A stretch of DNA of 64,000 nucleotides, taken from an uncultured Spirochaetota bacterium (GTDB lineage: Bacteria > Spirochaetota > Spirochaetia > SZUA-6 > CAVTHK01). This document shows, piece by piece, positions 1 through 64,000 of this stretch (the first letter of the stretch is position 1; every line of letters starts with the position of its first letter). Made by a program: the position numbers and the translations under genes. The DNA lies in NCBI GenBank assembly GCA_963734495.1, contig CAVTHK010000013.1, forward strand, positions 256,001 through 320,000. The letters are read 5' to 3'. The notes below the pieces were generated by a model. The model was not told where the DNA came from. It made no database searches and was given only the letters and a program-made list of their open reading frames with translations.

Positions 1-477
1 GGCCTGCTCAACCACTACTTCAGGCTGCTCAACCTGCCCGAGCAGAACTGGCTCGCGAGCCCGGTGTGGTCGATGTTCGCGATCGTCGTGACCGACACCT
101 GGTGGGTGGTCGGGTGGCCCATGATCATCTTTCTCGCCGGGCTCGGCCAGATCGATGCGCAGCTCTACGAGGCGGCCAGGGTCGACGGTGCGGGCGCCCC
201 GCAGAGCTTCTGGCACATTACGCTGCCGGGCCTCCGGCCGAGCCTGCTCTTCATCATCGTCACGCACCTGATCGGGAGCCTTCAGATCTTCGGGCTCATC
301 TTTATCATGACGGGAGGCGGCCCCTACGGGTCGACCCGCGTGATGGTGCAGTACATCTACGAGAACGGCTTCGAGTACTACAAGATGGGCTACGCTGCGG
401 CCCTTTCGTTCCTCCTGATGATCGTCGTGCTGATCGCGACGCTGCTTCAGTTCACGATCCTCAAGCCCAGGGAGTAG
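1..477 (+). CDS. Carbohydrate ABC transporter permease (5' part outside window)
   Basis: Frame open from base 1 (GLLNHYFRLLNLP); EAA loop LYEAARVDGAG; IFIMTGGGPYGST; hydrophobic helices. Confidence 0.9.
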   Translation, partial: GLLNHYFRLLNLPEQNWLASPVWSMFAIVVTDTWWVVGWPMIIFLAGLGQIDAQLYEAARVDGAGAPQSFWHITLPGLRPSLLFIIVTHLIGSLQIFGLIFIMTGGGPYGSTRVMVQYIYENGFEYYKMGYAAALSFLLMIVVLIATLLQFTILKPRE

Positions 478-481
478 GGGC

Positions 482-1324
482 ATGGCCAAACCGGGAACAT
501 CCAGGGCTGCAGCCGCCGCGCTCAACTCGGTCCTCGCGATCGCCGCGCTCGCGTTCCTGGCGCCCCTCGTCTGGATGCTTTCCACGTCGCTCAAGTCGGA
601 GACCGAGATCTTTACCCTTCCGCTCCACTGGATCCCGTGGAAGGTGAGCCTCGAGCACTACATCAAGGCGCTCACGGGCACGAAGCTCCTGCGCTGGTTC
701 TGGAATTCGGTCTTCGTCGCCATGATGGAGACGGGCTTCGGCCTGGTTTTCATGTCGCTGGCGGCCTACCCGTTCGCGCGCATGAAGTTCGCGGGCAAGA
801 ACGTCGTTTTCATCATCGTGCTGTCCACCATGATGATCCCGTCGCAGGTCACGTTCGTTCCCACCTACCTCATTCTCGCACGCATCGGCTGGATCAACAC
901 GTTCCGCGGGATCATCGTGCCGAACATCGCGAACGCGTTCGGCGTGTTCCTGCTGCGCCAGTTCTTCGAGGGCATCCCGCGGGAGCTCGAGGACGCGGCC
1001 CGGATCGACGGCTGCGGGCGGCTCGCGATCTTCCTGCGCGTGATCGTCGCGCTGTCGGGGCCGGCCCTGACCGCGCTCGGCATCTTCAGGTTCCTGGGGT
1101 CGTGGAACGACTTTCTCTGGCCCATGATCGTGCTGCAGGAAGCGGGCAAGATGACCCTGCCCGTCGGGCTGGCCATCAGCCTGCAGGCGACCTACACGAC
1201 CGCGAGCTACGGGATCCTCATGGCCGCGGCGTTCGTGGCGTCGGCGCCCATCCTGGTGGTCTACATCGTATTCCAGGAGCAGATCATCAAGGGCGTGACC
1301 CTCACGGGCGTCATCAAGGGATAA
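482..1324 (+). CDS. Carbohydrate ABC transporter permease (MalG-like)
   Basis: ELEDAARIDGCG EAA motif, WNDFLWP, TM segments. Confidence 0.92.
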   Translation: MAKPGTSRAAAAALNSVLAIAALAFLAPLVWMLSTSLKSETEIFTLPLHWIPWKVSLEHYIKALTGTKLLRWFWNSVFVAMMETGFGLVFMSLAAYPFARMKFAGKNVVFIIVLSTMMIPSQVTFVPTYLILARIGWINTFRGIIVPNIANAFGVFLLRQFFEGIPRELEDAARIDGCGRLAIFLRVIVALSGPALTALGIFRFLGSWNDFLWPMIVLQEAGKMTLPVGLAISLQATYTTASYGILMAAAFVASAPILVVYIVFQEQIIKGVTLTGVIKG

Positions 1325-1325
1325 G

Positions 1326-1645
1326 TCAAGAAGGTCGGCGGCCGGAGCCTTTTCGGCTGCCGTCGCCTGGGCGCGACGTGAAGCGCGTGCGAACGTACTC
1401 CCGTGCGCTTTCAGGCGCGAGCTTGATCGTTCCCGGTCCGCTGCGCACGTAGAAGTCGCCTTGCGGGTCTGTGTCGACGCCTCTCCAATTGACGAATACA
1501 GGCTCGGGGCTTCGCTGACAGCTCGCGACGCACACTGTCCTGCCCTGCACTACCTGAGCGCCAATAGGGTGACGTGTTCGTCATCCTTGCGGTCCTCTTT
1601 GAGATTCCAGCGCAGTGTCGACCTGAACTCGGAGGTCTTGGACTC
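1326..1645 (-). pseudogene. Internally deleted Schlafen/AlbA_2-like domain remnant
   Basis: N-terminal motif ESKTSEFRSTLRWNLKE followed, after a stop and frame change near 1550, by C-terminal motif GDFYVRSGPGT; the domain core is missing. Confidence 0.65.
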
Positions 1646-1757
1646 GTGTAGACGGCGAACCCCTCCAGGCGACCCTGCGTCTCGCATAACAGGTTGGGGT
1701 CGGCGCCCTCGGAAAGGAGCGTCGTCTCGTAGTAGGGCCCGAACGCCGCTTTGATCG
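1646..1757 (-). pseudogene. hsdR: Fragment of type I restriction subunit HsdR, C-terminal region
   Basis: IKAAFGPYYETTLLSEGADPNLL resembles the HsdR AFxPYYETTxLxxxxDPN segment. Confidence 0.65.
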
Positions 1758-1954
1758 ACGGTGGAAGGGGAAGGACGGGGCGGCGGTCCCTGATCTTTCC
1801 GCGGTACCAGCAGCTCGAGTGCGTGCGCAAGCTCTTGCCAGATGCACGGGTGCACGGGCCCGGCAGGCGCTACCTCATCCAACACTCGGCGGGAAGCGGC
1901 AAGAGCTTCACCATCGCCTGGCTTGCCCACCAGCTCTCGGTCCTCCACGACGCA
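1757..1954 (+). pseudogene. hsdR: Inverted fragment of HsdR helicase motif I region
   Basis: LIFPRYQQL...YLIQHSAGSGKSFTIAWLAHQL, on the strand opposite to the flanking hsd fragments. Confidence 0.85.
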
Positions 1955-2292
1955 CACAGTCCGCGACCGATACCGTAGTCCTGATCCGCGATGTTGAGCT
2001 CGCCGACGGGCGCACGAACAGACATCAAGATGTCGGATGGGCGAGCGCGCTTCGTCGCACTGTCACATGCCTGGCTCGGTGTTGGGTGCAACGGTCCAAA
2101 CTCCGCAGCCCCTTGCAGGAACGGAAGCCCCTCCGAGCCGGCGACGACAAACTCCGATGGTGGCGATTGCCCAGCTTCGATGTGCGCAAGAAACTTCAGG
2201 CGGAGCATCTTTCAGTGCGCGGGAGTCTGTTCGAACCATCCAACGCCCGAGTCCCTGTACTTGGGGTATGGCTTGTATCGCCCGGCGCTCAT
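1951..2292 (-). pseudogene. hsdS: Truncated type I specificity subunit HsdS
   Basis: ATG overlaps the abiEii stop; MSAGRYKPYPKYRDSGVGW...PAH then TGA (2212-2214) where Trp is usual; continues in frame GQSPPS...PFLQGAAEFG...DILMSVRAPVG...IGRGLCA and then breaks off. Confidence 0.85.
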
Positions 2293-3200
2293 CGCCACGG
2301 GCCTCCGGGACGCCACGTGCCGCGCGCCTTCGCTTGTCCGCGCTGATCGTCAAGAATCGGTAGCAGGAACTCGCCCAGGAGCCTGGAGAACTCCGGCCCC
2401 GGGATCTCGGCTTCCAGCCGCGCTCGTTTCACGAACGCCCGCATCTGCGAAGGACGCGACGGATTCTCCCAGTACTGCGGCGTCAGACCGATCGGCGTCT
2501 CAGCGGGGATCGGCGTGCGCCGCCTGCCGAGGGTTCTCCTGACAGCCTCGCTGAGCGTCTTGCGATCGAACTCGAAGCGTGTCGCCAGATGGTGAAGATC
2601 AAAAAGATCCTTGATGCGGCTGTTTCTGTCGCCGAACACGATCACTGCTTCGAGCTTTTCCGCCACAACGGCCTCACGTGGATAGGCGAGCACTTCGGGA
2701 ACGGGGGAGTCGAGCAGCACGGGATACCTGCAGAGCTGCGGTGGGGGCCACACTGGGTCGCCGACGCCCATGTCGATCTGGAGCGAGAGCCGTGCCGAGC
2801 CGCAACGGGCCGGCAGCGCCACTCGGGTCCCCGCATACTCGTCCTCTGCTCGGATCGCGTCGATCTTCACTCCGTCGGCGTCAAAGACAACCGCGTCGGG
2901 CTCTACCTCCGTCGCGCACACCGTGCGAATGTCCTCACGGATCGCATCGAAGGATGCATTGCCTATGCGAAGGAGATCCAGGTCGCGAGTCGCCCTGTAG
3001 GGGCGATCCGACCAGACACGGAGCAGCATGGCCCCCTTGAGCACGAACTGATCCCGCAGCGCAGAAACGCCTAGGCGATAGAGGAATCGCTCGAAGCAAT
3101 AGCCCGTCAGCACCACGAGGTAGTCGTCCCCTGCTTGCTTGGCGCGGTTCAGAAGGCGTGTCGCGACCGAAGCGGCAAGATTGGCCTTCTTCTGTGTCAT
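2289..3200 (-). CDS. abiEii: Type IV TA toxin, AbiEii/AbiGii nucleotidyltransferase
   Basis: ERFLYRL, FVLKGAMLL, RATRDLDL, AEKLEA, NSRIKDLFDL motifs; intact ORF. Confidence 0.92.
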   Translation of the reverse strand: MTQKKANLAASVATRLLNRAKQAGDDYLVVLTGYCFERFLYRLGVSALRDQFVLKGAMLLRVWSDRPYRATRDLDLLRIGNASFDAIREDIRTVCATEVEPDAVVFDADGVKIDAIRAEDEYAGTRVALPARCGSARLSLQIDMGVGDPVWPPPQLCRYPVLLDSPVPEVLAYPREAVVAEKLEAVIVFGDRNSRIKDLFDLHHLATRFEFDRKTLSEAVRRTLGRRRTPIPAETPIGLTPQYWENPSRPSQMRAFVKRARLEAEIPGPEFSRLLGEFLLPILDDQRGQAKARGTWRPGGPWR

Positions 3201-3799
3201 GCTGTCGCGTCCAGGTACGGTTGCATCACGCGTGTGACTCGACAGATCCGCGCGTAGCGGGCAAGCTCCGCAGCGCCGCCGCGATGACGGCGGCGAAAGT
3301 CGCGGAGCGCTTCGACGGCCACGTCAATGCCCACTTTGTAACGGTACTTGAAACAGTCGGCCACCGTCTTGGCCGCCGAGTACACCCGGACCTGCACTCC
3401 TTCCACGCGATGTGTCTCGATCCCCTCCGCCAGCGCGGCCCCTGAAAAGCGGGCGACCCTCAGCTTGGGATAGTCGAGGCGAGGTCGTCGCGCCTTTTCG
3501 GGCAGGGCAACCCAAACCTCGGCGGGGTTCTGGGTAGTGAGGCCATGAAACCGGAGAGCGGTCAGCAGACACACGACTCCACCGGGCAGTCGCTTCGCCA
3601 GGTGCGCCAGCGTGTGTCTCTCTGTGACGGCATGTTGACTTGCGATGTAGACACCTCGAGCCTGGCGCGTGATCACGCCGTCGCGGACGAGGCGGTAGAA
3701 CTGCCCCAGCGGGATCCCGCGGGTCTTGAGGTCGACCGGCCTGACGATGCCCAGCTCCCGGACAACGCGCAGCACCCGGTCTCTCGTTGCGCTTGCCAT
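3197..3799 (-). CDS. abiEi: Type IV TA antitoxin, AbiEi family regulator
   Basis: ARGVY, CLLTALRFHGLTTQNP, KTVADCFKYR; stop overlaps toxin start; start placed at MASATRD. Confidence 0.9.
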   Translation of the reverse strand: MASATRDRVLRVVRELGIVRPVDLKTRGIPLGQFYRLVRDGVITRQARGVYIASQHAVTERHTLAHLAKRLPGGVVCLLTALRFHGLTTQNPAEVWVALPEKARRPRLDYPKLRVARFSGAALAEGIETHRVEGVQVRVYSAAKTVADCFKYRYKVGIDVAVEALRDFRRRHRGGAAELARYARICRVTRVMQPYLDATA

Positions 3800-3808
3800 T
3801 CCAGGCAC

Positions 3809-3904
3809 ACTATACGATCTGTCGGGACTTGTTCGCAAGGCCCGACGTTTTGTACCATACCGGTTCCGGAAACGTCGGCAACTCCTTCTCATTTGCCGAC
3901 GTTT
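3809..3904 (-). promoter_or_regulatory. abiE promoter with two inverted repeats (putative AbiEi operators)
   Basis: TTGCGA-18 nt-TATAGT on minus strand; IR gtcgggacttg/caaggcccgac (3821-3846) and perfect 12-bp IR aaacgtcggcaa/ttgccgacgttt (3870-3904). Confidence 0.7.
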
Positions 3905-3912
3905 TTTGGAAG

Positions 3913-4053
3913 CTACTCTCTTCCGGTTACCTCGGCCAGCATGCGCACGATGTCCTTTTCGATGACCCGGATATCGGCATCGATCTCCTCGAGGGGGCGG
4001 GGCGGAGCATAGACGTAGAAGTACCTGTTGAAGTCGATCTCATACCCGACAAT
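3913..4053 (-). pseudogene. hsdM: C-terminal remnant of type I methyltransferase HsdM (not in the ORF track)
   Basis: Hand translation: IVGYEIDFNRYFYVYAPPRPLEEIDADIRVIEKDIVRMLAEVTGRE*, a typical HsdM C-terminus. Confidence 0.85.
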
Positions 4054-4125
4054 CACATCCTGGTACTTGTCCGGCAACGCCCCAGAGGAAACTCGCTGTG
4101 GTTCACCGCCCCGCGGATCCGAGCC

Positions 4126-5865
4126 TCAACCGCGCGTCTTCGAAAAGATCTTCCTGATCCGCTTCATATCGAACTTGGCCGAACGGTCAAAGGCATAGAT
4201 GCCGTTCTGCTCCTGCTCCACGTCCGTGAGCTGCGTGTAGCAGTAGCCCGCGATGTGGTCGAAGGAGAGGATCGCGTCGACCTGCCCCTCGAGACGCTCG
4301 TAGAATTCCGCTTCCGTCTTCGGCCCTTCGCCGTAGCCCCACGACGTCTCCATCCACGGCTTCGTCCCGGGCGGGATCCACTTGATCCCGCCGAACTCGT
4401 CGATCAGGTAGGGCTGGCCGGTGTACTGCGTCTCCCACTGCGGGTAGCAGCGCCGCAGGCCATCCGCGTCCGGGGTGAGCCACTGCTTGAGCTCCGCGGG
4501 CGGCTGGATGTAGCTGTGCACCGTCCAGAGGTCGGTCCGGATGTGAACGTACCCGCTGGCGTCGTTGACCGGACGCGTGGGGTCGAGCGCGCGCGTCAGC
4601 TCGTACAGGTCCTGGTGGAACCGCCAGTGCTGCGCCGGGCCGGGCTCGACCTGCCGCGTCTCGTTCAGCGGCGTCCACGCGATGATCGACGGGTGGTTGC
4701 GGTCGCGCACCACGGCCTCCGCCCACTCCGTGAGCAGGTTGCGCGCGCCCAGGCGGTCGGCCGGCTGCACGCCCCAGCTCGCGAACTCGCCCCACGTGAG
4801 GTAGCCGAGCTTGTCGGCCCAGTAGTGGAAGCGCTCGTCGAACACCTTCTGGTGCAGGCGCGCGCCGTTGAAGCCCGCGGCCATGGAGAGCTCGATGTCG
4901 CGCTTGAGCGCCTCGTCGCTCGGCGCGGTCCAGCCGCCGTCGGGGTAGAAGCCCTGATCGAGCACGAGGCGCAGGTAGATCGGCTCGTTGTTCAGCAGGA
5001 TGCGGTTGCCTTCGATCGCGACCTTGCGCAGGCCGGCGTAGGCGCGCACAAGGTCGACGACGCGCGAGCCGTCGAGCACCGCCAGCTCGATGTCATAGAG
5101 GAAGGGGTCCGCCGGCGACCACGGCCTCACGTCCGCGAGCGCGACGCTCACGGCCGCCCCGTCTGCCGCGGGGCTGCTCGCCTCGCCGACGGTCTTGCCC
5201 GCGGCGAGCGCGCGCACGCGAAGCGTGAGCCCGCGCCGCGTCTCGTAAAAGCGGGGCGTCACGACGAAGCGCCGGCCGTCGAGGTCGGGGACGATCTGCG
5301 CGTCCCTGAGGCCGTGCGGATCGAGCGCCTCCAGCCACACCGTGCTCCAGATCCCGGTCGTCCGCGTGTAGTGGCAGCGGTGGCGGACGAAGTTGAACTC
5401 CGGCCGCTGCTTGCCTCCCGGCTGCACGCCGGCTCGGATGTCATCCTCGGCGTACACGACCAGGTCGTGCTTCGCCCCCGCGCGCACGAATCTGGTGACG
5501 TCCAGGGAGAACGAGGTCGCCCCGCCCCAGTGGCGGCCGGCAAGCTTCCCGTCGACGAAGACGCGGGCATCGTAGTCCACGCCGCCGAAGTGGAGCATGA
5601 CGCGCCGCCCGCTCCAGTCGCGGGGGATCTCGATCGTGCGGTGGTACCAGACCGCGGGGATGAAGTCCTTGTGCCCGATGCCCGAGAGATCGCTCTCGGG
5701 GCAGAACGGGACCAGGATCTTCCCGTCGAAGCCCTTGCTCGCGGCGAGGCCCCGCTCGAAGCCCGACACGCCGAAGTCGAAGGCGAAGCTCCACGTGCCG
5801 TTCAGGTTGATCCAGCTGTCCCGCACGAACTGGGGGCGCGGGTGCTCCGGTCTGGGGGTGCTCAT
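4126..5865 (-). CDS. Glycoside hydrolase family 2 (beta-galactosidase/glucuronidase-like)
   Basis: PRPEHPRPQF, LNGTWSFAFD, LDQGFYPDG, NHPSIIAWTPLNE, YTQLTDVEQEQNG. Confidence 0.92.
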   Translation of the reverse strand: MSTPRPEHPRPQFVRDSWINLNGTWSFAFDFGVSGFERGLAASKGFDGKILVPFCPESDLSGIGHKDFIPAVWYHRTIEIPRDWSGRRVMLHFGGVDYDARVFVDGKLAGRHWGGATSFSLDVTRFVRAGAKHDLVVYAEDDIRAGVQPGGKQRPEFNFVRHRCHYTRTTGIWSTVWLEALDPHGLRDAQIVPDLDGRRFVVTPRFYETRRGLTLRVRALAAGKTVGEASSPAADGAAVSVALADVRPWSPADPFLYDIELAVLDGSRVVDLVRAYAGLRKVAIEGNRILLNNEPIYLRLVLDQGFYPDGGWTAPSDEALKRDIELSMAAGFNGARLHQKVFDERFHYWADKLGYLTWGEFASWGVQPADRLGARNLLTEWAEAVVRDRNHPSIIAWTPLNETRQVEPGPAQHWRFHQDLYELTRALDPTRPVNDASGYVHIRTDLWTVHSYIQPPAELKQWLTPDADGLRRCYPQWETQYTGQPYLIDEFGGIKWIPPGTKPWMETSWGYGEGPKTEAEFYERLEGQVDAILSFDHIAGYCYTQLTDVEQEQNGIYAFDRSAKFDMKRIRKIFSKTRG

Positions 5866-5897
5866 GGCGGGCAGAGTAGCCGCGGCGGGCCCGCGAA

Positions 5898-8006
5898 TCA
5901 AGCGTGCTCGGCGAGGACGGCCGGCAGCAGCGGGGCCGCCTGCACCCGCGCTCGCACACCGCCCGCATCGGCTTCGAGCCGCACCCGGGCGCCGGTGCAC
6001 ACGTCGCGCAGCTCGCGGCCCGCCCAGAACCCGTCGCGGAACCAGACGTCGGCGCTCGCGCGGCCGGCCGGGAGAAAGACGAACACGACGCGGCCGCGGG
6101 TGCCGCGGCCTGCGACGATGTGGACAAAGCCGCCCGGCCCGGCCTCGGGGTCCACGGCCCTGAAAGGCCGCGGCGCGTGGCTGTCACAGATCCAGCCGAT
6201 GAAGCGCTCGAAGTCGCGTCCTGCATGCTGGAGGTAAGGGCCGCCGAGGTAGCTGCCGCACAGCAGCAGGCGCCCTCGCCCCGCTGCCGCCGACACCACC
6301 ACCGGCCCGCAGGCCGCCGTCGCCAGCGCCTCGCCGCCGCGCATCGGCGTGAGCCACTGCTCGCCTGCCAGCGCGAAGCGCTCGCCCCCCGCGCGCACGT
6401 CGAGGGGCGAGCCGTCGAGCGGGCGCCGGCCGAGCTCGGCGACGCCGGCGAGACGCGCGGGCAGCCGGTCCTCCGGGTACCGGTAGATCCCCGCCGGCGT
6501 GAACGCGCCGAGCTCGGACTCGGCCACGAGCACGCCTCCCGCGCGCACGAACTCCTCGAGCCTGCGCTCCGTCTCTTCGCTCAGGGCGACGGCGCGCGGG
6601 CAGAAGAGCACGCGGATCCCGTCGAGGTCATCGAGGTGCTCCTCCTCGATCACGCTGTACGGGATCGACTCGCGGACGAGCGCGCGGCAGGTGCCTTCGA
6701 TCCCGTTCATGGCCCGCTCCGGCGTCCCTTCCTGCGACCAGTAGAGGTAGTAGGACTGCGGGCTGAAGAGCACCCCCACCTCGCCCGCGTCGGGGCGATA
6801 GCCTTGGAGCGCGTCGCGGCAGGAGGCCAGCGCCTCCGCGGTGCGGCGAAAGCCGGCGAGGCGCACCGAAGCGAGCCCGTCGCCGCCGGTGATGCCGTAG
6901 CCGCTCGACTCCTGGCCGAAGACCTCGTCGCGCCAGCACCAGAAGAGGATCGTGTCGGCGCCTCCCGCCACGCCGGTCCAGAGCCACCGCTGCTGAGTGG
7001 CCGCGTCCACCGCGTCGCTCAGGTCGAAGGCCTTGTTTCCCCGGCCTCCCTGCAGCTCGCTCAGCCAGAGGCGCGTCCTGCCGCGCGCGGCCGAGCGGCC
7101 GTAGCCGACGCGGGCGGCGAAGTTCGCTTCGTCCTGCCCGTACCAGCGCGGAAAGCTCGAGAAGCCCACCGCGTCCGCGGCCTCCGCGAGGTGCCAGTCG
7201 TTCCCCCTGTTGAGCGCGGTGTCGAACGCTTCCAGCGTGCCGGGGTGCAGCGGCGAAGGCCGCGCTCCATGGACGGTGACCGGCCGCCCGGGGTCGAGCG
7301 CCTTCACGACCTTGTAGCGCGTCGCCGCGTGGTTGTTCGCGCGCCAGGTGAGGAAGTGCTGGAACGCCATCATCTCGGTGTACGGCCGGGACGGCAGCTT
7401 GCCCGGCCGGACCTGGTCCCACGATGCGTAGCGCCTGCGCCAGGCGCGGTTCAGCTCGTCCAGCCCGCCGTAGCGCGCGTCGAGCCAGGCGCGGAACGCG
7501 GCCAGAGTGTGCGGGCACCAGCACACGAGACCGTCGGCCTGCACGTTCCACCGCAGCTCGTTCCAGATGTCCCAGCCATGCAGGTGAGGCAGGTCCCGGT
7601 ACCGCGTCACGACGGTCTCGAGAAACGCCCGCATGCGCGCCCAGACTTCGGGGTTGTCCCAGCAGCCGCCGGGGGTCAGGCCGAAGTGGCACTCCACGCG
7701 GCTCGACGAGACGACGCGCGCGCCGGTGTTCGTGATCATCTCGCTGTCGGGGACGACGTCGTGGATCCAGAGCGGGTGCACCTCGGCGATCGTGCTGAGC
7801 ACGACGCGCAGCCCCTCGTCCGCGGCGATCTGCACGAGCCGGTCGTAGTCCTCGAAGCGGAGCTCACCCGGCTCGGGCTCGACCCACGCCCAGACGACCC
7901 AGAGCTGCACGGCGTCGAAGCCGCTCGACTTCATCAGGCGCAGGTCTTCGACCCAGTAGCGCTCTTCCGGGAACGGCGGACGATAGTACTGCGAGCCGAT
8001 GATCAT
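5898..8006 (-). CDS. Beta-galactosidase, GH42-like
   Basis: GSQYYRPP, WAWVEPEPG, WDIWNE, WLSELQGG, trimerisation-domain-like C-terminus; ATGA overlap with upstream gene. Confidence 0.85.
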   Translation of the reverse strand: MIIGSQYYRPPFPEERYWVEDLRLMKSSGFDAVQLWVVWAWVEPEPGELRFEDYDRLVQIAADEGLRVVLSTIAEVHPLWIHDVVPDSEMITNTGARVVSSSRVECHFGLTPGGCWDNPEVWARMRAFLETVVTRYRDLPHLHGWDIWNELRWNVQADGLVCWCPHTLAAFRAWLDARYGGLDELNRAWRRRYASWDQVRPGKLPSRPYTEMMAFQHFLTWRANNHAATRYKVVKALDPGRPVTVHGARPSPLHPGTLEAFDTALNRGNDWHLAEAADAVGFSSFPRWYGQDEANFAARVGYGRSAARGRTRLWLSELQGGRGNKAFDLSDAVDAATQQRWLWTGVAGGADTILFWCWRDEVFGQESSGYGITGGDGLASVRLAGFRRTAEALASCRDALQGYRPDAGEVGVLFSPQSYYLYWSQEGTPERAMNGIEGTCRALVRESIPYSVIEEEHLDDLDGIRVLFCPRAVALSEETERRLEEFVRAGGVLVAESELGAFTPAGIYRYPEDRLPARLAGVAELGRRPLDGSPLDVRAGGERFALAGEQWLTPMRGGEALATAACGPVVVSAAAGRGRLLLCGSYLGGPYLQHAGRDFERFIGWICDSHAPRPFRAVDPEAGPGGFVHIVAGRGTRGRVVFVFLPAGRASADVWFRDGFWAGRELRDVCTGARVRLEADAGGVRARVQAAPLLPAVLAEHA

Positions 8007-10406
8007 GTCGGTCCCTCCACCGCCACGCGATGTGCGCTCGCGCCTCGCGGGATCCTCACGCGGACGAACGCGCCATCGTGCTCCCAGCCCGCGCCCCGCG
8101 AGAGCTCGCGGCCGTCGAGCTCGACCCGCGCCGGCGCCGAGCGCGCGAGCAGCTCCACGACCCAGCCGCGCCGCCTGCGCATCCCGCGGTAGCGTCCCCG
8201 AGCCGCGCCGATCGCGACCTCCGTGCGGCCGCCGCTCGTCTCGCACGAGAGCGCCGTGATCGCGAAGCGCCCCTTCTCGTAATCGTACGACACCCCGTCG
8301 TCCTCGTAGAGCTCGAAGCTCGCGCGCGGGCCCGGGTAGACGCGCAGCGTGATCGGGTCCGCCGGGCGCTCGCGCGTATGCTGCATCACGGGCCCCATCG
8401 GCGTGATCGATCCGGCCTTGAAGAACAAAGGGAAGGTCTCCAGGTCGACGGGAATCGAGGCGCTGCGGCCGCCTGGGTATTCGACGTTGGTCCAGAAATG
8501 GAACCAGCGCCCTTCGGGAAGGTAGACCTGCCACGCGCTCACGCCCTTCTCAAGCACCGGCGCGGCGAGGAAGTTCGGGCCGAAGAGGTACTCCGTGCCG
8601 AGGGCGTGCACCTTCGGGTCGCCCGGAGCATCGGTGACGAGGGGCCGCATGAACGGCGCGCCGGTGGCGCACGCGTGCCGCGCGATGCTGTAGATGTAGG
8701 GCAGCAGCCGGTAGCGCAGCTCCACGTAATCGCGCCAGATGCGCTCGATCTCGGGCCCCCGCGTCCACGGGAGCTTCGAGCGCCACGGATGTCCGTGCGC
8801 CCAGAGGATCGAGCTGAACGTGCAGTGCTGCAGCCAGCGGACGAGCACCTCGTCGTCGCGCGTGTCTCCCCCCGTGAACAGGTGATCGTCGAGGAGGAGC
8901 CCTTCATCTTTTGTGATCTGGGAGACGTGGCCTCCCATGTCGGGGGCGCGGAAGGGATTGCCGCAGAGCGCCGAGCTCAGGCTGTACTGGATCTGCAGCG
9001 CGAGGCGCCCCAGGTCGGAATCGAAGTCGCCGGGCTGGACGATCACGCCGTAGCGGTGCAGGCCCGCGTAGCCGCTGCGGCAGCGCAGCAGGACGCGGTG
9101 GTTGGGCCGGCGCCTGCCGAGGCCGTGCCTCGGCTCGCGGAGGCGATCGTAGCTCTCGCGGTGCCGGAACAGGTCGAAGGTGTTGTGGCACTTGCGCCAC
9201 GAGCCTTCGCGCAGGCGCCCCTCGGTCGGCCCCTCGCCTCCGTCGTGCCACCACGAGTCCACGCCGGCGTCGTAGATCGGCCGCACCTTGCTCCACCACC
9301 ACGCCCGCGCCTCGGGGTTCGTGAAGTCGATGTACCAGGTCCGCCACCGCGTCGAGAACGGGAGGTCGCTCCCGTCGTCGCGCTTGATGCCGAAGCCGCG
9401 TCGCCTGAGCTCGCCGGCGTCCGGCGCCTCCATGTCGACCTGCGGGTACTGGTGCACCATGACGGTGAAGCCGCGCCTGCGCAGGCCCGCGAAGAAGCGG
9501 CGCGGTCCGCGGATGAGGTACGGGTTGAAGCGGTAGCTCGCGATCGGCGCGTCCCACCCCTGCTCGCGGCCCAGGATGCGGCTGTAGGTGGAAAGCAGCG
9601 TGATGTGGTCGCAGGGGATGCGCCGCGCACGCAGCGTCCGCGGCAAGTCCTCGAGCTCCTGCCTGTTGATGAAGTGGCGGGTGGACTGCTGGTAGCCGAA
9701 GGCCCACTTCGGCAGCAGCGGCGGGAAGCCCGTGACCTCGTAGTACCCGCGGATCACTTCGTCGAAGCTCGGCCCGAGGATGAAGTAGAAGTCGACCGCC
9801 CCGCCCGCGGCTTCGTAGGCGATGCCGCCGGCCTTGTCGATCGCCACGCTCGCGTCGTGGGGGTTGTGAAAGAAGACGCCGTAGCCGCGGGTGCTCAGCA
9901 GCAGCGGGCAGGGGATGTGCGAGCCGACGCGCATCTTTTCCCGCGTCCAGAGGCGGGTGGAGGTGCCGCGGCGGTCGAAGTCGTCGCCGCCGTCCTCCAG
10001 GCCGTAGAAATGCTCGTCGGCGGCGGCCTCGAAGCGCGCGCTGACGGGCCGCAGGCCGTCCTCGCCCGCCGCCTCGGCCGAGGACAAGCCGGCCAGGGCG
10101 AGCAGCGGGCGTCCCCGCGCGGCTTCGAAGTCGCAGTCCGAAGCGCCCCCGCGCGACTGCCACCTGCAGCGCCGCCGTGGAGCACAGCCACCCCGATGCC
10201 GTCGCCTCCAGCCGCCAGTCGACCGCGGGCCAGTCGCGCGGCGGCACGACGATGTTCTCGACCTCCCCGTATTCGGGCGCGGGCAGCATGCGCACACGGA
10301 GGATGCTGTCGGTGCAGGGCCGCACCTCGACGCTGCGCTCGCCGCAGTCGACGAGCAGCAAGCTCCCCTCGCGCGCCGCGGCGCGCGTGTCGGCAATAGC
10401 CTTCAT
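8003..10406 (-). CDS. Glycoside hydrolase family 31 (alpha-xylosidase/glucosidase-like), one frameshift near 10115
   Basis: PKWAFGYQQS, DFTNPEARAWW, WWHDGGE, LRYRLLPYIYS, LYEDDGVSYDY; N-terminus lies in the adjacent frame. Confidence 0.88.
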
Positions 10407-10416
10407 TTTGTGGGAC

Positions 10417-11301
10417 CTATCCCTTGATCGCGCCGGCGGTGAGCCCCTGGATGACGTGGCGCTGCAGGATGAGCACCAGGATGATCAGCGGCACGGTCAC
10501 CGCGACCGAGGCCGCCGACATCTCGCCCCACGGGAACTCGTACTCCCCCTGGATCAGAAGGATTCCGATCGGAACCGTCTGAGCCTGGGCAGACTGCGTC
10601 ATCGTGAACGCGATGAGAAAGTCGTTCCACGCCGCCACGAAGTTCAGGATCGACATGGTGAAGATGCCGGGCACCGAGAGCGGCGCGATCACGCGCGTGA
10701 GCGCCTGCACGGGCGTGCACCCGTCGATCAGCGCCGCCTCCTCGAGGGAGAGCGGGATCTCGCGAAAGAAGTTGGTCAGCACCCAGACCGTGATCGGCAG
10801 CATGAACGAGACGTAGGGCAGGACCAGCCCCGCCCGCGTGTTCATCAGCCCCAGAGCGCGCATCACGAGGAACAGCGGCCCGAGCACTGAAATGGTCGGG
10901 AACATCGAGACCGCGAGGATGCTCATGAGGATGATCCGCTTGCCCTTGATGTCGATGCGGGCGAGCGCGTACGCGGCAAGCCCTCCGGTGAAAATGCTCA
11001 CGAAGGTCGTGACGCTCGACACGATCAGGCTGTTGCGGACAAAGTCGGCCATGTGATAGCGGGTAAAGGCCGCCACGAAGTACCGGCCGCTGATCGGGTG
11101 CGGGTAGAAGTCGGGCGGGATCTTCGTGACGTCGCCCGGCATCTTGAGGGAGGTGTTCACCATCCAGTAGAAGGGGAACACGATGACCGCGACGAACACC
11201 ACGATCAGCGCATAGAGCAGGACGTTCGACAGTGTCCGCTTGAGCTTCAGGGGCCGCCTCGTGGCGAGCATGGCCTCGTGGGCAGCGAGTCGGGCGCTCA
11301 C
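10417..11301 (-). CDS. Carbohydrate ABC transporter permease
   Basis: LEEAALIDGCT EAA motif; GTGA overlap with upstream permease. Confidence 0.9.
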   Translation of the reverse strand: MSARLAAHEAMLATRRPLKLKRTLSNVLLYALIVVFVAVIVFPFYWMVNTSLKMPGDVTKIPPDFYPHPISGRYFVAAFTRYHMADFVRNSLIVSSVTTFVSIFTGGLAAYALARIDIKGKRIILMSILAVSMFPTISVLGPLFLVMRALGLMNTRAGLVLPYVSFMLPITVWVLTNFFREIPLSLEEAALIDGCTPVQALTRVIAPLSVPGIFTMSILNFVAAWNDFLIAFTMTQSAQAQTVPIGILLIQGEYEFPWGEMSAASVAVTVPLIILVLILQRHVIQGLTAGAIKG

Positions 11302-12195
11302 TGGGTAGCCCCCCCGGTGAACTCCAGTTTCAGGCCCCTGATGTAGAAGAACGCGAAGATCACGCAGAACAGCACGATCAGCATGACGCTCGCCGACCCG
11401 TAGCCGAACTGCAGGAACGTGAACATGTGCATCTGCGAGTAGATCATCAGCGTCTCGGTCGACTCGAGCGGCCCGCCCTTCGTCATCCCGAAGATCAGGT
11501 CGAAGGCCTTGAACGCGTTCAGCGTCGTGAACAGCAGCGTGATCCCGACCGTGGCCCGCAGGCTCGGCATCGTGATGCGCGCGAACTTCTGCCAGCCGCC
11601 CGCGCCGTCGATGTCCGCGGCCTCGTAAAGCTCCGTCGGGATCGTCTGCAGGCCCGCCAGCAGCAGCAGGGCCGCGAACGGCGCCCCCCTCCAGATCCCC
11701 GAGATCTGCACCGCCACCATCGCCTGCGGGATCTCGTTCAGCCACGAGACGTTCTGCTTGATGAGGCCGGCTCCTATCAGGAGGTAGTTGGCGATCCCGT
11801 AGAGCCCGTCGAAGATCCAGGCCCACGTACGCGAAACGATGATCGGCGGCATCGCCCACGGGATGAGGATGAGGCTGCGCACGACGCCGCGGCCGGGAAA
11901 CTGACGGTGCATGACCAACGCCATGGCGAGGCCGAGAGCGAAGATGCCGGCGGTCTGTCCGACGATGAACACCGCGGTGTTCATCGTCGCATTCCAGAAC
12001 CGTCCGTCGGTGAACAACTCCACGTAGTTCCCGAAGCCCACGAAGTGGTTCTTCCACATCTGGCTGAGCTTGTACTGGTAGAAGCTGAGCTGCACCGTCC
12101 GCGACGACCGGGAACCCGATCACGACGATAAGCAAGAGCACCGCCGGGGAGACCAGGATGTAGCCGAGCTGCCTTCGGGTCGGGGAGAAACGCAA
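11298..12195 (-). CDS. Carbohydrate ABC transporter permease, frameshift near 12100
   Basis: LYEAADIDGAG, MTKGGP; TTG start after GGAGG; first TM helix in a different frame. Confidence 0.85.
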
Positions 12196-12251
12196 GCAGG
12201 CCTCCAGGCGAAGCGCGGGGGCCGGCTGCCGGCTCCCGCGCTTCGGAAGCG

Positions 12252-13529
12252 TTACTTCATGACTGACGTGATCTTTTTGGCCGCGGCCGCGAGCGAGTCC
12301 TTGACGGACTTCTCGCCGTAGAGGGCCGGCATCACTTCCTGGCTGATCGCCTCCGTGATCTCGGCGTACGCCGGGGTCACCGGGCGGGCAACCGCCACGT
12401 TGTAGTTGTTCGCGAGCGCCTTGAGGAACTCGGGGTTCTTGGCCACGTACTCGGGGTCGGACATCGCCTTCTTGTTGGGCGTGGTCTGGCCGAACTGCAG
12501 AACCTGGGTCCTCATCATGTCGTCCTCGGAGAGCGTCCTGATGAACTCGACCGCCGTCGTCTGGTTCTTGGAGAAGGCGTTGACGCCGTTGTTCCATCCC
12601 CCGATCACGCTCACCTGGTCATGGCCAGGGAAGCTGGGCGGGGTCCCGACACCGACCTTCCCCTTGACTTTCGAGCTGTCCTGCTGGAACCGGGCCCAGG
12701 AGTAGTCCCAGTTCATCGTGAACACTGCGCGCCCCTCGTTGAACACGATGCGGGCGTTGTCGGTCGTCAGGCTCAACACGTCCTTGGGCGCGATCTTCTG
12801 CCTGGCAATCGCGTCCGCCATGAGCTGCAGGGCCTCCGCGTTCTCGGGGCTGTCGATCGTGACCTGGCTCAGATCCTTGCTCATGACGCCGCCGCCGTTG
12901 CTCGCGATAAAGAGCAGGAACTGGCAGAAGATCTGGTTTCCGCGCTCCCACGAAGCGACGAAGCCGAAACGGTCGGGAGCTCTGGAGCTTGAGCGCCTGC
13001 TGACCGAGATCGTTCCACGTCGTCGGCACCGCCATGCCCGCGCTCGAGAGGAGGTCCTTGCGGTAGTAGAAGTCCAGCGTGTCCGCGGTCAGCGGGATCC
13101 CGTAGAGCTTGCCGTTCCAGAGGCACGCGTTGAAGAAGGCGGTAGAGTTCCGGTCGCGGACCTCATTCACGTTGAAGAACTTGTCGAGGGCGAAGGATCC
13201 ATCCGGACGAGGCGAACTCGCCGGTGTCCACCGTGTTCATCAGCACGACGTCGATGGAGCCATCCTTGGCCGCGAACATCGTGACGTACTTCGCCCTGCG
13301 GTCGACCGAAGTGTTGGGCGCCGGGACGAACTCCACCTGGACGTTCGGGTACTTCTTGTTGAAGTAAGCCCCGTAGGCCTTGTCGAGGTTCTCACTGGCT
13401 GCTCGTATTGATCATGGCGGTGATCTTGCCCTGCACCTGGCCGGCCTTGCTCGTCTCGCCCTGCCCGGTCGCGTAGACCATCGCCGCCATGAGCAGCGCC
13501 GCGAGAATGAAACACGCTCGTCTGAGCAT
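12252..13529 (-). CDS. Sugar ABC substrate-binding protein, about 3 frameshifts (~12980, ~13200, ~13395)
   Basis: Signal peptide MLRRACFILAALLMAAMVYATGQGE; GKLYGIP...FYYRKDLL; VIGGWNNGVN; ARPVTPAY spread across successive frames. Confidence 0.82.
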
Positions 13530-13724
13530 TCTCCACCTCCCCCTGCGGTAGCTCCGCGTGCGCGGACGCTGCCCGGCGGGCTGGCCGCAGGCTCGCGTCA
13601 AATTTGGTCACAGGGTGCCGGTTTGTCAACGAGATTTGCGCCCGCGTGCGCCAGCGTGCGCCCGCGAATCTTGACCCCGCGACTCGCTTGAACTAACATC
13701 CGCGATCACACTCCGGGAGGCATC

Positions 13725-15907
13725 ATGGCACGATCGACGGACGCACGCGTCAGGGTCGCCGGGCAGCATGCGCGGGTGACCGTCACGGCTGCGAGCGATC
13801 GCACCGCGAGGATCACGGTGGCGGCCGCCTCCGACGCGGGCCTTCCGCCGGACGAGCCGGTGCTGGCGCCGCGCGCGTGGCCGGAGCCGGCAGCGAGCTT
13901 CGACGCGCTGCCGGCGGAGGTGCGCCTTGCTGCGGGCGCGCTCACGGTGAGCGTCTCGCGCGGCGGGAACGGCATCGAGATCGCGCTCACCGACGGCTCG
14001 CGCCAGCTGCGCCTCGAGATCAGCGCCGACGCGCACGAGCTGCTGTTCGACGCCGGCCGCGGGCCGCTGTACGGGCTCGGCGCCGGGGGGACGCAGCAGA
14101 TGGACCGGCGGGGCGGCGTGTTCGAGCCGCTCAACGGCCAGATCGCGGGCGAGCAGGAGGAGTTCGGCGCGAGGGTGTACATCCCCCTGCTGCTGAGCGC
14201 CGAGGGCTGGAGCCTCTTTGTCCACCGCCCCTTCCACGCCACTGTCGACCTGCGCGGCGAGCGCGGGCGCCTCGCGGCGGGCGGCCTTCTTCCCCTTGAC
14301 CTCTTCGTAACGGTGGCCGGCGACCCTGCGGCGCTGCTTTCCGAGCACGCCGCCCTGGTCGGCCCCACGCCGCTTCCTCCGAAGTGGGCCCTCGGCTACC
14401 AGCAGTCGCACCGCACCCTCACCTGGCGCGGCGAGGAGCAGGTGCTGAAGACCGCGCGCACCTTTCGGGAGAAGCATCTCCCCTGCGACACGCTCATCTA
14501 CCTCGGAACCGGCTTCTGCCCCGCGGGCTGGAACAGGGGCCACGGCTCCTTCGAGTTCAACGCCGTCTTCGACGACCCCGAGGCGACGCTCGCCGAGCTC
14601 CACCGCATGGGCTTCAAGGTGATCCTGCACGTGCTCGCGCATCCCAAAGGGCTGCACGGCAGCGTGCAGCGAGGCGCCTGGCGCGCGGCCGCCCGCGGCG
14701 GCGGACCCGGCCGATGCGCGCGCCTACTGGGACAAGCACCGCTTCCTGCTCGAGCCGCGCCTCGGCGTCGACGGCTTCTGGCCCGACGAAGGCGACGACG
14801 ACGACATCCCCGCGCGCCTGGCGCGCCATCGGCTCTACTGGGAAGGACCCGTCGCGGAGCGGCCTGACGTCCGGCCGTTCTCGTTCCACCGCAACGGCTA
14901 CGCGGGCATGCAGCGCTGGGGCGGCAACATCTGGTCAGGCGACACGTTCGCGTGGTGGCGGACGCTCAAGTCCCACGTGCCCATCGCGCTGAACGCGAGC
15001 CTGAGCGCGACGCTCTACTGGCAGTCGGACACCGGCGGGTTCTTCCCCACAAAGGAGCTCACAGGCGAGCTGTACGCGCGCTGGTTCCAGTTCTCCGCGT
15101 TCTGCCCGATCTTCCGCAGCCACGGTCGCACGTGGCACCTGCGGCGGCCGTGGGGCTGGAACACGGGCGATCTCGGGCCCGACGAGGCGGGGACCGGCTA
15201 TCGCGGGCTCCCGGGTCTCGGCAATCCCGACGCGTCCGAGCTGCACAATGCCGAAGTGGAGCCGATCTGCCGCAAGTACCTCGAGCTGCGCTACCGCCTG
15301 CTCCCCTACATCTACAGCCTCGCGTGGGAGGCGTGGGCCCGGGGCATGCCGCTGATGCGGCCCCTGTGGCTGCACTTTCCCGACGACGAGGCGGCGGTCC
15401 GCTGCTCCGACCAGTACATGTGGGGCCCTTCGATCCTCGTCGCCCCCGTCCTGGAAAAGGGCGCGGCGTCGCGCAGGGTGTATCTCCCGCGCGGGCCTCT
15501 GGTACGACTACTGGACGCGCGAGGCGATCGAAGGCGGCCGCACCGTGGAGCGTCCGGTGGATCTCGCGACGATGCCGCTCTACGTCCGCGCGGGGGCCGT
15601 GCTCCCGCTCGACCCTGTGCGCGAGCACGTCGGCCAACCGGTCGACGCGCCAACGACCCTCGAAGTGTGGGAAGGGGCCGACGGCTCGTTCCTGCTGTAT
15701 GACGACGACGGGGTCAGCCTGGAGTATAGACAAGGGAAGGGCGCCCTCACCGCCCTCACGTGGAGCGAGGCCGGCAGGACCCTCACGCTCGAGAGACGCG
15801 GCGGAGCGAGGGCGCCGGCGCCTGTGCGATACGCGGTACGCAGCGCGCTCCGCGACGGACCGCGCGAGCTCGTCTTTGACGGCCGTCACGCGTCCGTCGT
15901 ACTGTGA
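13725..15907 (+). CDS. Glycoside hydrolase family 31, frameshifts near 14690 and 15495
   Basis: PPKWALGYQQSHRT, FWPDEGD, IWSGDT, ELRYRLLPYIYS, LYDDDGVS. Confidence 0.87.
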
Positions 15908-15947
15908 CCCGCGGGGGCCGCGGCGCGCGCGGACGTGGAGGGTTGTG

Positions 15948-16739
15948 ATGCGCATCAAGCAGTCGTTCTGTCTCCCGATGTACCGCCAGGAGGGGCTCGA
16001 TCTGCCCGCTCTCTTCCGCGAGGTGCGGAAGATCGGCTATCCCGCGACCGAGGTCTGGGACCGCTTCGCGCTGGAAGGCCCGGGCTGGGAGGAGACGTTC
16101 GAAGCCGCGCGCAGCGCCGGCCTCGCGATCGCGAGCATGAGCGGCCATCGCTCGCTGCCCGACGGCCTGAACAAGACGGAGAACCACGACCGCATCGAGG
16201 CTGAGCTGCGCGAGTCGATCGACGTCGCGGTCAAATGGCGCGTCCCGGGCCTGATCTGCTTTTCCGGCAACCGCAACCCGGGACAGAGCGACCTCGAGGG
16301 GATGATGGTGTGCGCCCGGGGCCTGCGGCGGATTGTCCGCTACGCCGAGGAAAAGAAAGTCAACCTGAACGTCGAGCTGCTCAACTCGCGCGTGAACCAC
16401 CCGGGCTACCAGTGCGACCACACCGAGTGGGGCGTCGCCCTGTGCGAGATGGTCGGCAGCCCGCGCGCGAAGCTGCTCTTCGACATCTACCACATGCAGA
16501 TCATGGAAGGCGACGTCATCCGCTCGATCCGCTCGCACATCGGCCGCATCGGCCACTTCCACACGGCCGGCAACCCCGACCGGCGCGACCTGGACGACGA
16601 GCAGGAGCTGAACTACCGCGGCATCTCGCGCGCCATCGCGGCAACGGGATACGACGGGTTCGTCGGGCACGAGTTCAAGCCCAGGGGCGACGTCCTCGAG
16701 GCGCTGCGGACGGCCTTCGCGATCTGCGACCAGGGCTGA
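15948..16739 (+). CDS. hyi: Hydroxypyruvate isomerase-like TIM-barrel protein
   Basis: VELLNSRVNHPGY, LLFDIYHMQIMEGD, HFHTAGNPDR, VGHEF. Confidence 0.85.
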   Translation: MRIKQSFCLPMYRQEGLDLPALFREVRKIGYPATEVWDRFALEGPGWEETFEAARSAGLAIASMSGHRSLPDGLNKTENHDRIEAELRESIDVAVKWRVPGLICFSGNRNPGQSDLEGMMVCARGLRRIVRYAEEKKVNLNVELLNSRVNHPGYQCDHTEWGVALCEMVGSPRAKLLFDIYHMQIMEGDVIRSIRSHIGRIGHFHTAGNPDRRDLDDEQELNYRGISRAIAATGYDGFVGHEFKPRGDVLEALRTAFAICDQG

Positions 16740-16751
16740 GGCGAGCGGCCG

Positions 16752-18231
16752 TCAGCGGCGGCCGCGGGCCATCTCCCGCGCCAGCTCGCCGAGTGTCCTG
16801 ACCGCCTGCTCCGTCACCGGGTTCCACGCCGCGGCGCTGAGGCGGAAGTAGCCGTCGTATCCTCCCGACGCCGAGAAGAGCGGCCCCGGCGCGATCGAGA
16901 TCCCGCGCTCGAGCGCCCTGCGGTAGAGCTCGAGCGAGTCCAGCCCCTCGGGCAGCTCGATCCAGAGCAGGTACCCTCCGGCAGGCCTGGTCACGCGCGT
17001 GCCCGCGGGGAACAGGCGGCCGATCGCCTCGCCCATCGCCGCGACGCTCGCCGCGTAACCGCGGCGGATGCCGCGGAGGTGCCGGTCGTAGCCGCCGTTC
17101 TCGAGGAACTCCGCCATCGCGATCTGCGTCGGCGAGGCGCTGGCGACGTTGCTGATGAACTTGAGCCGCGCGATCTCCCCTTGCAGCTTCCCCGCGGCGA
17201 TCCAGCCGACCCGGTAGCCCGGCGCCACGGTCTTGGAGAACGAGGAGCAGAGGATCACGTTGTCGTCGGCCGCGCGCGCCACCGGCGGCCGCGGCTCCTC
17301 GAACGAGAGGTCCCCGTTGATGTCGTCCTCGATCAGCGCGACGCCGTGGCTCGCGAGAAGCCTCACCGAGCTCCGCCTTGCGCTCGACGGGCATGACGCT
17401 TCCCAGCGGGTTGGTAAAGTTCGTGATCGCCACGCACGCCCGCACCGCATTGTGCTCGAGGGCGTAGCGCAGGACCTCGAGGCTCATCCCTTCGCTCGGC
17501 GTCGCGGGGATCTCGAGGACGCGCAGCCCGAACGACTCCATGGTCTGGAAAAAGCTGAAGAACGTCGGCGACTCCACCGCGACCGTGTCGCCCGGCCGGC
17601 AGAGCGCCCGCAGCGCGAGACCCACGGCCTCGAGGCAGCCCGATGTGATGACGATCTCTTCGGGCTTCAGGGCGCAGCCGGCGAGCAGGCCGCGGCGCGC
17701 GATCTGCTCGCGCAGCCGCCGGTCGCCGGCCGGGGGCAGGTAGCCCACGCTCCGCGCGGGATGGCGGCGCGCCTCGACCGCGATCATGCGCGTGAGCCGC
17801 TCCGCCGGGAGCAGGGCCGGGTTGGGGAGCCCGAGGCCGAGCGGCAGCAGCGTCGGGTCCGAGAAATGCTGCATGATCCGCTGCAGCAGCGCGCCGTTGG
17901 TGATCTCCGCGGGCGCGACCGCGGCCTCCGCGACCTCGGCGGCGTGCGGCAGCTCCGGCAGCGGTCCCGTCACGTAGTAGCCCGACTGCGGCCGCGCGGA
18001 CACGACGCGCCTCGTCTCCAGCAGCTCGTACGCCTCTTTGACCGTGTTGACGCTCACCCGAAGCTGCCGGCTCAGAGTGCGGATCGACGGGATGCGGTCC
18101 CCGGGTCTCAGGGCGCCCTCGCCGATCATCGCGTTGATCCGCGAGGCGACCCGCTCGTAGAGCGGGGCCTGCCTCGCCTCGAGCTGTCCTGTTCCTGGTT
18201 CGGTCATGGCCATAACGTTAATATGACTCAA
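16752..18231 (-). CDS. MocR/GntR PLP-dependent aminotransferase-fused regulator, frameshift near 17365
   Basis: wHTH LRPGDRIPSIRTLS...VSVNTV; IEDD; SSFSKTVAPGYRVGW. Confidence 0.9.
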
Positions 18232-18335
18232 AAAGTCATAAAAGACTCAGTCGGGCCGCCCGGCAATGGTCACAGTTGCCCCCCGCGCCGACTGTGTCGG
18301 GCTCACATCTGATTGACTGAATCTGTTCCGCGCCC
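18232..18335. promoter_or_regulatory. Divergent promoter region between the MocR and DUF2917-like genes
   Basis: AT-richer stretch with repeated CAGT/ACTG/ATCTG words (cacagttg, actgtg, catctgattgactgaatctgtt). Confidence 0.4.
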
Positions 18336-18423
18336 GCGAACAAGAGTATTGAAATTGAAGGCTGCCGCCAACGCGCCCCGCCCATCGCGGGGAGCGCGGG
18401 CACGGCTCTCGCGGAGGTTCGTG

Positions 18424-18924
18424 ATGAAGACGGTTGTCCACCCCGGATGCTCGCTCGTGCTGACCGGCGACGCGAGGGGTGTCTCGGTGATCTGCGGCCA
18501 GGGCGTGCTCTGGCTCACTCAGGAGCGCGACGAGCGCGACCACATCCTCGCAGACGGCGAGACCTTCGTCGTCGACCGCCGGGGCCGCGTGGTGATCTCG
18601 TCGCCGCTGGAGTCCGAGGTCGCGCTCGCGGGACGGCCGCGGCGCGGCCTGCTCGGGCTGCCGCTGTGGAGGACGCGCCTGGCGCCTCACCCCGCGATCC
18701 GGCGGCCCGCGCCGCCTGCGGCGCGGCCTGTGACGCCGGTCTACAGCGAGTCGACGTCGACGACCTGGCCGGTGTCGAGCGAGCGGATCGCGGCAAGAAT
18801 CACCCGCAGGCCCCGGAGCGCGTCCTCGCCCGAGCCGTCGATCTCCTCGGGCTTCGCGCCGGCCGCCACCTGGCGCACAAAGGCGCGCAGGCGCGCGCGG
18901 AAGGTGTCGTCGAACCCCGCGTAG
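18424..18924 (+). CDS. DUF2917-like small protein (true stop probably earlier; ORF runs into the convergent gene)
   Basis: CGQGVLWLTQERDERDHILADGETF matches the G.VW.T.....D..L..GE pattern; GGAGG RBS. Confidence 0.7.
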   Translation: MKTVVHPGCSLVLTGDARGVSVICGQGVLWLTQERDERDHILADGETFVVDRRGRVVISSPLESEVALAGRPRRGLLGLPLWRTRLAPHPAIRRPAPPAARPVTPVYSESTSTTWPVSSERIAARITRRPRSASSPEPSISSGFAPAATWRTKARRRARKVSSNPA

Positions 18925-19742
18925 CCGCCAAACACCGGGTTGGTGAAAACGCGCTTCTCCAGGTTGCCCGCGGGGTACAGCGTCGCCTCGCGCCACATGT
19001 CGTCGACCACGAGGCGGCCCTTCGTGCCCGCGATCTCGCAGCGCTCCATCGGGTGGCCGCGCTCGATGTCGTAGCTGCTCGTGAGGTGCCCCACCGCGCC
19101 GTTGGCGAACTGCATGTTGAACGACGCCGTCGACCATATGTTGCGGCCCGGTGCCGTCATCGCAAAGCAGTGCACCCGCCTCACCTCCCCGCAGTAGTAC
19201 CGCATCATGTCCACGCTGTGCGGGTTCAGCGCCTTGATGTGGTAGGTGCGCGACTCGAGCGGCTGGAACTTCCCGATCCAGAGGGCCATGTTGCAGAAGA
19301 GGAGGTCGCCGAGGAGGCCTTCATTCTGCCATTTCTTCGCCTGGAGTGCGGCGGGCGTGAACCGGTGGTTGAAGTCGCACCCGAGGCAGAGGCGCTTCTC
19401 CCTGGCGCTCGCCACCATGGCCTGTGCAGGCTCGAGCTCGTTGGAGATCGGCTTCTCGACGAGCACGTGGCAGCCCGCCTCGAGGGCCTGCAGCGCCGGT
19501 TTCGCGTGGTCGCTCGCGTACTCGTAGCCGCCCGTTGCGACGCTCACGATCGCCGGCTTCGCGGCGCGCAGCATCTCGCGCGCATCCGTGTACCAGGCAA
19601 CGTCCAGCCTGCGCCCGGCCTTCTCGGCCCGGTCGGGGAGGATGTCGCACACGGCGGCGAGCTCCACCATCTCGTCGCGCTTGTAGAGATCGGCGTGCAG
19701 GTTCCCGATGGGCCCCAGGCCCACGACGCAAACCTTCACCAT
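18741..19742 (-). CDS. Gfo/Idh/MocA oxidoreductase
   Basis: VVGLGPIG Rossmann motif, HVLVEKP, FNHRFTP. Confidence 0.92.
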   Translation of the reverse strand: MVKVCVVGLGPIGNLHADLYKRDEMVELAAVCDILPDRAEKAGRRLDVAWYTDAREMLRAAKPAIVSVATGGYEYASDHAKPALQALEAGCHVLVEKPISNELEPAQAMVASAREKRLCLGCDFNHRFTPAALQAKKWQNEGLLGDLLFCNMALWIGKFQPLESRTYHIKALNPHSVDMMRYYCGEVRRVHCFAMTAPGRNIWSTASFNMQFANGAVGHLTSSYDIERGHPMERCEIAGTKGRLVVDDMWREATLYPAGNLEKRVFTNPVFGGYAGFDDTFRARLRAFVRQVAAGAKPEEIDGSGEDALRGLRVILAAIRSLDTGQVVDVDSL

Positions 19743-19772
19743 GAGAGCCCTCCCCCCGACGCGGCGCCCCTG

Positions 19773-20610
19773 CTACTTTCGTCCCGCGCCGCGCCGCTTG
19801 TCGGCCTCGAGGACGCGGTCGCGGACCGCGATCAAGTTGTCGGCGTTCACGTACTCGAGAACAAAGGGTAACCCTTCGCAGTGCTGGTGGTACAGGTCCA
19901 GGAACAGCGGCCAGTCGATGTCGCCGTCGCCGACGACGCGCCCCTTGGCGTCGTTGACCTTGCGGTCCTTGCCGTGGAAGTAGCCGATGTGGGGCGCCAG
20001 GTAGCGGAACATGTCCTCTTCGGAGCTGTTGGCGATGAGGTTCGCGGGGTCGAGCAGGACCTTGATCCGGTCGGAGCCGACCTGCGCGATAAAGTCGCGC
20101 GTGCGCTTCGCGCTCGGGACGGGGTCGAGCACGCACGACTCGAGGCACACGTGCAGCCCGTGCCGCGCCGCGGCCACGGCCAGGCGCTGGAAGCTCAGCA
20201 CGAGACGCGCAAAGTCGCTCTCGTAGGTCTCCAGACGCACGCCTCTCGCTCCCGGGCACGAAGCCGGTCTCGGTCGAGACATAGGGGACCCCGTTGGCCT
20301 CGGCGATCTCCATGTGCCGCTCGAAATAGTCGATGTTCTCGTCGAGCTCGCGCTCGTCGGGCTCCATGAGGTTGGTAAAGACTCCGATCGCCGTGACCTC
20401 GACGCCGCGGCCGCGGTAGGTCTCGACGATCTCGCGCGCCCGCTCGTCGGTCAGCCCCGAGATGTCGGAGCGGCCGTTGTAGACCCAGTACTTCGAATCG
20501 GTCTGCGAGAAGCAGAGCTCGGTCCAGCGGAACCCGTTGCTCGCGAGGAGGTCAGCGGTCTCGCGATTCGAGAGCTGCGGAAAGCTCCTGGTCACGACTC
20601 CGACGTCCAC
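19773..20610 (-). CDS. Sugar phosphate isomerase/epimerase (xylose isomerase-like TIM barrel), frameshift near 20245
   Basis: VSTETG, CLES, LLDPANL, FHGKD, GDGDIDW, VLEY. Confidence 0.85.
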
Positions 20611-20688
20611 GGCATGCCTCCTGCGGAACGGTACCACGGCGCCGGGTCCGCCGCCTCCATGAAAGCGCCAGCCGCAAGCATGATCGGG

Positions 20689-22196
20689 TCAGGGCGCGCC
20701 GCTGCGGTGCGTAGCGCGTCCCCTCGCCGGCGGTCAGCGCGCGGTAGGCGACGGCCGTCCGCCCGTAGTCGCCGCCGCGGTCGAGCGCGTAGCCGCGGCC
20801 GACCGCGGTCGCGACGGCGAGCCCCGCGAGCTCGTCCGCGTGCCGATCCAGCAGGTCCGCTCCGGTCTCGCCGTGCCCGTCGAGGATCAGGTGAAGCACG
20901 ATCCTTCCGGCGCCCGCGCTGCGGGCCGCCTCGGCGATGGCGAGGGTCTCCCCGATCGTGCCGTGGGAGCTGGTCTCGGACAGCATCCCGATCAGGTGCA
21001 CGACCGAGCCGCGGCGCGCGGCCCCGCGCGCGAGCGCGGCGAGGCGCGAATGGCCCGCAAACCCGTCGGCAAACGCGCGGCGCAGCCGCAGCTCGTCCTG
21101 CTCGACGACCCTCCCCGCGCCGATCGTGAGGTGGCCGGCCTCCGAGTTCCCGCCGCGGCCCGCGGGCAGGCCGACCGCCACGCCCGACGCCTCCAGGCGC
21201 ACGAGAGGGAGCCGCGCGCTCAGGTCCGCGAGGTGGACCGGCGCCGCGGCCGCGATCGGGTTCGTCTTCGGGTCATCGGGACCGAGGCCCCATCCATCCA
21301 GGATCACCAGGGCCAGCTTCGAAGCGCGGGCGCGGGGGAAGACGAGAGCCGTTCCCGTCATCTCGGCGGGCGCGGGGATCCCGAAAAAGCGCAGCGCGGT
21401 GGGCGCGACGTCCGCGAGGCTTCCCTCGCGCGCGCGGAAGTCCGCGGCGCTCACGCGCCCGGTCCGACACCAGGAACGGGACGAGGCTCGTCGTGTGGGC
21501 GGTTCCCGGGGTGCCGTCGGGGTTCACCCCCACTTCGAGAAGCCCGTGGTCCGCCGTCACCAGGACGGCCGCCTCGGCGGCCGCGGCGGCGCGGAGGATC
21601 CCGCCGAGCGCCTCGTCCACGGCGCGCACGGCGGCGACCTTGGCTTCGAACGCCGGCAGATGACCGACAGTGTCGCCCGCGGCAAAGTTCACGAGCACGA
21701 AGTCGTGGCCGGAGAGGCCCTCGGCGGCGGCGGCGCCTGCTTCCGCGGTGCCCGCGACCACTCTCGTTTCGTGCAGCGGCAGAGGCTCGTTGCGGCGGCC
21801 GTTGAAGAAGAAGGTGACGAGCGCGCGCTTTTCGGCTCTCGCTCACGGCGAGCTGCCGCAGCCCGGCGCGGCCGAGGGTTTCGCCCAGCGTGTTGGCGGG
21901 GCGGAGAGGCGGGATGAGCGGCTCGACCCGTATGCCCGGATCGTATTCGACGAGAGGCACGAACTCCAGGCCCGGCAGGGGCATCCGCTCGAAAGTGCGG
22001 GAAACTCGCGGGACGTGAAGGCTTCGGTGAGCTGCGCCTCGCGGTCCCCCCTGCGGCAGCAGAAGATCGCCACGTCGCCGGGGCCGATGCGGCCGGCCGG
22101 GCCTTCCGCCCCCGCGGCCACGAGGGGCCGCATCCACGTGTCGGTCTCTCCCCGCGCGTACCGCGCGCGGAGCTCTGCGGCCAGTCCCGTGCTCAC
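20689..22196 (-). CDS. gpmI: Circularly permuted 2,3-BPG-independent phosphoglycerate mutase-like protein, several frameshifts
   Basis: All iPGM motifs present (ILDGWG, GNSEAGH, GRGYALDR, VTFFFNG, DTVGH, TADHG, TAHT, LADVAPT, EMTG), but the canonical C-terminal half precedes the N-terminal half; ends approximate. Confidence 0.85.
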
Positions 22197-22203
22197 CGGG
22201 CTC

Positions 22204-22233
22204 ATTGTCCCGGGAGGCATCGCCGCGTGTCAA
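22204..22233 (-). promoter_or_regulatory. Sigma70-like promoter for the permuted gpmI-like gene
   Basis: TTGACA-18 nt-GACAAT, 7 nt before GTG at 22196. Confidence 0.6.
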
Positions 22234-22320
22234 ACCCGGGGCGGCCGGGCTGGGGCGGGCGCTTGCACCGCAGCCGCAGGACCGGCACAATGCGGCGCGC
22301 GGGAGGACGGCGAGGCAGGC

Positions 22321-23222
22321 ATGACGGTCGCGACAAGGGGCTCCTCGGCGGCGTCGGTGCGGGTCCTCCCCGCGTCGCGGGTGTTCCACGACGAGGGGTT
22401 CCCGCTGCACGCCATGGTCATCGACCAGTTCGACCTCGACCGGCACAGGCACGACTTTACCGAGATCGTCGTGGTGCTCGACGGCGTGGGCGACCACCTC
22501 TTCGACGAGCGCGTCTACCCGATCTGCGCCGGCGACGTCTTCGCGGTCGACAAGAGCCACGCGCACGGCTACCGCAACACGCAGGCCCTGCGGATCGCCA
22601 ACGTGCTGTTTGACGAGCCCTTCCTCACCGCCCGCGCGCCGTGGGTCGAGCGTCTCGCCGGATACCAGGCGCTGGTGCACCTGGAGCCGACGCTGCGCAA
22701 GCAGCAGGCCTTCGGCGGCAAGCTGCGCCTCGGTCCGCAGGCCATGGCGCGCGCCGGCGAGCTGGTCCGCAGGCTGCTGGAAGAGCTGCGCGGCGCCGCG
22801 AGGGCTACCGCGCGATGGCCTTCGCCCTGCTCACCGAGCTGCTGGTGGACCTCGCGCGCTGGTACGCGGGCAGCGACGTCCAGCAGACCCGCGACGTGGC
22901 CGACGTCGGCCGCGTGATCAGCTACCTCGAGAACCACTACCAGGAGCCCGTCGAGCTCGCCGACCTGGAAAAGCTCGTCGGCCGGTCCACCCGGACGCTC
23001 CTGCGGCGCTTCAACCAGGCGACGGGCCTGACCCCGATCCAGTACCTGCTGCGCGTGCGCGTCGCCCGCTCCTGCGGCCTGCTCGCCGCAAGCGCCCTGT
23101 CCATCACGGACCTCGCGGGGCGCGTCGGCTTCGAGGACAGCAACTACTTCGCGCGGCAGTTCCGCCAGGTGATGGGCATGAGCCCGTCGGAGTACAGGCG
23201 GAACACGAGGGCGCCGCAGTGA
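22321..23222 (+). CDS. AraC-family regulator (RhaR/RhaS-like), frameshift near 22800
   Basis: Cupin HRHDFTEIVVVLDGVG; C-terminal GFEDSNYFARQFRQVMGMSPSEYR. Confidence 0.88.
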
Positions 23223-23543
23223 ACGCTTCGCCTGCGGGCGCGGGCCGCGAGGCGCGGACCATGGGCGCCATGATCCGGCTCTACTGCGCCGCGCGCCACG
23301 GGACGAAGCGGCCCTGCGAGGACTGCGCTCGCCTCGCGGCCTACGCGCTGGACAGGCTGGACCGCTGCCGCTTCGGGTCGCGCAAGCCGGTCTGCGCGCG
23401 CGTGCCCGACTCACTGCTATCGGCCCCGGGAGCGCGAGGCGATCCGCGAGGTGATGCGCTGCGCCGGGCCGAGGATGCTGCTGCGCCACCCGCTCCTCGC
23501 GGCGCTGCACCTGCTGCACCGGGCCAGGGGCGTGCGCGCATGA
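23219..23543 (+). CDS. ygbA: YgbA-like (nitrous oxide-stimulated promoter family) Cys-rich protein, frameshift near 23400
   Basis: MIRLYC..H...CEDC..L..YA..RL.RC.FG..KP.C, then CY...IREVMR.AGPRMLLRHP in the next frame. Confidence 0.8.
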
Positions 23544-24775
23544 GGCGGCGGCGCGAGCGCGGCGCGCGGCCCGCGCAGCGCGGGGCCGGCGACTCCGCGC
23601 TGCTGGAGGCCGCGGCCGGGGCCATCGCCGCGGTGCTCCGCGACGGCCGCCGCGCCGACGCGGAGCTGCACCGCCTGATGCGGGAGAACGCGCGCTGGTC
23701 CGCCGAAGCCAGGGCCGCTGTCGCCTCCGCGGTCCACGACGTGCTGCGCGACTGGCGGCGGCTCGCCTGGGCCGCGCACGCGCGCCGCACCCCCCCGACG
23801 GAAGCGGACGTGCGGGCCGTCGTGGAGGCGTGGGCCGCGTCCGCCGGCCGGCGCCGGGACGCGCCGGACGCCGCGGCGCGCCGCGGCCCCGCCCTCCCCT
23901 TCGCGGTCGAGCACTCGCTGCCCGACTGGCTCGACCGTGCGGGCGCCTCAGAGCTCGGCGGCGAGCGCTGGCGCGCCTTCGCCTCGTGGGCCGAGCGCGA
24001 GCCTCCCCTCTACGTCCGCGCGAACACGCTCAAGATCGGCCCCGAGGCGCTCGCCCGCCGCCTGCGCGCGGAGTGCGGCGCGGACGCGCGCCGCGTCAGC
24101 TGGTCGGTGGACGCCCTCGAGGTGCGCTCCCGCGCCGATCTCCTCGCCACCGAGGCGCACGGGGCGGGGCTTTTCGAGGTGCAGGATGCCGCGTCGCAGC
24201 TGGTCTCGCGGGCTCTGGACGCGCGGCCGGGGATGCGGGTCGTCGACGGCTGCGCGGGCGCCGGCGGCAAGACGCTGCATCTCGCCGCGCTGATGCGCAA
24301 CGAGGGCCGCGTGCTTGCCCTCGACCCGAGCGAGGCGAAGCTCGCGCGCCTCCGCGCGCGGGCCCGCAGGGCCGGCGCCGCGATCGTCGAGACCCGCGCC
24401 GTCGAGTCCACAAAGGTCATCAAGCGGCGCAGCGGGACCGCGGACCGCCTCCTCCTCGACGTGCCGTGCTCGGGCCTGGGCGTGATCCGCCGCAACCCCG
24501 ACATCAGGTGGCGCCTGCGGCCCGAGGACCTCGAGCGCGTGCGGGCGCTGCAGCGCGAGATCCTTTCGACGTATCCGCGCCTCGTGCGCGAGGGCGGTCG
24601 CCTCGTGTATGCGACGTGCAGCGTGCTACCTTCGGAGGGGGAGGAGCAGGTGCGGTGGTTCCTGGAGCGGGAGCCCGGGTCGTGGCGTCTCCTCGAGGAG
24701 AAGCGATGGGGGCCGCCCGGTCAGGACAGCGACGCTTTCTACATAGCGGTGCTGGAGAGAACCCCGCCCGGGTAG
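23540..24775 (+). CDS. RsmB/NOP (Fmu/Sun) RNA m5C methyltransferase
   Basis: EVQDAASQLV, DGCAGAGGKT, LDVPCSGLG, YATCSV. Confidence 0.92.
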   Translation: MRRRRERGARPAQRGAGDSALLEAAAGAIAAVLRDGRRADAELHRLMRENARWSAEARAAVASAVHDVLRDWRRLAWAAHARRTPPTEADVRAVVEAWAASAGRRRDAPDAAARRGPALPFAVEHSLPDWLDRAGASELGGERWRAFASWAEREPPLYVRANTLKIGPEALARRLRAECGADARRVSWSVDALEVRSRADLLATEAHGAGLFEVQDAASQLVSRALDARPGMRVVDGCAGAGGKTLHLAALMRNEGRVLALDPSEAKLARLRARARRAGAAIVETRAVESTKVIKRRSGTADRLLLDVPCSGLGVIRRNPDIRWRLRPEDLERVRALQREILSTYPRLVREGGRLVYATCSVLPSEGEEQVRWFLEREPGSWRLLEEKRWGPPGQDSDAFYIAVLERTPPG

Positions 24776-24983
24776 CGCCCGGCGGCAACCACCTTTACTT
24801 TCGTGTAGTACGGGCCGGCTGTAGGGGGCGGGCGCCTGCCCGCTGTACTCGACGGGCACCTGCCTGCTGTACGAACGGGCGCTTGCCTCGGCAGGCATTG
24901 GCCCGTTGTACTCAACGGGTTGACCGCAAGAGCCTCAGCCGATACCCTGCTACGGGAATCAACGAGTCGAAGGAGGTGTCTCT

Positions 24984-25454
24984 GTGAAGCGAATCGTTCT
25001 GGCGGCGTTCGTGCTCGTCCTGGCTGCGTCGGCGCTCGCGGGCGCGGAAGGGCTGCACGGCTCGCGTATCGGCCTGGAGTTCGGGAACCCGGGCGGAGTG
25101 ATCATCTACCGGCCGAGCGCCTTCGACTTCAAGCTCGGCTACAACTTTGCGTCGGGAAGCGAGTTCCTGTACCTCGCCGCCGACTACCGCATCATCAGCG
25201 GGTACCAGCTCATCGACTTTCTGCACTTCTTCCTGGCCGCGGGCGGCTACGGCGCCTTCTACCTCGAAGACCGCGGGGGCAGCGAGGGGCAGGTCGACAT
25301 TGGCGCCCACATCCCCGTCGGGCTGCAGGCTTTCCTCATGGGACCGACGATCGAGATCTTCGTGGAGGTCGCCCCGACGATCCGCTTCTTCCCCGCGATC
25401 GAGGCGTTCCAGGACTTCCACGGCTATATCGGGTTCACGATCCTGATCAAGTAG
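24984..25454 (+). CDS. Small secreted putative outer-membrane beta-barrel protein (spirochete DUF3996/BAPKO_0422-like)
   Basis: Signal peptide; IGLEFGNPGG; IPVGL...EIFVEVAP; alternating amphipathic strands; AAGGAGG RBS. Confidence 0.65.
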   Translation: MKRIVLAAFVLVLAASALAGAEGLHGSRIGLEFGNPGGVIIYRPSAFDFKLGYNFASGSEFLYLAADYRIISGYQLIDFLHFFLAAGGYGAFYLEDRGGSEGQVDIGAHIPVGLQAFLMGPTIEIFVEVAPTIRFFPAIEAFQDFHGYIGFTILIK

Positions 25455-25513
25455 ACCAGGCAGGGGCGCGCGGCTCGTGTCAACGGCGGCCGCGCGCCGC
25501 CTCTTCCTCGACT

Positions 25514-27779
25514 TCAGCCCAGATCCCGGTATCGCCCCGGCGTGATGCCCTCGTGCCGCTTGAAGGCGCGGATGAGGGCGTTGGCGCTCGTGTAGCCGAC
25601 CGCGCCCGCCACCTCGGCGAGCGGGGCGCGGCCCTCCATGAGCTTCTTGGCCACGGCGACCCGCGTGCGGCCGATGTGCTCCAGCAGGCTCTCCCCGGTC
25701 ATCTCCTTGAAGAGACGCGAGATGTACCCCTGGGTGAGCCCGAAGTGGTCCGCGATCATCGAGATGCTGAGGTTGACGTCGCGCGTACTGGCTCTCCACG
25801 AAGCCCCTGATCTCGAGCGCGAGCCGGTCGTCCTTCTTCAGGTTGCCCAGCGTCCGGCACACCCCCGCAACGGTCCCCCGCACCTCGGCGCGGAGATCCT
25901 CGAGGTCCCGCGTCCTCGAGAGGACGTCGACGAGCGGCTGGACCATGTCGGCCATCGCGTGCTGCCTGCCCGGCCCCGCCGTCGCGGCCACCTTGAGCAG
26001 GAGGTTGTACATGTCGAAGACGAAGCACTTGATCGCCTGCACCGACGGCTCCGCCTCGAGGAAGTTGCGCTCGAAGAGCTCGTCGAAGATGGCGCCCGCC
26101 TGCTCGTCGTCGCCGGCGCGCACCGCGTTCAGGAGCTGCCGCTCGGTCTCCAGCGGGCACGTGTAGACGGAGCGCCGCTCCCGGGTCTCGTCGAAGCGTA
26201 TGACCCGGCCCGGGCCCGCGACCAGCTTGTACTCCAGCGCGTCGAGGGCCTCCTGGTAGCAGTCCGGGATCCCGGCGACGTCGCTGTGGATCGTGCTCAG
26301 GCCGACGGTCGATTCCAGCTCGAAAGCCGCCCGGAGGTGCCGCCTCGCCTCGTCCACGATCGCATCGAGGTCCCGGTTCCACTCCGGGGCCGAGAGCAGC
26401 CTGAGGTTGACCACGCACGCGAGCATGTCGTCGATCTCGGTCACCAGGCCGCGATGCTGACGCTCGATGATCGCCTCGATGCTGTTCGCGAGGATGAACG
26501 AGGCGAGCCTCAGGCCTGGGTTGCGATCGGCCGGATCTCCGCCGGAGCCCTCGATGTAGACGATGAACACGGCATAGTAGGGCGAATAGGGAACGACCCC
26601 GAAGTCGGCAAACGACTCCTCCACCTCGACGACGCTTGCGAACCTGCCGCGCACGAGCCTGCGGACAAAGTTCTGCTTCATCGCCGCGTTGTACTGGCGC
26701 AGGCTGGAATCGAGCCTCTCCCTCTGCTCGAGCGTGGCCGCGACCGCGGCCCGCAGCACCTGGTATTCGTTCCCGCGGTCGACGGGGATGCCGGCGAGCG
26801 CCGCCATCTCTGTCGCGACTTCCGAGATGTGGTTGTAGTTGCGCCTGGCGAACGTGTAGGCGGTCGCGCCGCCCGCGGCGAGACAGATCAGCAGCCCGAG
26901 GATGGTGAGGTTCTGCAGGTAGGTCACCCTGCGGGTGAACGCGTTCGACGGCATCACCGAGGCGATCTTCCAGCCGGGCGGCGACAGCTTCACCGTTGAG
27001 ACGAGCAGCGTGCCCCCCGCCCGGCCGCTCAGGCGGACCGCCGCGCCTTCGCGTAGCTCGGCGTAGCGCAGCCCTTCGGGGACGCGGCCGCCTCCCGCGG
27101 CGGCGACCAGTCGGTCGGACTGGTCGACAATGACGATCGACTCGCGCTCGCTCCATGCGACCGCCTTGAGGGTCGAGGTTAGCCATTGCCGGTCCATCCG
27201 GATGACCAGCGTCGCGCTCATCGCCATGTGCGGGTCCGGCGGAAGCGACTGCATGTAGGTCAGCTCGTCGCCGACCCTCACGAAGTCCCCCTCGTGGTTG
27301 CCCTTCACGAGGGAGAGCCAGTCCCGGTAGCTCGGCATGTCCTCCCGGACGTAGAGCTCGTGGAAGAGGGTCGAGCTGCACACGGTCTCCGAGGACAGGA
27401 CGATGTCGGAATCGTGGAAAAAGACGAACATGCTCTCGACGAACGTGTGCGACGCCTTGTAGATGACGAAGTCGCGCGAAAGGAGGAAAAGGGCGTAGCG
27501 GTCGGAGAGCCCGATAGGCGCCTTGAGCGACAGGAAGCTGGTCACGCGCGGGTTCCACGAGGCCTGCAGCTTGAGCCTCTCGACGTCCTCGAGCCGCGAG
27601 TTGATCGCCTGCGCGGCCTGGCGGAGCGTCGCGCCCTTGGCCTGCTCGATCTCCCCGACCAGGATGCGTCTGGCCTCGAGGTAGACGGCCGCGGACAGCG
27701 CGACCAGGATGACCACGATGACGCTGTAGGAGAGCAGCCAGGCGAAAAAGACGCTCCGTCGCCCGGGAAAGACGCCCAC
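25514..27779 (-). CDS. Membrane-anchored AraC regulator with sensor domain (YesS-like), frameshift near 25785
   Basis: Two TM helices flanking a sensor region; C-terminal YISRLFKE...VGYTSANALIRAFKRHEGITPGRYR. Confidence 0.85.
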
Positions 27780-27800
27780 CGCGGCCCCCGTCCTTCGGCC

Positions 27801-28682
27801 CTATTCCTTGAGGGCCCCGATCATGATGCCCTTGATGAAGTAGCGCTGCAGGAACGGGTAGACGAACAGGATCGGCAGCGTCGCGGTCATGATGGTCGCG
27901 TACTTCACGGTCTCGCCGATCGGCTCCTTGTCCGCTGACGACGCCTCCGTCGTCATGCTGTCGGTGCTCGACGCGATCAGGATCTCGCGGAGCACGAGCT
28001 GCAGCGGGTACTTGTCGCGCGTGCGCAGGAAGATCATCGCGGGGAACCAGGAGTTCCAGTGGCCGACGGAGTAGAAGAGGATCATCACCGCCACGACGGG
28101 CATCGCCAGCGGGATGATGATCCAGAACAGGATCCGGTAGTCGCTCGCGCCGTCGATCTTGGCGGACTCCTCCATGCTGTCGGGGATCTGGGCGAACGAC
28201 GTCCTCATGATGATCAGGTTGTAGGTGCTGATGGCGGTCGGCAGGATGAGGGCCCACATCTTGTTCGCGAGCCCGAGCCCCTTCACGACCAGGTAGTAGG
28301 GGATGAGCCCGCCGGAAAAGAACATCGTGAACACGATGAAGAACATGATGAGGTTCCGCAGCATGAGCCTCTTGCGCGAGAGCACGTAGGCTCCGAGGGA
28401 GGTCATCAGGAGGTTCAGCACCGTTCCGATGCTCATGTAGACCAGCGTGTTCGTGTAGCCGGCCAGGATCATGGGGTTGGAGAGGACCAGCTTGTACGAG
28501 CCGAGGCTGAAGCCGAGCGGCGCCACGAGGAAGCCCATGTGCTTCGCCATCTCCGTCGGGTCGCTGATGGAGGCGAAGGTGACGAACAGGAACGGGTACA
28601 GGGTCATCACCACCACGAGCGTCAGGAAGACGGCGTTGAAGGCCATGAAGACGTAGTCGCCGGGTCCGTTCCTGCGGCTCAC
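27801..28682 (-). CDS. Carbohydrate ABC permease (LplC-like)
   Basis: FSGGLIPYY, EESAKIDGAS, YPFLQRYFIKG. Confidence 0.92.
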   Translation of the reverse strand: MSRRNGPGDYVFMAFNAVFLTLVVVMTLYPFLFVTFASISDPTEMAKHMGFLVAPLGFSLGSYKLVLSNPMILAGYTNTLVYMSIGTVLNLLMTSLGAYVLSRKRLMLRNLIMFFIVFTMFFSGGLIPYYLVVKGLGLANKMWALILPTAISTYNLIIMRTSFAQIPDSMEESAKIDGASDYRILFWIIIPLAMPVVAVMILFYSVGHWNSWFPAMIFLRTRDKYPLQLVLREILIASSTDSMTTEASSADKEPIGETVKYATIMTATLPILFVYPFLQRYFIKGIMIGALKE

Positions 28683-28691
28683 GACACCCTC

Positions 28692-29642
28692 CTAGAACAG
28701 GCTCGCCTGGTTCAGGCGGCGCACGGTCGCGTTGGCCAGGAGCAGCAGCGAGAAGTTGATGATGGAGTTGAAGATCCCGACCGCCGCCGAGTAGCTGTAG
28801 CTGAACTCCAGCAGCCCCTTGCGGTACACGAACGAGGAGATGACGTCGCCGGTCTCGAACGTGCTCTGGTTGACCAGGAGGATGACCTTTTCGAACCCGA
28901 TGCTCATCATGTTCCCCATCCGCAGGACGAACAGGATGATGATCGTCGGGAGGATGCCCGGCAGGGAGATGCTCCAGATCTTGCGCAGGCGGCCCGCGCC
29001 GTCCATCTCCGCGGCCTCGTAGAGCTGCGGGTCCACCGCGGAGAGCGCGGCCAGGTAGATGATGGAGCCCCACCCCGTCGTCTGCCAGACCTCGCTCGCC
29101 ACGTAGATCGGCCGGAAGAGCTCCGGCTGCAGCAGCAGCGGGAAGCGCTTGCCGCCCAGGGCGGCGATGATGTCGTTGATCAGGCCGCTGCGGCCGGTGA
29201 AGTCGATGATGATGCCGCAGACCACCATGATCGAGATGAAGTGCGGCAGGTACGAGACCGTCTGCACGAATCGCCGGGCGGCCTGCAGCCGCACCTCGTT
29301 CAGCAGGATCGCGAGGAGGATCGGGAGCGGGAAGCCGAACACCAGGATGTAGAGGTTCAGCAGCAGGGTGTTGCGGAAGATGCGGACAAAGTAGTAGCTG
29401 TTGAAAAAGCTCTCGAAGTGCACGAATCCCGCCCAGGGGCTCCCGAGGATCCCCTTGACGGGGCTGAAGTCCTTGAACGCGATCGACGCCCCGTACATCG
29501 GGCCGTAGTGGAAGAGCAGGTAGTAGGCGAGGACCGGGATCGCCATGATGTAGACCTGCCGGTTCCGCACGAGGTCCCGGGCGAGCTCGGCGAGGCGCCC
29601 GGCAGGTTCCGCGATGCGCGTGCTCTTCTCGGTCGCAGCCAT
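28692..29642 (-). CDS. Carbohydrate ABC permease (LplB-like)
   Basis: YLPHFIS, GWGSIIYLAALS, LYEAAEMDGAG. Confidence 0.92.
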   Translation of the reverse strand: MAATEKSTRIAEPAGRLAELARDLVRNRQVYIMAIPVLAYYLLFHYGPMYGASIAFKDFSPVKGILGSPWAGFVHFESFFNSYYFVRIFRNTLLLNLYILVFGFPLPILLAILLNEVRLQAARRFVQTVSYLPHFISIMVVCGIIIDFTGRSGLINDIIAALGGKRFPLLLQPELFRPIYVASEVWQTTGWGSIIYLAALSAVDPQLYEAAEMDGAGRLRKIWSISLPGILPTIIILFVLRMGNMMSIGFEKVILLVNQSTFETGDVISSFVYRKGLLEFSYSYSAAVGIFNSIINFSLLLLANATVRRLNQASLF

Positions 29643-29716
29643 GGCAGTCCCCGGAGTATAACACGGAAGGGGGGCCGGGCGCCGCCCGGTCCCCCCATGT
29701 CACTCCGCTCGAGAGA

Positions 29717-31304
29717 TCAGCGCTTGTTGAAGCGCTCGAGCGCCGCCTTCTGGATCGCGATCGCCTGGTCGATGCCGAGCTTCTTGACCTGCGCGACGTA
29801 GGAGTCCCACTGGTCGAAGCCGACCTGGCCCATGAAGAACTTGACGAACATCTCGTCGGTGTAGACGTTGACCTCGTTCATGATGGCCGCCATCTTGGAG
29901 CTCTCCTCCGACGTCGGTGTCACCGGCGGCATCCGGTAGGAGAAGTCGCTCGAGGCCGCCCACGTCTTGGCAGCCGCGACCTGGTCCGGGTACTTCATGA
30001 ACTGCTCGAAGTACTCGATCCGCTGGACGAACGGCCCGTTGTAGTGCGAGCGCATCCACTTGCTCATGGCGATGGCCATCGGGAGGTTCGGGTCCTTGGT
30101 CACGGCGTCGGTGTACTTGGGGTAGCCGTTGACCCAGTTGTAGCTCACGCCCTCGAACCCGAAGTTGAAGACGAGGTCGCCCTCCTTGCCGTAGCCGTAG
30201 TCCAGGAACGCCGCGGTCTGCGGCACCGACTTGTTCAACGGCGTGATGAACGCCATCGACGGCGTCGGAACGTCCCAGTCCTTCTGCCCGAAGCGGCTCT
30301 TCTGGCCCGCCTTGAGCGTGAGGTACGGGCCGCCCACCAGGGCGAACGTCGGGTTCTTCGGCTTCACGTTGTCGTAGAAGAAGCCCATGCCGCCGCCGAC
30401 CAGGTTGAAGTAGGCGCCGACCTTGCCGTCCATGACCTTGGCGCGCCAGGTCTTGAGGTCCTGCACCGGGAAGTCGGGATCGATCAGCCCCTCCTTGAAC
30501 CACTTGTTCATCGTGATGAGGAAGTCCTTGAAGCCGGGCTCGATGTTGCCGTACTTGACCTGCTTGTTCTCATCCAGGTAGAAGCCGCGGGTCACGCCCC
30601 AGGCCCCGGAGAGCGAGGAGTTGTCGAACAGGTCGTCGCCGTCCTGCCCGACGCCCTTTTCGCGGAAGCTCATGGGGTAATCGATCTTCTTCTTGTCCTT
30701 GAAGGCCTTGAGCACGTTGTAGAGATCGTCGATGGTCGTCGGGACCTTGAGCCCGAGCTCGTCGAGCCAGTCCTTGCGGTACTGCGGGCCGCGGTAGGAC
30801 ATGAGCCCTTCGTTGCCGCGGATGAACGGGAAGCCGTAGAGCGTGCCGTCGTCGAGCTTGGCCAGGCGCTCCCAGTCCGGATGCGCCTTGTAGAGCGCGG
30901 TCAGGTTCGGGCGCGTACTTCGCGATGATCTCGTTGTGCTTGACCACGACGCCGTCCGCGATCGCCTTGGCCGCGCCGCCGGGATAGTTGGCGCGCAGGT
31001 CGTACTCCATGACGTCGGGCAGATCGCGCGAGGCCACGATCAGGTTGAACTGGTCCCGTCCCTGGCCCACGGGCGGATGGAGGAACTCGATCTGCATGTT
31101 GAACTTCTTCTGCAGATACTTGTAGAGCTCGCTCTCGCCCATGTTCTTGTAGATCTGGACCGCCTTGTCCGCCGGCATGTCCCACCAGTACTTGATCTTG
31201 GTCGGCCCGGTCGTGCTTGTCTCCGCCGTCGGGCCGGCAAAGAGATCCGCGGCAAAGGCGACGCCGAGGATCGCCAAAGCCAGCACCCACAGTAGTTTCC
31301 TCAT
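29717..31304 (-). CDS. Oligosaccharide ABC substrate-binding protein (LplA-like), frameshift near 30910
   Basis: Signal peptide; ASRDLPD; YRKDWLDELGLKVPTTIDD; KFFMG. Confidence 0.87.
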
Positions 31305-31476
31305 TCAGACACCTCCTGCGACTCTCTCGATTGTCGCGCCTGCGCCGCGCGCTGTAAATCGCCGTTTTTGCGAATGAGTAGCCGGAATTTGAAATGAAGG
31401 CAGCCGCCGGTGCGAGCCGCCCCGCCCCTATTGTCGAGCAGCCTGATCAGCTTGTCCAGCCCGGCGGCAGGCGACT

Positions 31477-32520
31477 TCAGCCGCCGATCATCACCTTGAC
31501 CGTGGCGGAGCGGTTCTCGGTGGCGAACCGGAACGCCTCGCACACGTCGGCGAACGCGTAGCGGTGGCTCACGAGCGGGCCGACGTCGAGGCGGCCGGCA
31601 GCGAGCAGCGCGATCGCCTCGGGGAACGTGTTGCAGTAGCGGTTGACCCCGCGCACGTCGAGCTCCTTCTCGATGACGACCTCGATGGGGTACTCGAACG
31701 CCCGCACCTCGGGCCACCCGACGAGCGTGAGCACGCCGCCGCGCGCGGCGAGCTCCGGCGCGATGCGGCACGCCACTGAGCTGCCGCTGGTGTCGAACAC
31801 GACGTCGACCCCGCGGCCGCCAGTGAGGTCCATGAGCGTCTTGATGGGGTCGGCCTTCTTCGAGTTGATCGTCGCCGTGGCACCGAGCGACTCGGCGAGC
31901 GCGAGCCTGTGATCGAGCACGTCGAAGAGGTAGCACTCGGTGGCGCCGTAGGCGCGGCTCACGAGGTAGGTCACGAGGCCGATCGGGCCGCTGCCGAGGA
32001 TCGCGACGGTCATGCCGGGCGTGAGGCGCGCGCGGTGCGCCGCCTGGATGCCGACGCTGATCGGCTCGACGAACGCCGCCTGCTCGTCGCTCACGGAGTC
32101 GGGGACGAGGTGCGCGAAGTCCGAGACGATCGCGACCTGCTCGGCGAACGTGCCGTTGATGGGCGGAGCGGAGAGGAATGTGACATCAGGGCAGAGGTTG
32201 TAGCGGCCCTTCTTGCACCACTCGCAGCGGCGGCACGGGATGCCGGGCTCGACGGCGACGCGAGCGCCTGGGCGCGGCCCCCGGCCATCGGCCGCGGCCC
32301 GCACGACGACACCGCACGCTTCGTGGCCGGGAACGTAGGGCTTGGTGACGCGGAACGGGCCGAGCTTGCCGCTCTCGTAGAAGTGGATGTCGGAGCCGCA
32401 GAGGCCGTTCATCCTGATGCGGATCAGGACCTCGTCGGGCGCGGGCTCGGGCGCCGGTATCTTCTCGTAGCGCAGGTCGTGCGCTTTGTGCAGCACCGCG
32501 GCTTGCATCTCGACAGCCAT
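31477..32520 (-). CDS. Zn-dependent polyol (sorbitol/xylitol-type) dehydrogenase
   Basis: GLCGSDIH, GHE, CxxCxxC...C, GSGPIG. Confidence 0.92.
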   Translation of the reverse strand: MAVEMQAAVLHKAHDLRYEKIPAPEPAPDEVLIRIRMNGLCGSDIHFYESGKLGPFRVTKPYVPGHEACGVVVRAAADGRGPRPGARVAVEPGIPCRRCEWCKKGRYNLCPDVTFLSAPPINGTFAEQVAIVSDFAHLVPDSVSDEQAAFVEPISVGIQAAHRARLTPGMTVAILGSGPIGLVTYLVSRAYGATECYLFDVLDHRLALAESLGATATINSKKADPIKTLMDLTGGRGVDVVFDTSGSSVACRIAPELAARGGVLTLVGWPEVRAFEYPIEVVIEKELDVRGVNRYCNTFPEAIALLAAGRLDVGPLVSHRYAFADVCEAFRFATENRSATVKVMIGG

Positions 32521-32627
32521 CGCTCACCTCCGGCTGCGATCATAGGCGCCCGCTGCTGGAGAGCGCAAGCCCGGCAGTTGCCTTCAATTTTGACCTTCCT
32601 GCTTCTTCTGTGTTATAACGAATTCCC

Positions 32628-33860
32628 GTGCCTCCCTGGAAACGAAACCTCTACGCGGTCTGGTTGTGTCAAGTCCTTTCGATGATGGGATTTGGGTTCG
32701 TCCTGCCGTTTCTCCCGTTCTACATTCAGACGCTCGGGGTCACGGAGCCGGCCGCGCTGCGGGGGTGGACGGGAGCGATCTCGGGCGCGCCCGGAATTCT
32801 GATGGGCCTCGTCGCCCCGGTGTGGGGCACCCTCGCGGATAAGTACGGCCGACGCGTGATGCTGCTGCGCGCGATGGGCGCGGGAGCCATCGGCATGGTG
32901 GCCATGGCGTTCGCGCCGAACGTGGAGATGGTGTTCGTGCTGCGGCTGGCGCAGGGGCTGTTCGCCGGCACGATCGCCGCCGCGAGCACGCTGGTCGCGG
33001 CGGGGACGCCGCGCGAGAAGATCTCGTACGCGATGGGCTTTATCGCCTCGGCGGCGTTTATCGGCAACGCCCTCGGGCCGTCGATCGGGGGAGTCTGCGC
33101 CGAGTGGCTCGGCTACAGGCCCACGTTCTTCATCGGCGCGGCCATCACGGGCGTGGGATTCCTGCTGGTCCTCAGGTTCGTCGAAGAGGTGCGCGAGGAC
33201 AGGGAGGAAAACGGCGGGTCCGACGAGGGCATCCCGTTCAACGTGCGGCTCACGTTCCGTATGCCGTTCCTGCCGATGTTTATCGCGTTCTTCGTGCTGA
33301 GGCTCGCGCGGAACCTCCCCGGGCCGTTCACCTCGCTGTACATCCAGGAGCTGCGCGGAACGATCCAGGGCTCGTCCGCCCTCACCGGCGCGCTCTCGGC
33401 GGTGATCGGTGTCCTCACGGCGCTTTCGGGGATGCTGCTCACGCGGCTCGGCGACCGGCACGACAAGCTGCGGCTGCTGACCGTCTTTATGGCGCTGAGC
33501 GCCGCGACGGCGCTGCCGATCTTCTTCGCGCCCGGCTCGTGGGGGTTCGTCGTCTTCTACATTCTCTCTGTCGTCTTCCTCGGCCCGACCAACCCGCTGC
33601 TCGAGTCCACGATGACCGTGCTCACCTCGCGGTCGACGCGGGGCGTGCTCTTCGGCGTCGAGGCGTTCATGGGGAACATGGCCATGGCGCTGGCGCCGTT
33701 CCTCGGCAGCGCGGTGACCATCGCGTTCACGCTCAAGCACATCTTCCTGGTATACGCCATCGCCCTCGTCGGCGCGTTCGCGGTGGCGACGTTCTGCAGG
33801 CGCGCCGCGGCGCGGGCGCCTGCCTACGGCGAGGTCGCCGTCTCGAGCGCCGCGAGGTAG
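32628..33860 (+). CDS. MFS transporter (MdtG-like)
   Basis: WKRNL N-terminus, WGTLADKYGRR motif A, about 12 TM helices. Confidence 0.92.
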   Translation: MPPWKRNLYAVWLCQVLSMMGFGFVLPFLPFYIQTLGVTEPAALRGWTGAISGAPGILMGLVAPVWGTLADKYGRRVMLLRAMGAGAIGMVAMAFAPNVEMVFVLRLAQGLFAGTIAAASTLVAAGTPREKISYAMGFIASAAFIGNALGPSIGGVCAEWLGYRPTFFIGAAITGVGFLLVLRFVEEVREDREENGGSDEGIPFNVRLTFRMPFLPMFIAFFVLRLARNLPGPFTSLYIQELRGTIQGSSALTGALSAVIGVLTALSGMLLTRLGDRHDKLRLLTVFMALSAATALPIFFAPGSWGFVVFYILSVVFLGPTNPLLESTMTVLTSRSTRGVLFGVEAFMGNMAMALAPFLGSAVTIAFTLKHIFLVYAIALVGAFAVATFCRRAAARAPAYGEVAVSSAAR

Positions 33861-34094
33861 GAGAGCGCCTCCTCGCGCGAGGCGCCGCACATCTCGGGCA
33901 TCGGACGCAGGGCGACGCACACCGCCGGCCGCTCGGGCCTGCCGTAGAGCGCGCAGCGGTAGCCGGCGGTGAGGTGAATGCAGCGCACGCCCGCGGGCTT
34001 GCCGTCGCGGCATCCCGGGGATCGGCGAGGAGATCGAGAGCGCGATGCAGCAGGCGCCGCAGCCGGGCCTGCAGGGCGCGGGCCCCGCGCTCAT
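33824..34094 (-). CDS. YkgJ/YeiW-family cysteine-cluster protein, frameshift near 34005
   Basis: CRPGCGACCIALSISSPIPGMP, then GKPAGVRCIHL...RPAVC...EMCG in the next frame. Confidence 0.82.
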
Positions 34095-34121
34095 CGGCCG
34101 CTCACCCGGCTCACCCGCGGC

Positions 34122-34757
34122 TCACTTGCCCGAGGCGATCGCGACGGCCTCCCGCGCGACCTTGGTGATCTCGTCGAACTTGCCGCCCGAGATCTGCTCG
34201 GCCCTCGCGATCCAGGTCCCGCCGACGGCGTAGACGGCAGGCTCCTTGAGGTACGCGGCCAGGTTGGCCGGGGTCACGCCGCCGGTGGGGATGTACTTGA
34301 CGCCCACGTAGGGACCGGCCAGCGCCTGGACCATCTTGATGCCGCCCGAGACCTCGGCCGGGAAGAACTTGAGCACGGTCAGGCCCCTCTCGAGCGCGGC
34401 CTCGACGCCCATCGGGTTGTTGATGCCCGGGTAGATCGGGATCCGGTTCTTGACGCAGTAGTCGACGACCGTCGGGTTGAATCCCGGCGTCACGATGAAC
34501 CGCGCCCCCGCCTTGAGCGCCCGCTGCACCTGGTCGATCGTCAGCACCGTGCCCGCGCCGACCAGCACGTCCGGGAGCTTCGACGCGAGGGTCCGGATGG
34601 ACTCTTCAGCGGCGTCGGTCCGGAAGGTGATCTCCGCGATGGGGAGCCCGCCTTCGAGCAGCGCCTTGCCCAGAGGAAGCGCGTCGGCCGCCCGGTCCAG
34701 CTTGATCACCGGCACGATCTTGAGCTCGCGAATCCTGGCATTCAGTTTTTCGTCCAT
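34122..34757 (-). CDS. eda: KDPG/KHG aldolase
   Basis: EITFRT, GAGTVL, LKFFPAE, PTGGV. Confidence 0.95.
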   Translation of the reverse strand: MDEKLNARIRELKIVPVIKLDRAADALPLGKALLEGGLPIAEITFRTDAAEESIRTLASKLPDVLVGAGTVLTIDQVQRALKAGARFIVTPGFNPTVVDYCVKNRIPIYPGINNPMGVEAALERGLTVLKFFPAEVSGGIKMVQALAGPYVGVKYIPTGGVTPANLAAYLKEPAVYAVGGTWIARAEQISGGKFDEITKVAREAVAIASGK

Positions 34758-34848
34758 GCCCGGATCATGTCACGACGCGGCGCGGCTGTCGAGAGCGGGT
34801 GTCGAGAGCGGGCGGGCGGTGTGCGAACGGGCCGACCCGCCGGCGGGC

Positions 34849-35448
34849 TCAGCCGTCCTCGGGGCGCCGTAGAGCCAGCACCGCCGCGCCCGCGGCGTCC
34901 AGGTCCGCAGCGAATGCGATCAGGCCGTCGCGGTGGCCGCCCATCACCACCACGCCCGCGGCCCGCGCCCCGCGGACCGCTTCCGCAACGGCCTCCGCGA
35001 TCTCGGGAGTTCCATACTCCGCTTCGCGGCGCGTGGTCGGAAGCCTGCCCGCGAAGCGCTCCCACATCCGCGCCGAGTGCACGTGGATCACCGCGCCAAC
35101 CCATGGGAGGGTCTGGTAGACGGCGGCGTGGGTGAGCGATTCCGAAGACGCCCGCGTGAGGCCCCTGCACGCGAGCCAGTTCTCCCAGGGCCGCGCCTCG
35201 TCGACCAGCGCGTAGTGACGCGGCTCGAGGCTCTCGAGCGCGCCGGTAGCCGAGCCCGTGATGACGAACGCGTTCCCGCCGGCGCGGGCGGAGATGTTGC
35301 CGAAGCCGGTGCCGTCCTGCGTAGCGCCGACAAGGCCGAGGCGCCGCAGCTCGCTTCGCCAGCGTCCGAGAGCCGCCAGCAGCGCGGGCGCGATTTCGAG
35401 CGGCTCCTCGGTCCAGCGGCAGGCGAACTTCGTGTAGCCTTCGGACAT
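34849..35448 (-). CDS. Class II aldolase/adducin-family protein
   Basis: GNISAR, SSESLTH, IHVH, GH metal ligands. Confidence 0.87.
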   Translation of the reverse strand: MSEGYTKFACRWTEEPLEIAPALLAALGRWRSELRRLGLVGATQDGTGFGNISARAGGNAFVITGSATGALESLEPRHYALVDEARPWENWLACRGLTRASSESLTHAAVYQTLPWVGAVIHVHSARMWERFAGRLPTTRREAEYGTPEIAEAVAEAVRGARAAGVVVMGGHRDGLIAFAADLDAAGAAVLALRRPEDG

Positions 35449-35546
35449 CGCGACATCCTCGCTGCAGGGCGCGGCGGGCGCTGCGGCTGCGGCTGCGGCG
35501 ACCGCGGGGGGCGCGGGCGCGGCGGGCGCTGCGGGCGCCACTGGCG

Positions 35547-36584
35547 CTACGGGGCGAGCGCGCGCAGAATCTCGCCGGGCCTGAAGATGCCCCTCTCCGT
35601 GATGATGCCTGAGACCAGCCGCCCGGGGGTGACGTCGAAGGCCGGGTTCCTCACGGGGCTCGCCTTCGGGGCGATCCGGACGGTGGCCGGCCGCCCGCTC
35701 GCGACGTCCTCGCCCGCGACGCACGACACCTCGTCCGCCGCGCGCTCCTCGATCGGGATCTCGCGGCCGGTCGGGCAGCGGGGATCGATCGTGGCCGCGG
35801 GCGCCGCCACGTAGAACGGGATGCCGTTCTCGCGCGCCACCACCGCGCTGGAGTAGGTGCCGATCTTGTTGGCGACGTCGCCGTTGGCCGCGATGCGGTC
35901 CGCGCCCACGATCACGAGGTCGATCTCTCCGCGAGCCATGAACCAGCCGCTCGCGTTGTCCGCGATCACGGCGTGGGCGATCCCTTCCTCGCCGAGCTCG
36001 AACGCGGTGAGCCGGCTGCCCTGGCAGCGCGGCCGCGTTTCGTCGACGAACACGAAGAAGCGCACGCCCCGCCGGTGGGCCTTGTACATCGGGGCGGTGG
36101 CGGTGCCCCAGTCGACGGTCGCCAGCCATCCCGCGTTGCAGTGCGTGTTGACCCGCGCCCCTTCGCGTATCAGGTGCTCTCCGAGCTCCCCGATGGCGGC
36201 GCACGCCTGCTCGTATTCGTCGGCGACCGCCCGCGCCTCCTCGAGCACGGAGCGGCCCGCGCCGGCGGCTCCGAGCGTCCTGTCGATCGCCGCGAACAGG
36301 TCCTGCGCCGTGGGCCTCGTCGCCCGCAGCTCCGCGGCGGCGGCCGGGAGGTCCGCGCGCTGCCGCTCGGCGAGCGCCATGCCAAAGGCGGCCGCCGCGC
36401 CGATGGCGGGAGCCCCGCGCACGACCATGGTTCGGATCGCCGCCGCCACTTCCCGGTAGTCGCGGTATCGCGCGATCTCCAGCCTGTGCGGAAGCGCGGT
36501 CTGATCGATCAGGCAGAGCTCGCCCGCCCCGCGCGAGGACTCCTCGAACCAAACCGTCCTGTAGGGGCGTCCGCCGATACGCAT
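35547..36584 (-). CDS. mtnA: Methylthioribose-1-phosphate isomerase
   Basis: VRGAPAIG, THCNAGWLAT, DETRP, GADRI, NKIGTY, NPAFDVTP. Confidence 0.95.
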   Translation of the reverse strand: MRIGGRPYRTVWFEESSRGAGELCLIDQTALPHRLEIARYRDYREVAAAIRTMVVRGAPAIGAAAAFGMALAERQRADLPAAAAELRATRPTAQDLFAAIDRTLGAAGAGRSVLEEARAVADEYEQACAAIGELGEHLIREGARVNTHCNAGWLATVDWGTATAPMYKAHRRGVRFFVFVDETRPRCQGSRLTAFELGEEGIAHAVIADNASGWFMARGEIDLVIVGADRIAANGDVANKIGTYSSAVVARENGIPFYVAAPAATIDPRCPTGREIPIEERAADEVSCVAGEDVASGRPATVRIAPKASPVRNPAFDVTPGRLVSGIITERGIFRPGEILRALAP

Positions 36585-36590
36585 CGTTCG

Positions 36591-37340
36591 TCAGCTCACG
36601 CGCGGGATGAGCGCTACGAGGATGCGCCGAACCTTCTCCGCGTTGCGATGGAAGGTCTCGAGCACCGCTTCCCACGTGACCGGCTCCTCGTCCTCCTTCC
36701 AGCAATCGTAGTCGGTGGACATGGCGATCGTCGCGTACGGAAGGCCGATCTCGTTGGCGAGGATGCACTCGGGCGCGATGGACATGTTGATGACGTCGGC
36801 GCCCCAGGCGCGGAACATCCGCGACTCGGCGCGGGTCGAGAAGCGTGGCCCCTCGATCGTGACCACCGTCGCGCGCTCGTGCACCGCCACGCCGAGGTCC
36901 CGGCACGTCGCGATGATCAGCGCGCGCAACCCGGCCGAGAACGGGTCGGCCATCGGCGTGTGGTTCATGGCGCCCGGCTCGAATCGCTCGAAAAAGCTGA
37001 CCTTCCTATGCCTCGTGAAGTCGATGAACTGGTCGAGGACCGCCAGGTCTCCCCGGCGGATCTCCTCGCGCAGAGAGCCGACCGCCGTCGTGCTCACGAC
37101 GTGCGTGCACCCCGCCTGCTTCAGCGCGAACACGTTCGCCCTGTTGTTCACCTGCGTCGGCGGGATCGTGTGGTCGCGGCCGTGGCGGGCGAGCAGGTAG
37201 ACCGCGCGTCCCTCGATCCGGCCCTCGCGAAGCGGCGAGGAGGGACTCCCCCAGGGAGTGTCGATCTCGACGTCGCGGCTCTCCTTGAGGATCGCCGGAT
37301 CTTCCAGCCCGCTTCCGCCGATGATGCCGATGACCGCCAT
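36591..37340 (-). CDS. mtnP: Methylthioadenosine phosphorylase
   Basis: IIGGSG, ARHG, EGPRFSTRAES, INMS, TDYDCW. Confidence 0.95.
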   Translation of the reverse strand: MAVIGIIGGSGLEDPAILKESRDVEIDTPWGSPSSPLREGRIEGRAVYLLARHGRDHTIPPTQVNNRANVFALKQAGCTHVVSTTAVGSLREEIRRGDLAVLDQFIDFTRHRKVSFFERFEPGAMNHTPMADPFSAGLRALIIATCRDLGVAVHERATVVTIEGPRFSTRAESRMFRAWGADVINMSIAPECILANEIGLPYATIAMSTDYDCWKEDEEPVTWEAVLETFHRNAEKVRRILVALIPRVS

Positions 37341-37377
37341 GCGCGCCTCCCGCTCCTTCCGCGGCCCGAGTATAGCG

Positions 37378-38133
37378 TCAGGCCGGCTCCCTGCGCCACC
37401 TCGCGACCGTGGCCGGGATCAGCACTGCGAGGCACGCCGGCCACCCGACCGCGAGAGACTCAGGAATGGTAAGGCGAAAGGCCTGCTGCGCCACCCACAT
37501 CGATGCCGCCATCGAGCCCAGGCTGAGGATCACGAGCGGAGTCTGGCGCACCATCGTCCACAGGCTGTGGCGCGCCTCGTAGGTGGCGACCACGCCGACC
37601 ATGGGGAACGTCGCCATGAAGCCGCCGAGCGGGCCCTTGAGCGCGACGAGCGCGGAGATGACCGCGGCGACGACCGCGAACTTGACGGGCACGGGCAGGT
37701 CGCTGCGATGGCCGGGCTCCACGCGGTGAGGCAGCGCGACCGCGAGGCCGACGCCCACCGCCAGCACGACGGCAAAGGCGGTCCAGAACGACGCCGCCGT
37801 GAGCGGCATGACCGCGTTGAGCAACGCGCCCACGACGCAGTAGACCGCCGCGGACGCGGCGATGCTCGCAACGATCGGCGCCTTGAGGCGGCTGTGCAGC
37901 CATCGCACCAGGACCATGAACAGCAGGAGATTGAGGTAGCCGACCATGTGCGACGTCCCGATCGGCCGGCCCAGGGCCAGGTTGGCGATCGTGAAGGGCA
38001 CCGGAAAGGAGTAGAGCAGCGCCTTCGCCCTCGGGCTGCGGACAAAGGCGAGCAGCGTCGTCTGCAGCGAGACTCCGAGAACGAGGACGAAGTCCCAGAC
38101 GCCGAGGCTCGGCGCGATCCCGGCGAGGGTCAT
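37378..38133 (-). CDS. Hypothetical multi-pass membrane protein
   Basis: About 8 hydrophobic helices; co-oriented with neighbours; family not recognised. Confidence 0.65.
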   Translation of the reverse strand: MTLAGIAPSLGVWDFVLVLGVSLQTTLLAFVRSPRAKALLYSFPVPFTIANLALGRPIGTSHMVGYLNLLLFMVLVRWLHSRLKAPIVASIAASAAVYCVVGALLNAVMPLTAASFWTAFAVVLAVGVGLAVALPHRVEPGHRSDLPVPVKFAVVAAVISALVALKGPLGGFMATFPMVGVVATYEARHSLWTMVRQTPLVILSLGSMAASMWVAQQAFRLTIPESLAVGWPACLAVLIPATVARWRREPA

Positions 38134-38137
38134 CCGG

Positions 38138-39100
38138 CTACAGCACCAGGAAGAGGACGGGCAGCGCCACGACGAGCGTCGAGGTGCTCGCGACCCAGGC
38201 GCTGTTGGCGAGGTCGAGGTCGAAGCCATAGAGCGCGGGCGGAACGAGCGCGTTGAACGCCACTGGCATCACGGACAGGATGACCACGATCTTCAGCGCG
38301 AGCCCGTCGGCCACCGACCCGAAGCCCAGCACCGCGGCGAGCGGGATCATGACCAGGGGCACCAGGGCGTGCCGGATGACGAGCACGATCAGAATGTCCC
38401 TCCGGTAGCCTCCGATGCGGGAAAAGTGCAGCGTGAGCCCGATCGCGAGCCCCAGCGTCGCGGCCACGCACGGCACAAGGACCGCCACGACGTGCGTCAG
38501 CACTTCGGGACGCGCGGGACCCCAGAAACGCAGAAGGATTCCCGCGCCGATGGCGATCAGCGGGATGACGAGGTACGGGTTTTCCTTGAGGTTTTCCGAG
38601 CTGACGCGCAGGACGCGCTCCTCGCCGCGCGCGATGTTGCTCGAGACGGGGTATCCGATCATGTAGTACGCGGGCGACATGAGGACCGTAAAGAGCTGCG
38701 CGAGCCCGTACCCGGCCTCGCCGAACATCGTGTAGGCGATCAGCCCGCCGAAGGTCACGACGTTGCTGAAGACGCCGCACGTGAACACGGACGCCGCCTG
38801 CTCGGGGGGGATGCGGAACAGGCGGATCGCCACCATGGCGCCGGCGGCCCCGAGCAGCACCGACAGCAGCCCGAGGAACGGGAACGCGAGCACGCTCGGC
38901 GAGGGGAGCGTGAGGCCCCAGAAGGTGCTCAGGATCGCCACGGGATTGAGGAAGAAGAAAGACACGAGCTTGAGGACGCGCGAGATCGCTCCGAATCCCG
39001 TCGCGCCCGCTACGCGGAACCCGGTGAGGACGCGCTGCATCCCGTATCCGACCGCGATGCTGCCTATGCTGACGACAAGCACGAAGATGAGTTGTCCCAT
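38138..39100 (-). CDS. AEC (auxin efflux carrier)-like transporter
   Basis: About 10 TM helices, FSNVVTFG, MPVAFNALV. Confidence 0.75.
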   Translation of the reverse strand: MGQLIFVLVVSIGSIAVGYGMQRVLTGFRVAGATGFGAISRVLKLVSFFFLNPVAILSTFWGLTLPSPSVLAFPFLGLLSVLLGAAGAMVAIRLFRIPPEQAASVFTCGVFSNVVTFGGLIAYTMFGEAGYGLAQLFTVLMSPAYYMIGYPVSSNIARGEERVLRVSSENLKENPYLVIPLIAIGAGILLRFWGPARPEVLTHVVAVLVPCVAATLGLAIGLTLHFSRIGGYRRDILIVLVIRHALVPLVMIPLAAVLGFGSVADGLALKIVVILSVMPVAFNALVPPALYGFDLDLANSAWVASTSTLVVALPVLFLVL

Positions 39101-39271
39101 CGCATCCGCCGGGGCCATGCTGCCACCGGCCGCGGCCGCGGGTCAAGCGGCTCGCCTTCGGCTGCCTTTGGCGCTCGTGCCGGCGGGCGGGCGCGGCTGC
39201 CTCGCCGGCGCCCGGCCGATATCGGCCGCGGTCCGCCGTGTGCCCGCCGCGCAAAGTCCGACAGGCTGCTG

Positions 39272-41083
39272 TTATGCGGAAGTGCGGAAACGCTCGACGT
39301 ACTCCAGGGACTGGTGCCGGAAGTAAGTGTTGTAGAGGTTCGCGTAATGGCCGCCGGCGGCGAGCAGCGCCTGGTGGGTGCCCATCTCGATGATCCGCCC
39401 CTTCTCGAGCACCACGATACGGTGAGCGTGACGGACGGTGGAGAGCCGGTGCGCGATCACGATCGAGGTGCGGCCTCGCATCACGGTCTGCAGCCCTTCC
39501 TGGATCTGCGTCTCGGTGAACGGATCGACGCTGGCGGTCGCCTCGTCGAGGATCAGGATCGCAGGGTCCTTGAGGAAGACGCGCGCGAGGGCCACGAGCT
39601 GGCGCTGCCCCATCGAGAGGCTCGCTCCCCGCGCGCCGACCTGCGTGTCGAGGCCGTTCGCGAGATCCATCAGCCAGTCGCCGAGCGCTATGTGCGTCGC
39701 GGCCGCGACCACGTCCTCGTCGCTGGCGCCCAGGTTCCCGTAGCGGATGTTCTCCCGCACGGTGGCGGAGAACAGGAACGGGTCCTGCGGCACGATGCCG
39801 ATCCAGCGGCGGTAGTCGTCGAGGGAGAGGCTCCGTATGTCCATGCCGTCGACCAGGATCGACCCGCCCTGGAACTCGTAGAAGCGTGCGATCAGCTTCG
39901 CGATGCTGCTCTTGCCCGCGCCGGTGTGGCCCACCAGGGCTACGGTCTCGCCCGGGGCGACGGAGAGATCGAAGCCGTCGAAGACGCGCTCCTTGTCGCT
40001 GTACGCGAACACCAGGTCGTGGAACTCGATGCGGCCGTCGAGCCGTGCGACGCCAAGCGACCCGGTCTGGCGCACGCGCGGCTCGGCGTCGATCAGCGCG
40101 AATACGCGCTCCGCGGCCGAGAGGCCGTCCTGGAACTGGCTCCAGAAGCTCGCCACGCTGATGAGAGGCCACCAGAAGAAGCCAACCCCCTGCATGAACA
40201 GGTACCAGTCGGCGGGGCTCAGGGCCCCCGCCTTTGCGGAAAGCCCGCCCGCGTACACGAGCACCGCGATGCCGACGCCGGAGGCGGCGCTGAGCACGGG
40301 GAAGATGGTGTTGATCACCAGGCCTCGCCTGAGGCCGACCCGGTAGGCGAGGCGGTTGTTCCTGAGGAAGCGGCGGAAAAGGACCGGTTCCTGCCGGAAG
40401 CTCTTTGCGACGACGATGCCCGCGATGGATTCCTGGATCTCGCTGTTGATCACCGCGGTGACCCTCTTGGCATCGAGGCTCACGTGGCGGGCGATTCTGC
40501 GGAAGGCGAGCGAGATCCCGATGGCAACCGGCGCCATGGCGAGGAGCAGCAGGGTGAGCCGCGCGTCGACGACAAAGAGCCAGGCTCCGAGAAAGACCAC
40601 GAGCAGAACCTGGCTGCCCAGCTCGAGCACGAGCGTCACCACGCTGGAAAAATCCTGCGTGTCCGACGTGACCCGGCTCACGATCTTCCCCGACGAATGC
40701 TCGTCGAAAAAGGAGAGGTCGTGGCCGAGGGTCGCCCGGAAAGCGTCCTCGCGCAGCCTGAGCACCACGTCGCCGACCACCCGCGCCGTGACGGACTCGC
40801 GCACGTAGTTGACCAGCCACCCGAAGACGCCGAGCAGCAGCACGCCCGCGGAGAGCAGGATCATCGCCTCCAGCGTCGCCCTCCGGGAGAGCAGGTCGAG
40901 CGCGCGGGCGATGAGAATGGGCCCGCCGCTCCCGGCGGCCGAGCTCAGGGTGAGCATCACCGCGGCGACCATCGTCTCGCGCCGGCTCGGTCGGAAGTAG
41001 CCCAGGATGCGACGGAGCAGCGTGCTGTCGGTGTAGGTGCGGTCGTAGGTCTCGGATTCGAGCCCGTCGAGGATGAACGGCAT
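39272..41083 (-). CDS. ABC exporter, fused TMD-NBD
   Basis: GHTGAGKS, LSMGQRQ, LDEATAS, IAHRL. Confidence 0.93.
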   Translation of the reverse strand: MPFILDGLESETYDRTYTDSTLLRRILGYFRPSRRETMVAAVMLTLSSAAGSGGPILIARALDLLSRRATLEAMILLSAGVLLLGVFGWLVNYVRESVTARVVGDVVLRLREDAFRATLGHDLSFFDEHSSGKIVSRVTSDTQDFSSVVTLVLELGSQVLLVVFLGAWLFVVDARLTLLLLAMAPVAIGISLAFRRIARHVSLDAKRVTAVINSEIQESIAGIVVAKSFRQEPVLFRRFLRNNRLAYRVGLRRGLVINTIFPVLSAASGVGIAVLVYAGGLSAKAGALSPADWYLFMQGVGFFWWPLISVASFWSQFQDGLSAAERVFALIDAEPRVRQTGSLGVARLDGRIEFHDLVFAYSDKERVFDGFDLSVAPGETVALVGHTGAGKSSIAKLIARFYEFQGGSILVDGMDIRSLSLDDYRRWIGIVPQDPFLFSATVRENIRYGNLGASDEDVVAAATHIALGDWLMDLANGLDTQVGARGASLSMGQRQLVALARVFLKDPAILILDEATASVDPFTETQIQEGLQTVMRGRTSIVIAHRLSTVRHAHRIVVLEKGRIIEMGTHQALLAAGGHYANLYNTYFRHQSLEYVERFRTSA

Positions 41084-41086
41084 CCC

Positions 41087-42901
41087 TTACCCCCTGGTCG
41101 CGGGCGACCCGGTCCGCAGCCCGGACGAGCGGGGCTCGGGGGCCAGCCCCTCGTACCGCGAAAAGATGCGGCGGTAGTCCGGCGAGCGCTCGAGCAGCTC
41201 CTCGTGCGTTCCCGCCGCCGCGAGATCGCCGTTGGCGAGCACGAGGATCTTGTCCGCCCACCTGATCTGGCTCAGCCGGTGCGTGATGACAAAGGTCGTG
41301 CGCTCGCGGCTGATCTCGCGCATGGCGCGCTGGATCTGGTCCTCGGTCGCGCTGTCGATCGCGCTCGTGCTGTCGTCGAGGATGAGGATCCGCGGGTCCG
41401 TCAGGAAGGCCCGCGCGATGGCGATGCGCTGCTTCTGGCCGCCGGAGAGCGTGACGCCGCGGTCGCCGACCAGCGTCTCGTAGCCCTCGCGGAAGCCCGT
41501 GATGAACTCGTGCGCCTGCGCCTGGCGCGCGGCCCGCTCGATGGCCTCGCGATTCGCCTCGGTATGCCCGAACGCGATGTTCTCGCGGATCGTCTGCGAG
41601 AACAGGAACACGTCCTGTTCGATGGCCGATATCTGGGAGCGCAGCGCCTCCAGGTTCCAGTCCCTGACGTCGACGCCGTCGACGAGCACGCGGCCTGAGC
41701 CGACGTCGAAGATCCGGTTGACCAGCCGCGTCATCGTCGTCTTGCCGCTGCCGGTCCGGCCCACGATGGCCACGGTCTCCCCGGGCTGCACGGCAAAGGT
41801 GATCCCTCGCAGCACGGTCTTCCCGTCGTAGGCGAAGCCGACGTCCTCGAAGCGCACCTCGCCGCGCATGGGCGCGGAGTAGCCCCCGCGGTTCTCGTCG
41901 AGGTGCGTCTCGGTGTTGATCGTCTCGAGGACCCGCGCGGCGCCGGCCATCCCCATCTGGACGAGCTGGAAGGAGAACAGCGAGATGAAGGTCGTGAAAC
42001 GCAGGGTGCCGAAGAGGCCCATGAAGGCGACGACGCGGCCGAGGGTCAGGTCGCCGGCGCGCCAGAGCCAAAGGGCGTGAAAGAGAGCCGCGCCCCAGCA
42101 GACCGCGAACGCGAGCATGGGGTAGTAGCGCGCCTCGATGAAACCCTGGCGGACGAAGTGATCGCGGAACGCGCGGGCGTTTCCCACGAACTTGTCGAAC
42201 TCGTAGCGCTCCCGCACGCTCCCCTTGACCACCTCGATGCCGGAGACGGTCTCCTCGAGCCCCGCGCTGAGGTCGCCGTAGGTCGCGCGCTGGGCGAAGG
42301 TCACGGGCTTCAGCCTGCGGTTGTAGTCCCACACGGTGACGATCAGCGCCAGCGTAAAGATGACCGGCACCAGGAGCAGGCGCGGATCGATAAAGCCGAT
42401 CATCGCGACGGGAACCACCAGCGCCAGCGCGCTGTCGCTGATGAGCATGAGCCCGGGGCTGACCATCGCGTTCAACGAACGGACGTCGCCGGTGGCGCGC
42501 GCCATGATGTCGCCCACCCGCTGGCGGCCGTGGAACGTCTGGCTCTTCCCGAGGAGGCTCGCGTACAGCTCCTCGCGCGCGTTGGCCTCGATCCTCTGCG
42601 CGAGGATCTCGACCGCGAAGTTGCGCACCAGCCCCGTCAGGCCCTGCAGGCCGGCCGCCCCCGCCAGCGCGAACGCCACCGCTATCAGCGCGGCCGGAAC
42701 CCATCCGGCCGCGGCCACGATGTCGAAAGCTTTCCCTACATTGACCTGGATCCGGCCGTACGCCCAGTTGTTGACCACGGAAGCGGCCAGAACGAGAAGC
42801 GGCAGCGCGGGATAGCGCATCAGGTGCGAGACGACCCATGCCACGGGGCTCGATCGACGGTAGCGGTAGGCGTCGTCGACCCTGAACTCAGCAGACTTCA
42901 T
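41087..42901 (-). CDS. ABC exporter, fused TMD-NBD (degenerate-site partner)
   Basis: GRTGSGKT, LSGGQKQR, LDDSTSA. Confidence 0.93.
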   Translation of the reverse strand: MKSAEFRVDDAYRYRRSSPVAWVVSHLMRYPALPLLVLAASVVNNWAYGRIQVNVGKAFDIVAAAGWVPAALIAVAFALAGAAGLQGLTGLVRNFAVEILAQRIEANAREELYASLLGKSQTFHGRQRVGDIMARATGDVRSLNAMVSPGLMLISDSALALVVPVAMIGFIDPRLLLVPVIFTLALIVTVWDYNRRLKPVTFAQRATYGDLSAGLEETVSGIEVVKGSVRERYEFDKFVGNARAFRDHFVRQGFIEARYYPMLAFAVCWGAALFHALWLWRAGDLTLGRVVAFMGLFGTLRFTTFISLFSFQLVQMGMAGAARVLETINTETHLDENRGGYSAPMRGEVRFEDVGFAYDGKTVLRGITFAVQPGETVAIVGRTGSGKTTMTRLVNRIFDVGSGRVLVDGVDVRDWNLEALRSQISAIEQDVFLFSQTIRENIAFGHTEANREAIERAARQAQAHEFITGFREGYETLVGDRGVTLSGGQKQRIAIARAFLTDPRILILDDSTSAIDSATEDQIQRAMREISRERTTFVITHRLSQIRWADKILVLANGDLAAAGTHEELLERSPDYRRIFSRYEGLAPEPRSSGLRTGSPATRG

Positions 42902-42981
42902 GCGACCACCGTCCGGTGAACATACTCAACGGGTCTACGGGTGGCAAACCGGACGTTCGGGGAGGAGCGCCGCGCGCCGCG

Positions 42982-44987
42982 TCAGCTGCTGCGGCTCCTG
43001 ACCGCGGCCGCGATGATCTCGCTGAAGCGGCGGAGATCGAGCGGTTTCTCGAGCGCGGCAAAGGATCCTTCGCGCTCCAGGTCGCGGAAGCTGTCGTCCG
43101 CAGTGAAGCCGCTGACGCACACGACCTTGGCCTGCGGGTCGATCTCCCGCAGCGCCGCGAGGCATTTGCGGCCGCCCATCCTCGGCATCACCATGTCGAG
43201 AACGACGGCGACGATCTCCGGGTGACGCTCTCGGAACGCCTCGATGGCCTCGAGCCCGTTGGCGGCGGTCACCGTGCGGTAGCCGCACCGGCCGAGGAAG
43301 CGCGTGATCATGGAGAGGACCTGGGGCTCGTCGTCGACGACCAGGACCGTGCCGGAGCCGCGCACGAAGCCGTCCGGCTGCTCGCCGGCCTCTTCCGCGG
43401 CCGCCTGCTCCAGCGCGGGAAAATACAGCTCGAACGTGGCGCCCTGCCCGGGCGCGCTGGTGACCTCGAGGAACCCGTCGTGGTGGCGCACGATCCCGTA
43501 CACGAGCGCGAGCCCGAGGCCCGTGCCGCCCGAGTTCTCCTTTGTCGTGAAGAACGGCTCGAAGATCCGGTCGCGGACCTCGTTCGTCATGCCGATCCCG
43601 TTGTCGGCGACGCGCAGGCAGACGTAGTGGCCGGCCTGGGCGTTGACGAAGCGCGACGCCTCGGCGCGCGACAAGGTCACCCGCCGCGTCGCGATGGCGA
43701 TCACGCCGCCCTCTTCGCCGCGCGCCAGGATGGCGTCACGCGCGTTCAGGCACAGGTTGACGAGCAGCTGGCTCACCTGTGACGCGTCCGCCGCGATGGA
43801 CCAGAGGTCCTCCTGCAGGTCCTGGCGGATGATGATCTCGCGCGGGAAGGTCCTGAGGAGCATCCGTTCCGTCTCGTGCACGACGCCGTTCAGGTTCAGC
43901 GGCACGCGCCGGGCGCTCACCTGCCTGCTGAAAAAGCGGAGCTGATCCGTCAGGTCCTTGGCCCGATCGGTCGCCGCCTTGATCTGGCGGAAGTCCTCGT
44001 AGTGCTCGCTGTCTTCGGGCACGTCGAGCAGCAGCAGCTGCGCGTAGCCGCCGATCGCGGCGAGAAGGTTGTTGAAGTCGTGGACGATCCCGCCCGCGAG
44101 CTGCCCGAGCGCATCCATCTTCTGGGCCTGGCGGATCTGGGTCTCCATCCGCTTGCGCTCGGTGACGTCCGCGAACGAGGCCATCAGGCCGACCGGCCTT
44201 CCCCTGTCGTCGAGGATCAGGGACGAGACCGCCTCCGCGTCGAACTCGTCGCCGCTCCTGCGGCGGACCACCAGCTCGCCCTGAAAGAGCCGCGCGGCGG
44301 GGTCCCTCAGGTCGAGGTTGCGGTACTGCCCCACGAGATCGCCGATGACCGTGCCGACCACCTCGCCGGCGCGGGTGAATCCCCAGAGCGCCACGAATGC
44401 AGGGTTGGCGTACGTGACCCTCCCGTCCATGTCCGTGAGCAGGATCCCGTGGAGGGAGGTGTCGATGGCATGGTTCTTGATCAGGAGCTCACGGCTCTGC
44501 TGCGTGAGCGCGGCCGAGAGGGCGCGGCGGATCTCCTCCTGGTTCTGCAGCGTGCGCTCGAGGAGCTCGTCGACGTAGCCGGCGAACGCCTCGTGGAAAT
44601 AGCCGTCGACCACGTCGAGGATGCGCGAGGCAGCCACCCCGGCGGCTTCGAGCACCAGCGCCCGCAGCGCGGCGCCCGTCGCCTGCAGCGGGCGCACGCC
44701 GACGCCTTCGCGTGCCAGCGCCCGGCCGCTCTCTCTGGCCGCGGCGGCGTCGAAGTCCGTCAGGTACTTCAGCAGCGCCGTGACCGCCGCGTCCGCGATC
44801 GGCTCGAAGCGGCGCGGATGCAGCTGGTAGCGGTTCTCGAAGGCCAGCTCGCGCAGCAGGCGCGTCACGGATTCGCGCAGGCGCGGCTCGAGGCTCGGCC
44901 GCGCGGCGGCGAGCCGCCGCAGCTGCAGCCACTCTTCGTCGGTAAGCCCGCCGGAAAGGTGCGGAGTTTCGCTCGTAGCTGCCGCTC
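42982..44987 (-). CDS. Hybrid histidine kinase (helical N-terminal domain, PAS, HisKA, HATPase, REC); start uncertain
   Basis: HDFNNLL, NLCLNARDA, FEPFFTTK, GTGLGL, VVDDE, LDMVMP. Confidence 0.9.
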
Positions 44988-45788
44988 CTACTTCCGCAGG
45001 ATCACGCCGTAGAAACCGCGCCCGCCCCACTCCCGCGTCTGAAGCGCCTGAACCCGGGGGTCCATCCCGAGCCACGTCTCCAGGGGCAGCACGCCCGGGG
45101 CGACTGTCTTCCACGGAGCTGCCAGACGGAGCAGCGTCTCGCTCGTGCGGATGGTGATCGGCTGCCCGATCTTCTCGTAGATGGCGAACAGCGGTTTGAG
45201 CTTTTCGTTGGGCGTTGCGGCGTCTGCGTCGCTGAGAAAGAGCACCGACCCGGGTGCGACCCAGTCGTAGAGGACGCGGAGGGCGTGGCCGAGTTGCTCG
45301 TCGGAGAGGAAATAGGCGATGCCGTTGAGCCCCACGGCCAGGCGGCGCTCGTTGCCGAACAGCTCCGCCGCCGCGTCGGACTTCAGGATGACCTCGGGGG
45401 TCGCGGCGTCGCACTGAACGTAGCGGGCGTTCGGGTTGCCGCTGAGGATCGCCCTGGCGTACTCGACCGTCACCGGATCGATGTCGGAATAGAGCACCCG
45501 GGTGCCCGGGGGCGTCACTTCGTGGATATGGTCCAGCGTCGGCAGGCCCGAGGCAAAATCGAGGAACCGGGTGTGGCCTTCGGCCGCGAGCCTCCGGGTC
45601 GCCTCGCCGAGGAACCACCGGATGAGCTTGAGCACCTGCGGGAGGAACGGTGCCACCTGCACGATCTGCGTGGTCGCCTGGCGATCGATCTCGAAGTTGT
45701 GCGTGCCGCCGAGCAGGTAATCGTAGATCCGACCCGCGTTCGGACGACTGGAGTCGGCGATCGTCGTGAGATCGACGTTTTTTCCCAC
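44988..45788 (-). CDS. SAM-dependent methyltransferase (Methyltransf_19-like)
   Basis: RPNAGRIYDYLLGGTHNFEIDR, FLDFASGLPT, YSDIDPV. Confidence 0.88.
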   Translation of the reverse strand: MGKNVDLTTIADSSRPNAGRIYDYLLGGTHNFEIDRQATTQIVQVAPFLPQVLKLIRWFLGEATRRLAAEGHTRFLDFASGLPTLDHIHEVTPPGTRVLYSDIDPVTVEYARAILSGNPNARYVQCDAATPEVILKSDAAAELFGNERRLAVGLNGIAYFLSDEQLGHALRVLYDWVAPGSVLFLSDADAATPNEKLKPLFAIYEKIGQPITIRTSETLLRLAAPWKTVAPGVLPLETWLGMDPRVQALQTREWGGRGFYGVILRK

Positions 45789-46119
45789 GGAAGCCCTCCC
45801 CGCACACGAATGCCCGCGTTTTTCTGCGCGGGCAGGGTGATGGGCATTATATTCCCTCGGAGCGCTGTAAACAACGGGAGGACGCGACGCCTCGCGACAG
45901 CGCGACGCAGCGCCCGGACCCTGTTGCGGCCCGCGCGCGGCAGCCTGGGCGAACGTTGTAGACCGGCGCTTATGTCCCGCGGGTACCCGGCGGGTACCCG
46001 GCGATCACGCCGGGCCAAAGCGCGCCGGACCAGCCCGTGGCCTGCGGCCACGGGCAAGGGCGCCTGGCTGTGCCGGTCAACCCAACCCCGGTTCGCGGGC
46101 TCGGGTTCGCGGGCTCGGG

Positions 46120-46148
46120 TTGACCAAGAGTCGGGGTTCGACTACGGT
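46120..46148 (+). promoter_or_regulatory. Sigma70-like promoter
   Basis: TTGACC-17 nt-TACGGT upstream of the 84-aa gene. Confidence 0.5.
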
Positions 46149-46180
46149 AGGCACCTATACTGCAGCAATCAGAGGTCGAC

Positions 46181-46435
46181 ATGTCGAAAGCGCATCGAGG
46201 AAAGGGCATACTCGACAAGCCCAAGCGCGGCCGCGGCGCGTGTCCGGTCAGCAAGCAGACTGGCGTCAAGCTCCTCTACCAGGTAGAGCTCGACGGGAAA
46301 CAGGTGATGGTTTCCAAAGTGGGCAAGGCGATACTGGCCAAGGCGAAAAAGAGCGCCGCCGCCGCCCCCGCCGCCCCCAAGGAAGAAAAGCCCGCCGAAG
46401 CACAGGCAAGCACAGCAGGCGCCAGCGCGACGTAG
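46181..46435 (+). CDS. Small basic hypothetical protein
   Basis: AGAGG RBS, Lys/Arg-rich MSKAHRGKG...GRGACPVS; composition unlike shadow ORFs. Confidence 0.75.
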   Translation: MSKAHRGKGILDKPKRGRGACPVSKQTGVKLLYQVELDGKQVMVSKVGKAILAKAKKSAAAAPAAPKEEKPAEAQASTAGASAT

Positions 46436-46474
46436 GTCCTGAGGCGAGCCCGTCGAGCCGTCGCAACCGCGGCA

Positions 46475-47911
46475 TCAGGCGTCTTCGCCGAGACGCGGAA
46501 ACAGGCCCCTCAGCGCGAGGTACGCTTCGCGGTACAGGCCGTAGAGGTCGTCATAGACCCCTCGCGATGCTCGATCGGGATCGAAGCGGCGCTCGATGCG
46601 CACGCACGCCCGCGCCGCTTCGACCGGGTCGCTGTGCACGCCGAGGGCGGCCAGTCCCACGCACGCGTCGCCCATGAGCTCCGACTCCGGGACCTCCGGG
46701 ACCAGCAGCGACCGGCCGGTGATGTCGGCCTTGATCTGGTTCAGCGTGCCCGCCCGCGCTTGCGTGCCGGCGACGCGCATCTCGCCCACGTCGAGCGCGT
46801 GCTCCTCCATGACCTCCAGCACATCCCTGATCGCGAAGCCGATCGATTCGAGCACGGAGCGCGCCAGGTCGCCCCAGCCGTGGGCGAGCGTCAGACCGAC
46901 AAAGGCCCCCTTGGCGAGCGGGTCCCAGTGCGGCGTGCGCTCGCCCGCGAGGTACGGCAGGAAGAGCAGGCGACGTGCGCCCGCCGGCGCCCCGGCTGCC
47001 GCGGCGAATAGCTCTTCGTAGCCTCCGGCAGCGCGGCCGGAAGCGCCGCGCAGCCAGTCGATCGCCTTTCCGCTCGTGGAGATGAGTCCCGACACGTTCG
47101 TGCGGCGGGGCACGATATGCGGCAGGCAGAGCAGCCGCGGGTCCGCCACCGCTGCCGTCGAGCAGCGGTTGACGCCTTCCGAGCTGCCCGCCCTGTCGTT
47201 CGTGCTCCCGACGTCGACCGTCGCGGTGCCGAGCAGGGATACGATAAAGTCCGGCCCGCCGGCGACCACGGGCAGTCCCGCCGGCAGGTCCAGCTCGGCC
47301 GCCGCTGCCGGCCGCAGGCGGCCGACGCGCTGCCCCGTCGTGATCGACGGCGGCAGCAGCTGCGGGTCTATCCCCAGGGCCTGCGCCGCCTGCGTGGTCC
47401 AGTAGTAGCGCTCGTACTCAGGTGTGGGCAGAATCGCGCACCGCTCGCCTGTGAGCCAGGCAGCCACGAACTCGGGGCACCCCAAGAAGCTCGCGACGCG
47501 GCCCATGACCTCGGGCTTGTGCGCGTTGAACCACAGCACCTTGGACAGGAAGAAGGAAGTGTCCACGCCGGCAACCGTTTCCGCGCCGCCGGCTGCGGCG
47601 CGCGCCTCCTCCCGCCCGCGGCTGTCCATCCACAGCAGGGCGCGGTGAAGCGGCTCGCCCTCGGCATCGACGGGGACAACGGTGGGGCCGTTTCCGCTCA
47701 CCACGATCGCGGAGGCTCGGCTGCGCGGCCCGCTCCCGAGCCTCGCGACCGCGTCCCGCAGCGCGCGCAGCCAGACGCGCGCGTCCACCTCGTAGCCGCC
47801 GGCGACGCGCGAGAGAGGAGTCTCCGCCTGCGCGATCCCCGTCAGGGAGGCGCGCTCGTCGAAGAGCCCCGCTTTGAGCGTCGACGTGCCCACGTCCAAG
47901 GCAAGCACCAA
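46475..47911 (-). CDS. FGGY-family carbohydrate kinase
   Basis: LDVGTSTLK, WMDSRG, GGPD, LPYLAGERTP. Confidence 0.9.
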   Translation of the reverse strand: MVLALDVGTSTLKAGLFDERASLTGIAQAETPLSRVAGGYEVDARVWLRALRDAVARLGSGPRSRASAIVVSGNGPTVVPVDAEGEPLHRALLWMDSRGREEARAAAGGAETVAGVDTSFFLSKVLWFNAHKPEVMGRVASFLGCPEFVAAWLTGERCAILPTPEYERYYWTTQAAQALGIDPQLLPPSITTGQRVGRLRPAAAAELDLPAGLPVVAGGPDFIVSLLGTATVDVGSTNDRAGSSEGVNRCSTAAVADPRLLCLPHIVPRRTNVSGLISTSGKAIDWLRGASGRAAGGYEELFAAAAGAPAGARRLLFLPYLAGERTPHWDPLAKGAFVGLTLAHGWGDLARSVLESIGFAIRDVLEVMEEHALDVGEMRVAGTQARAGTLNQIKADITGRSLLVPEVPESELMGDACVGLAALGVHSDPVEAARACVRIERRFDPDRASRGVYDDLYGLYREAYLALRGLFPRLGEDA

Positions 47912-48053
47912 TCAGGCAACCCTCGCGGGACGAACGTAGTCGGCTCGCGCCCCCGAGTCAACTTGGCGCCGGCCGGCGCCGGCCGGCGCTCCATGGCAGC
48001 CATATGGTGCGGACGCGGCCGTTGAGTTATGCTCAGCGTCAGGGAGGGGAGCC

Positions 48054-49088
48054 GTGCCTGAGCGCCCGTTCGGTGACGTCTACCAGGGATTTCTCGGCGA
48101 TCCGAGCCTGGTCCTGCTCGTGCTCTTCGGCATTCTCGCTCTGGTCGTCGGCGCGCTGGTGGTCGCCGTCGTCCAGAACCGCCGCATGCGCCAGGCCCTC
48201 GAGCTGCAGTCCTCGCAGGCAAAGGAGCGCGCTCTGGCAAAGCTCAAGCTCTCGGACGAAGAGCGCGCCCTCCTCGACAGGCTCGTGCGGATGGTCAACG
48301 ACCCCCCCGTCCGCGGGCACCTCGTGCTCACCAACCCGAACACTTTTAACCACTGCGCCGCGCGGTTGATCGCGGCGCGCGGAGCGGGCGAAGGCGAGCT
48401 GGCGGCGCTGAGGGTTCGCCTGGGGATCGCCCGCGGCAGCACGGAAAAGACGGTCACCTCGACCGCGATCCTCCCGGCCGGGCTGCGGCTGCTGGTCTCT
48501 CAGCGGGAGACCAAGAAGTTCTATGCGATCGTGCGCGAGTCCGCGCCCGGCGGCCTGATCGTGAGCATCGAGGACGCGGACGTGATCGCGCCCGGCCCCG
48601 GGACCGAGCTGCGCTGCTTTTTCAACGTCAAGAGCGGGACCTTTCAGTTCACCACGATCGTGAGGGGGGTCGACGGCCAGACGCTGCGGATCGCGCATTC
48701 GGAGAAGATCCTTCGCACTCAGCGCCGCAAGTACTACCGGGCGCGGACCAGCCTGCCGGCCCGGGTCGGCGTTGCCGGGTCCCAGGAGCAGCCGGTGGTG
48801 ACGCGGCTGGTCGACCTGAGCGGAGGCGGGGCGAGCCTCGAGAACTCCGGCATGCGCTTCAATTCGGGCGACGATGTGCAGATCCGGTTCGCGACGTTCG
48901 ACGGCATCGAGTTCCAGCTCGTCGCTGAAGTCAGGCGCCTCTCTCACGGAGGCCGAGTACTGCACGTGCTCTTCGGCCCGATGAGCGACACGGCGAGGGA
49001 CCGCCTGATCGCCTTCGTGCTGAGCCTCCGCAAGCGGGGCCTGGCGCCGCATTTCCTCCCTGCGGATCCCGGCCCCGGACGGGCCTGA
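48054..49088 (+). CDS. Membrane-anchored PilZ-domain (YcgR-like) c-di-GMP receptor
   Basis: N-terminal TM helix, QRRKYYR and DLSGGG motifs. Confidence 0.85.
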   Translation: MPERPFGDVYQGFLGDPSLVLLVLFGILALVVGALVVAVVQNRRMRQALELQSSQAKERALAKLKLSDEERALLDRLVRMVNDPPVRGHLVLTNPNTFNHCAARLIAARGAGEGELAALRVRLGIARGSTEKTVTSTAILPAGLRLLVSQRETKKFYAIVRESAPGGLIVSIEDADVIAPGPGTELRCFFNVKSGTFQFTTIVRGVDGQTLRIAHSEKILRTQRRKYYRARTSLPARVGVAGSQEQPVVTRLVDLSGGGASLENSGMRFNSGDDVQIRFATFDGIEFQLVAEVRRLSHGGRVLHVLFGPMSDTARDRLIAFVLSLRKRGLAPHFLPADPGPGRA

Positions 49089-49202
49089 CGCGGATCGCGG
49101 CCGAGCGGACGGGCGGCTGCGCCTGAGGCCGGCGGCCACGCCGCGGCCGCCGCCTTGACAAATCGTGCATGCATTTGCGATAAACAATCACCGGCAGAGG
49201 CC

Positions 49203-49316
49203 GGGCCTTCGGGGCAAGGTGCGATTCCTGACCGGCGGTAAAGCCCGCGAGCCGTCCAAAGCGGCTGATCCGGTGCGACTCCGGAGCCGACAGTACAGTC
49301 TGGATGGAAGAAGGCG
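49203..49316 (+). ncRNA. FMN riboswitch (RFN element)
   Basis: cttcggggcaaggtgcgattcctgaccggcggtaaagcccgcga...gatccggtgcgactccggagccgacagtacagtctggatggaagaag matches the RFN consensus. Confidence 0.95.
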
Positions 49317-49393
49317 TTCGACTGTCTCACCGCGCGTGACCCGCGCGCCTTTTTCCTCACCCCCGGAGGACGAGAGTCTGCAAGGGGTGTGGT

Positions 49394-50447
49394 ATGAAAC
49401 ACGCAGTTGTCTCGCGCATCGCGCCGAGGCTCGCGGCGGGGCTCGCCCTCATCGTCGCGGCGTCGCTGTCGGGATGCGCACGCTCGACCGCGGGCAGCGC
49501 CCAGGGGGCGGTCCGCATCGGCGTTTTCGTCCCGGGCTTCGTGCAGGGGAGCCCCACGTACGAGATGCTCGTGGCGGGCACCAGGAAGGCCGCGGCCGAG
49601 CGCCCCGACACGGCCGTGGACGTGGTCGAGGCCGGCTTCAACCAGGCGGAGTGGCAGGACAAGCTCACCGCCCTCGTGGCCACCGGCAAGTACAACCTGA
49701 TCGCGACCACGAACTCGGCGATGCCCGCGATCTGCGCCGAGGTCGCCAAGCGCTTCCCGAAGCAGAAGTTCGTCGTCATCGACGGCCGCCTGGTTCACCC
49801 GCAGATGTACACGGTGATCTTCAACCAGGTCGAGCAGGGATACCTGGTGGGCTACATGGCCGGCCTGGTCACCGACGAGCGACATGCCCGGCGCCAACCC
49901 TCAGAAGAAGGTCGGGATGATCGTGGCCCAGCAGTATCCCGCCATGGACCGGGCGATCCGGCCGGGGTTCGAGAAGGGCCTCAAGGACGTCGACCCCGCC
50001 ATCACCCTCGACTTCCGGGTGATCGGCAACTGGTACGACGCCGCCAAGGCGGGCGAGCTCGCCGACAGCATGTTCGACGCCGGCGTCGACGTCGTGCTCA
50101 CGATCGCCGGCGGCGCCAACCAGGGCGTGGTCAAGGCCGCCAGGGAGCGCGGCCGCTACGTGCTGTGGTTCGACTCCAACGGCTACGCCGTGGCTCCCGG
50201 GACCGTCGTCGGCTCGAGCGTGGTGGCCCACGACGAGGCCACTTACCGCGCGGTCAAGGCCTTTCTCGCGGGCAAGCTGGAGCTCGGCAAAGCCGTCACG
50301 CTGGGAGCCGCCGACGGCTTCGTGACCTTCGTGCAGGACGACCCGCTCTACACGCAGAACGTCCCGCAGGCCCTGCGCGAGCGCATGAAAGCTCAGGCCG
50401 AGAGGGTGCGCCGCAACGAGCTGGGGCTCGCGATGCCGGAGCTCTGA
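49394..50447 (+). CDS. rfuA: BMP-family lipoprotein, probable riboflavin-binding subunit, frameshift near 49875
   Basis: Lipobox LSGC; FNQVEQGYLVG; VIGNWYDAAK; directly downstream of the FMN riboswitch. Confidence 0.8.
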
Positions 50448-51970
50448 TGTCGGCCGCCCCCTACCTCGCGATGCGGGGCATCACCAAGTGGTACCCTTCG
50501 AGCGGGGTCCTCGCGAACGACCGGATCGACTTCGACGTGCGCCCGGGCGAGATCCATGCGCTGGTGGGCGAGAACGGGGCGGGCAAATCGACGCTCGTGC
50601 GGATTCTCGACGGAGTCGTGGCGGCCGACGCCGGCTCGATCTCGATCGACGGCCGCCCCGTCCACATCCGCTCGCCCCGCGAAGCGATGCGCCACGGCAT
50701 CGGCATGGTGCACCAGCATTTCCGCCTGATCCCCTCGTTCAGCGTCGCGCAGAACGTCATGCTCGGGATCGAGCCTGCCCGCTTCCGCGCGTTCCTCGAC
50801 GAGTCCGAGCTCATCCTGCGGGTCGCGGACGCTGCGGCCCGCTGGGGCCTGCCGGTCGAACCCGGCGCCGAGGTCTCCGACCTCGACGTCGGCGCGATGC
50901 AGCAGGTCGAGCTGCTCAAGCTGCTCTACCGCGACGCGCGCATCCTGGTGCTCGACGAGCCGACCGCGGTGCTGACCGATCAGCAGGCGGAGGCCCTGCT
51001 GCGCACCCTGCGCTCGCTCGCCGCCGAAGGCCGGACGGTCGTCATCGTGACCCACAGCATCGAGGAGGTGCTCGACGTGGCCGACCGCGTCACCGTGCTG
51101 CGGCGCGGCAGGGTCGTCGCCACCCGCGACGCCGGGGCCTGCACGGCCGCCGAGCTGGCTGCGCTGATGGTCGGCGCGGACCTGCCGCCGGAGCAGCCCC
51201 GGTCGCCCGCGACGGCCGGAGAGCCGGTGCTGCGGCTCGAGCGGCTTTCGGTGCGCGGCCCGTTCGGCGCGGGTCTCGACGCCCTGGACCTCACGGTGCG
51301 CGAGGGGGAGATCATCGGCGCGACCGCCCTCGCGGGCAACGGCCTGCGGGAGCTCGAGGACGCGGTCTCGGGGCTCCGGCCGCCGGCCGCCGGCCGCATC
51401 GTGTACCGCGGGCGGCCGCTGGCGGCCGATGCCCGCCACGCCTTCCGCAGGCAGGAGCTGGCCTACGTGCCCTCGCAGCGCTTCGAACGAGGGGCGAGCC
51501 TCTCGTCGACGGTCGAGGAGAACCTCATCCTCGGATGGCCGGGCGCGTTCGCGCGCGGCGGTCTGTACCACCGCAGCGCGGCGCGCAGGCACGCGCTCGG
51601 GCTGATGGAGGAGTTCGGCATCGAAGGGACGCCGGACCTGCCGATGGAGATGCTCTCGGGCGGCAACCGCCAGAAGGTGATCCTCGCGCGGGAGCTCGGC
51701 TCCGGCAAGGACTTCGTGCTGTTCGCCGAGCCGACGTGGGGGGTCGACGTGGCCGCCGCGCGCTTCGTCCACCGCCGCATCCTGGCGCTGCGCGACCAGG
51801 GTTGTGCGGTCCTGCTGATCTCGAGCGACCTGCAGGAGATCCTGCAGCTCGCCGACCAGGTCGTCGTGCTGCGCGGCGGCCGCGCGGTGGCCCGGCTCGC
51901 GAACGGGCCGGGCCTCTCGCGCCGCACCCTCGGCGAATACATGCTCGGCCTCCGCGAGGACGCGGCATGA
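50447..51970 (+). CDS. rfuB: CUT2-type ABC ATPase (tandem NBD)
   Basis: GENGAGKST, LDEPTAVL, LSGGNRQK, EPTWGVD. Confidence 0.85.
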   Translation: MSAAPYLAMRGITKWYPSSGVLANDRIDFDVRPGEIHALVGENGAGKSTLVRILDGVVAADAGSISIDGRPVHIRSPREAMRHGIGMVHQHFRLIPSFSVAQNVMLGIEPARFRAFLDESELILRVADAAARWGLPVEPGAEVSDLDVGAMQQVELLKLLYRDARILVLDEPTAVLTDQQAEALLRTLRSLAAEGRTVVIVTHSIEEVLDVADRVTVLRRGRVVATRDAGACTAAELAALMVGADLPPEQPRSPATAGEPVLRLERLSVRGPFGAGLDALDLTVREGEIIGATALAGNGLRELEDAVSGLRPPAAGRIVYRGRPLAADARHAFRRQELAYVPSQRFERGASLSSTVEENLILGWPGAFARGGLYHRSAARRHALGLMEEFGIEGTPDLPMEMLSGGNRQKVILARELGSGKDFVLFAEPTWGVDVAAARFVHRRILALRDQGCAVLLISSDLQEILQLADQVVVLRGGRAVARLANGPGLSRRTLGEYMLGLREDAA

Positions 51971-53055
51971 AGGCGGCGTCCGCCCGGCCCCGGCCGGGGC
52001 TGCGACGCTTCGTCGCCGCCCGCCTGCCCCGAGCCGTCGCGCTCGGGCTGACGCTGGCCGCCGCGCTCGCGGTGGCTGTGGCCGTGCTGGCCACCTGGGA
52101 CCGGCCCGGCGCCGCGCTCCAGGCCTTCTTTCTCGGCCCGTTCTCGAGCTCGTTCGCCTTCGGCAACATGATCGACACGGCCGTGCCGCTCATCATCGCG
52201 GGCCTCGGGATCGCGGTGAGCTTCCAGGCGGGCGTCTTCAATCTGGGCGGCGAAGGCCAGATCTACGCCGGCGGCGTGCTTGCGGCCGCCCTCTGCTCGG
52301 CGCTGCCGGCCGGCGCGGGCGCCGGGCGCGCTCTCGTCATGGCCGCCGCGGCGCTGCTCGGGGCGGGCATAGCCGGAGTGTCGGGCTGGCTGCGCTACCG
52401 CTGGGAGACCAACGAGCTGATCTCCTCGTACCTGCTGTCGGCGGTCGTGCTTCTCGTCGGCGACTGGCTGATCACGGGCCCGCTGGACGACCCGGCGAGC
52501 AACCTGATGGCCACGCGCGAGATCCCGGCCGCCTTCGGGCTCCCGGAGCTGCTGGTCCCCTCGCACTTGAGCACGAGCGTCTTTCTCGCCCTCGGCATGG
52601 TCGCCCTCACCGCCCTGTTTCTCGGCAGCACGCGCTGGGGCTACGAGTTGCGCCTCTGCGGCGCGAACCGTCGCTTTGCCCGCTACGGCGGCGTGCACGT
52701 CGGGCTGTACCTGGTGCTGCCGATGCTGCTGAGCGGCGCGCTGCACGGGCTCGCGGGCGCGGCCGGGATCCTCGGCACCTACCACCGCGCGATCAAGGGG
52801 TTCTCTCTGGGCTGGGGCTGGAACGCGATCGCCGTCGCGCTGATCGCGCGCAACCGCCCGCTCGCGGTGATCCCGGCGGCCCTGTTCTACGCGTGGCTCG
52901 ACGCGGGGGCGCGCGCCGCGACGGTCCTCGCGGGCGTGAGCTACGAGATGATCCTGCTCGTGCAGGCGGTGCTGTTCTACCTCGTCACGGCGCAGGCCCT
53001 CGTGGAATTCGTGCTGGCCAGGAGCAGGTCGTGGTCCATGCAGCCGTCCGACTGA
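51967..53055 (+). CDS. rfuC: ABC permease
   Basis: FNLGGEGQ, GYELR, GWNAIAVALIA. Confidence 0.82.
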   Translation: MKAASARPRPGLRRFVAARLPRAVALGLTLAAALAVAVAVLATWDRPGAALQAFFLGPFSSSFAFGNMIDTAVPLIIAGLGIAVSFQAGVFNLGGEGQIYAGGVLAAALCSALPAGAGAGRALVMAAAALLGAGIAGVSGWLRYRWETNELISSYLLSAVVLLVGDWLITGPLDDPASNLMATREIPAAFGLPELLVPSHLSTSVFLALGMVALTALFLGSTRWGYELRLCGANRRFARYGGVHVGLYLVLPMLLSGALHGLAGAAGILGTYHRAIKGFSLGWGWNAIAVALIARNRPLAVIPAALFYAWLDAGARAATVLAGVSYEMILLVQAVLFYLVTAQALVEFVLARSRSWSMQPSD

Positions 53056-53936
53056 TGGTGCCCCTGCTCCTCGCCGCGGTCGGGGGGCTGATCACCGAAT
53101 ACGCGGGGGTGCTCAACATCGCACTCGAGGGGCTGATGCTGTTCGGCGCTTTCGCCGGCGTCCTCACGGCCGCGCACACCGGCAGCGTCGCGGCGGCGAT
53201 CCTCGTGGCCGCGGCCGCTTCGGGCGCTCTCGCCCTGCTCTACGGCCTCGCCGCTCTCAGGCTGCGGGCCGACATCTTCGTGGCGGGCATCGCCACCAAC
53301 CTGCTGGCCTCGGGCCTCACCACGGTGCTCGCGGACCGGCTCTTCGGCTACAAAGGCGTCGTCCGCTTCGCGACGTTCCCCGCCCTCCCCGCGATTGTCC
53401 CTGCGGCCGCGCTGGAGCCTCTCGGCCCGGCGGGCGCCTTCCTTCAGATTTTCCTGGACCAGAACCTGCTGGTCCCCCTCGCGTGGGCGCTCGTCGCGGT
53501 CGCATGGCTCGCCTTGGAGAAGACCCCGTTCGGGCTCCGGCTCAAGGGGACCGGCAGGGCGCCGGAAGTCGTGGCGAGCGTCGGCATCGACCCCGAGCGG
53601 TACAAAGTCACGGCGATCGCGTTGTCGGGCGTGGCGTGCGGGGTGGCGGGCGCGGCGCTCGCCATGGACCTGCAGGCGTTCGTGCCGAACCTGACCGCGG
53701 GTCGCGGCTGGATTGCGCTGGTGATCGTCTACCTCGGCCAGCGCCGGATCGCGGGGGTGGTGGTGGCTTCCCTCTTCTTCGCGCTGGCGGAGAGCTTCTC
53801 GAACTACTCGCAGGGGGTCCTGTCGCTGCCGTCGGAGATCGTGCTCGCTTTCCCTTACGCGCTGAGCCTGGCGGCCCTCGTGGTGTACTCGATCGTGCGG
53901 GCGCGCGGCCGCAACCGCGGAGGCGGGCGGGGTTGA
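53031..53936 (+). CDS. rfuD: ABC permease
   Basis: GVLNIALEG, TPFGLRL, AGRGWIAL; GTG start after GGAG. Confidence 0.82.
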   Translation: MVHAAVRLMVPLLLAAVGGLITEYAGVLNIALEGLMLFGAFAGVLTAAHTGSVAAAILVAAAASGALALLYGLAALRLRADIFVAGIATNLLASGLTTVLADRLFGYKGVVRFATFPALPAIVPAAALEPLGPAGAFLQIFLDQNLLVPLAWALVAVAWLALEKTPFGLRLKGTGRAPEVVASVGIDPERYKVTAIALSGVACGVAGAALAMDLQAFVPNLTAGRGWIALVIVYLGQRRIAGVVVASLFFALAESFSNYSQGVLSLPSEIVLAFPYALSLAALVVYSIVRARGRNRGGGRG

Positions 53937-54031
53937 CGCGGCGGATCCTGGCCGCAGGGCTCAAGGAACAAAGTTGAAGGGCGTCTCTCGGGCGTCATAG
54001 CTCATAGGCCGGGGGCTCCGGCCCAAGGAGC

Positions 54032-54082
54032 TTGACATGCACGCACTTTTCGGTTATGTTAGCTTTGTCAGAAAAATCAGAA
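54032..54082 (+). promoter_or_regulatory. Sigma70 promoter with TCAGAA direct repeat
   Basis: TTGACA-17 nt-TATGTT; tcagaaaaatcagaa just downstream. Confidence 0.7.
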
Positions 54083-54093
54083 GAGGCCGAATT

Positions 54094-54327
54094 ATGGGAT
54101 GTTGCGGAATCGAAGCCATTATCACCGTCGACGCGAGAGGGCAGGTGGTCCTGCCCAAGGAAGTGCGCGACCAGGCGGGGATCAGGCCCGGTGAGAAGCT
54201 CGCGGTCGTGATCATGAGGAGCGAGGGGCGCGTCTGCTGCCTCTCGCTCGTGAAGACCGATGCGCTCAGCGACGCGGTTCGTGACGTCCTGGCGCCGGCC
54301 ATGCAGGCAATAGGAGGAATGGGATGA
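54094..54327 (+). CDS. AbrB/MazE-fold Cys-rich regulator, HgcC-like
   Basis: CC...TVDARGQVVLPKEVR...GIRPGEKL...VCCLSL. Confidence 0.78.
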   Translation: MGCCGIEAIITVDARGQVVLPKEVRDQAGIRPGEKLAVVIMRSEGRVCCLSLVKTDALSDAVRDVLAPAMQAIGGMG

Positions 54328-55142
54328 GCGACGATATCAGGGCCGCGGTGCGGGAGCGCTACGCGGAGACCGCGCGGAGCGCGGGCGGGTGCTGCGGGTC
54401 GAGCAGCGGGGCGTGCGGCTGCGGCTCGGCTGCCGACCAGAGCCTGAGCGTGGGGTATACGCCCGACGAGCTGGCCTCGCTGCCGGAGGGGGCCAACCTC
54501 GGCCTCGGGTGTGGCAATCCCACGGCAATCGCCGCATTGAAAGAGGGAGAGTCCGTGGTCGACCTCGGGTCGGGAGGCGGCATCGACTGCTTCCTCGCCG
54601 CCCGCCGCGTCGGTCCCTCCGGGCACGTGATCGGCGTGGACATGACGCCGGACATGCTCGACCGCGCGCGCGCCTCCGCCAAACGCTCGGAGGCCGCCAA
54701 CGTGGAGTTCCGCCTCGGCGAGATTGAGCACCTGCCCCTGGCGGACGCGAGCGCGGACGTGATCATCTCCAACTGCGTGATCAATTTGTCGCCTAACAAG
54801 CGTCAGGTGTTCCGCGAGGCGTTCCGGGTGCTGCGCAAGGGCGGCCGGGTCGCCGTCTCCGACGTCGTCCTCCTCGCCGACCTGCCCGATGCCCTGCGCG
54901 CCGACCTCGGCCTCTACGCCGGCTGCGTCGCGGGCGCCCTGCGCAAGGACCAGTACCTCGACGCGATGCGCGTGGCCGGCTTCGCGGACATCCGCGTGGT
55001 GAGCGAAAAGGCCGCCGGCGAGCTCATCTTCGACGAGGCGGAGTTCGAGCGCCTGCGCGAGGCGAGCGGTCTCTCGACCGAGGAGCTGCGCGCCCTCGGC
55101 GCCAAGGTGGTGAGCGTGCACGTGGAGGCGGTCAAGCCTTAG
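54324..55142 (+). CDS. arsM: Arsenite S-adenosylmethionine methyltransferase
   Basis: LGLGCGNP, DLGSGGGIDC, GVDMT, ISNCVINL, GCVAGA. Confidence 0.92.
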   Translation: MSDDIRAAVRERYAETARSAGGCCGSSSGACGCGSAADQSLSVGYTPDELASLPEGANLGLGCGNPTAIAALKEGESVVDLGSGGGIDCFLAARRVGPSGHVIGVDMTPDMLDRARASAKRSEAANVEFRLGEIEHLPLADASADVIISNCVINLSPNKRQVFREAFRVLRKGGRVAVSDVVLLADLPDALRADLGLYAGCVAGALRKDQYLDAMRVAGFADIRVVSEKAAGELIFDEAEFERLREASGLSTEELRALGAKVVSVHVEAVKP

Positions 55143-55244
55143 CCGGACCGCGACGGAACGCGCGGCGGGGGCGGTCGGTCCGCTCCCGCCTTCGCGCGCC
55201 CGCGGCGGCGCGCCCCCTCGGGCGCGGGCGTCCGCGGCGCGCGC

Positions 55245-55661
55245 CTACTCCCCGATCACCTTGACGAGCACGCGCTTGCGGCGCTTGCCGTCGAACTCTC
55301 CGTAGAAGATCTGCTCCCATGGCCCGAAGTCGAGCCTGCCGCCCGTCACCGCCACGACCACCTCGCGGCCCATGATCGATCGCTTGAGGTGGGCGTCGGC
55401 ATTGTCCTCGCCGGCGTTGTGGCGGTACCGCGTGTGCGGCTTTTCCGGGGCGAGCTGCTCGAGCCAGTCCTCGAAATCCTGGTGGAGGCCGCCTTCGTCG
55501 TCGTTGATGAACACGCTCGCCGTGATGTGCATCGCGTTGCAGAGCAGCAGCCCTTCGGTGATGCCGCTCTCGAGCAGCGCCTGCTCGACCTGGGGCGTGA
55601 TGTTGAGAAACGCGCGGCGGCGCGGCACATCGAACCAGAGCTCCTTGCGGAAGCTCTTCAT
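55245..55661 (-). CDS. yjbQ: YjbQ/UPF0047 family protein
   Basis: [27 protein letters not shown]. Confidence 0.92.
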
Positions 55662-56545
55662 CACTTGCCTCCCGCTCCCAGCTCCCGCCTGCGCGGAATC
55701 GAAGCCGCGGCCCCGCGCCGGGACACGCAGATCGCGGCCGCGCGCGTCGCCGATTCCAGCGCCCGACGGATCGGCATCCCCTGGCAGATCCCGGCGAGCG
55801 TGTAGCCGATGAACGTGTCGCCCGCCCCCGTCGTGTCCACGACCTTGACCCGCACGGCCGGCACCCGCTCGCGCAGCGGCCCCTTGCCCCACAACGCGCC
55901 TTCGCTGCCCAGAGTGAGCACGACTTCGGCGGACGGGTACTTCGCGATCATCGCGGACGCGATGGCCTCCGGAGCGCGCTCGCCGGTGAGCTCCTTCCCC
56001 TCCACTTCATTGATGAAGAACGAGGACACCAGCTCGAGCGGGTAGCTCCTGACCGCGTCGGTAAAGGGCGCGGCGTTGAAGAAGACTCTCAGGGACCTCT
56101 CAGCGGCCCGGCGCATCGCGTGCGCCGTGACGTTGGTCTCGTTCTGCAGCGCGACGATGTCGTCGCGGGCCGCCGCCGCGAGCGCCGCGTCGACGTCCGC
56201 CGGCTCGATCTGCTGGTTGGTGCCGCCGAAGACCACGATGGAGTTCTGCCCGTCCCGGTCGACCTGGATCATGGCGTGGCCGCCCGGCTCGTCGCTCACG
56301 ACGACGCGGGAGACGTCGACTCCGTCGGCTTTCATGGGGGCGATCATCCACTCGCCCTCGCGGCCGATCTTGCCGACGTGGAGCACTCCCGCCCCCGCCC
56401 TCGCGATCGCGAGCGACTGGTTCGCGCCCTTGCCGCCCGCGAAGCGCGCGTAGCCGCGGGCGATCAGCGACTCGCCGGGCCGCGAGAAGTGATCGACCTG
56501 GTAGACGTGGTCGACGTTGAGCGAGCCGATGTTGATGACCCGCAT
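55661..56545 (-). CDS. rbsK: Ribokinase (PfkB family)
   Basis: [22 protein letters not shown]. Confidence 0.9.
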
Positions 56546-56553
56546 GGAAAGCC

Positions 56554-58053
56554 CTACCCCGGAAGCTGCGCGGACAGCGCCTTGCGCCACCGCTCGTAGG
56601 CGGCGCGCCAGGCGCCGGCGGCGGCGCGATCCGGCTCGACGGCGCCTTTCTGCTCGAGCCCGCGAAAGGCGTCCTTTGCCGTGAACAGCCCGGCCCCTAT
56701 CCCCGCGCCGCGAGCCGCCCCCTGCGAGCCGTCGGTGTCGTAGAGCTCCACGCGCGCGCCGGCCAGCGTGGCAAAGGCGCCCGCGAACAGGCTCGAGCGG
56801 AACATGTTGGCGTTCCCGGCCCGCACGGTCCCGACGGAGGTGCCCATCCCGCGGATGATCTCCAGCCCGTAGATCAGGGCGAAGACGATCCCCTCCTGGG
56901 CCGCGCGCAGCAGGTGCGCGCGCGTGTGCCTGTTGAGGTCGAGCCCCAGCACCGACGCGCCGAGGTTCCGGTTGTCGAGGGTGCGCTCGGCGCCGTTGCC
57001 GTAGGGCAGGATCACGAGCCCGTCGGCGCCCACGGGCGCGGAGGCGGCGACGCGATTCATCTCGTCATAGGGCGGAAGCTTCTCCGCGCTTCCCGTCATC
57101 GCGTTGTGCCGCAGCCAGCTGTAGAGGATCCCGGTCCCGTTGACGCAGAGCAGGATCCCGTAGCGGGGCCGGCCGGCAGCGTGGTTGACGTGGACAAAGG
57201 TGTTGACGCGCGACCTGCGGTCGTAGTCCGCCTTGTCCGCGACGGCGTAGACGACGCCCGAAGTCCCCGCGGTGGCCGCGATTTCCCCGGGCTCGAGCAC
57301 GTTCAGCGAGAGGGCGTTGTTGGGCTGGTCGCCCGCGCGATAGGCGACCGGCGTCCCCGCCTTCATGCCCAGCGTGGCGGCCGCTTCGGAGGTGAGCGCC
57401 CCCTGCTTCGCGAAGGTCGGCACGATCTCGGGCAGCAGCTTTTCGGGGATCTCGTAGTGCTCCATGAGGAAACGCGCGGGAGCGTCGTCCTTGAAGTCCC
57501 AGAGGATGCCCTCCGAGAGGCCCGAAGGCGTCGTGCGCATCTCGCCGGTCATGCGGTAGGCAACGTAGTCGCCCGGCAGCATGACCCTGTCGATGCGGTC
57601 GAAGATGCGCGGCTCGTTCTCCTTGACCCAGCGCAGCTTGGACGCCGTGAAGTTGCCGGGTGAGTTCAGCAGGCGGCCCAGGCACCTCTCCGGCCCGAGC
57701 TTCTCGAAGGCGCGGTTGCCCACGTCGACGGCCCTGCTGTCGCACCAGATGATCGACGGCCGCAGCACCGCGCCTTTGGCATCGACCGCGACCAGCCCGT
57801 GCATCTGGTACGAGATGCCGATGGCCGCGACGTCCTTGAGGTCGCGGCGGGCCCTGATGGCCGCGGTCGCCGCGAGAACGTTCTCCCACCACAGGTCGGG
57901 ATGCTGCTCGGCCCAGCCGGGGTGCGGCGCCGCGATCGGCATCTCCTCGGAGGGAGAGGTCGCGGACTCGAGGGCCTTGCCGGTGTCCGCGTCGATCAGC
58001 GTCGCCTTGATCGACGAGCTTCCGACGTCGTAGCCGATCAACGTGCGTGCCAT
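56554..58053 (-). CDS. xylB: Xylulokinase-like FGGY kinase
   Basis: DVGSSSIK, ISYQMHG, IIWCDSR, AGDQPNN, PYGNGAER. Confidence 0.85.
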   Translation of the reverse strand: MARTLIGYDVGSSSIKATLIDADTGKALESATSPSEEMPIAAPHPGWAEQHPDLWWENVLAATAAIRARRDLKDVAAIGISYQMHGLVAVDAKGAVLRPSIIWCDSRAVDVGNRAFEKLGPERCLGRLLNSPGNFTASKLRWVKENEPRIFDRIDRVMLPGDYVAYRMTGEMRTTPSGLSEGILWDFKDDAPARFLMEHYEIPEKLLPEIVPTFAKQGALTSEAAATLGMKAGTPVAYRAGDQPNNALSLNVLEPGEIAATAGTSGVVYAVADKADYDRRSRVNTFVHVNHAAGRPRYGILLCVNGTGILYSWLRHNAMTGSAEKLPPYDEMNRVAASAPVGADGLVILPYGNGAERTLDNRNLGASVLGLDLNRHTRAHLLRAAQEGIVFALIYGLEIIRGMGTSVGTVRAGNANMFRSSLFAGAFATLAGARVELYDTDGSQGAARGAGIGAGLFTAKDAFRGLEQKGAVEPDRAAAGAWRAAYERWRKALSAQLPG

Positions 58054-58129
58054 GCGGGAACCTCCGCCGCGCCCCGCCGAGGACGGGGCGCGGCGCCATT
58101 CTTGCCGCGCTCCCCGCAGGTGTCAAGGC

Positions 58130-58268
58130 GGGCGCAGCCGCCGCGCCCGCCCCAGCCGCCGCGCCCGCCCCGGCCGCCCGGCCGCCGCGCCCGCGCCCGC
58201 CCCAGCCGCCGCCCCGGCCGCGCCCGACGCGCCCGCCGCCCCCGCCCCGGCCGCCGACGCCCCGCGCC
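58130..58268. repeat. Nearly pure C/G low-complexity degenerate repeat between divergent promoters
   Basis: Repeated cagccgccgcgcccgccc / ccggccgcc units with almost no A/T. Confidence 0.7.
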
Positions 58269-58308
58269 AGGTTTGACAAGACCCGCGCGCCTGCATAGCT
58301 TCGAGTCC

Positions 58309-59706
58309 ATGGACATCCGCTTTGTGGGCGCGGCCGGCAGCGTGACCGGCTCGAGCACTCTCGTCGAGGCTGGAAAGCTCCGCATCCTGGTCGACTGCGG
58401 GTTCTTTCAGGAGCGCCGGATGCAGGAGCGCAACTGGGCTCCGTTCCCGTACAATCCGCGCGAGCTCGGCGCGGTGCTCCTCACCCACGCCCACCTGGAC
58501 CACTGCGGCCTGCTGCCCAAGCTGGTCAAGGCCGGCTTCAGGGGGCCCATTTACTGCACGGCCGCGACCGCCGAGATAGCGCGCATCGTCCTCGCCGACT
58601 CGGCCAGGCTCCAGGAGGAAGACGCGGAGTTCAAGAGGAAGCGCCACGCGAAGGAGGGCCGCAAGAGCCCCTACCCCGAGGTGCCGCTCTACACGACCGC
58701 GGACGCCGAAGCGGTCTCCTCGCACTTCACGCCGGTGACGCTCGGCGAGCCCACAAAGGTCGGTGAGGGCGCCGAGGCGACGTTCGTGGAGGCGGGCCAC
58801 ATCTTCGGGGCCACGTCCATCAGGCTCGAGGCGGGCGTGAACGGGCAGAGGCGCAGCATCGCATTCTCCGGCGACCTCGGCCGATGGGACCGCCCCATCA
58901 TCGACGACCCGGTCCTCATCGAGCAGGCGGACTACGTCGTCATGGAGTCGACCTACGGCGACCGCGAGCACGACGACGGCGACATCGCGGAGACGCTGGC
59001 GCAGGCGGTCGCCGAGACGTGGAAGCGAGGCGGCAACCTCGTGATCCCCAGCTTCGCGCTGGAGCGGGCCCAGGAGCTTCTCTACTATTTCAACGAGCTG
59101 CTGCTCGCCGACCGCATCCCTCACCTCTTCGTCTTTCTCGACAGCCCGATGGCGATCAAGGTGCTCGACGTCTTCGAACGGCACACCGAGCTCTTCGACC
59201 GGGACATGCAGGAGCTCGTGCGCAGCGGCAGGTCGCCCTTCCAGTTCCCGGCCCTCAAGCTCGTGTCGACTTCGGACGAGTCCAAGGCTCTCAACCATCT
59301 GCGGGGGACCATGGCGGTCATCGCGGGCGCCGGGATGTGCACGGGCGGCCGTATCAAGCACCACCTCGCCCACAACATCGAGCGGCCGGAGAGCACCATC
59401 CTGTTCGTCGGCTACCAGGCCGAGGGGACGCTCGGCCGCGAGATCCTCGAGGGCGCGAAAGAGGTGCGCATCCACGGCCAGAAGCAGCCCGTCCGCGCGG
59501 CGGTGCATCGCATCGGCGGCCTGTCGGGCCACGCGGACAGGCGGGAGCTCGTGCGCTGGCTGCGCGGATTCCGCAAGCCCCCCCGCGGCCTCTTCCTGAA
59601 CCACGGCGAGCAGAAGGCGCTCGCAGCGCTGCGCGACTACGTCAAGTCGCAGGTCGGCCTCTCGGCGACGATCGCCCCTTCGCTTCAGCGCGTCACGCTC
59701 GACTAG
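58309..59706 (+). CDS. MBL-fold beta-CASP ribonuclease
   Basis: GAAGSVTGS, THAHLDH, AGHIFG, MESTYG, GMCTGGRI, LSGHAD, HGE. Confidence 0.92.
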   Translation: MDIRFVGAAGSVTGSSTLVEAGKLRILVDCGFFQERRMQERNWAPFPYNPRELGAVLLTHAHLDHCGLLPKLVKAGFRGPIYCTAATAEIARIVLADSARLQEEDAEFKRKRHAKEGRKSPYPEVPLYTTADAEAVSSHFTPVTLGEPTKVGEGAEATFVEAGHIFGATSIRLEAGVNGQRRSIAFSGDLGRWDRPIIDDPVLIEQADYVVMESTYGDREHDDGDIAETLAQAVAETWKRGGNLVIPSFALERAQELLYYFNELLLADRIPHLFVFLDSPMAIKVLDVFERHTELFDRDMQELVRSGRSPFQFPALKLVSTSDESKALNHLRGTMAVIAGAGMCTGGRIKHHLAHNIERPESTILFVGYQAEGTLGREILEGAKEVRIHGQKQPVRAAVHRIGGLSGHADRRELVRWLRGFRKPPRGLFLNHGEQKALAALRDYVKSQVGLSATIAPSLQRVTLD

Positions 59707-59714
59707 CGGCGGAA

Positions 59715-59850
59715 CTGGGCGCGTCCCCGCCTGGGCCGGCGTCCTTGCGGGGCGGGGACCAGGCTGCTCCGGGCTTCGGTCCTCGCCTTGCCAGGCTCGG
59801 ACCACGCCCGGCCTACGGCCGGGCGTGCCCTGCGCATCCTTCGCGCGGGG
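59715..59850. repeat. Multi-hairpin intergenic element (terminator or REP-like)
   Basis: Perfect hairpin cacgcccggcc-tac-ggccgggcgtg (59803-59827) plus neighbouring stems (gtccccgcc/ggcggggac, ggtcc/ggacc). Confidence 0.5.
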
Positions 59851-60043
59851 AGCGGCAGGCGGGTCGACGCGCCCCAACGACCGCAAGGGTGCGCTTCCGT
59901 CCGGAATCCCGCTGAAACAGCCGACAATCTACCTATGGGAACCGGGAGGCCGACCGGTTGACGAAAGAAAGTGCGCAGGATATCGTCGTGCTACAATCAA
60001 GCTTGACGCCTTGGCTGACGGCTACGTATTTTCCAGGAATAAG

Positions 60044-61153
60044 ATGAAAATTGGTGGAATACTCGCGGCGGCGTTGATGGCGGCGGGCACGATGGTGCAC
60101 GCCGAGGAGCCGCGGAATGAGAAGGTCCTCTTCAACTCCGAGAGGTTCGAGACGCCCGAGCTGGGGCGGCTGCGAAAGCTCTACAACTACGACGAGATGA
60201 TCTCGAAGGGCTCCACCGAGCTCGAGCAGATGCTGCTGCTCAAGAACTGGGTCTTCCGCAACGTGCCGTACCGCCACAACTACGACCTTTCGTACATGCA
60301 CGACAGCCTCGACATCCTCGGCCTCGCCACGTCGGGCGTCGGCTTCCTGTGCACGCAGTTTTCCACCGTGTACACCCAGCTCGCCGTGTCGATGGGCTGG
60401 ACTGCCCGCTACATCTTCAACCGCGACCGCAACGGCAACGAGCACTCGACCAACGAGATCTGGTCAAACCAGCTCGGAAAGTGGGTCTATATCGACGTGA
60501 CATGGAACCTGCACGTCGAAAAGAGCGGAGTGCCCCTCTCGGCGCTGGAGTTCCGCCGCGAGGTGCTGGCAAACGGCGGCCGCAACGTCGTCTTCGTCTT
60601 CGGCGCCGGCGCCAACGAGGCGCGCTACACCACGGCGCAGTTCCCCATCAAGCGCAAGGACAACCTCGCGTGGCAGGAGTGGCCGCTCGACGACTTCTAC
60701 CTGGGCTACACGTGGGAGATGGCCTGGATCGGACGGAACGACTTCTTCAGCAACGATTTCCTGTTCTGGGACAACATCCTGGTCTACCGCGACGACGCCA
60801 ATGAGGACGACGATACCTGGGGCTTCCGGCTCCAGCCTGACGCCGACGCCTCCACCCTCTATCACGACGTGAACCGGGTGGACATCCAGCTCTCCGCACG
60901 CGACGCCAGGGTGGCGACGGTCAAGCTCGACGCTTCGGGACCGCGGAACATAACGCCCAACTTCAAGGAGTTCCTGGTGCGGGTGAACGGGGGCGACTGG
61001 AAGGCGCTCAACGGCGACACGCTCTCCGTGGGCGTCACGGGGCCCAACGTCACGATCCAGGCGCGGGTGCGAAACAAGTTCGGCGTGCTCGGGCCGGTTA
61101 CGACGCGCGTCCTGCGGCCCTACGCGCAGCCGTTCACGGGCGTGCGGCCGTAA
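60044..61153 (+). CDS. Secreted transglutaminase-like domain protein
   Basis: Signal peptide; putative triad C (FLCTQF), H (EHSTNEIW), D (WVYIDVT). Confidence 0.75.
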   Translation: MKIGGILAAALMAAGTMVHAEEPRNEKVLFNSERFETPELGRLRKLYNYDEMISKGSTELEQMLLLKNWVFRNVPYRHNYDLSYMHDSLDILGLATSGVGFLCTQFSTVYTQLAVSMGWTARYIFNRDRNGNEHSTNEIWSNQLGKWVYIDVTWNLHVEKSGVPLSALEFRREVLANGGRNVVFVFGAGANEARYTTAQFPIKRKDNLAWQEWPLDDFYLGYTWEMAWIGRNDFFSNDFLFWDNILVYRDDANEDDDTWGFRLQPDADASTLYHDVNRVDIQLSARDARVATVKLDASGPRNITPNFKEFLVRVNGGDWKALNGDTLSVGVTGPNVTIQARVRNKFGVLGPVTTRVLRPYAQPFTGVRP

Positions 61154-61190
61154 GCAGTCGCGGGCGGCGGGGCGCCGCCCTTCAACCTTT

Positions 61191-64000
61191 TCAATACTCC
61201 AGAACGATCCGCAGTGACGCAAGGCCGCGGCCGGGGACGCGGATGGAGACGGAACCGCCGTCGACGGCGGCCGCCGCGAGCCTGCGCTCCAGCAAGTCCA
61301 CCTGCTCGGCCGAGCGGATGCGTCCGAGAAGCGGAGCCGGCTCGACGCGCGCCACGGTCTCCTGTTCCGCGGGGTTGCAGAACCGCAGGATCAGCGCCTC
61401 GCCGTCCTCCGACCGCTTCAAGCCGCTCAGGACCGCGCCTTCGACGCGCAGGAACGAGGAGGAAGGCGGCAGGCGGCCCGGGCGGCTCGCGGTGCTCACC
61501 ACCGCGAGCTCCGTGTCGAACGCGGCAGCGGACCGGGCGACGGCCGCGCAGTCGAGCGACCCGGCGACGCAGGCGAGGCCGCAGCGCACCTCGTGCTGCC
61601 CGATCTCCGGCAGGGGGTCGGGCTCGAAGCTGCCGCGGATCAGCGTCAGCGCGAGGATGCCGTCGCGGAACGAGTGGCCGTGCTTGCAGTCGTTGTACAG
61701 CACGCAGGCGATTCGACGGCCGCGAGGCCCGGCCTCGACCGCGGCCCAGCGCAGCGCCGGGACCTCCTCGCCGCGGGCGAGCGAGCGCTCGAGCGCTCCG
61801 AACGGGATCTCGTAGACGGCGCGCGGCCGCGCCTCCGCTCCCGCAAAGGCCAGCGGGAGGGCGAGGCGCAGGACCGGGGTGCCGGCATCGCGGCTGCCGC
61901 GCTCCAGCCAGACGGCTTGCAGCCTGAGGTGCAGCCTCGGGTCACCGGCCCGCAGCTCGTACACGAGCCGCAGCTCGGACGCGGCCACGCGCATCGAGAC
62001 GGCGAGCGAGGCCACGTAAGGTCCCGCGGCGAGGCGCTCGATCTTCGTCACGACGGGCGCCGCCGCTGCGCCGGTGTGCTCGATCTCCCAGGCGCTCATG
62101 GGCCGCGCGCGCTCGACCGCGTACTGCAGGATCGAGGCGGCCCCTTCGACGAGCACGACGCCGCTCGGCACGTGCGCCAGGCGACGGATGCCGCCGCCGT
62201 TCGGATCGACCTCCAGGCTCAGGTGCTCGTTCTCGAGACCCTCGACGCCGCGCTCGTAGACGGCGTAGCGGCAGGGGTGGACGAATCCGAGCTGCCGCGC
62301 CGTCGATTGCGTCGCCGCAGCCTGCGCCAGGTCGGACCGGGGCTCCGGCTCGGTCTGCGCGGCGAGCGCCGGCACCGGCTTCTCCCGGAGGAACCAGCGG
62401 CTGTACCCGAGGCCCGGGACGGTCGCCGGAAACGCCACGCGCTGGAAACGATGCCCCCAGTACGTGCCGCGCTCGAGGACCTGGGCTCGGGCAAGCGAAC
62501 CGTCGGGCCCCTCAGCGTCGAGCTCGACGGAGTCGGGGCTCTCCCAGCCCCAGCCGGGATCCCAGACGGCAGCCTCGACGATTTCCTCGCGCTCAGCCTC
62601 CGTCGTGTTGAAGATCACCAGCGGATGGACTCCCGTGCCCGCGTCGGCCGCGTAGCTGCTCAGGCCGCCGTCGGCCGACCCGTGTCCCGCGCCGGAGCCG
62701 GGCGCCGTCGGCGCAAGGGCCGCGGGCAGGTCCGTCTCCGCCCCCTGCGTGTCGCTGGTGTCGACGAGCCCGGCGATCGCGCGGAGCGCCCGCGTCCCGG
62801 CCGAGGCCGTGAACGCCACGACCTGCTGGTACAGGCCGTGCGCGTAGGTGCGGGTGTCGCGCACGCCGGAGCCGGGCAGGATGTCGTGGAAATGACTGAA
62901 CAGAGCGTCCCGCCAGGCCTGCTCGAGGCCGTCGGCCGGGTAAGGGACGCCTGCGACCCGCTCGCCGAGCAGGCAGGCGGCCTCGGCGTCGGCGAGGCGC
63001 TTCTCCGCGAAGCGGTTGGACTTCTTGATGAGCGTCTGCGTCGTGTAGCAGCCGGTGAACTCGAAGTTCAGCTCCCCCTCCAGGACGGGCAGGCGCGCGC
63101 CTTCGGCTTCGAGCCGCTCGAAGAACTGCTTCGCCGTCGCGAAGACGAGCTTCGGGAAGACCGGCCACTCCGCCATGTCGAGGAGAACCGCGAGATCGCG
63201 CCGCGTCGGACCGCCGCCGTGGTCGCCGACGCCGTAGACGAACATCGTAAATTGAAGGCCGGCTTCCCGCCTGAACGGCACCAGGCTGTGGGACACGACC
63301 TGCGGTCCGATGACGCCGTTGTAGCCGAGCGCGCGGTCGTTGCGCACCAGCACGCGCGAGCCGTCCGCCGCCGCCCACCAGAACGCGCCGGGCACGTCCG
63401 GCCTGCCGTGGACGCCGGGACGATGCAGGTAGAGGTAGCGCACGCCGCCCTGCGCGAGGTAGGTCGGCACGGTTGCCGCGTGGCCGAACGTGTCGGGCGA
63501 CCAGTCGATGGGCACGTCTTCGGGCGCGAGCCCGAAGAGGCGCTGCATGTAGCGCCGCGTGTAGAGGAGGTGCCGGCAGAGGCTCTCGCCCGAGACCATG
63601 TTCTTGTCCGTCTCGACCCAGTGGGACGCGGTCACCTCCCAGCGTCCCTCGCGCACCCGCCTCTGCACCTGCTCGAGCAGGTCGGGGCGGTAGCGCTCGA
63701 GGATCGCGTAGACGCTCGCCTGGCTCTGGCTGAAGGTGAGCTGCGGGAACTCCTCCATCAGCCGCAGCACCGTCGTGAGCGTGTCGATGGTCACCGAGAC
63801 CGTCTCCGGCCACGACCACATCCAGTTCATGTCGATGTGGGCGTGGCCCACGCAGTAGACCGTGCAGGCTTTTGCCGCCTCGCCGATCGGCGCCATCAGC
63901 CGTTCCGCCTCGCGAACCGCGTCGCGCACTCGCGCCGCGTCGCCGCGCTCGGCCGCGGCTTCGACCACCGACGACGCCTTGTCGACCAGCTCGAGCCACT
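61191..64000 (-). CDS. Alpha-mannosidase, GH38 (5' end outside window)
   Basis: GHAHIDMNWMW, WSPDTFGH, YGVGDHGGGPT, FHDILPGS. Confidence 0.92.
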   Translation of the reverse strand, partial: WLELVDKASSVVEAAAERGDAARVRDAVREAERLMAPIGEAAKACTVYCVGHAHIDMNWMWSWPETVSVTIDTLTTVLRLMEEFPQLTFSQSQASVYAILERYRPDLLEQVQRRVREGRWEVTASHWVETDKNMVSGESLCRHLLYTRRYMQRLFGLAPEDVPIDWSPDTFGHAATVPTYLAQGGVRYLYLHRPGVHGRPDVPGAFWWAAADGSRVLVRNDRALGYNGVIGPQVVSHSLVPFRREAGLQFTMFVYGVGDHGGGPTRRDLAVLLDMAEWPVFPKLVFATAKQFFERLEAEGARLPVLEGELNFEFTGCYTTQTLIKKSNRFAEKRLADAEAACLLGERVAGVPYPADGLEQAWRDALFSHFHDILPGSGVRDTRTYAHGLYQQVVAFTASAGTRALRAIAGLVDTSDTQGAETDLPAALAPTAPGSGAGHGSADGGLSSYAADAGTGVHPLVIFNTTEAEREEIVEAAVWDPGWGWESPDSVELDAEGPDGSLARAQVLERGTYWGHRFQRVAFPATVPGLGYSRWFLREKPVPALAAQTEPEPRSDLAQAAATQSTARQLGFVHPCRYAVYERGVEGLENEHLSLEVDPNGGGIRRLAHVPSGVVLVEGAASILQYAVERARPMSAWEIEHTGAAAAPVVTKIERLAAGPYVASLAVSMRVAASELRLVYELRAGDPRLHLRLQAVWLERGSRDAGTPVLRLALPLAFAGAEARPRAVYEIPFGALERSLARGEEVPALRWAAVEAGPRGRRIACVLYNDCKHGHSFRDGILALTLIRGSFEPDPLPEIGQHEVRCGLACVAGSLDCAAVARSAAAFDTELAVVSTASRPGRLPPSSSFLRVEGAVLSGLKRSEDGEALILRFCNPAEQETVARVEPAPLLGRIRSAEQVDLLERRLAAAAVDGGSVSIRVPGRGLASLRIVLEY

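Follow-up and report, generated by a model that had tools for sequence, protein, structure and literature searches.

A natural circular permutant from the cofactor-independent phosphoglycerate mutase family in an uncultured Spirochaetota bacterium

The window analysed here is a stretch of 64,000 nucleotides from an uncultured Spirochaetota bacterium (assembly GCA_963734495.1, contig CAVTHK010000013.1, positions 256,001 to 320,000 of the forward strand), and all coordinates are counted from its first base. A gene resembling that of cofactor-independent phosphoglycerate mutase (iPGM) lies on the complementary strand at 20689..22220 and is read across four frames in the assembly. Downstream on the same strand are a gene for an AP_endonuc_2 (xylose-isomerase-like) TIM-barrel protein (19776..20637), split over two frames, and a GFO_IDH_MocA oxidoreductase gene (18744..19772); an AraC-family regulator gene is oriented divergently (22426..23219, forward strand), with its AraC_binding/cupin part and its HTH_18 part in different frames. 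Pfam profile matches and a family scan of the genome showed the halves of the iPGM-like gene in swapped order. The upstream piece (21843-22220) matched positions 137-200 of the iPGM_N profile, the middle piece (21273-21761) matched Metalloenzyme 143-225, and the downstream piece (20552-21454) matched Metalloenzyme 2-62 followed by iPGM_N 10-132. This downstream ORF runs uninterrupted from the old C-terminus (...LADVAPT...EMTGTAL) through a linker into the old N-terminus (KLALVILDGWG...GNSEAGH).

The window copy was colinear with P0001, an intact permuted protein from a genome of the same genus, in four frame segments on the complementary strand, each 56-64% identical to it and free of internal stops. 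Segment 1 (21999..22187; P0001 10-73, approximately residues 215-280 of the canonical structure 1EJJ) encodes the C-terminal portion of the transferase domain, corresponding to iPGM_N profile 137-200, and carries CRRGDRE with the Arg261 and Arg264 equivalents. Segment 2 (21829..21993; P0001 75-129) crosses hinge 2 to enter the phosphatase domain and closes with the SESRK motif, which holds the Lys336 equivalent. The C-part of the phosphatase (Metalloenzyme) domain is encoded by segment 3 (21423..21842; P0001 125-273), whose DTVGH, TADHG and AHT motifs supply the equivalents of the metal ligands D403/H407, D444/H445 and H462. Segment 4 (20702..21457; P0001 262-516) covers both old termini with the linker between them, together with the N-part of the transferase domain; it contains ILDGWG and GNSEAGH and reaches ...AYRALTAGEG. 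The codon of the predicted phosphoserine nucleophile, the Ser of GNSEAGH (Ser62 of 1EJJ), is at 21143..21145 on the complementary strand.

The linker between the two old termini consists of eight residues, VFPRARAS (21320..21343, complementary strand), and the ORF is uninterrupted across it, as had been claimed in a first-pass annotation made from the sequence. Two contigs assembled from short reads of other samples run across the junction (X3 record 18, 20864-21362, and X1 record 5, 21210-21393), which disfavours a misassembly, and a related short-read contig differs within the linker by an in-frame 3-base gap at 21334. The gene end at 20689, also proposed in the first-pass annotation, is correct once base 20698 is removed. 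This base is extra relative to the X3 contig, and dropping it places the stop at 20689-20691 and gives a family-typical C-terminal tail ending in ...AYRALTAGEGTRYAPQRAP. At the other end of the gene the in-frame start candidates are ATG at 22220, ATG at 22205 and GTG at 22196. The promoter that had been proposed just before the start is present as a sigma-70-like site, TTGACA-18-GACAAT (22204..22233, complementary strand), which matches at 10 of 12 positions and has a mean of 0.0 counterparts in shuffled sequence; it overlaps both ATG candidates rather than preceding them, and the true start is therefore uncertain.

Canonical iPGM has its transferase domain inserted within an alkaline-phosphatase-like domain. 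Alignment of a permuted protein to 1EJJ gave two swapped stretches, with query residues 17-300 aligned to 1EJJ 222-509 and query residues 308-513 to 1EJJ 5-213, so that the first 300 or so residues correspond to the last 300 or so of canonical iPGM and the last 210 or so to the first 210 or so. Both parts of 1EJJ were matched and only about eight residues were unaligned at the new termini, which agrees with the earlier statement that nothing had been duplicated or lost. Pfam and NCBIfam profiles likewise matched permuted proteins in two swapped stretches and not in the colinear canonical order. The permuted chain begins in the transferase domain just after ...GEG (1EJJ approximately 214-222), continues by way of hinge 2 to the C-part of the phosphatase domain, crosses a linker of 8-12 residues to the old N-terminus, and ends, after hinge 1, with the N-part of the transferase domain. 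Since the phosphatase domain is now continuous and the transferase domain is split, the nesting is inverted. An AlphaFold model of the permuted protein was confident (pLDDT 95.6, pTM 0.92), also in the block that holds the linker (residues 301-310, mean pLDDT 94), and its residues 7-301 superposed on 1EJJ 212-510 with a Z of 21.5 and an rmsd of 3.6 over 291 residues. The top Foldseek matches were all iPGMs, aligned over about 278 columns, which is roughly half of the chain, as a permutation predicts.

These results show that the gene at this locus codes for a true natural circular permutant of the iPGM family. The swapped order described in the first-pass annotation was borne out by Pfam, by the 1EJJ alignment and by colinearity with P0001, and its reading of a natural circular permutant, opened in the transferase domain and with the old termini linked, is supported by sequence alignment, an intact ORF from the same genus, junction-bridging contigs and a confident structure model. 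That an assembler joined two iPGM halves in the wrong order, for which the low base quality of the assembly might speak, is for practical purposes refuted by independent assemblies, as the same junction occurs in the intact ORF of an independent same-genus assembly, in 120 of the 120 top protein clusters from many sources and in 87 further genome loci, besides the bridging X1 and X3 contigs.

Breaks in the reading frame were located near 21996, 21835, 21440 and 20698, in agreement with the positions first given for them (approximately 21990, 21830, 21455 and 20700). They were compared with short-read contigs from other samples, which are 88-99% alike and thus represent relatives and not the genome's own reads. 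Such contigs lack single bases at 20698, 21837, 21989/90, 21998 and 22202. At the first break (21989..21998) contigs of X1, X3 and X4 are one base short at 21989/21990 and one at 21998, and at the second (21829..21842) the X3 contig is one base short at 21837, while for the third (21423..21457) the contigs do not reach 21455-21511. The first-pass reading of the breaks as indel errors was therefore supported at four of the five break regions, the one near 21440 being outside contig coverage, and also by frameshifts across the assembly: rpoB, on contig C3, is in seven pieces over three frames, and ApgM, GH31, SBP, AP_endonuc_2 and AraC genes are each split. Because the essential rpoB and at least five other genes are split in the same way, the breaks are a property of the assembly, and those in the window copy most probably arose as erroneous base insertions in an assembly rich in indels, and not by decay.

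A decaying pseudogene with real frameshifts would nevertheless fit the presence of at least four frame breaks within 1.5 kb, the uncovered break near 21440, and two features of the window copy itself, a His at the Arg153 position and a loop three residues shorter than in the same-genus genome G001. We regard this as improbable, given the fragmentation of rpoB and other genes, the single missing bases exactly at four of the five break regions in other-sample contigs, the agreement of three runs at 21989-21998, and the stop-free similarity of every frame segment to P0001. Judged from sequence, the His and the shorter loop could mean relaxed constraint on this copy.

The permuted iPGM is a large bacterial family found over several phyla and not a one-off, and its members are already in databases under generic names ('iPGM', 'alkaline phosphatase family protein', 'sulfatase-like hydrolase'). 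The genome G001 has an intact permuted ORF of 520 amino acids that is 64% identical across the junction. All of the best 120 clusters of proteins at 90% identity had the permuted order, the swapped arrangement for which a search for homologues had been proposed in the first-pass annotation; the best 150 representatives at 50% comprised 20 permuted, 128 canonical and 2 partial proteins. By half-wise tblastn 6 of 93 loci were permuted. All 80 Anaerolineae-type loci (L122-L201), and also L113, had the permuted order. Further members were found in Kosmotogaceae/Mesotoga, in Bacillota and in the isolate Butyricicoccus pullicaecorum; at least two carriers are cultured by record name (B. pullicaecorum ET57 and Mesotoga sp. 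H07.pep.5.3), and P0192 is a protein of 5027 amino acids with a permuted iPGM domain. A matched query range of 12-510 was also returned by canonical loci, and order was settled by Pfam and half-wise tblastn, by which loci of Desulfosarcina and Verrucomicrobiales, considered as candidates, were found to be canonical. A search of sequencing runs returned small word shares only (0.15 or less), too low to point to a habitat. No published description of a permuted iPGM was found in the literature searched, in line with the first-pass annotation, which had known of none, and the string 'permut' is absent from the accessible part of a survey of 338 iPGM sequences (bioRxiv 10.1101/2024.10.28.619893).

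Equivalents of D12, S62, H66, H123, R185, R191, R261, R264, K336, D403, H407, D444, H445 and H462 were kept in 45 of 45 permuted rows of the alignment, and that of R153 in 42. We take H123, R153, R185, R191, R261, R264 and K336 of 1EJJ to be the residues of the substrate-binding clamp. The window copy has all of the motifs for the two metal sites and the Ser nucleophile (ILDGWG, GNSEAGH, DTVGH, TADHG and AHT), whose roles in iPGM are treated in the available part of PMC5382265. With the two-metal site and the serine nucleophile kept, a phosphoserine intermediate would be expected to operate in the permuted enzyme as it does in iPGM, and the retention of the arginines and lysine that hold phosphoglycerate suggests that the substrate is probably 2- or 3-phosphoglycerate or a close phospho-acid. 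The pocket around His123 and Asp154 is altered in most permuted members, which have DGRS in place of DGRD and, in 41 of 45 rows, xSSHG in place of GGVHS. The Asp154 position is Asp in 123 of 123 canonical rows, compared with Ser in 37, Asp in 5 and Gly in 3 of the 45 permuted rows; no usable account of the role of Asp154 was found in the literature searched. The canonical GVHS and DGRD motifs are retained in P0137, P0138, P0167 and the permuted domain of P0192.

The data show, or are at least consistent with, an old permutation that defines a paralogous clade in several bacterial phyla, and they are consistent with a single event. In the free, unrooted tree the permuted rows were not one clade, as four of them, together with the canonical P0267, fell between the main permuted clade and the canonical rows. 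An origin at the same site more than once, in the main clade and in the group of P0137, P0138, P0167 and P0192, would explain why this group stands outside the main clade in free trees and why it retains the canonical pocket motifs. Such repeated origin appears unlikely: a tree in which all permuted rows were held together exceeded the free tree by 5.99 in log-likelihood (AU p 0.567), the cut site and linker position are common to both groups, and the separating branches are weak (80-82 SH-aLRT). No tandem-duplicate intermediate, an iPGM-iPGM fusion of about 1000 amino acids, was present among the five matches of a search of longer proteins (one PGK-iPGM fusion and four algal multidomain proteins), which is weak evidence.

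The permuted gene is probably a specialised paralogue. Another type of phosphoglycerate mutase (PGM) was present in all five permutant-carrying genomes examined, and also in G000. Three of the five also encode a canonical iPGM (658-746 bits), and one genome has GpmA and ApgM; ApgM-type genes number two in G001 and one in G000. The neighbourhoods of the permuted gene vary between lineages. The TIM-barrel neighbours of the window and G001 copies were rejected as orthologues (27% identity over 105 residues, E 0.019), and their adjacency to the permuted gene is therefore not a conserved pair within the genus. Annotated neighbours include HAD hydrolases, ApgM, PRK-family kinases, RpiR/LacI regulators and PhnS/U-like ABC importers, and in these annotated contexts there was no glycolytic neighbour. 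An ApgM-type gene is immediately downstream in 55 of 80 Anaerolineae-type loci. The remodelled pocket, the presence of other PGM types and the non-glycolytic, transporter-linked operons together suggest, at about even odds, that the permuted enzyme may serve a specialised pathway rather than housekeeping glycolysis.

The same topology could also be carried by an enzyme of unchanged function, a second glycolytic 3PG/2PG mutase isozyme in which the permutation was neutral. All catalytic and nearly all substrate-binding residues are conserved, five tested members (365-485 bits) score above the TIGR01307 cut-off of 330.65, and P0137, P0138, P0167 and the P0192 domain keep the canonical pocket. Against this stand the replacement by Ser, in 37 of 45 permuted rows, of an Asp154 that is invariant in canonical rows, the change of GGV before His123 to xSS in most permuted rows, the other PGM type in every genome examined, and the lack of glycolytic neighbours in annotated contexts. 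We consider such an isozyme a substantial possibility that is clearly short of even odds.

Somewhat better placed, though still short of even odds, is the suggestion that the permuted clade has an activity other than that of a phosphoglycerate mutase, namely that of a new phosphotransferase or mutase central to an undescribed pathway for an imported phospho-compound. Alongside the permuted enzyme, such a pathway would draw on HAD hydrolases, an ApgM-type enzyme, one or more PRK-family kinases, an RpiR or LacI regulator and a PhnS/U-like ABC importer; the permutation would predate the change of the pocket (Asp154 to Ser, GGV to xSS), by which the substrate would later have been retuned. At least 55-72 of the 80 Anaerolineae-type species genomes preserve this gene set, elements of which also appear in Kosmotogaceae, in Bacillota and in the genus of the window.

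Overall, the best explanation, to which we assign a probability of roughly 0.85, is an old permuted iPGM paralogue that probably uses the phosphoserine mechanism and may have a specialised role, with the frame breaks in the window due to assembly error. A two-domain glycolytic enzyme of textbook standing, iPGM is also a drug target in parasites and bacteria. Its natural permutant, with inverted domain nesting and all catalytic residues kept, offers a clean test case of how far domain insertion and hinge motion tolerate rewiring, and the conserved Anaerolineae operon points to a possible new pathway. As annotation pipelines give these proteins generic names, metabolic reconstructions may count a PGM that does something else.

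Canonical iPGM (GpmI/GpmM; TIGR01307; PDB 1EJJ, 1O98 and 5VPU) has the same alkaline-phosphatase-like Metalloenzyme and iPGM_N transferase domains as the permuted family, and the same metal ligands, Ser nucleophile, His123 and Arg/Lys substrate clamp, at 30-35% identity per half. The permuted family differs in having its new termini at approximately 1EJJ 213/222 and its old termini linked, in mostly carrying the Asp154 to Ser and GGVHS to xSSHG changes, and in being accompanied by a canonical iPGM or other PGM in a non-glycolytic context. The TIGR01307 scores (365.2 for P0001 and 377-485 for four other permuted members) leave room for unchanged PGM function, whereas the NF003897 score was 307 against a cut-off of 862. 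ApgM (PF10143 and PF01676; TIGR00306) belongs to the same Metalloenzyme superfamily but carries a different inserted domain, PhosphMutase and not iPGM_N. The permuted protein scored 36.6 bits with TIGR00306 (cut-off 320), over about 70 residues in the C-part of the phosphatase domain only, and PF10143 had no match in the permuted proteins scanned with Pfam. Phosphopentomutase (DeoB) is likewise built on an alkaline-phosphatase-like core into which a cap is inserted, and differs in cap domain and substrate; it matched the structure model with a Z of 11.2-11.6 over approximately 171-175 residues, and the NF003766 score was 29.6 bits against a cut-off of 256. The eukaryotic and bacterial glutathione synthetases, a different enzyme family, are described as natural circular permutants in the available part of PMC2876114, and like the permuted iPGM they have the same fold with a shifted start of the chain, which in both cases hides or confuses sequence-based annotation.

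A gene for an enzyme resembling cofactor-independent phosphoglycerate mutase (iPGM) was found on the minus strand at 20689-22220. By Pfam, the gene's first piece (21843-22220) matches iPGM_N profile positions 137-200, the next (21273-21761) Metalloenzyme 143-225, and the last (20552-21454) Metalloenzyme 2-62 and then iPGM_N 10-132. A genome-wide family scan (5.38 Mb, 18 contigs, 83% complete) gave the same swapped order and identified this gene as the sole iPGM_N locus. ORF 20552-21454 is one unbroken frame, reading from the old C-terminus (...LADVAPT...EMTGTAL) through the linker VFPRARAS (21343-21320, minus strand) into the old N-terminus (KLALVILDGWG...GNSEAGH...). The first-pass annotation, which had proposed a natural circular permutant joined without a frame break, is borne out on both the swapped halves and the continuous junction.

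Compared with P0001, the intact permuted iPGM of the same-genus genome G001, the window copy is colinear in four frame segments, with breaks near 21996, 21835 and 21440 and another at 20698 that changes the tail. These look like assembly error, not decay, since breaks occur assembly-wide, related contigs are one base short, and the tail becomes family-typical once base 20698 is removed, with a stop at 20689-20691. On contig C3 of this genome rpoB lies in seven pieces across three frames, and the gene for an archaeal-type iPGM (ApgM) is split over two. Also frame-split within the window are a GH31 gene (13692-15904, three pieces), a solute-binding protein gene (12255-13411, two pieces), the AP_endonuc_2 neighbour and an AraC regulator gene (22325-23219, two pieces); gene calls in the window, with 11301-15904 and 22325-23219 among the split stretches, need frameshift-aware reading. 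The genome has two rpoB loci (C3:43503-47297 and C16:21064-24438), and the C16 copy is near-intact in one frame, unlike that on C3, which suggests that base quality differs between contigs or that the bin, with a stated contamination of 4.7%, includes a second organism.

Short-read contigs of four public wetland-metagenome runs, which represent relatives from other samples and not the genome's own reads, were compared with the window at a likeness of at least 88%. Bases 20698 and 21837 are absent in a contig of run X3, and bases 21989/21990 and 21998 in contigs of X1, X3 and X4. The earlier attribution of the breaks to indel errors was thus upheld at these positions, where related contigs have one base fewer, while the break near 21440 lies outside their coverage. 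The junction is bridged, in these relatives, by X3 record 18 (20864-21362) and X1 record 5 (21210-21393), and an in-frame 3-base difference was seen at 21334, within the linker. At 20840-20890 (minus strand) the window copy reads LILDGHGETGADLL versus LILDGRSSPPQGAADLL in G001, giving His at the position of Arg153 and a loop 3 residues shorter; related contigs covering that stretch have no indel there. A -10-like hexamer at 22209-22204 (minus strand) overlaps the ATG at 22205 and falls downstream of the ATG at 22220; base 22202, close to this hexamer, is absent from related contigs (X1 and X4). The GTG at 22196 is a candidate for the true start, in which case the mRNA would be leaderless or nearly so.

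The permuted iPGM is a real, widespread family, not a one-off, and carries a testable question about function. P0001 of G001 (220 contigs, 99% complete) comes from a single uninterrupted reading frame of 520 aa in the same permuted order and, over the junction, is 64% identical to its counterpart in the window. With P0001 as query, a single local alignment covered 89-99% of its length in the best 120 90%-identity clusters, with one exception (46%), and half-wise BLAST found all 120 to be permuted. The best 150 of the 50%-identity representatives comprised 20 permuted, 128 canonical and 2 partial sequences. Source names of matches include Mesotoga, Kosmotoga, Thermotogota, Bacillota, Clostridia and Anaerolineae, and the products go by generic names ('2,3-BPG-independent PGM', 'alkaline phosphatase family protein', 'sulfatase-like hydrolase/transferase'). 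Two scans of species-representative genomes gave 6/93 permuted loci, Butyricicoccus pullicaecorum ET57 among them; with an Anaerolineae member as query, all 80 loci kept were permuted (63-100% identity), as was Kosmotogaceae locus L113. In 45/45 aligned members the linker occupies one and the same position, with a length of 8-12 residues and a variable sequence; the new termini coincide as well. P0192, a 5027-aa protein on a 15.6-kb contig, holds a permuted iPGM domain at residues 3851-4372 with the canonical-type pocket motifs AVHA and DGRD. Longer iPGM fusions in canonical order also exist: P0311 (917 aa) with a PGK domain (PF00162), and four Closterium proteins, P0312-P0315 (1650-1780 aa), with peptidase-M16-type domains. 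A full-text literature search, with most subscription journals and supplements outside its reach, found no description of a permuted iPGM; one may exist elsewhere.

Active-site residues were mapped onto 45 permuted and 123 canonical rows by alignment to the solved canonical iPGM 1EJJ. Equivalents of D12, S62, H66, H123, R185, D190, R191, R261, R264, K336, H339, D403, H407, D444, H445 and H462 are kept in 45/45 permuted rows and that of R153 in 42/45. From the 1EJJ literature, we take mapped Arg, Lys, His and Asp residues to bind substrate. At the Asp154 position all 123 canonical rows have Asp, against Ser in 37, Asp in 5 and Gly in 3 of the 45 permuted rows, and the GGV preceding His123 becomes xSS in 41/45 permuted rows. 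The canonical GVHS and DGRD motifs are retained in four permuted proteins (P0137, P0138, P0167 and the P0192 domain). Metal-ligand and nucleophile roles follow PMC5382265. By likeness to iPGM, the substrate phosphoryl group would pass to the Ser whose predicted codon is 21143-21145 (minus strand) at a two-metal site, and would be returned after the acid moiety is repositioned in the transferase domain.

For phylogeny, permuted rows were re-ordered to canonical order, and an unrooted tree was built on 69 rows and 514 columns, 29 of the rows being permuted and 40 canonical. Of the permuted rows, 25 form a main clade with an SH-aLRT of 98; the four permutants with canonical-type pockets and one canonical protein, P0267, sit on weakly supported branches between it and the other 39 canonical rows. 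A single origin of the permutation is the simplest reading and is not rejected, since the tree holding all permuted rows together was 5.99 log-likelihood units above the free search (AU p 0.567). The permutation may have come first and the pocket change later.

Every permutant-bearing genome checked has another PGM type: canonical iPGM (658-746 bits) in 3/5 (G041, G042 and G044), and GpmA (393 bits) with ApgM in G043; G001 carries two ApgM-type genes and the window's genome one. In the Anaerolinea-type MAG G043 the ApgM-type gene lies directly downstream of the permuted gene on the same strand (C51:538-2776). No glycolytic neighbour of the permuted gene was found in any context annotated. In the window, a divergent AraC regulator precedes the permuted gene, an AP_endonuc_2 TIM barrel and GFO_IDH_MocA. 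In G001 the order is AP_endonuc_2, permuted iPGM, solute-binding protein, fused permease and ATPase with TOBE_2; at L113 it is AP_endonuc_2, permuted iPGM, RpiR, an ORF, fused permease and ATPase with TOBE_2. The L113 ORF at the binding-protein position has no Pfam match, and the G001 binding protein has its best NCBIfam match, under cut-off, to the 2-aminoethylphosphonate PhnS2 type. At the 80 Anaerolineae-type loci (L122-L201, permuted gene at about 6001-7560), where counts are lower bounds since some contigs are short, the permuted gene sits in a conserved same-strand cluster with one to three TIGR02253-like HAD hydrolases directly upstream (at least 72), PRK/uridine-kinase-family genes (at least 60), an ApgM-type gene, mostly directly downstream (at least 55; NF003160, 568 bits, over cut-off), RpiR (at least 36), a PhnU2-like fused ABC permease (at least 22) and an MFS transporter (at least 17); opposite-strand neighbours are LacI (at least 39), a UxaE-like gene (at least 29) and an SDR gene (at least 23). 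HAD genes also lie directly upstream at Clostridiales and Butyricicoccus loci. The Asp154/GGV change, the co-occurring PGMs, and operons with kinases, phosphatases, a second mutase-like enzyme and an importer together point, at about even odds, to a substrate or role other than housekeeping 3PG/2PG interconversion.

An AlphaFold2 model from 61 permuted sequences was confident (mean pLDDT 95.6, pTM 0.92), with the linker-containing block 301-310 at a mean pLDDT of 94 and disorder only at residues 1-5 and 517-520. Foldseek aligned about 278 columns to 1EJJ (TM 0.46), and VIA-align placed model residues 7-301 on 1EJJ 212-510 (Z 21.5, rmsd 3.6, 291 residues); these sequential aligners can place one half only, as expected of a permutation. 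By sequence, 1EJJ 5-213 aligns with P0001 308-513 and 1EJJ 222-509 with P0001 17-300. All 11 solved iPGM sequences match P0001 in two such swapped stretches, so none of the 11 is a permuted form. The permutant has the iPGM fold and full catalytic residue set in a permuted topology. Canonical iPGM consists of a phosphatase and a transferase domain joined by two hinge peptides, according to PMC5382265, and in a canonical 512-aa protein Pfam shows a nested iPGM_N domain, residues 82-299. Permutation makes the phosphatase domain continuous and splits the transferase domain, so that the nesting is inverted and both hinges remain.
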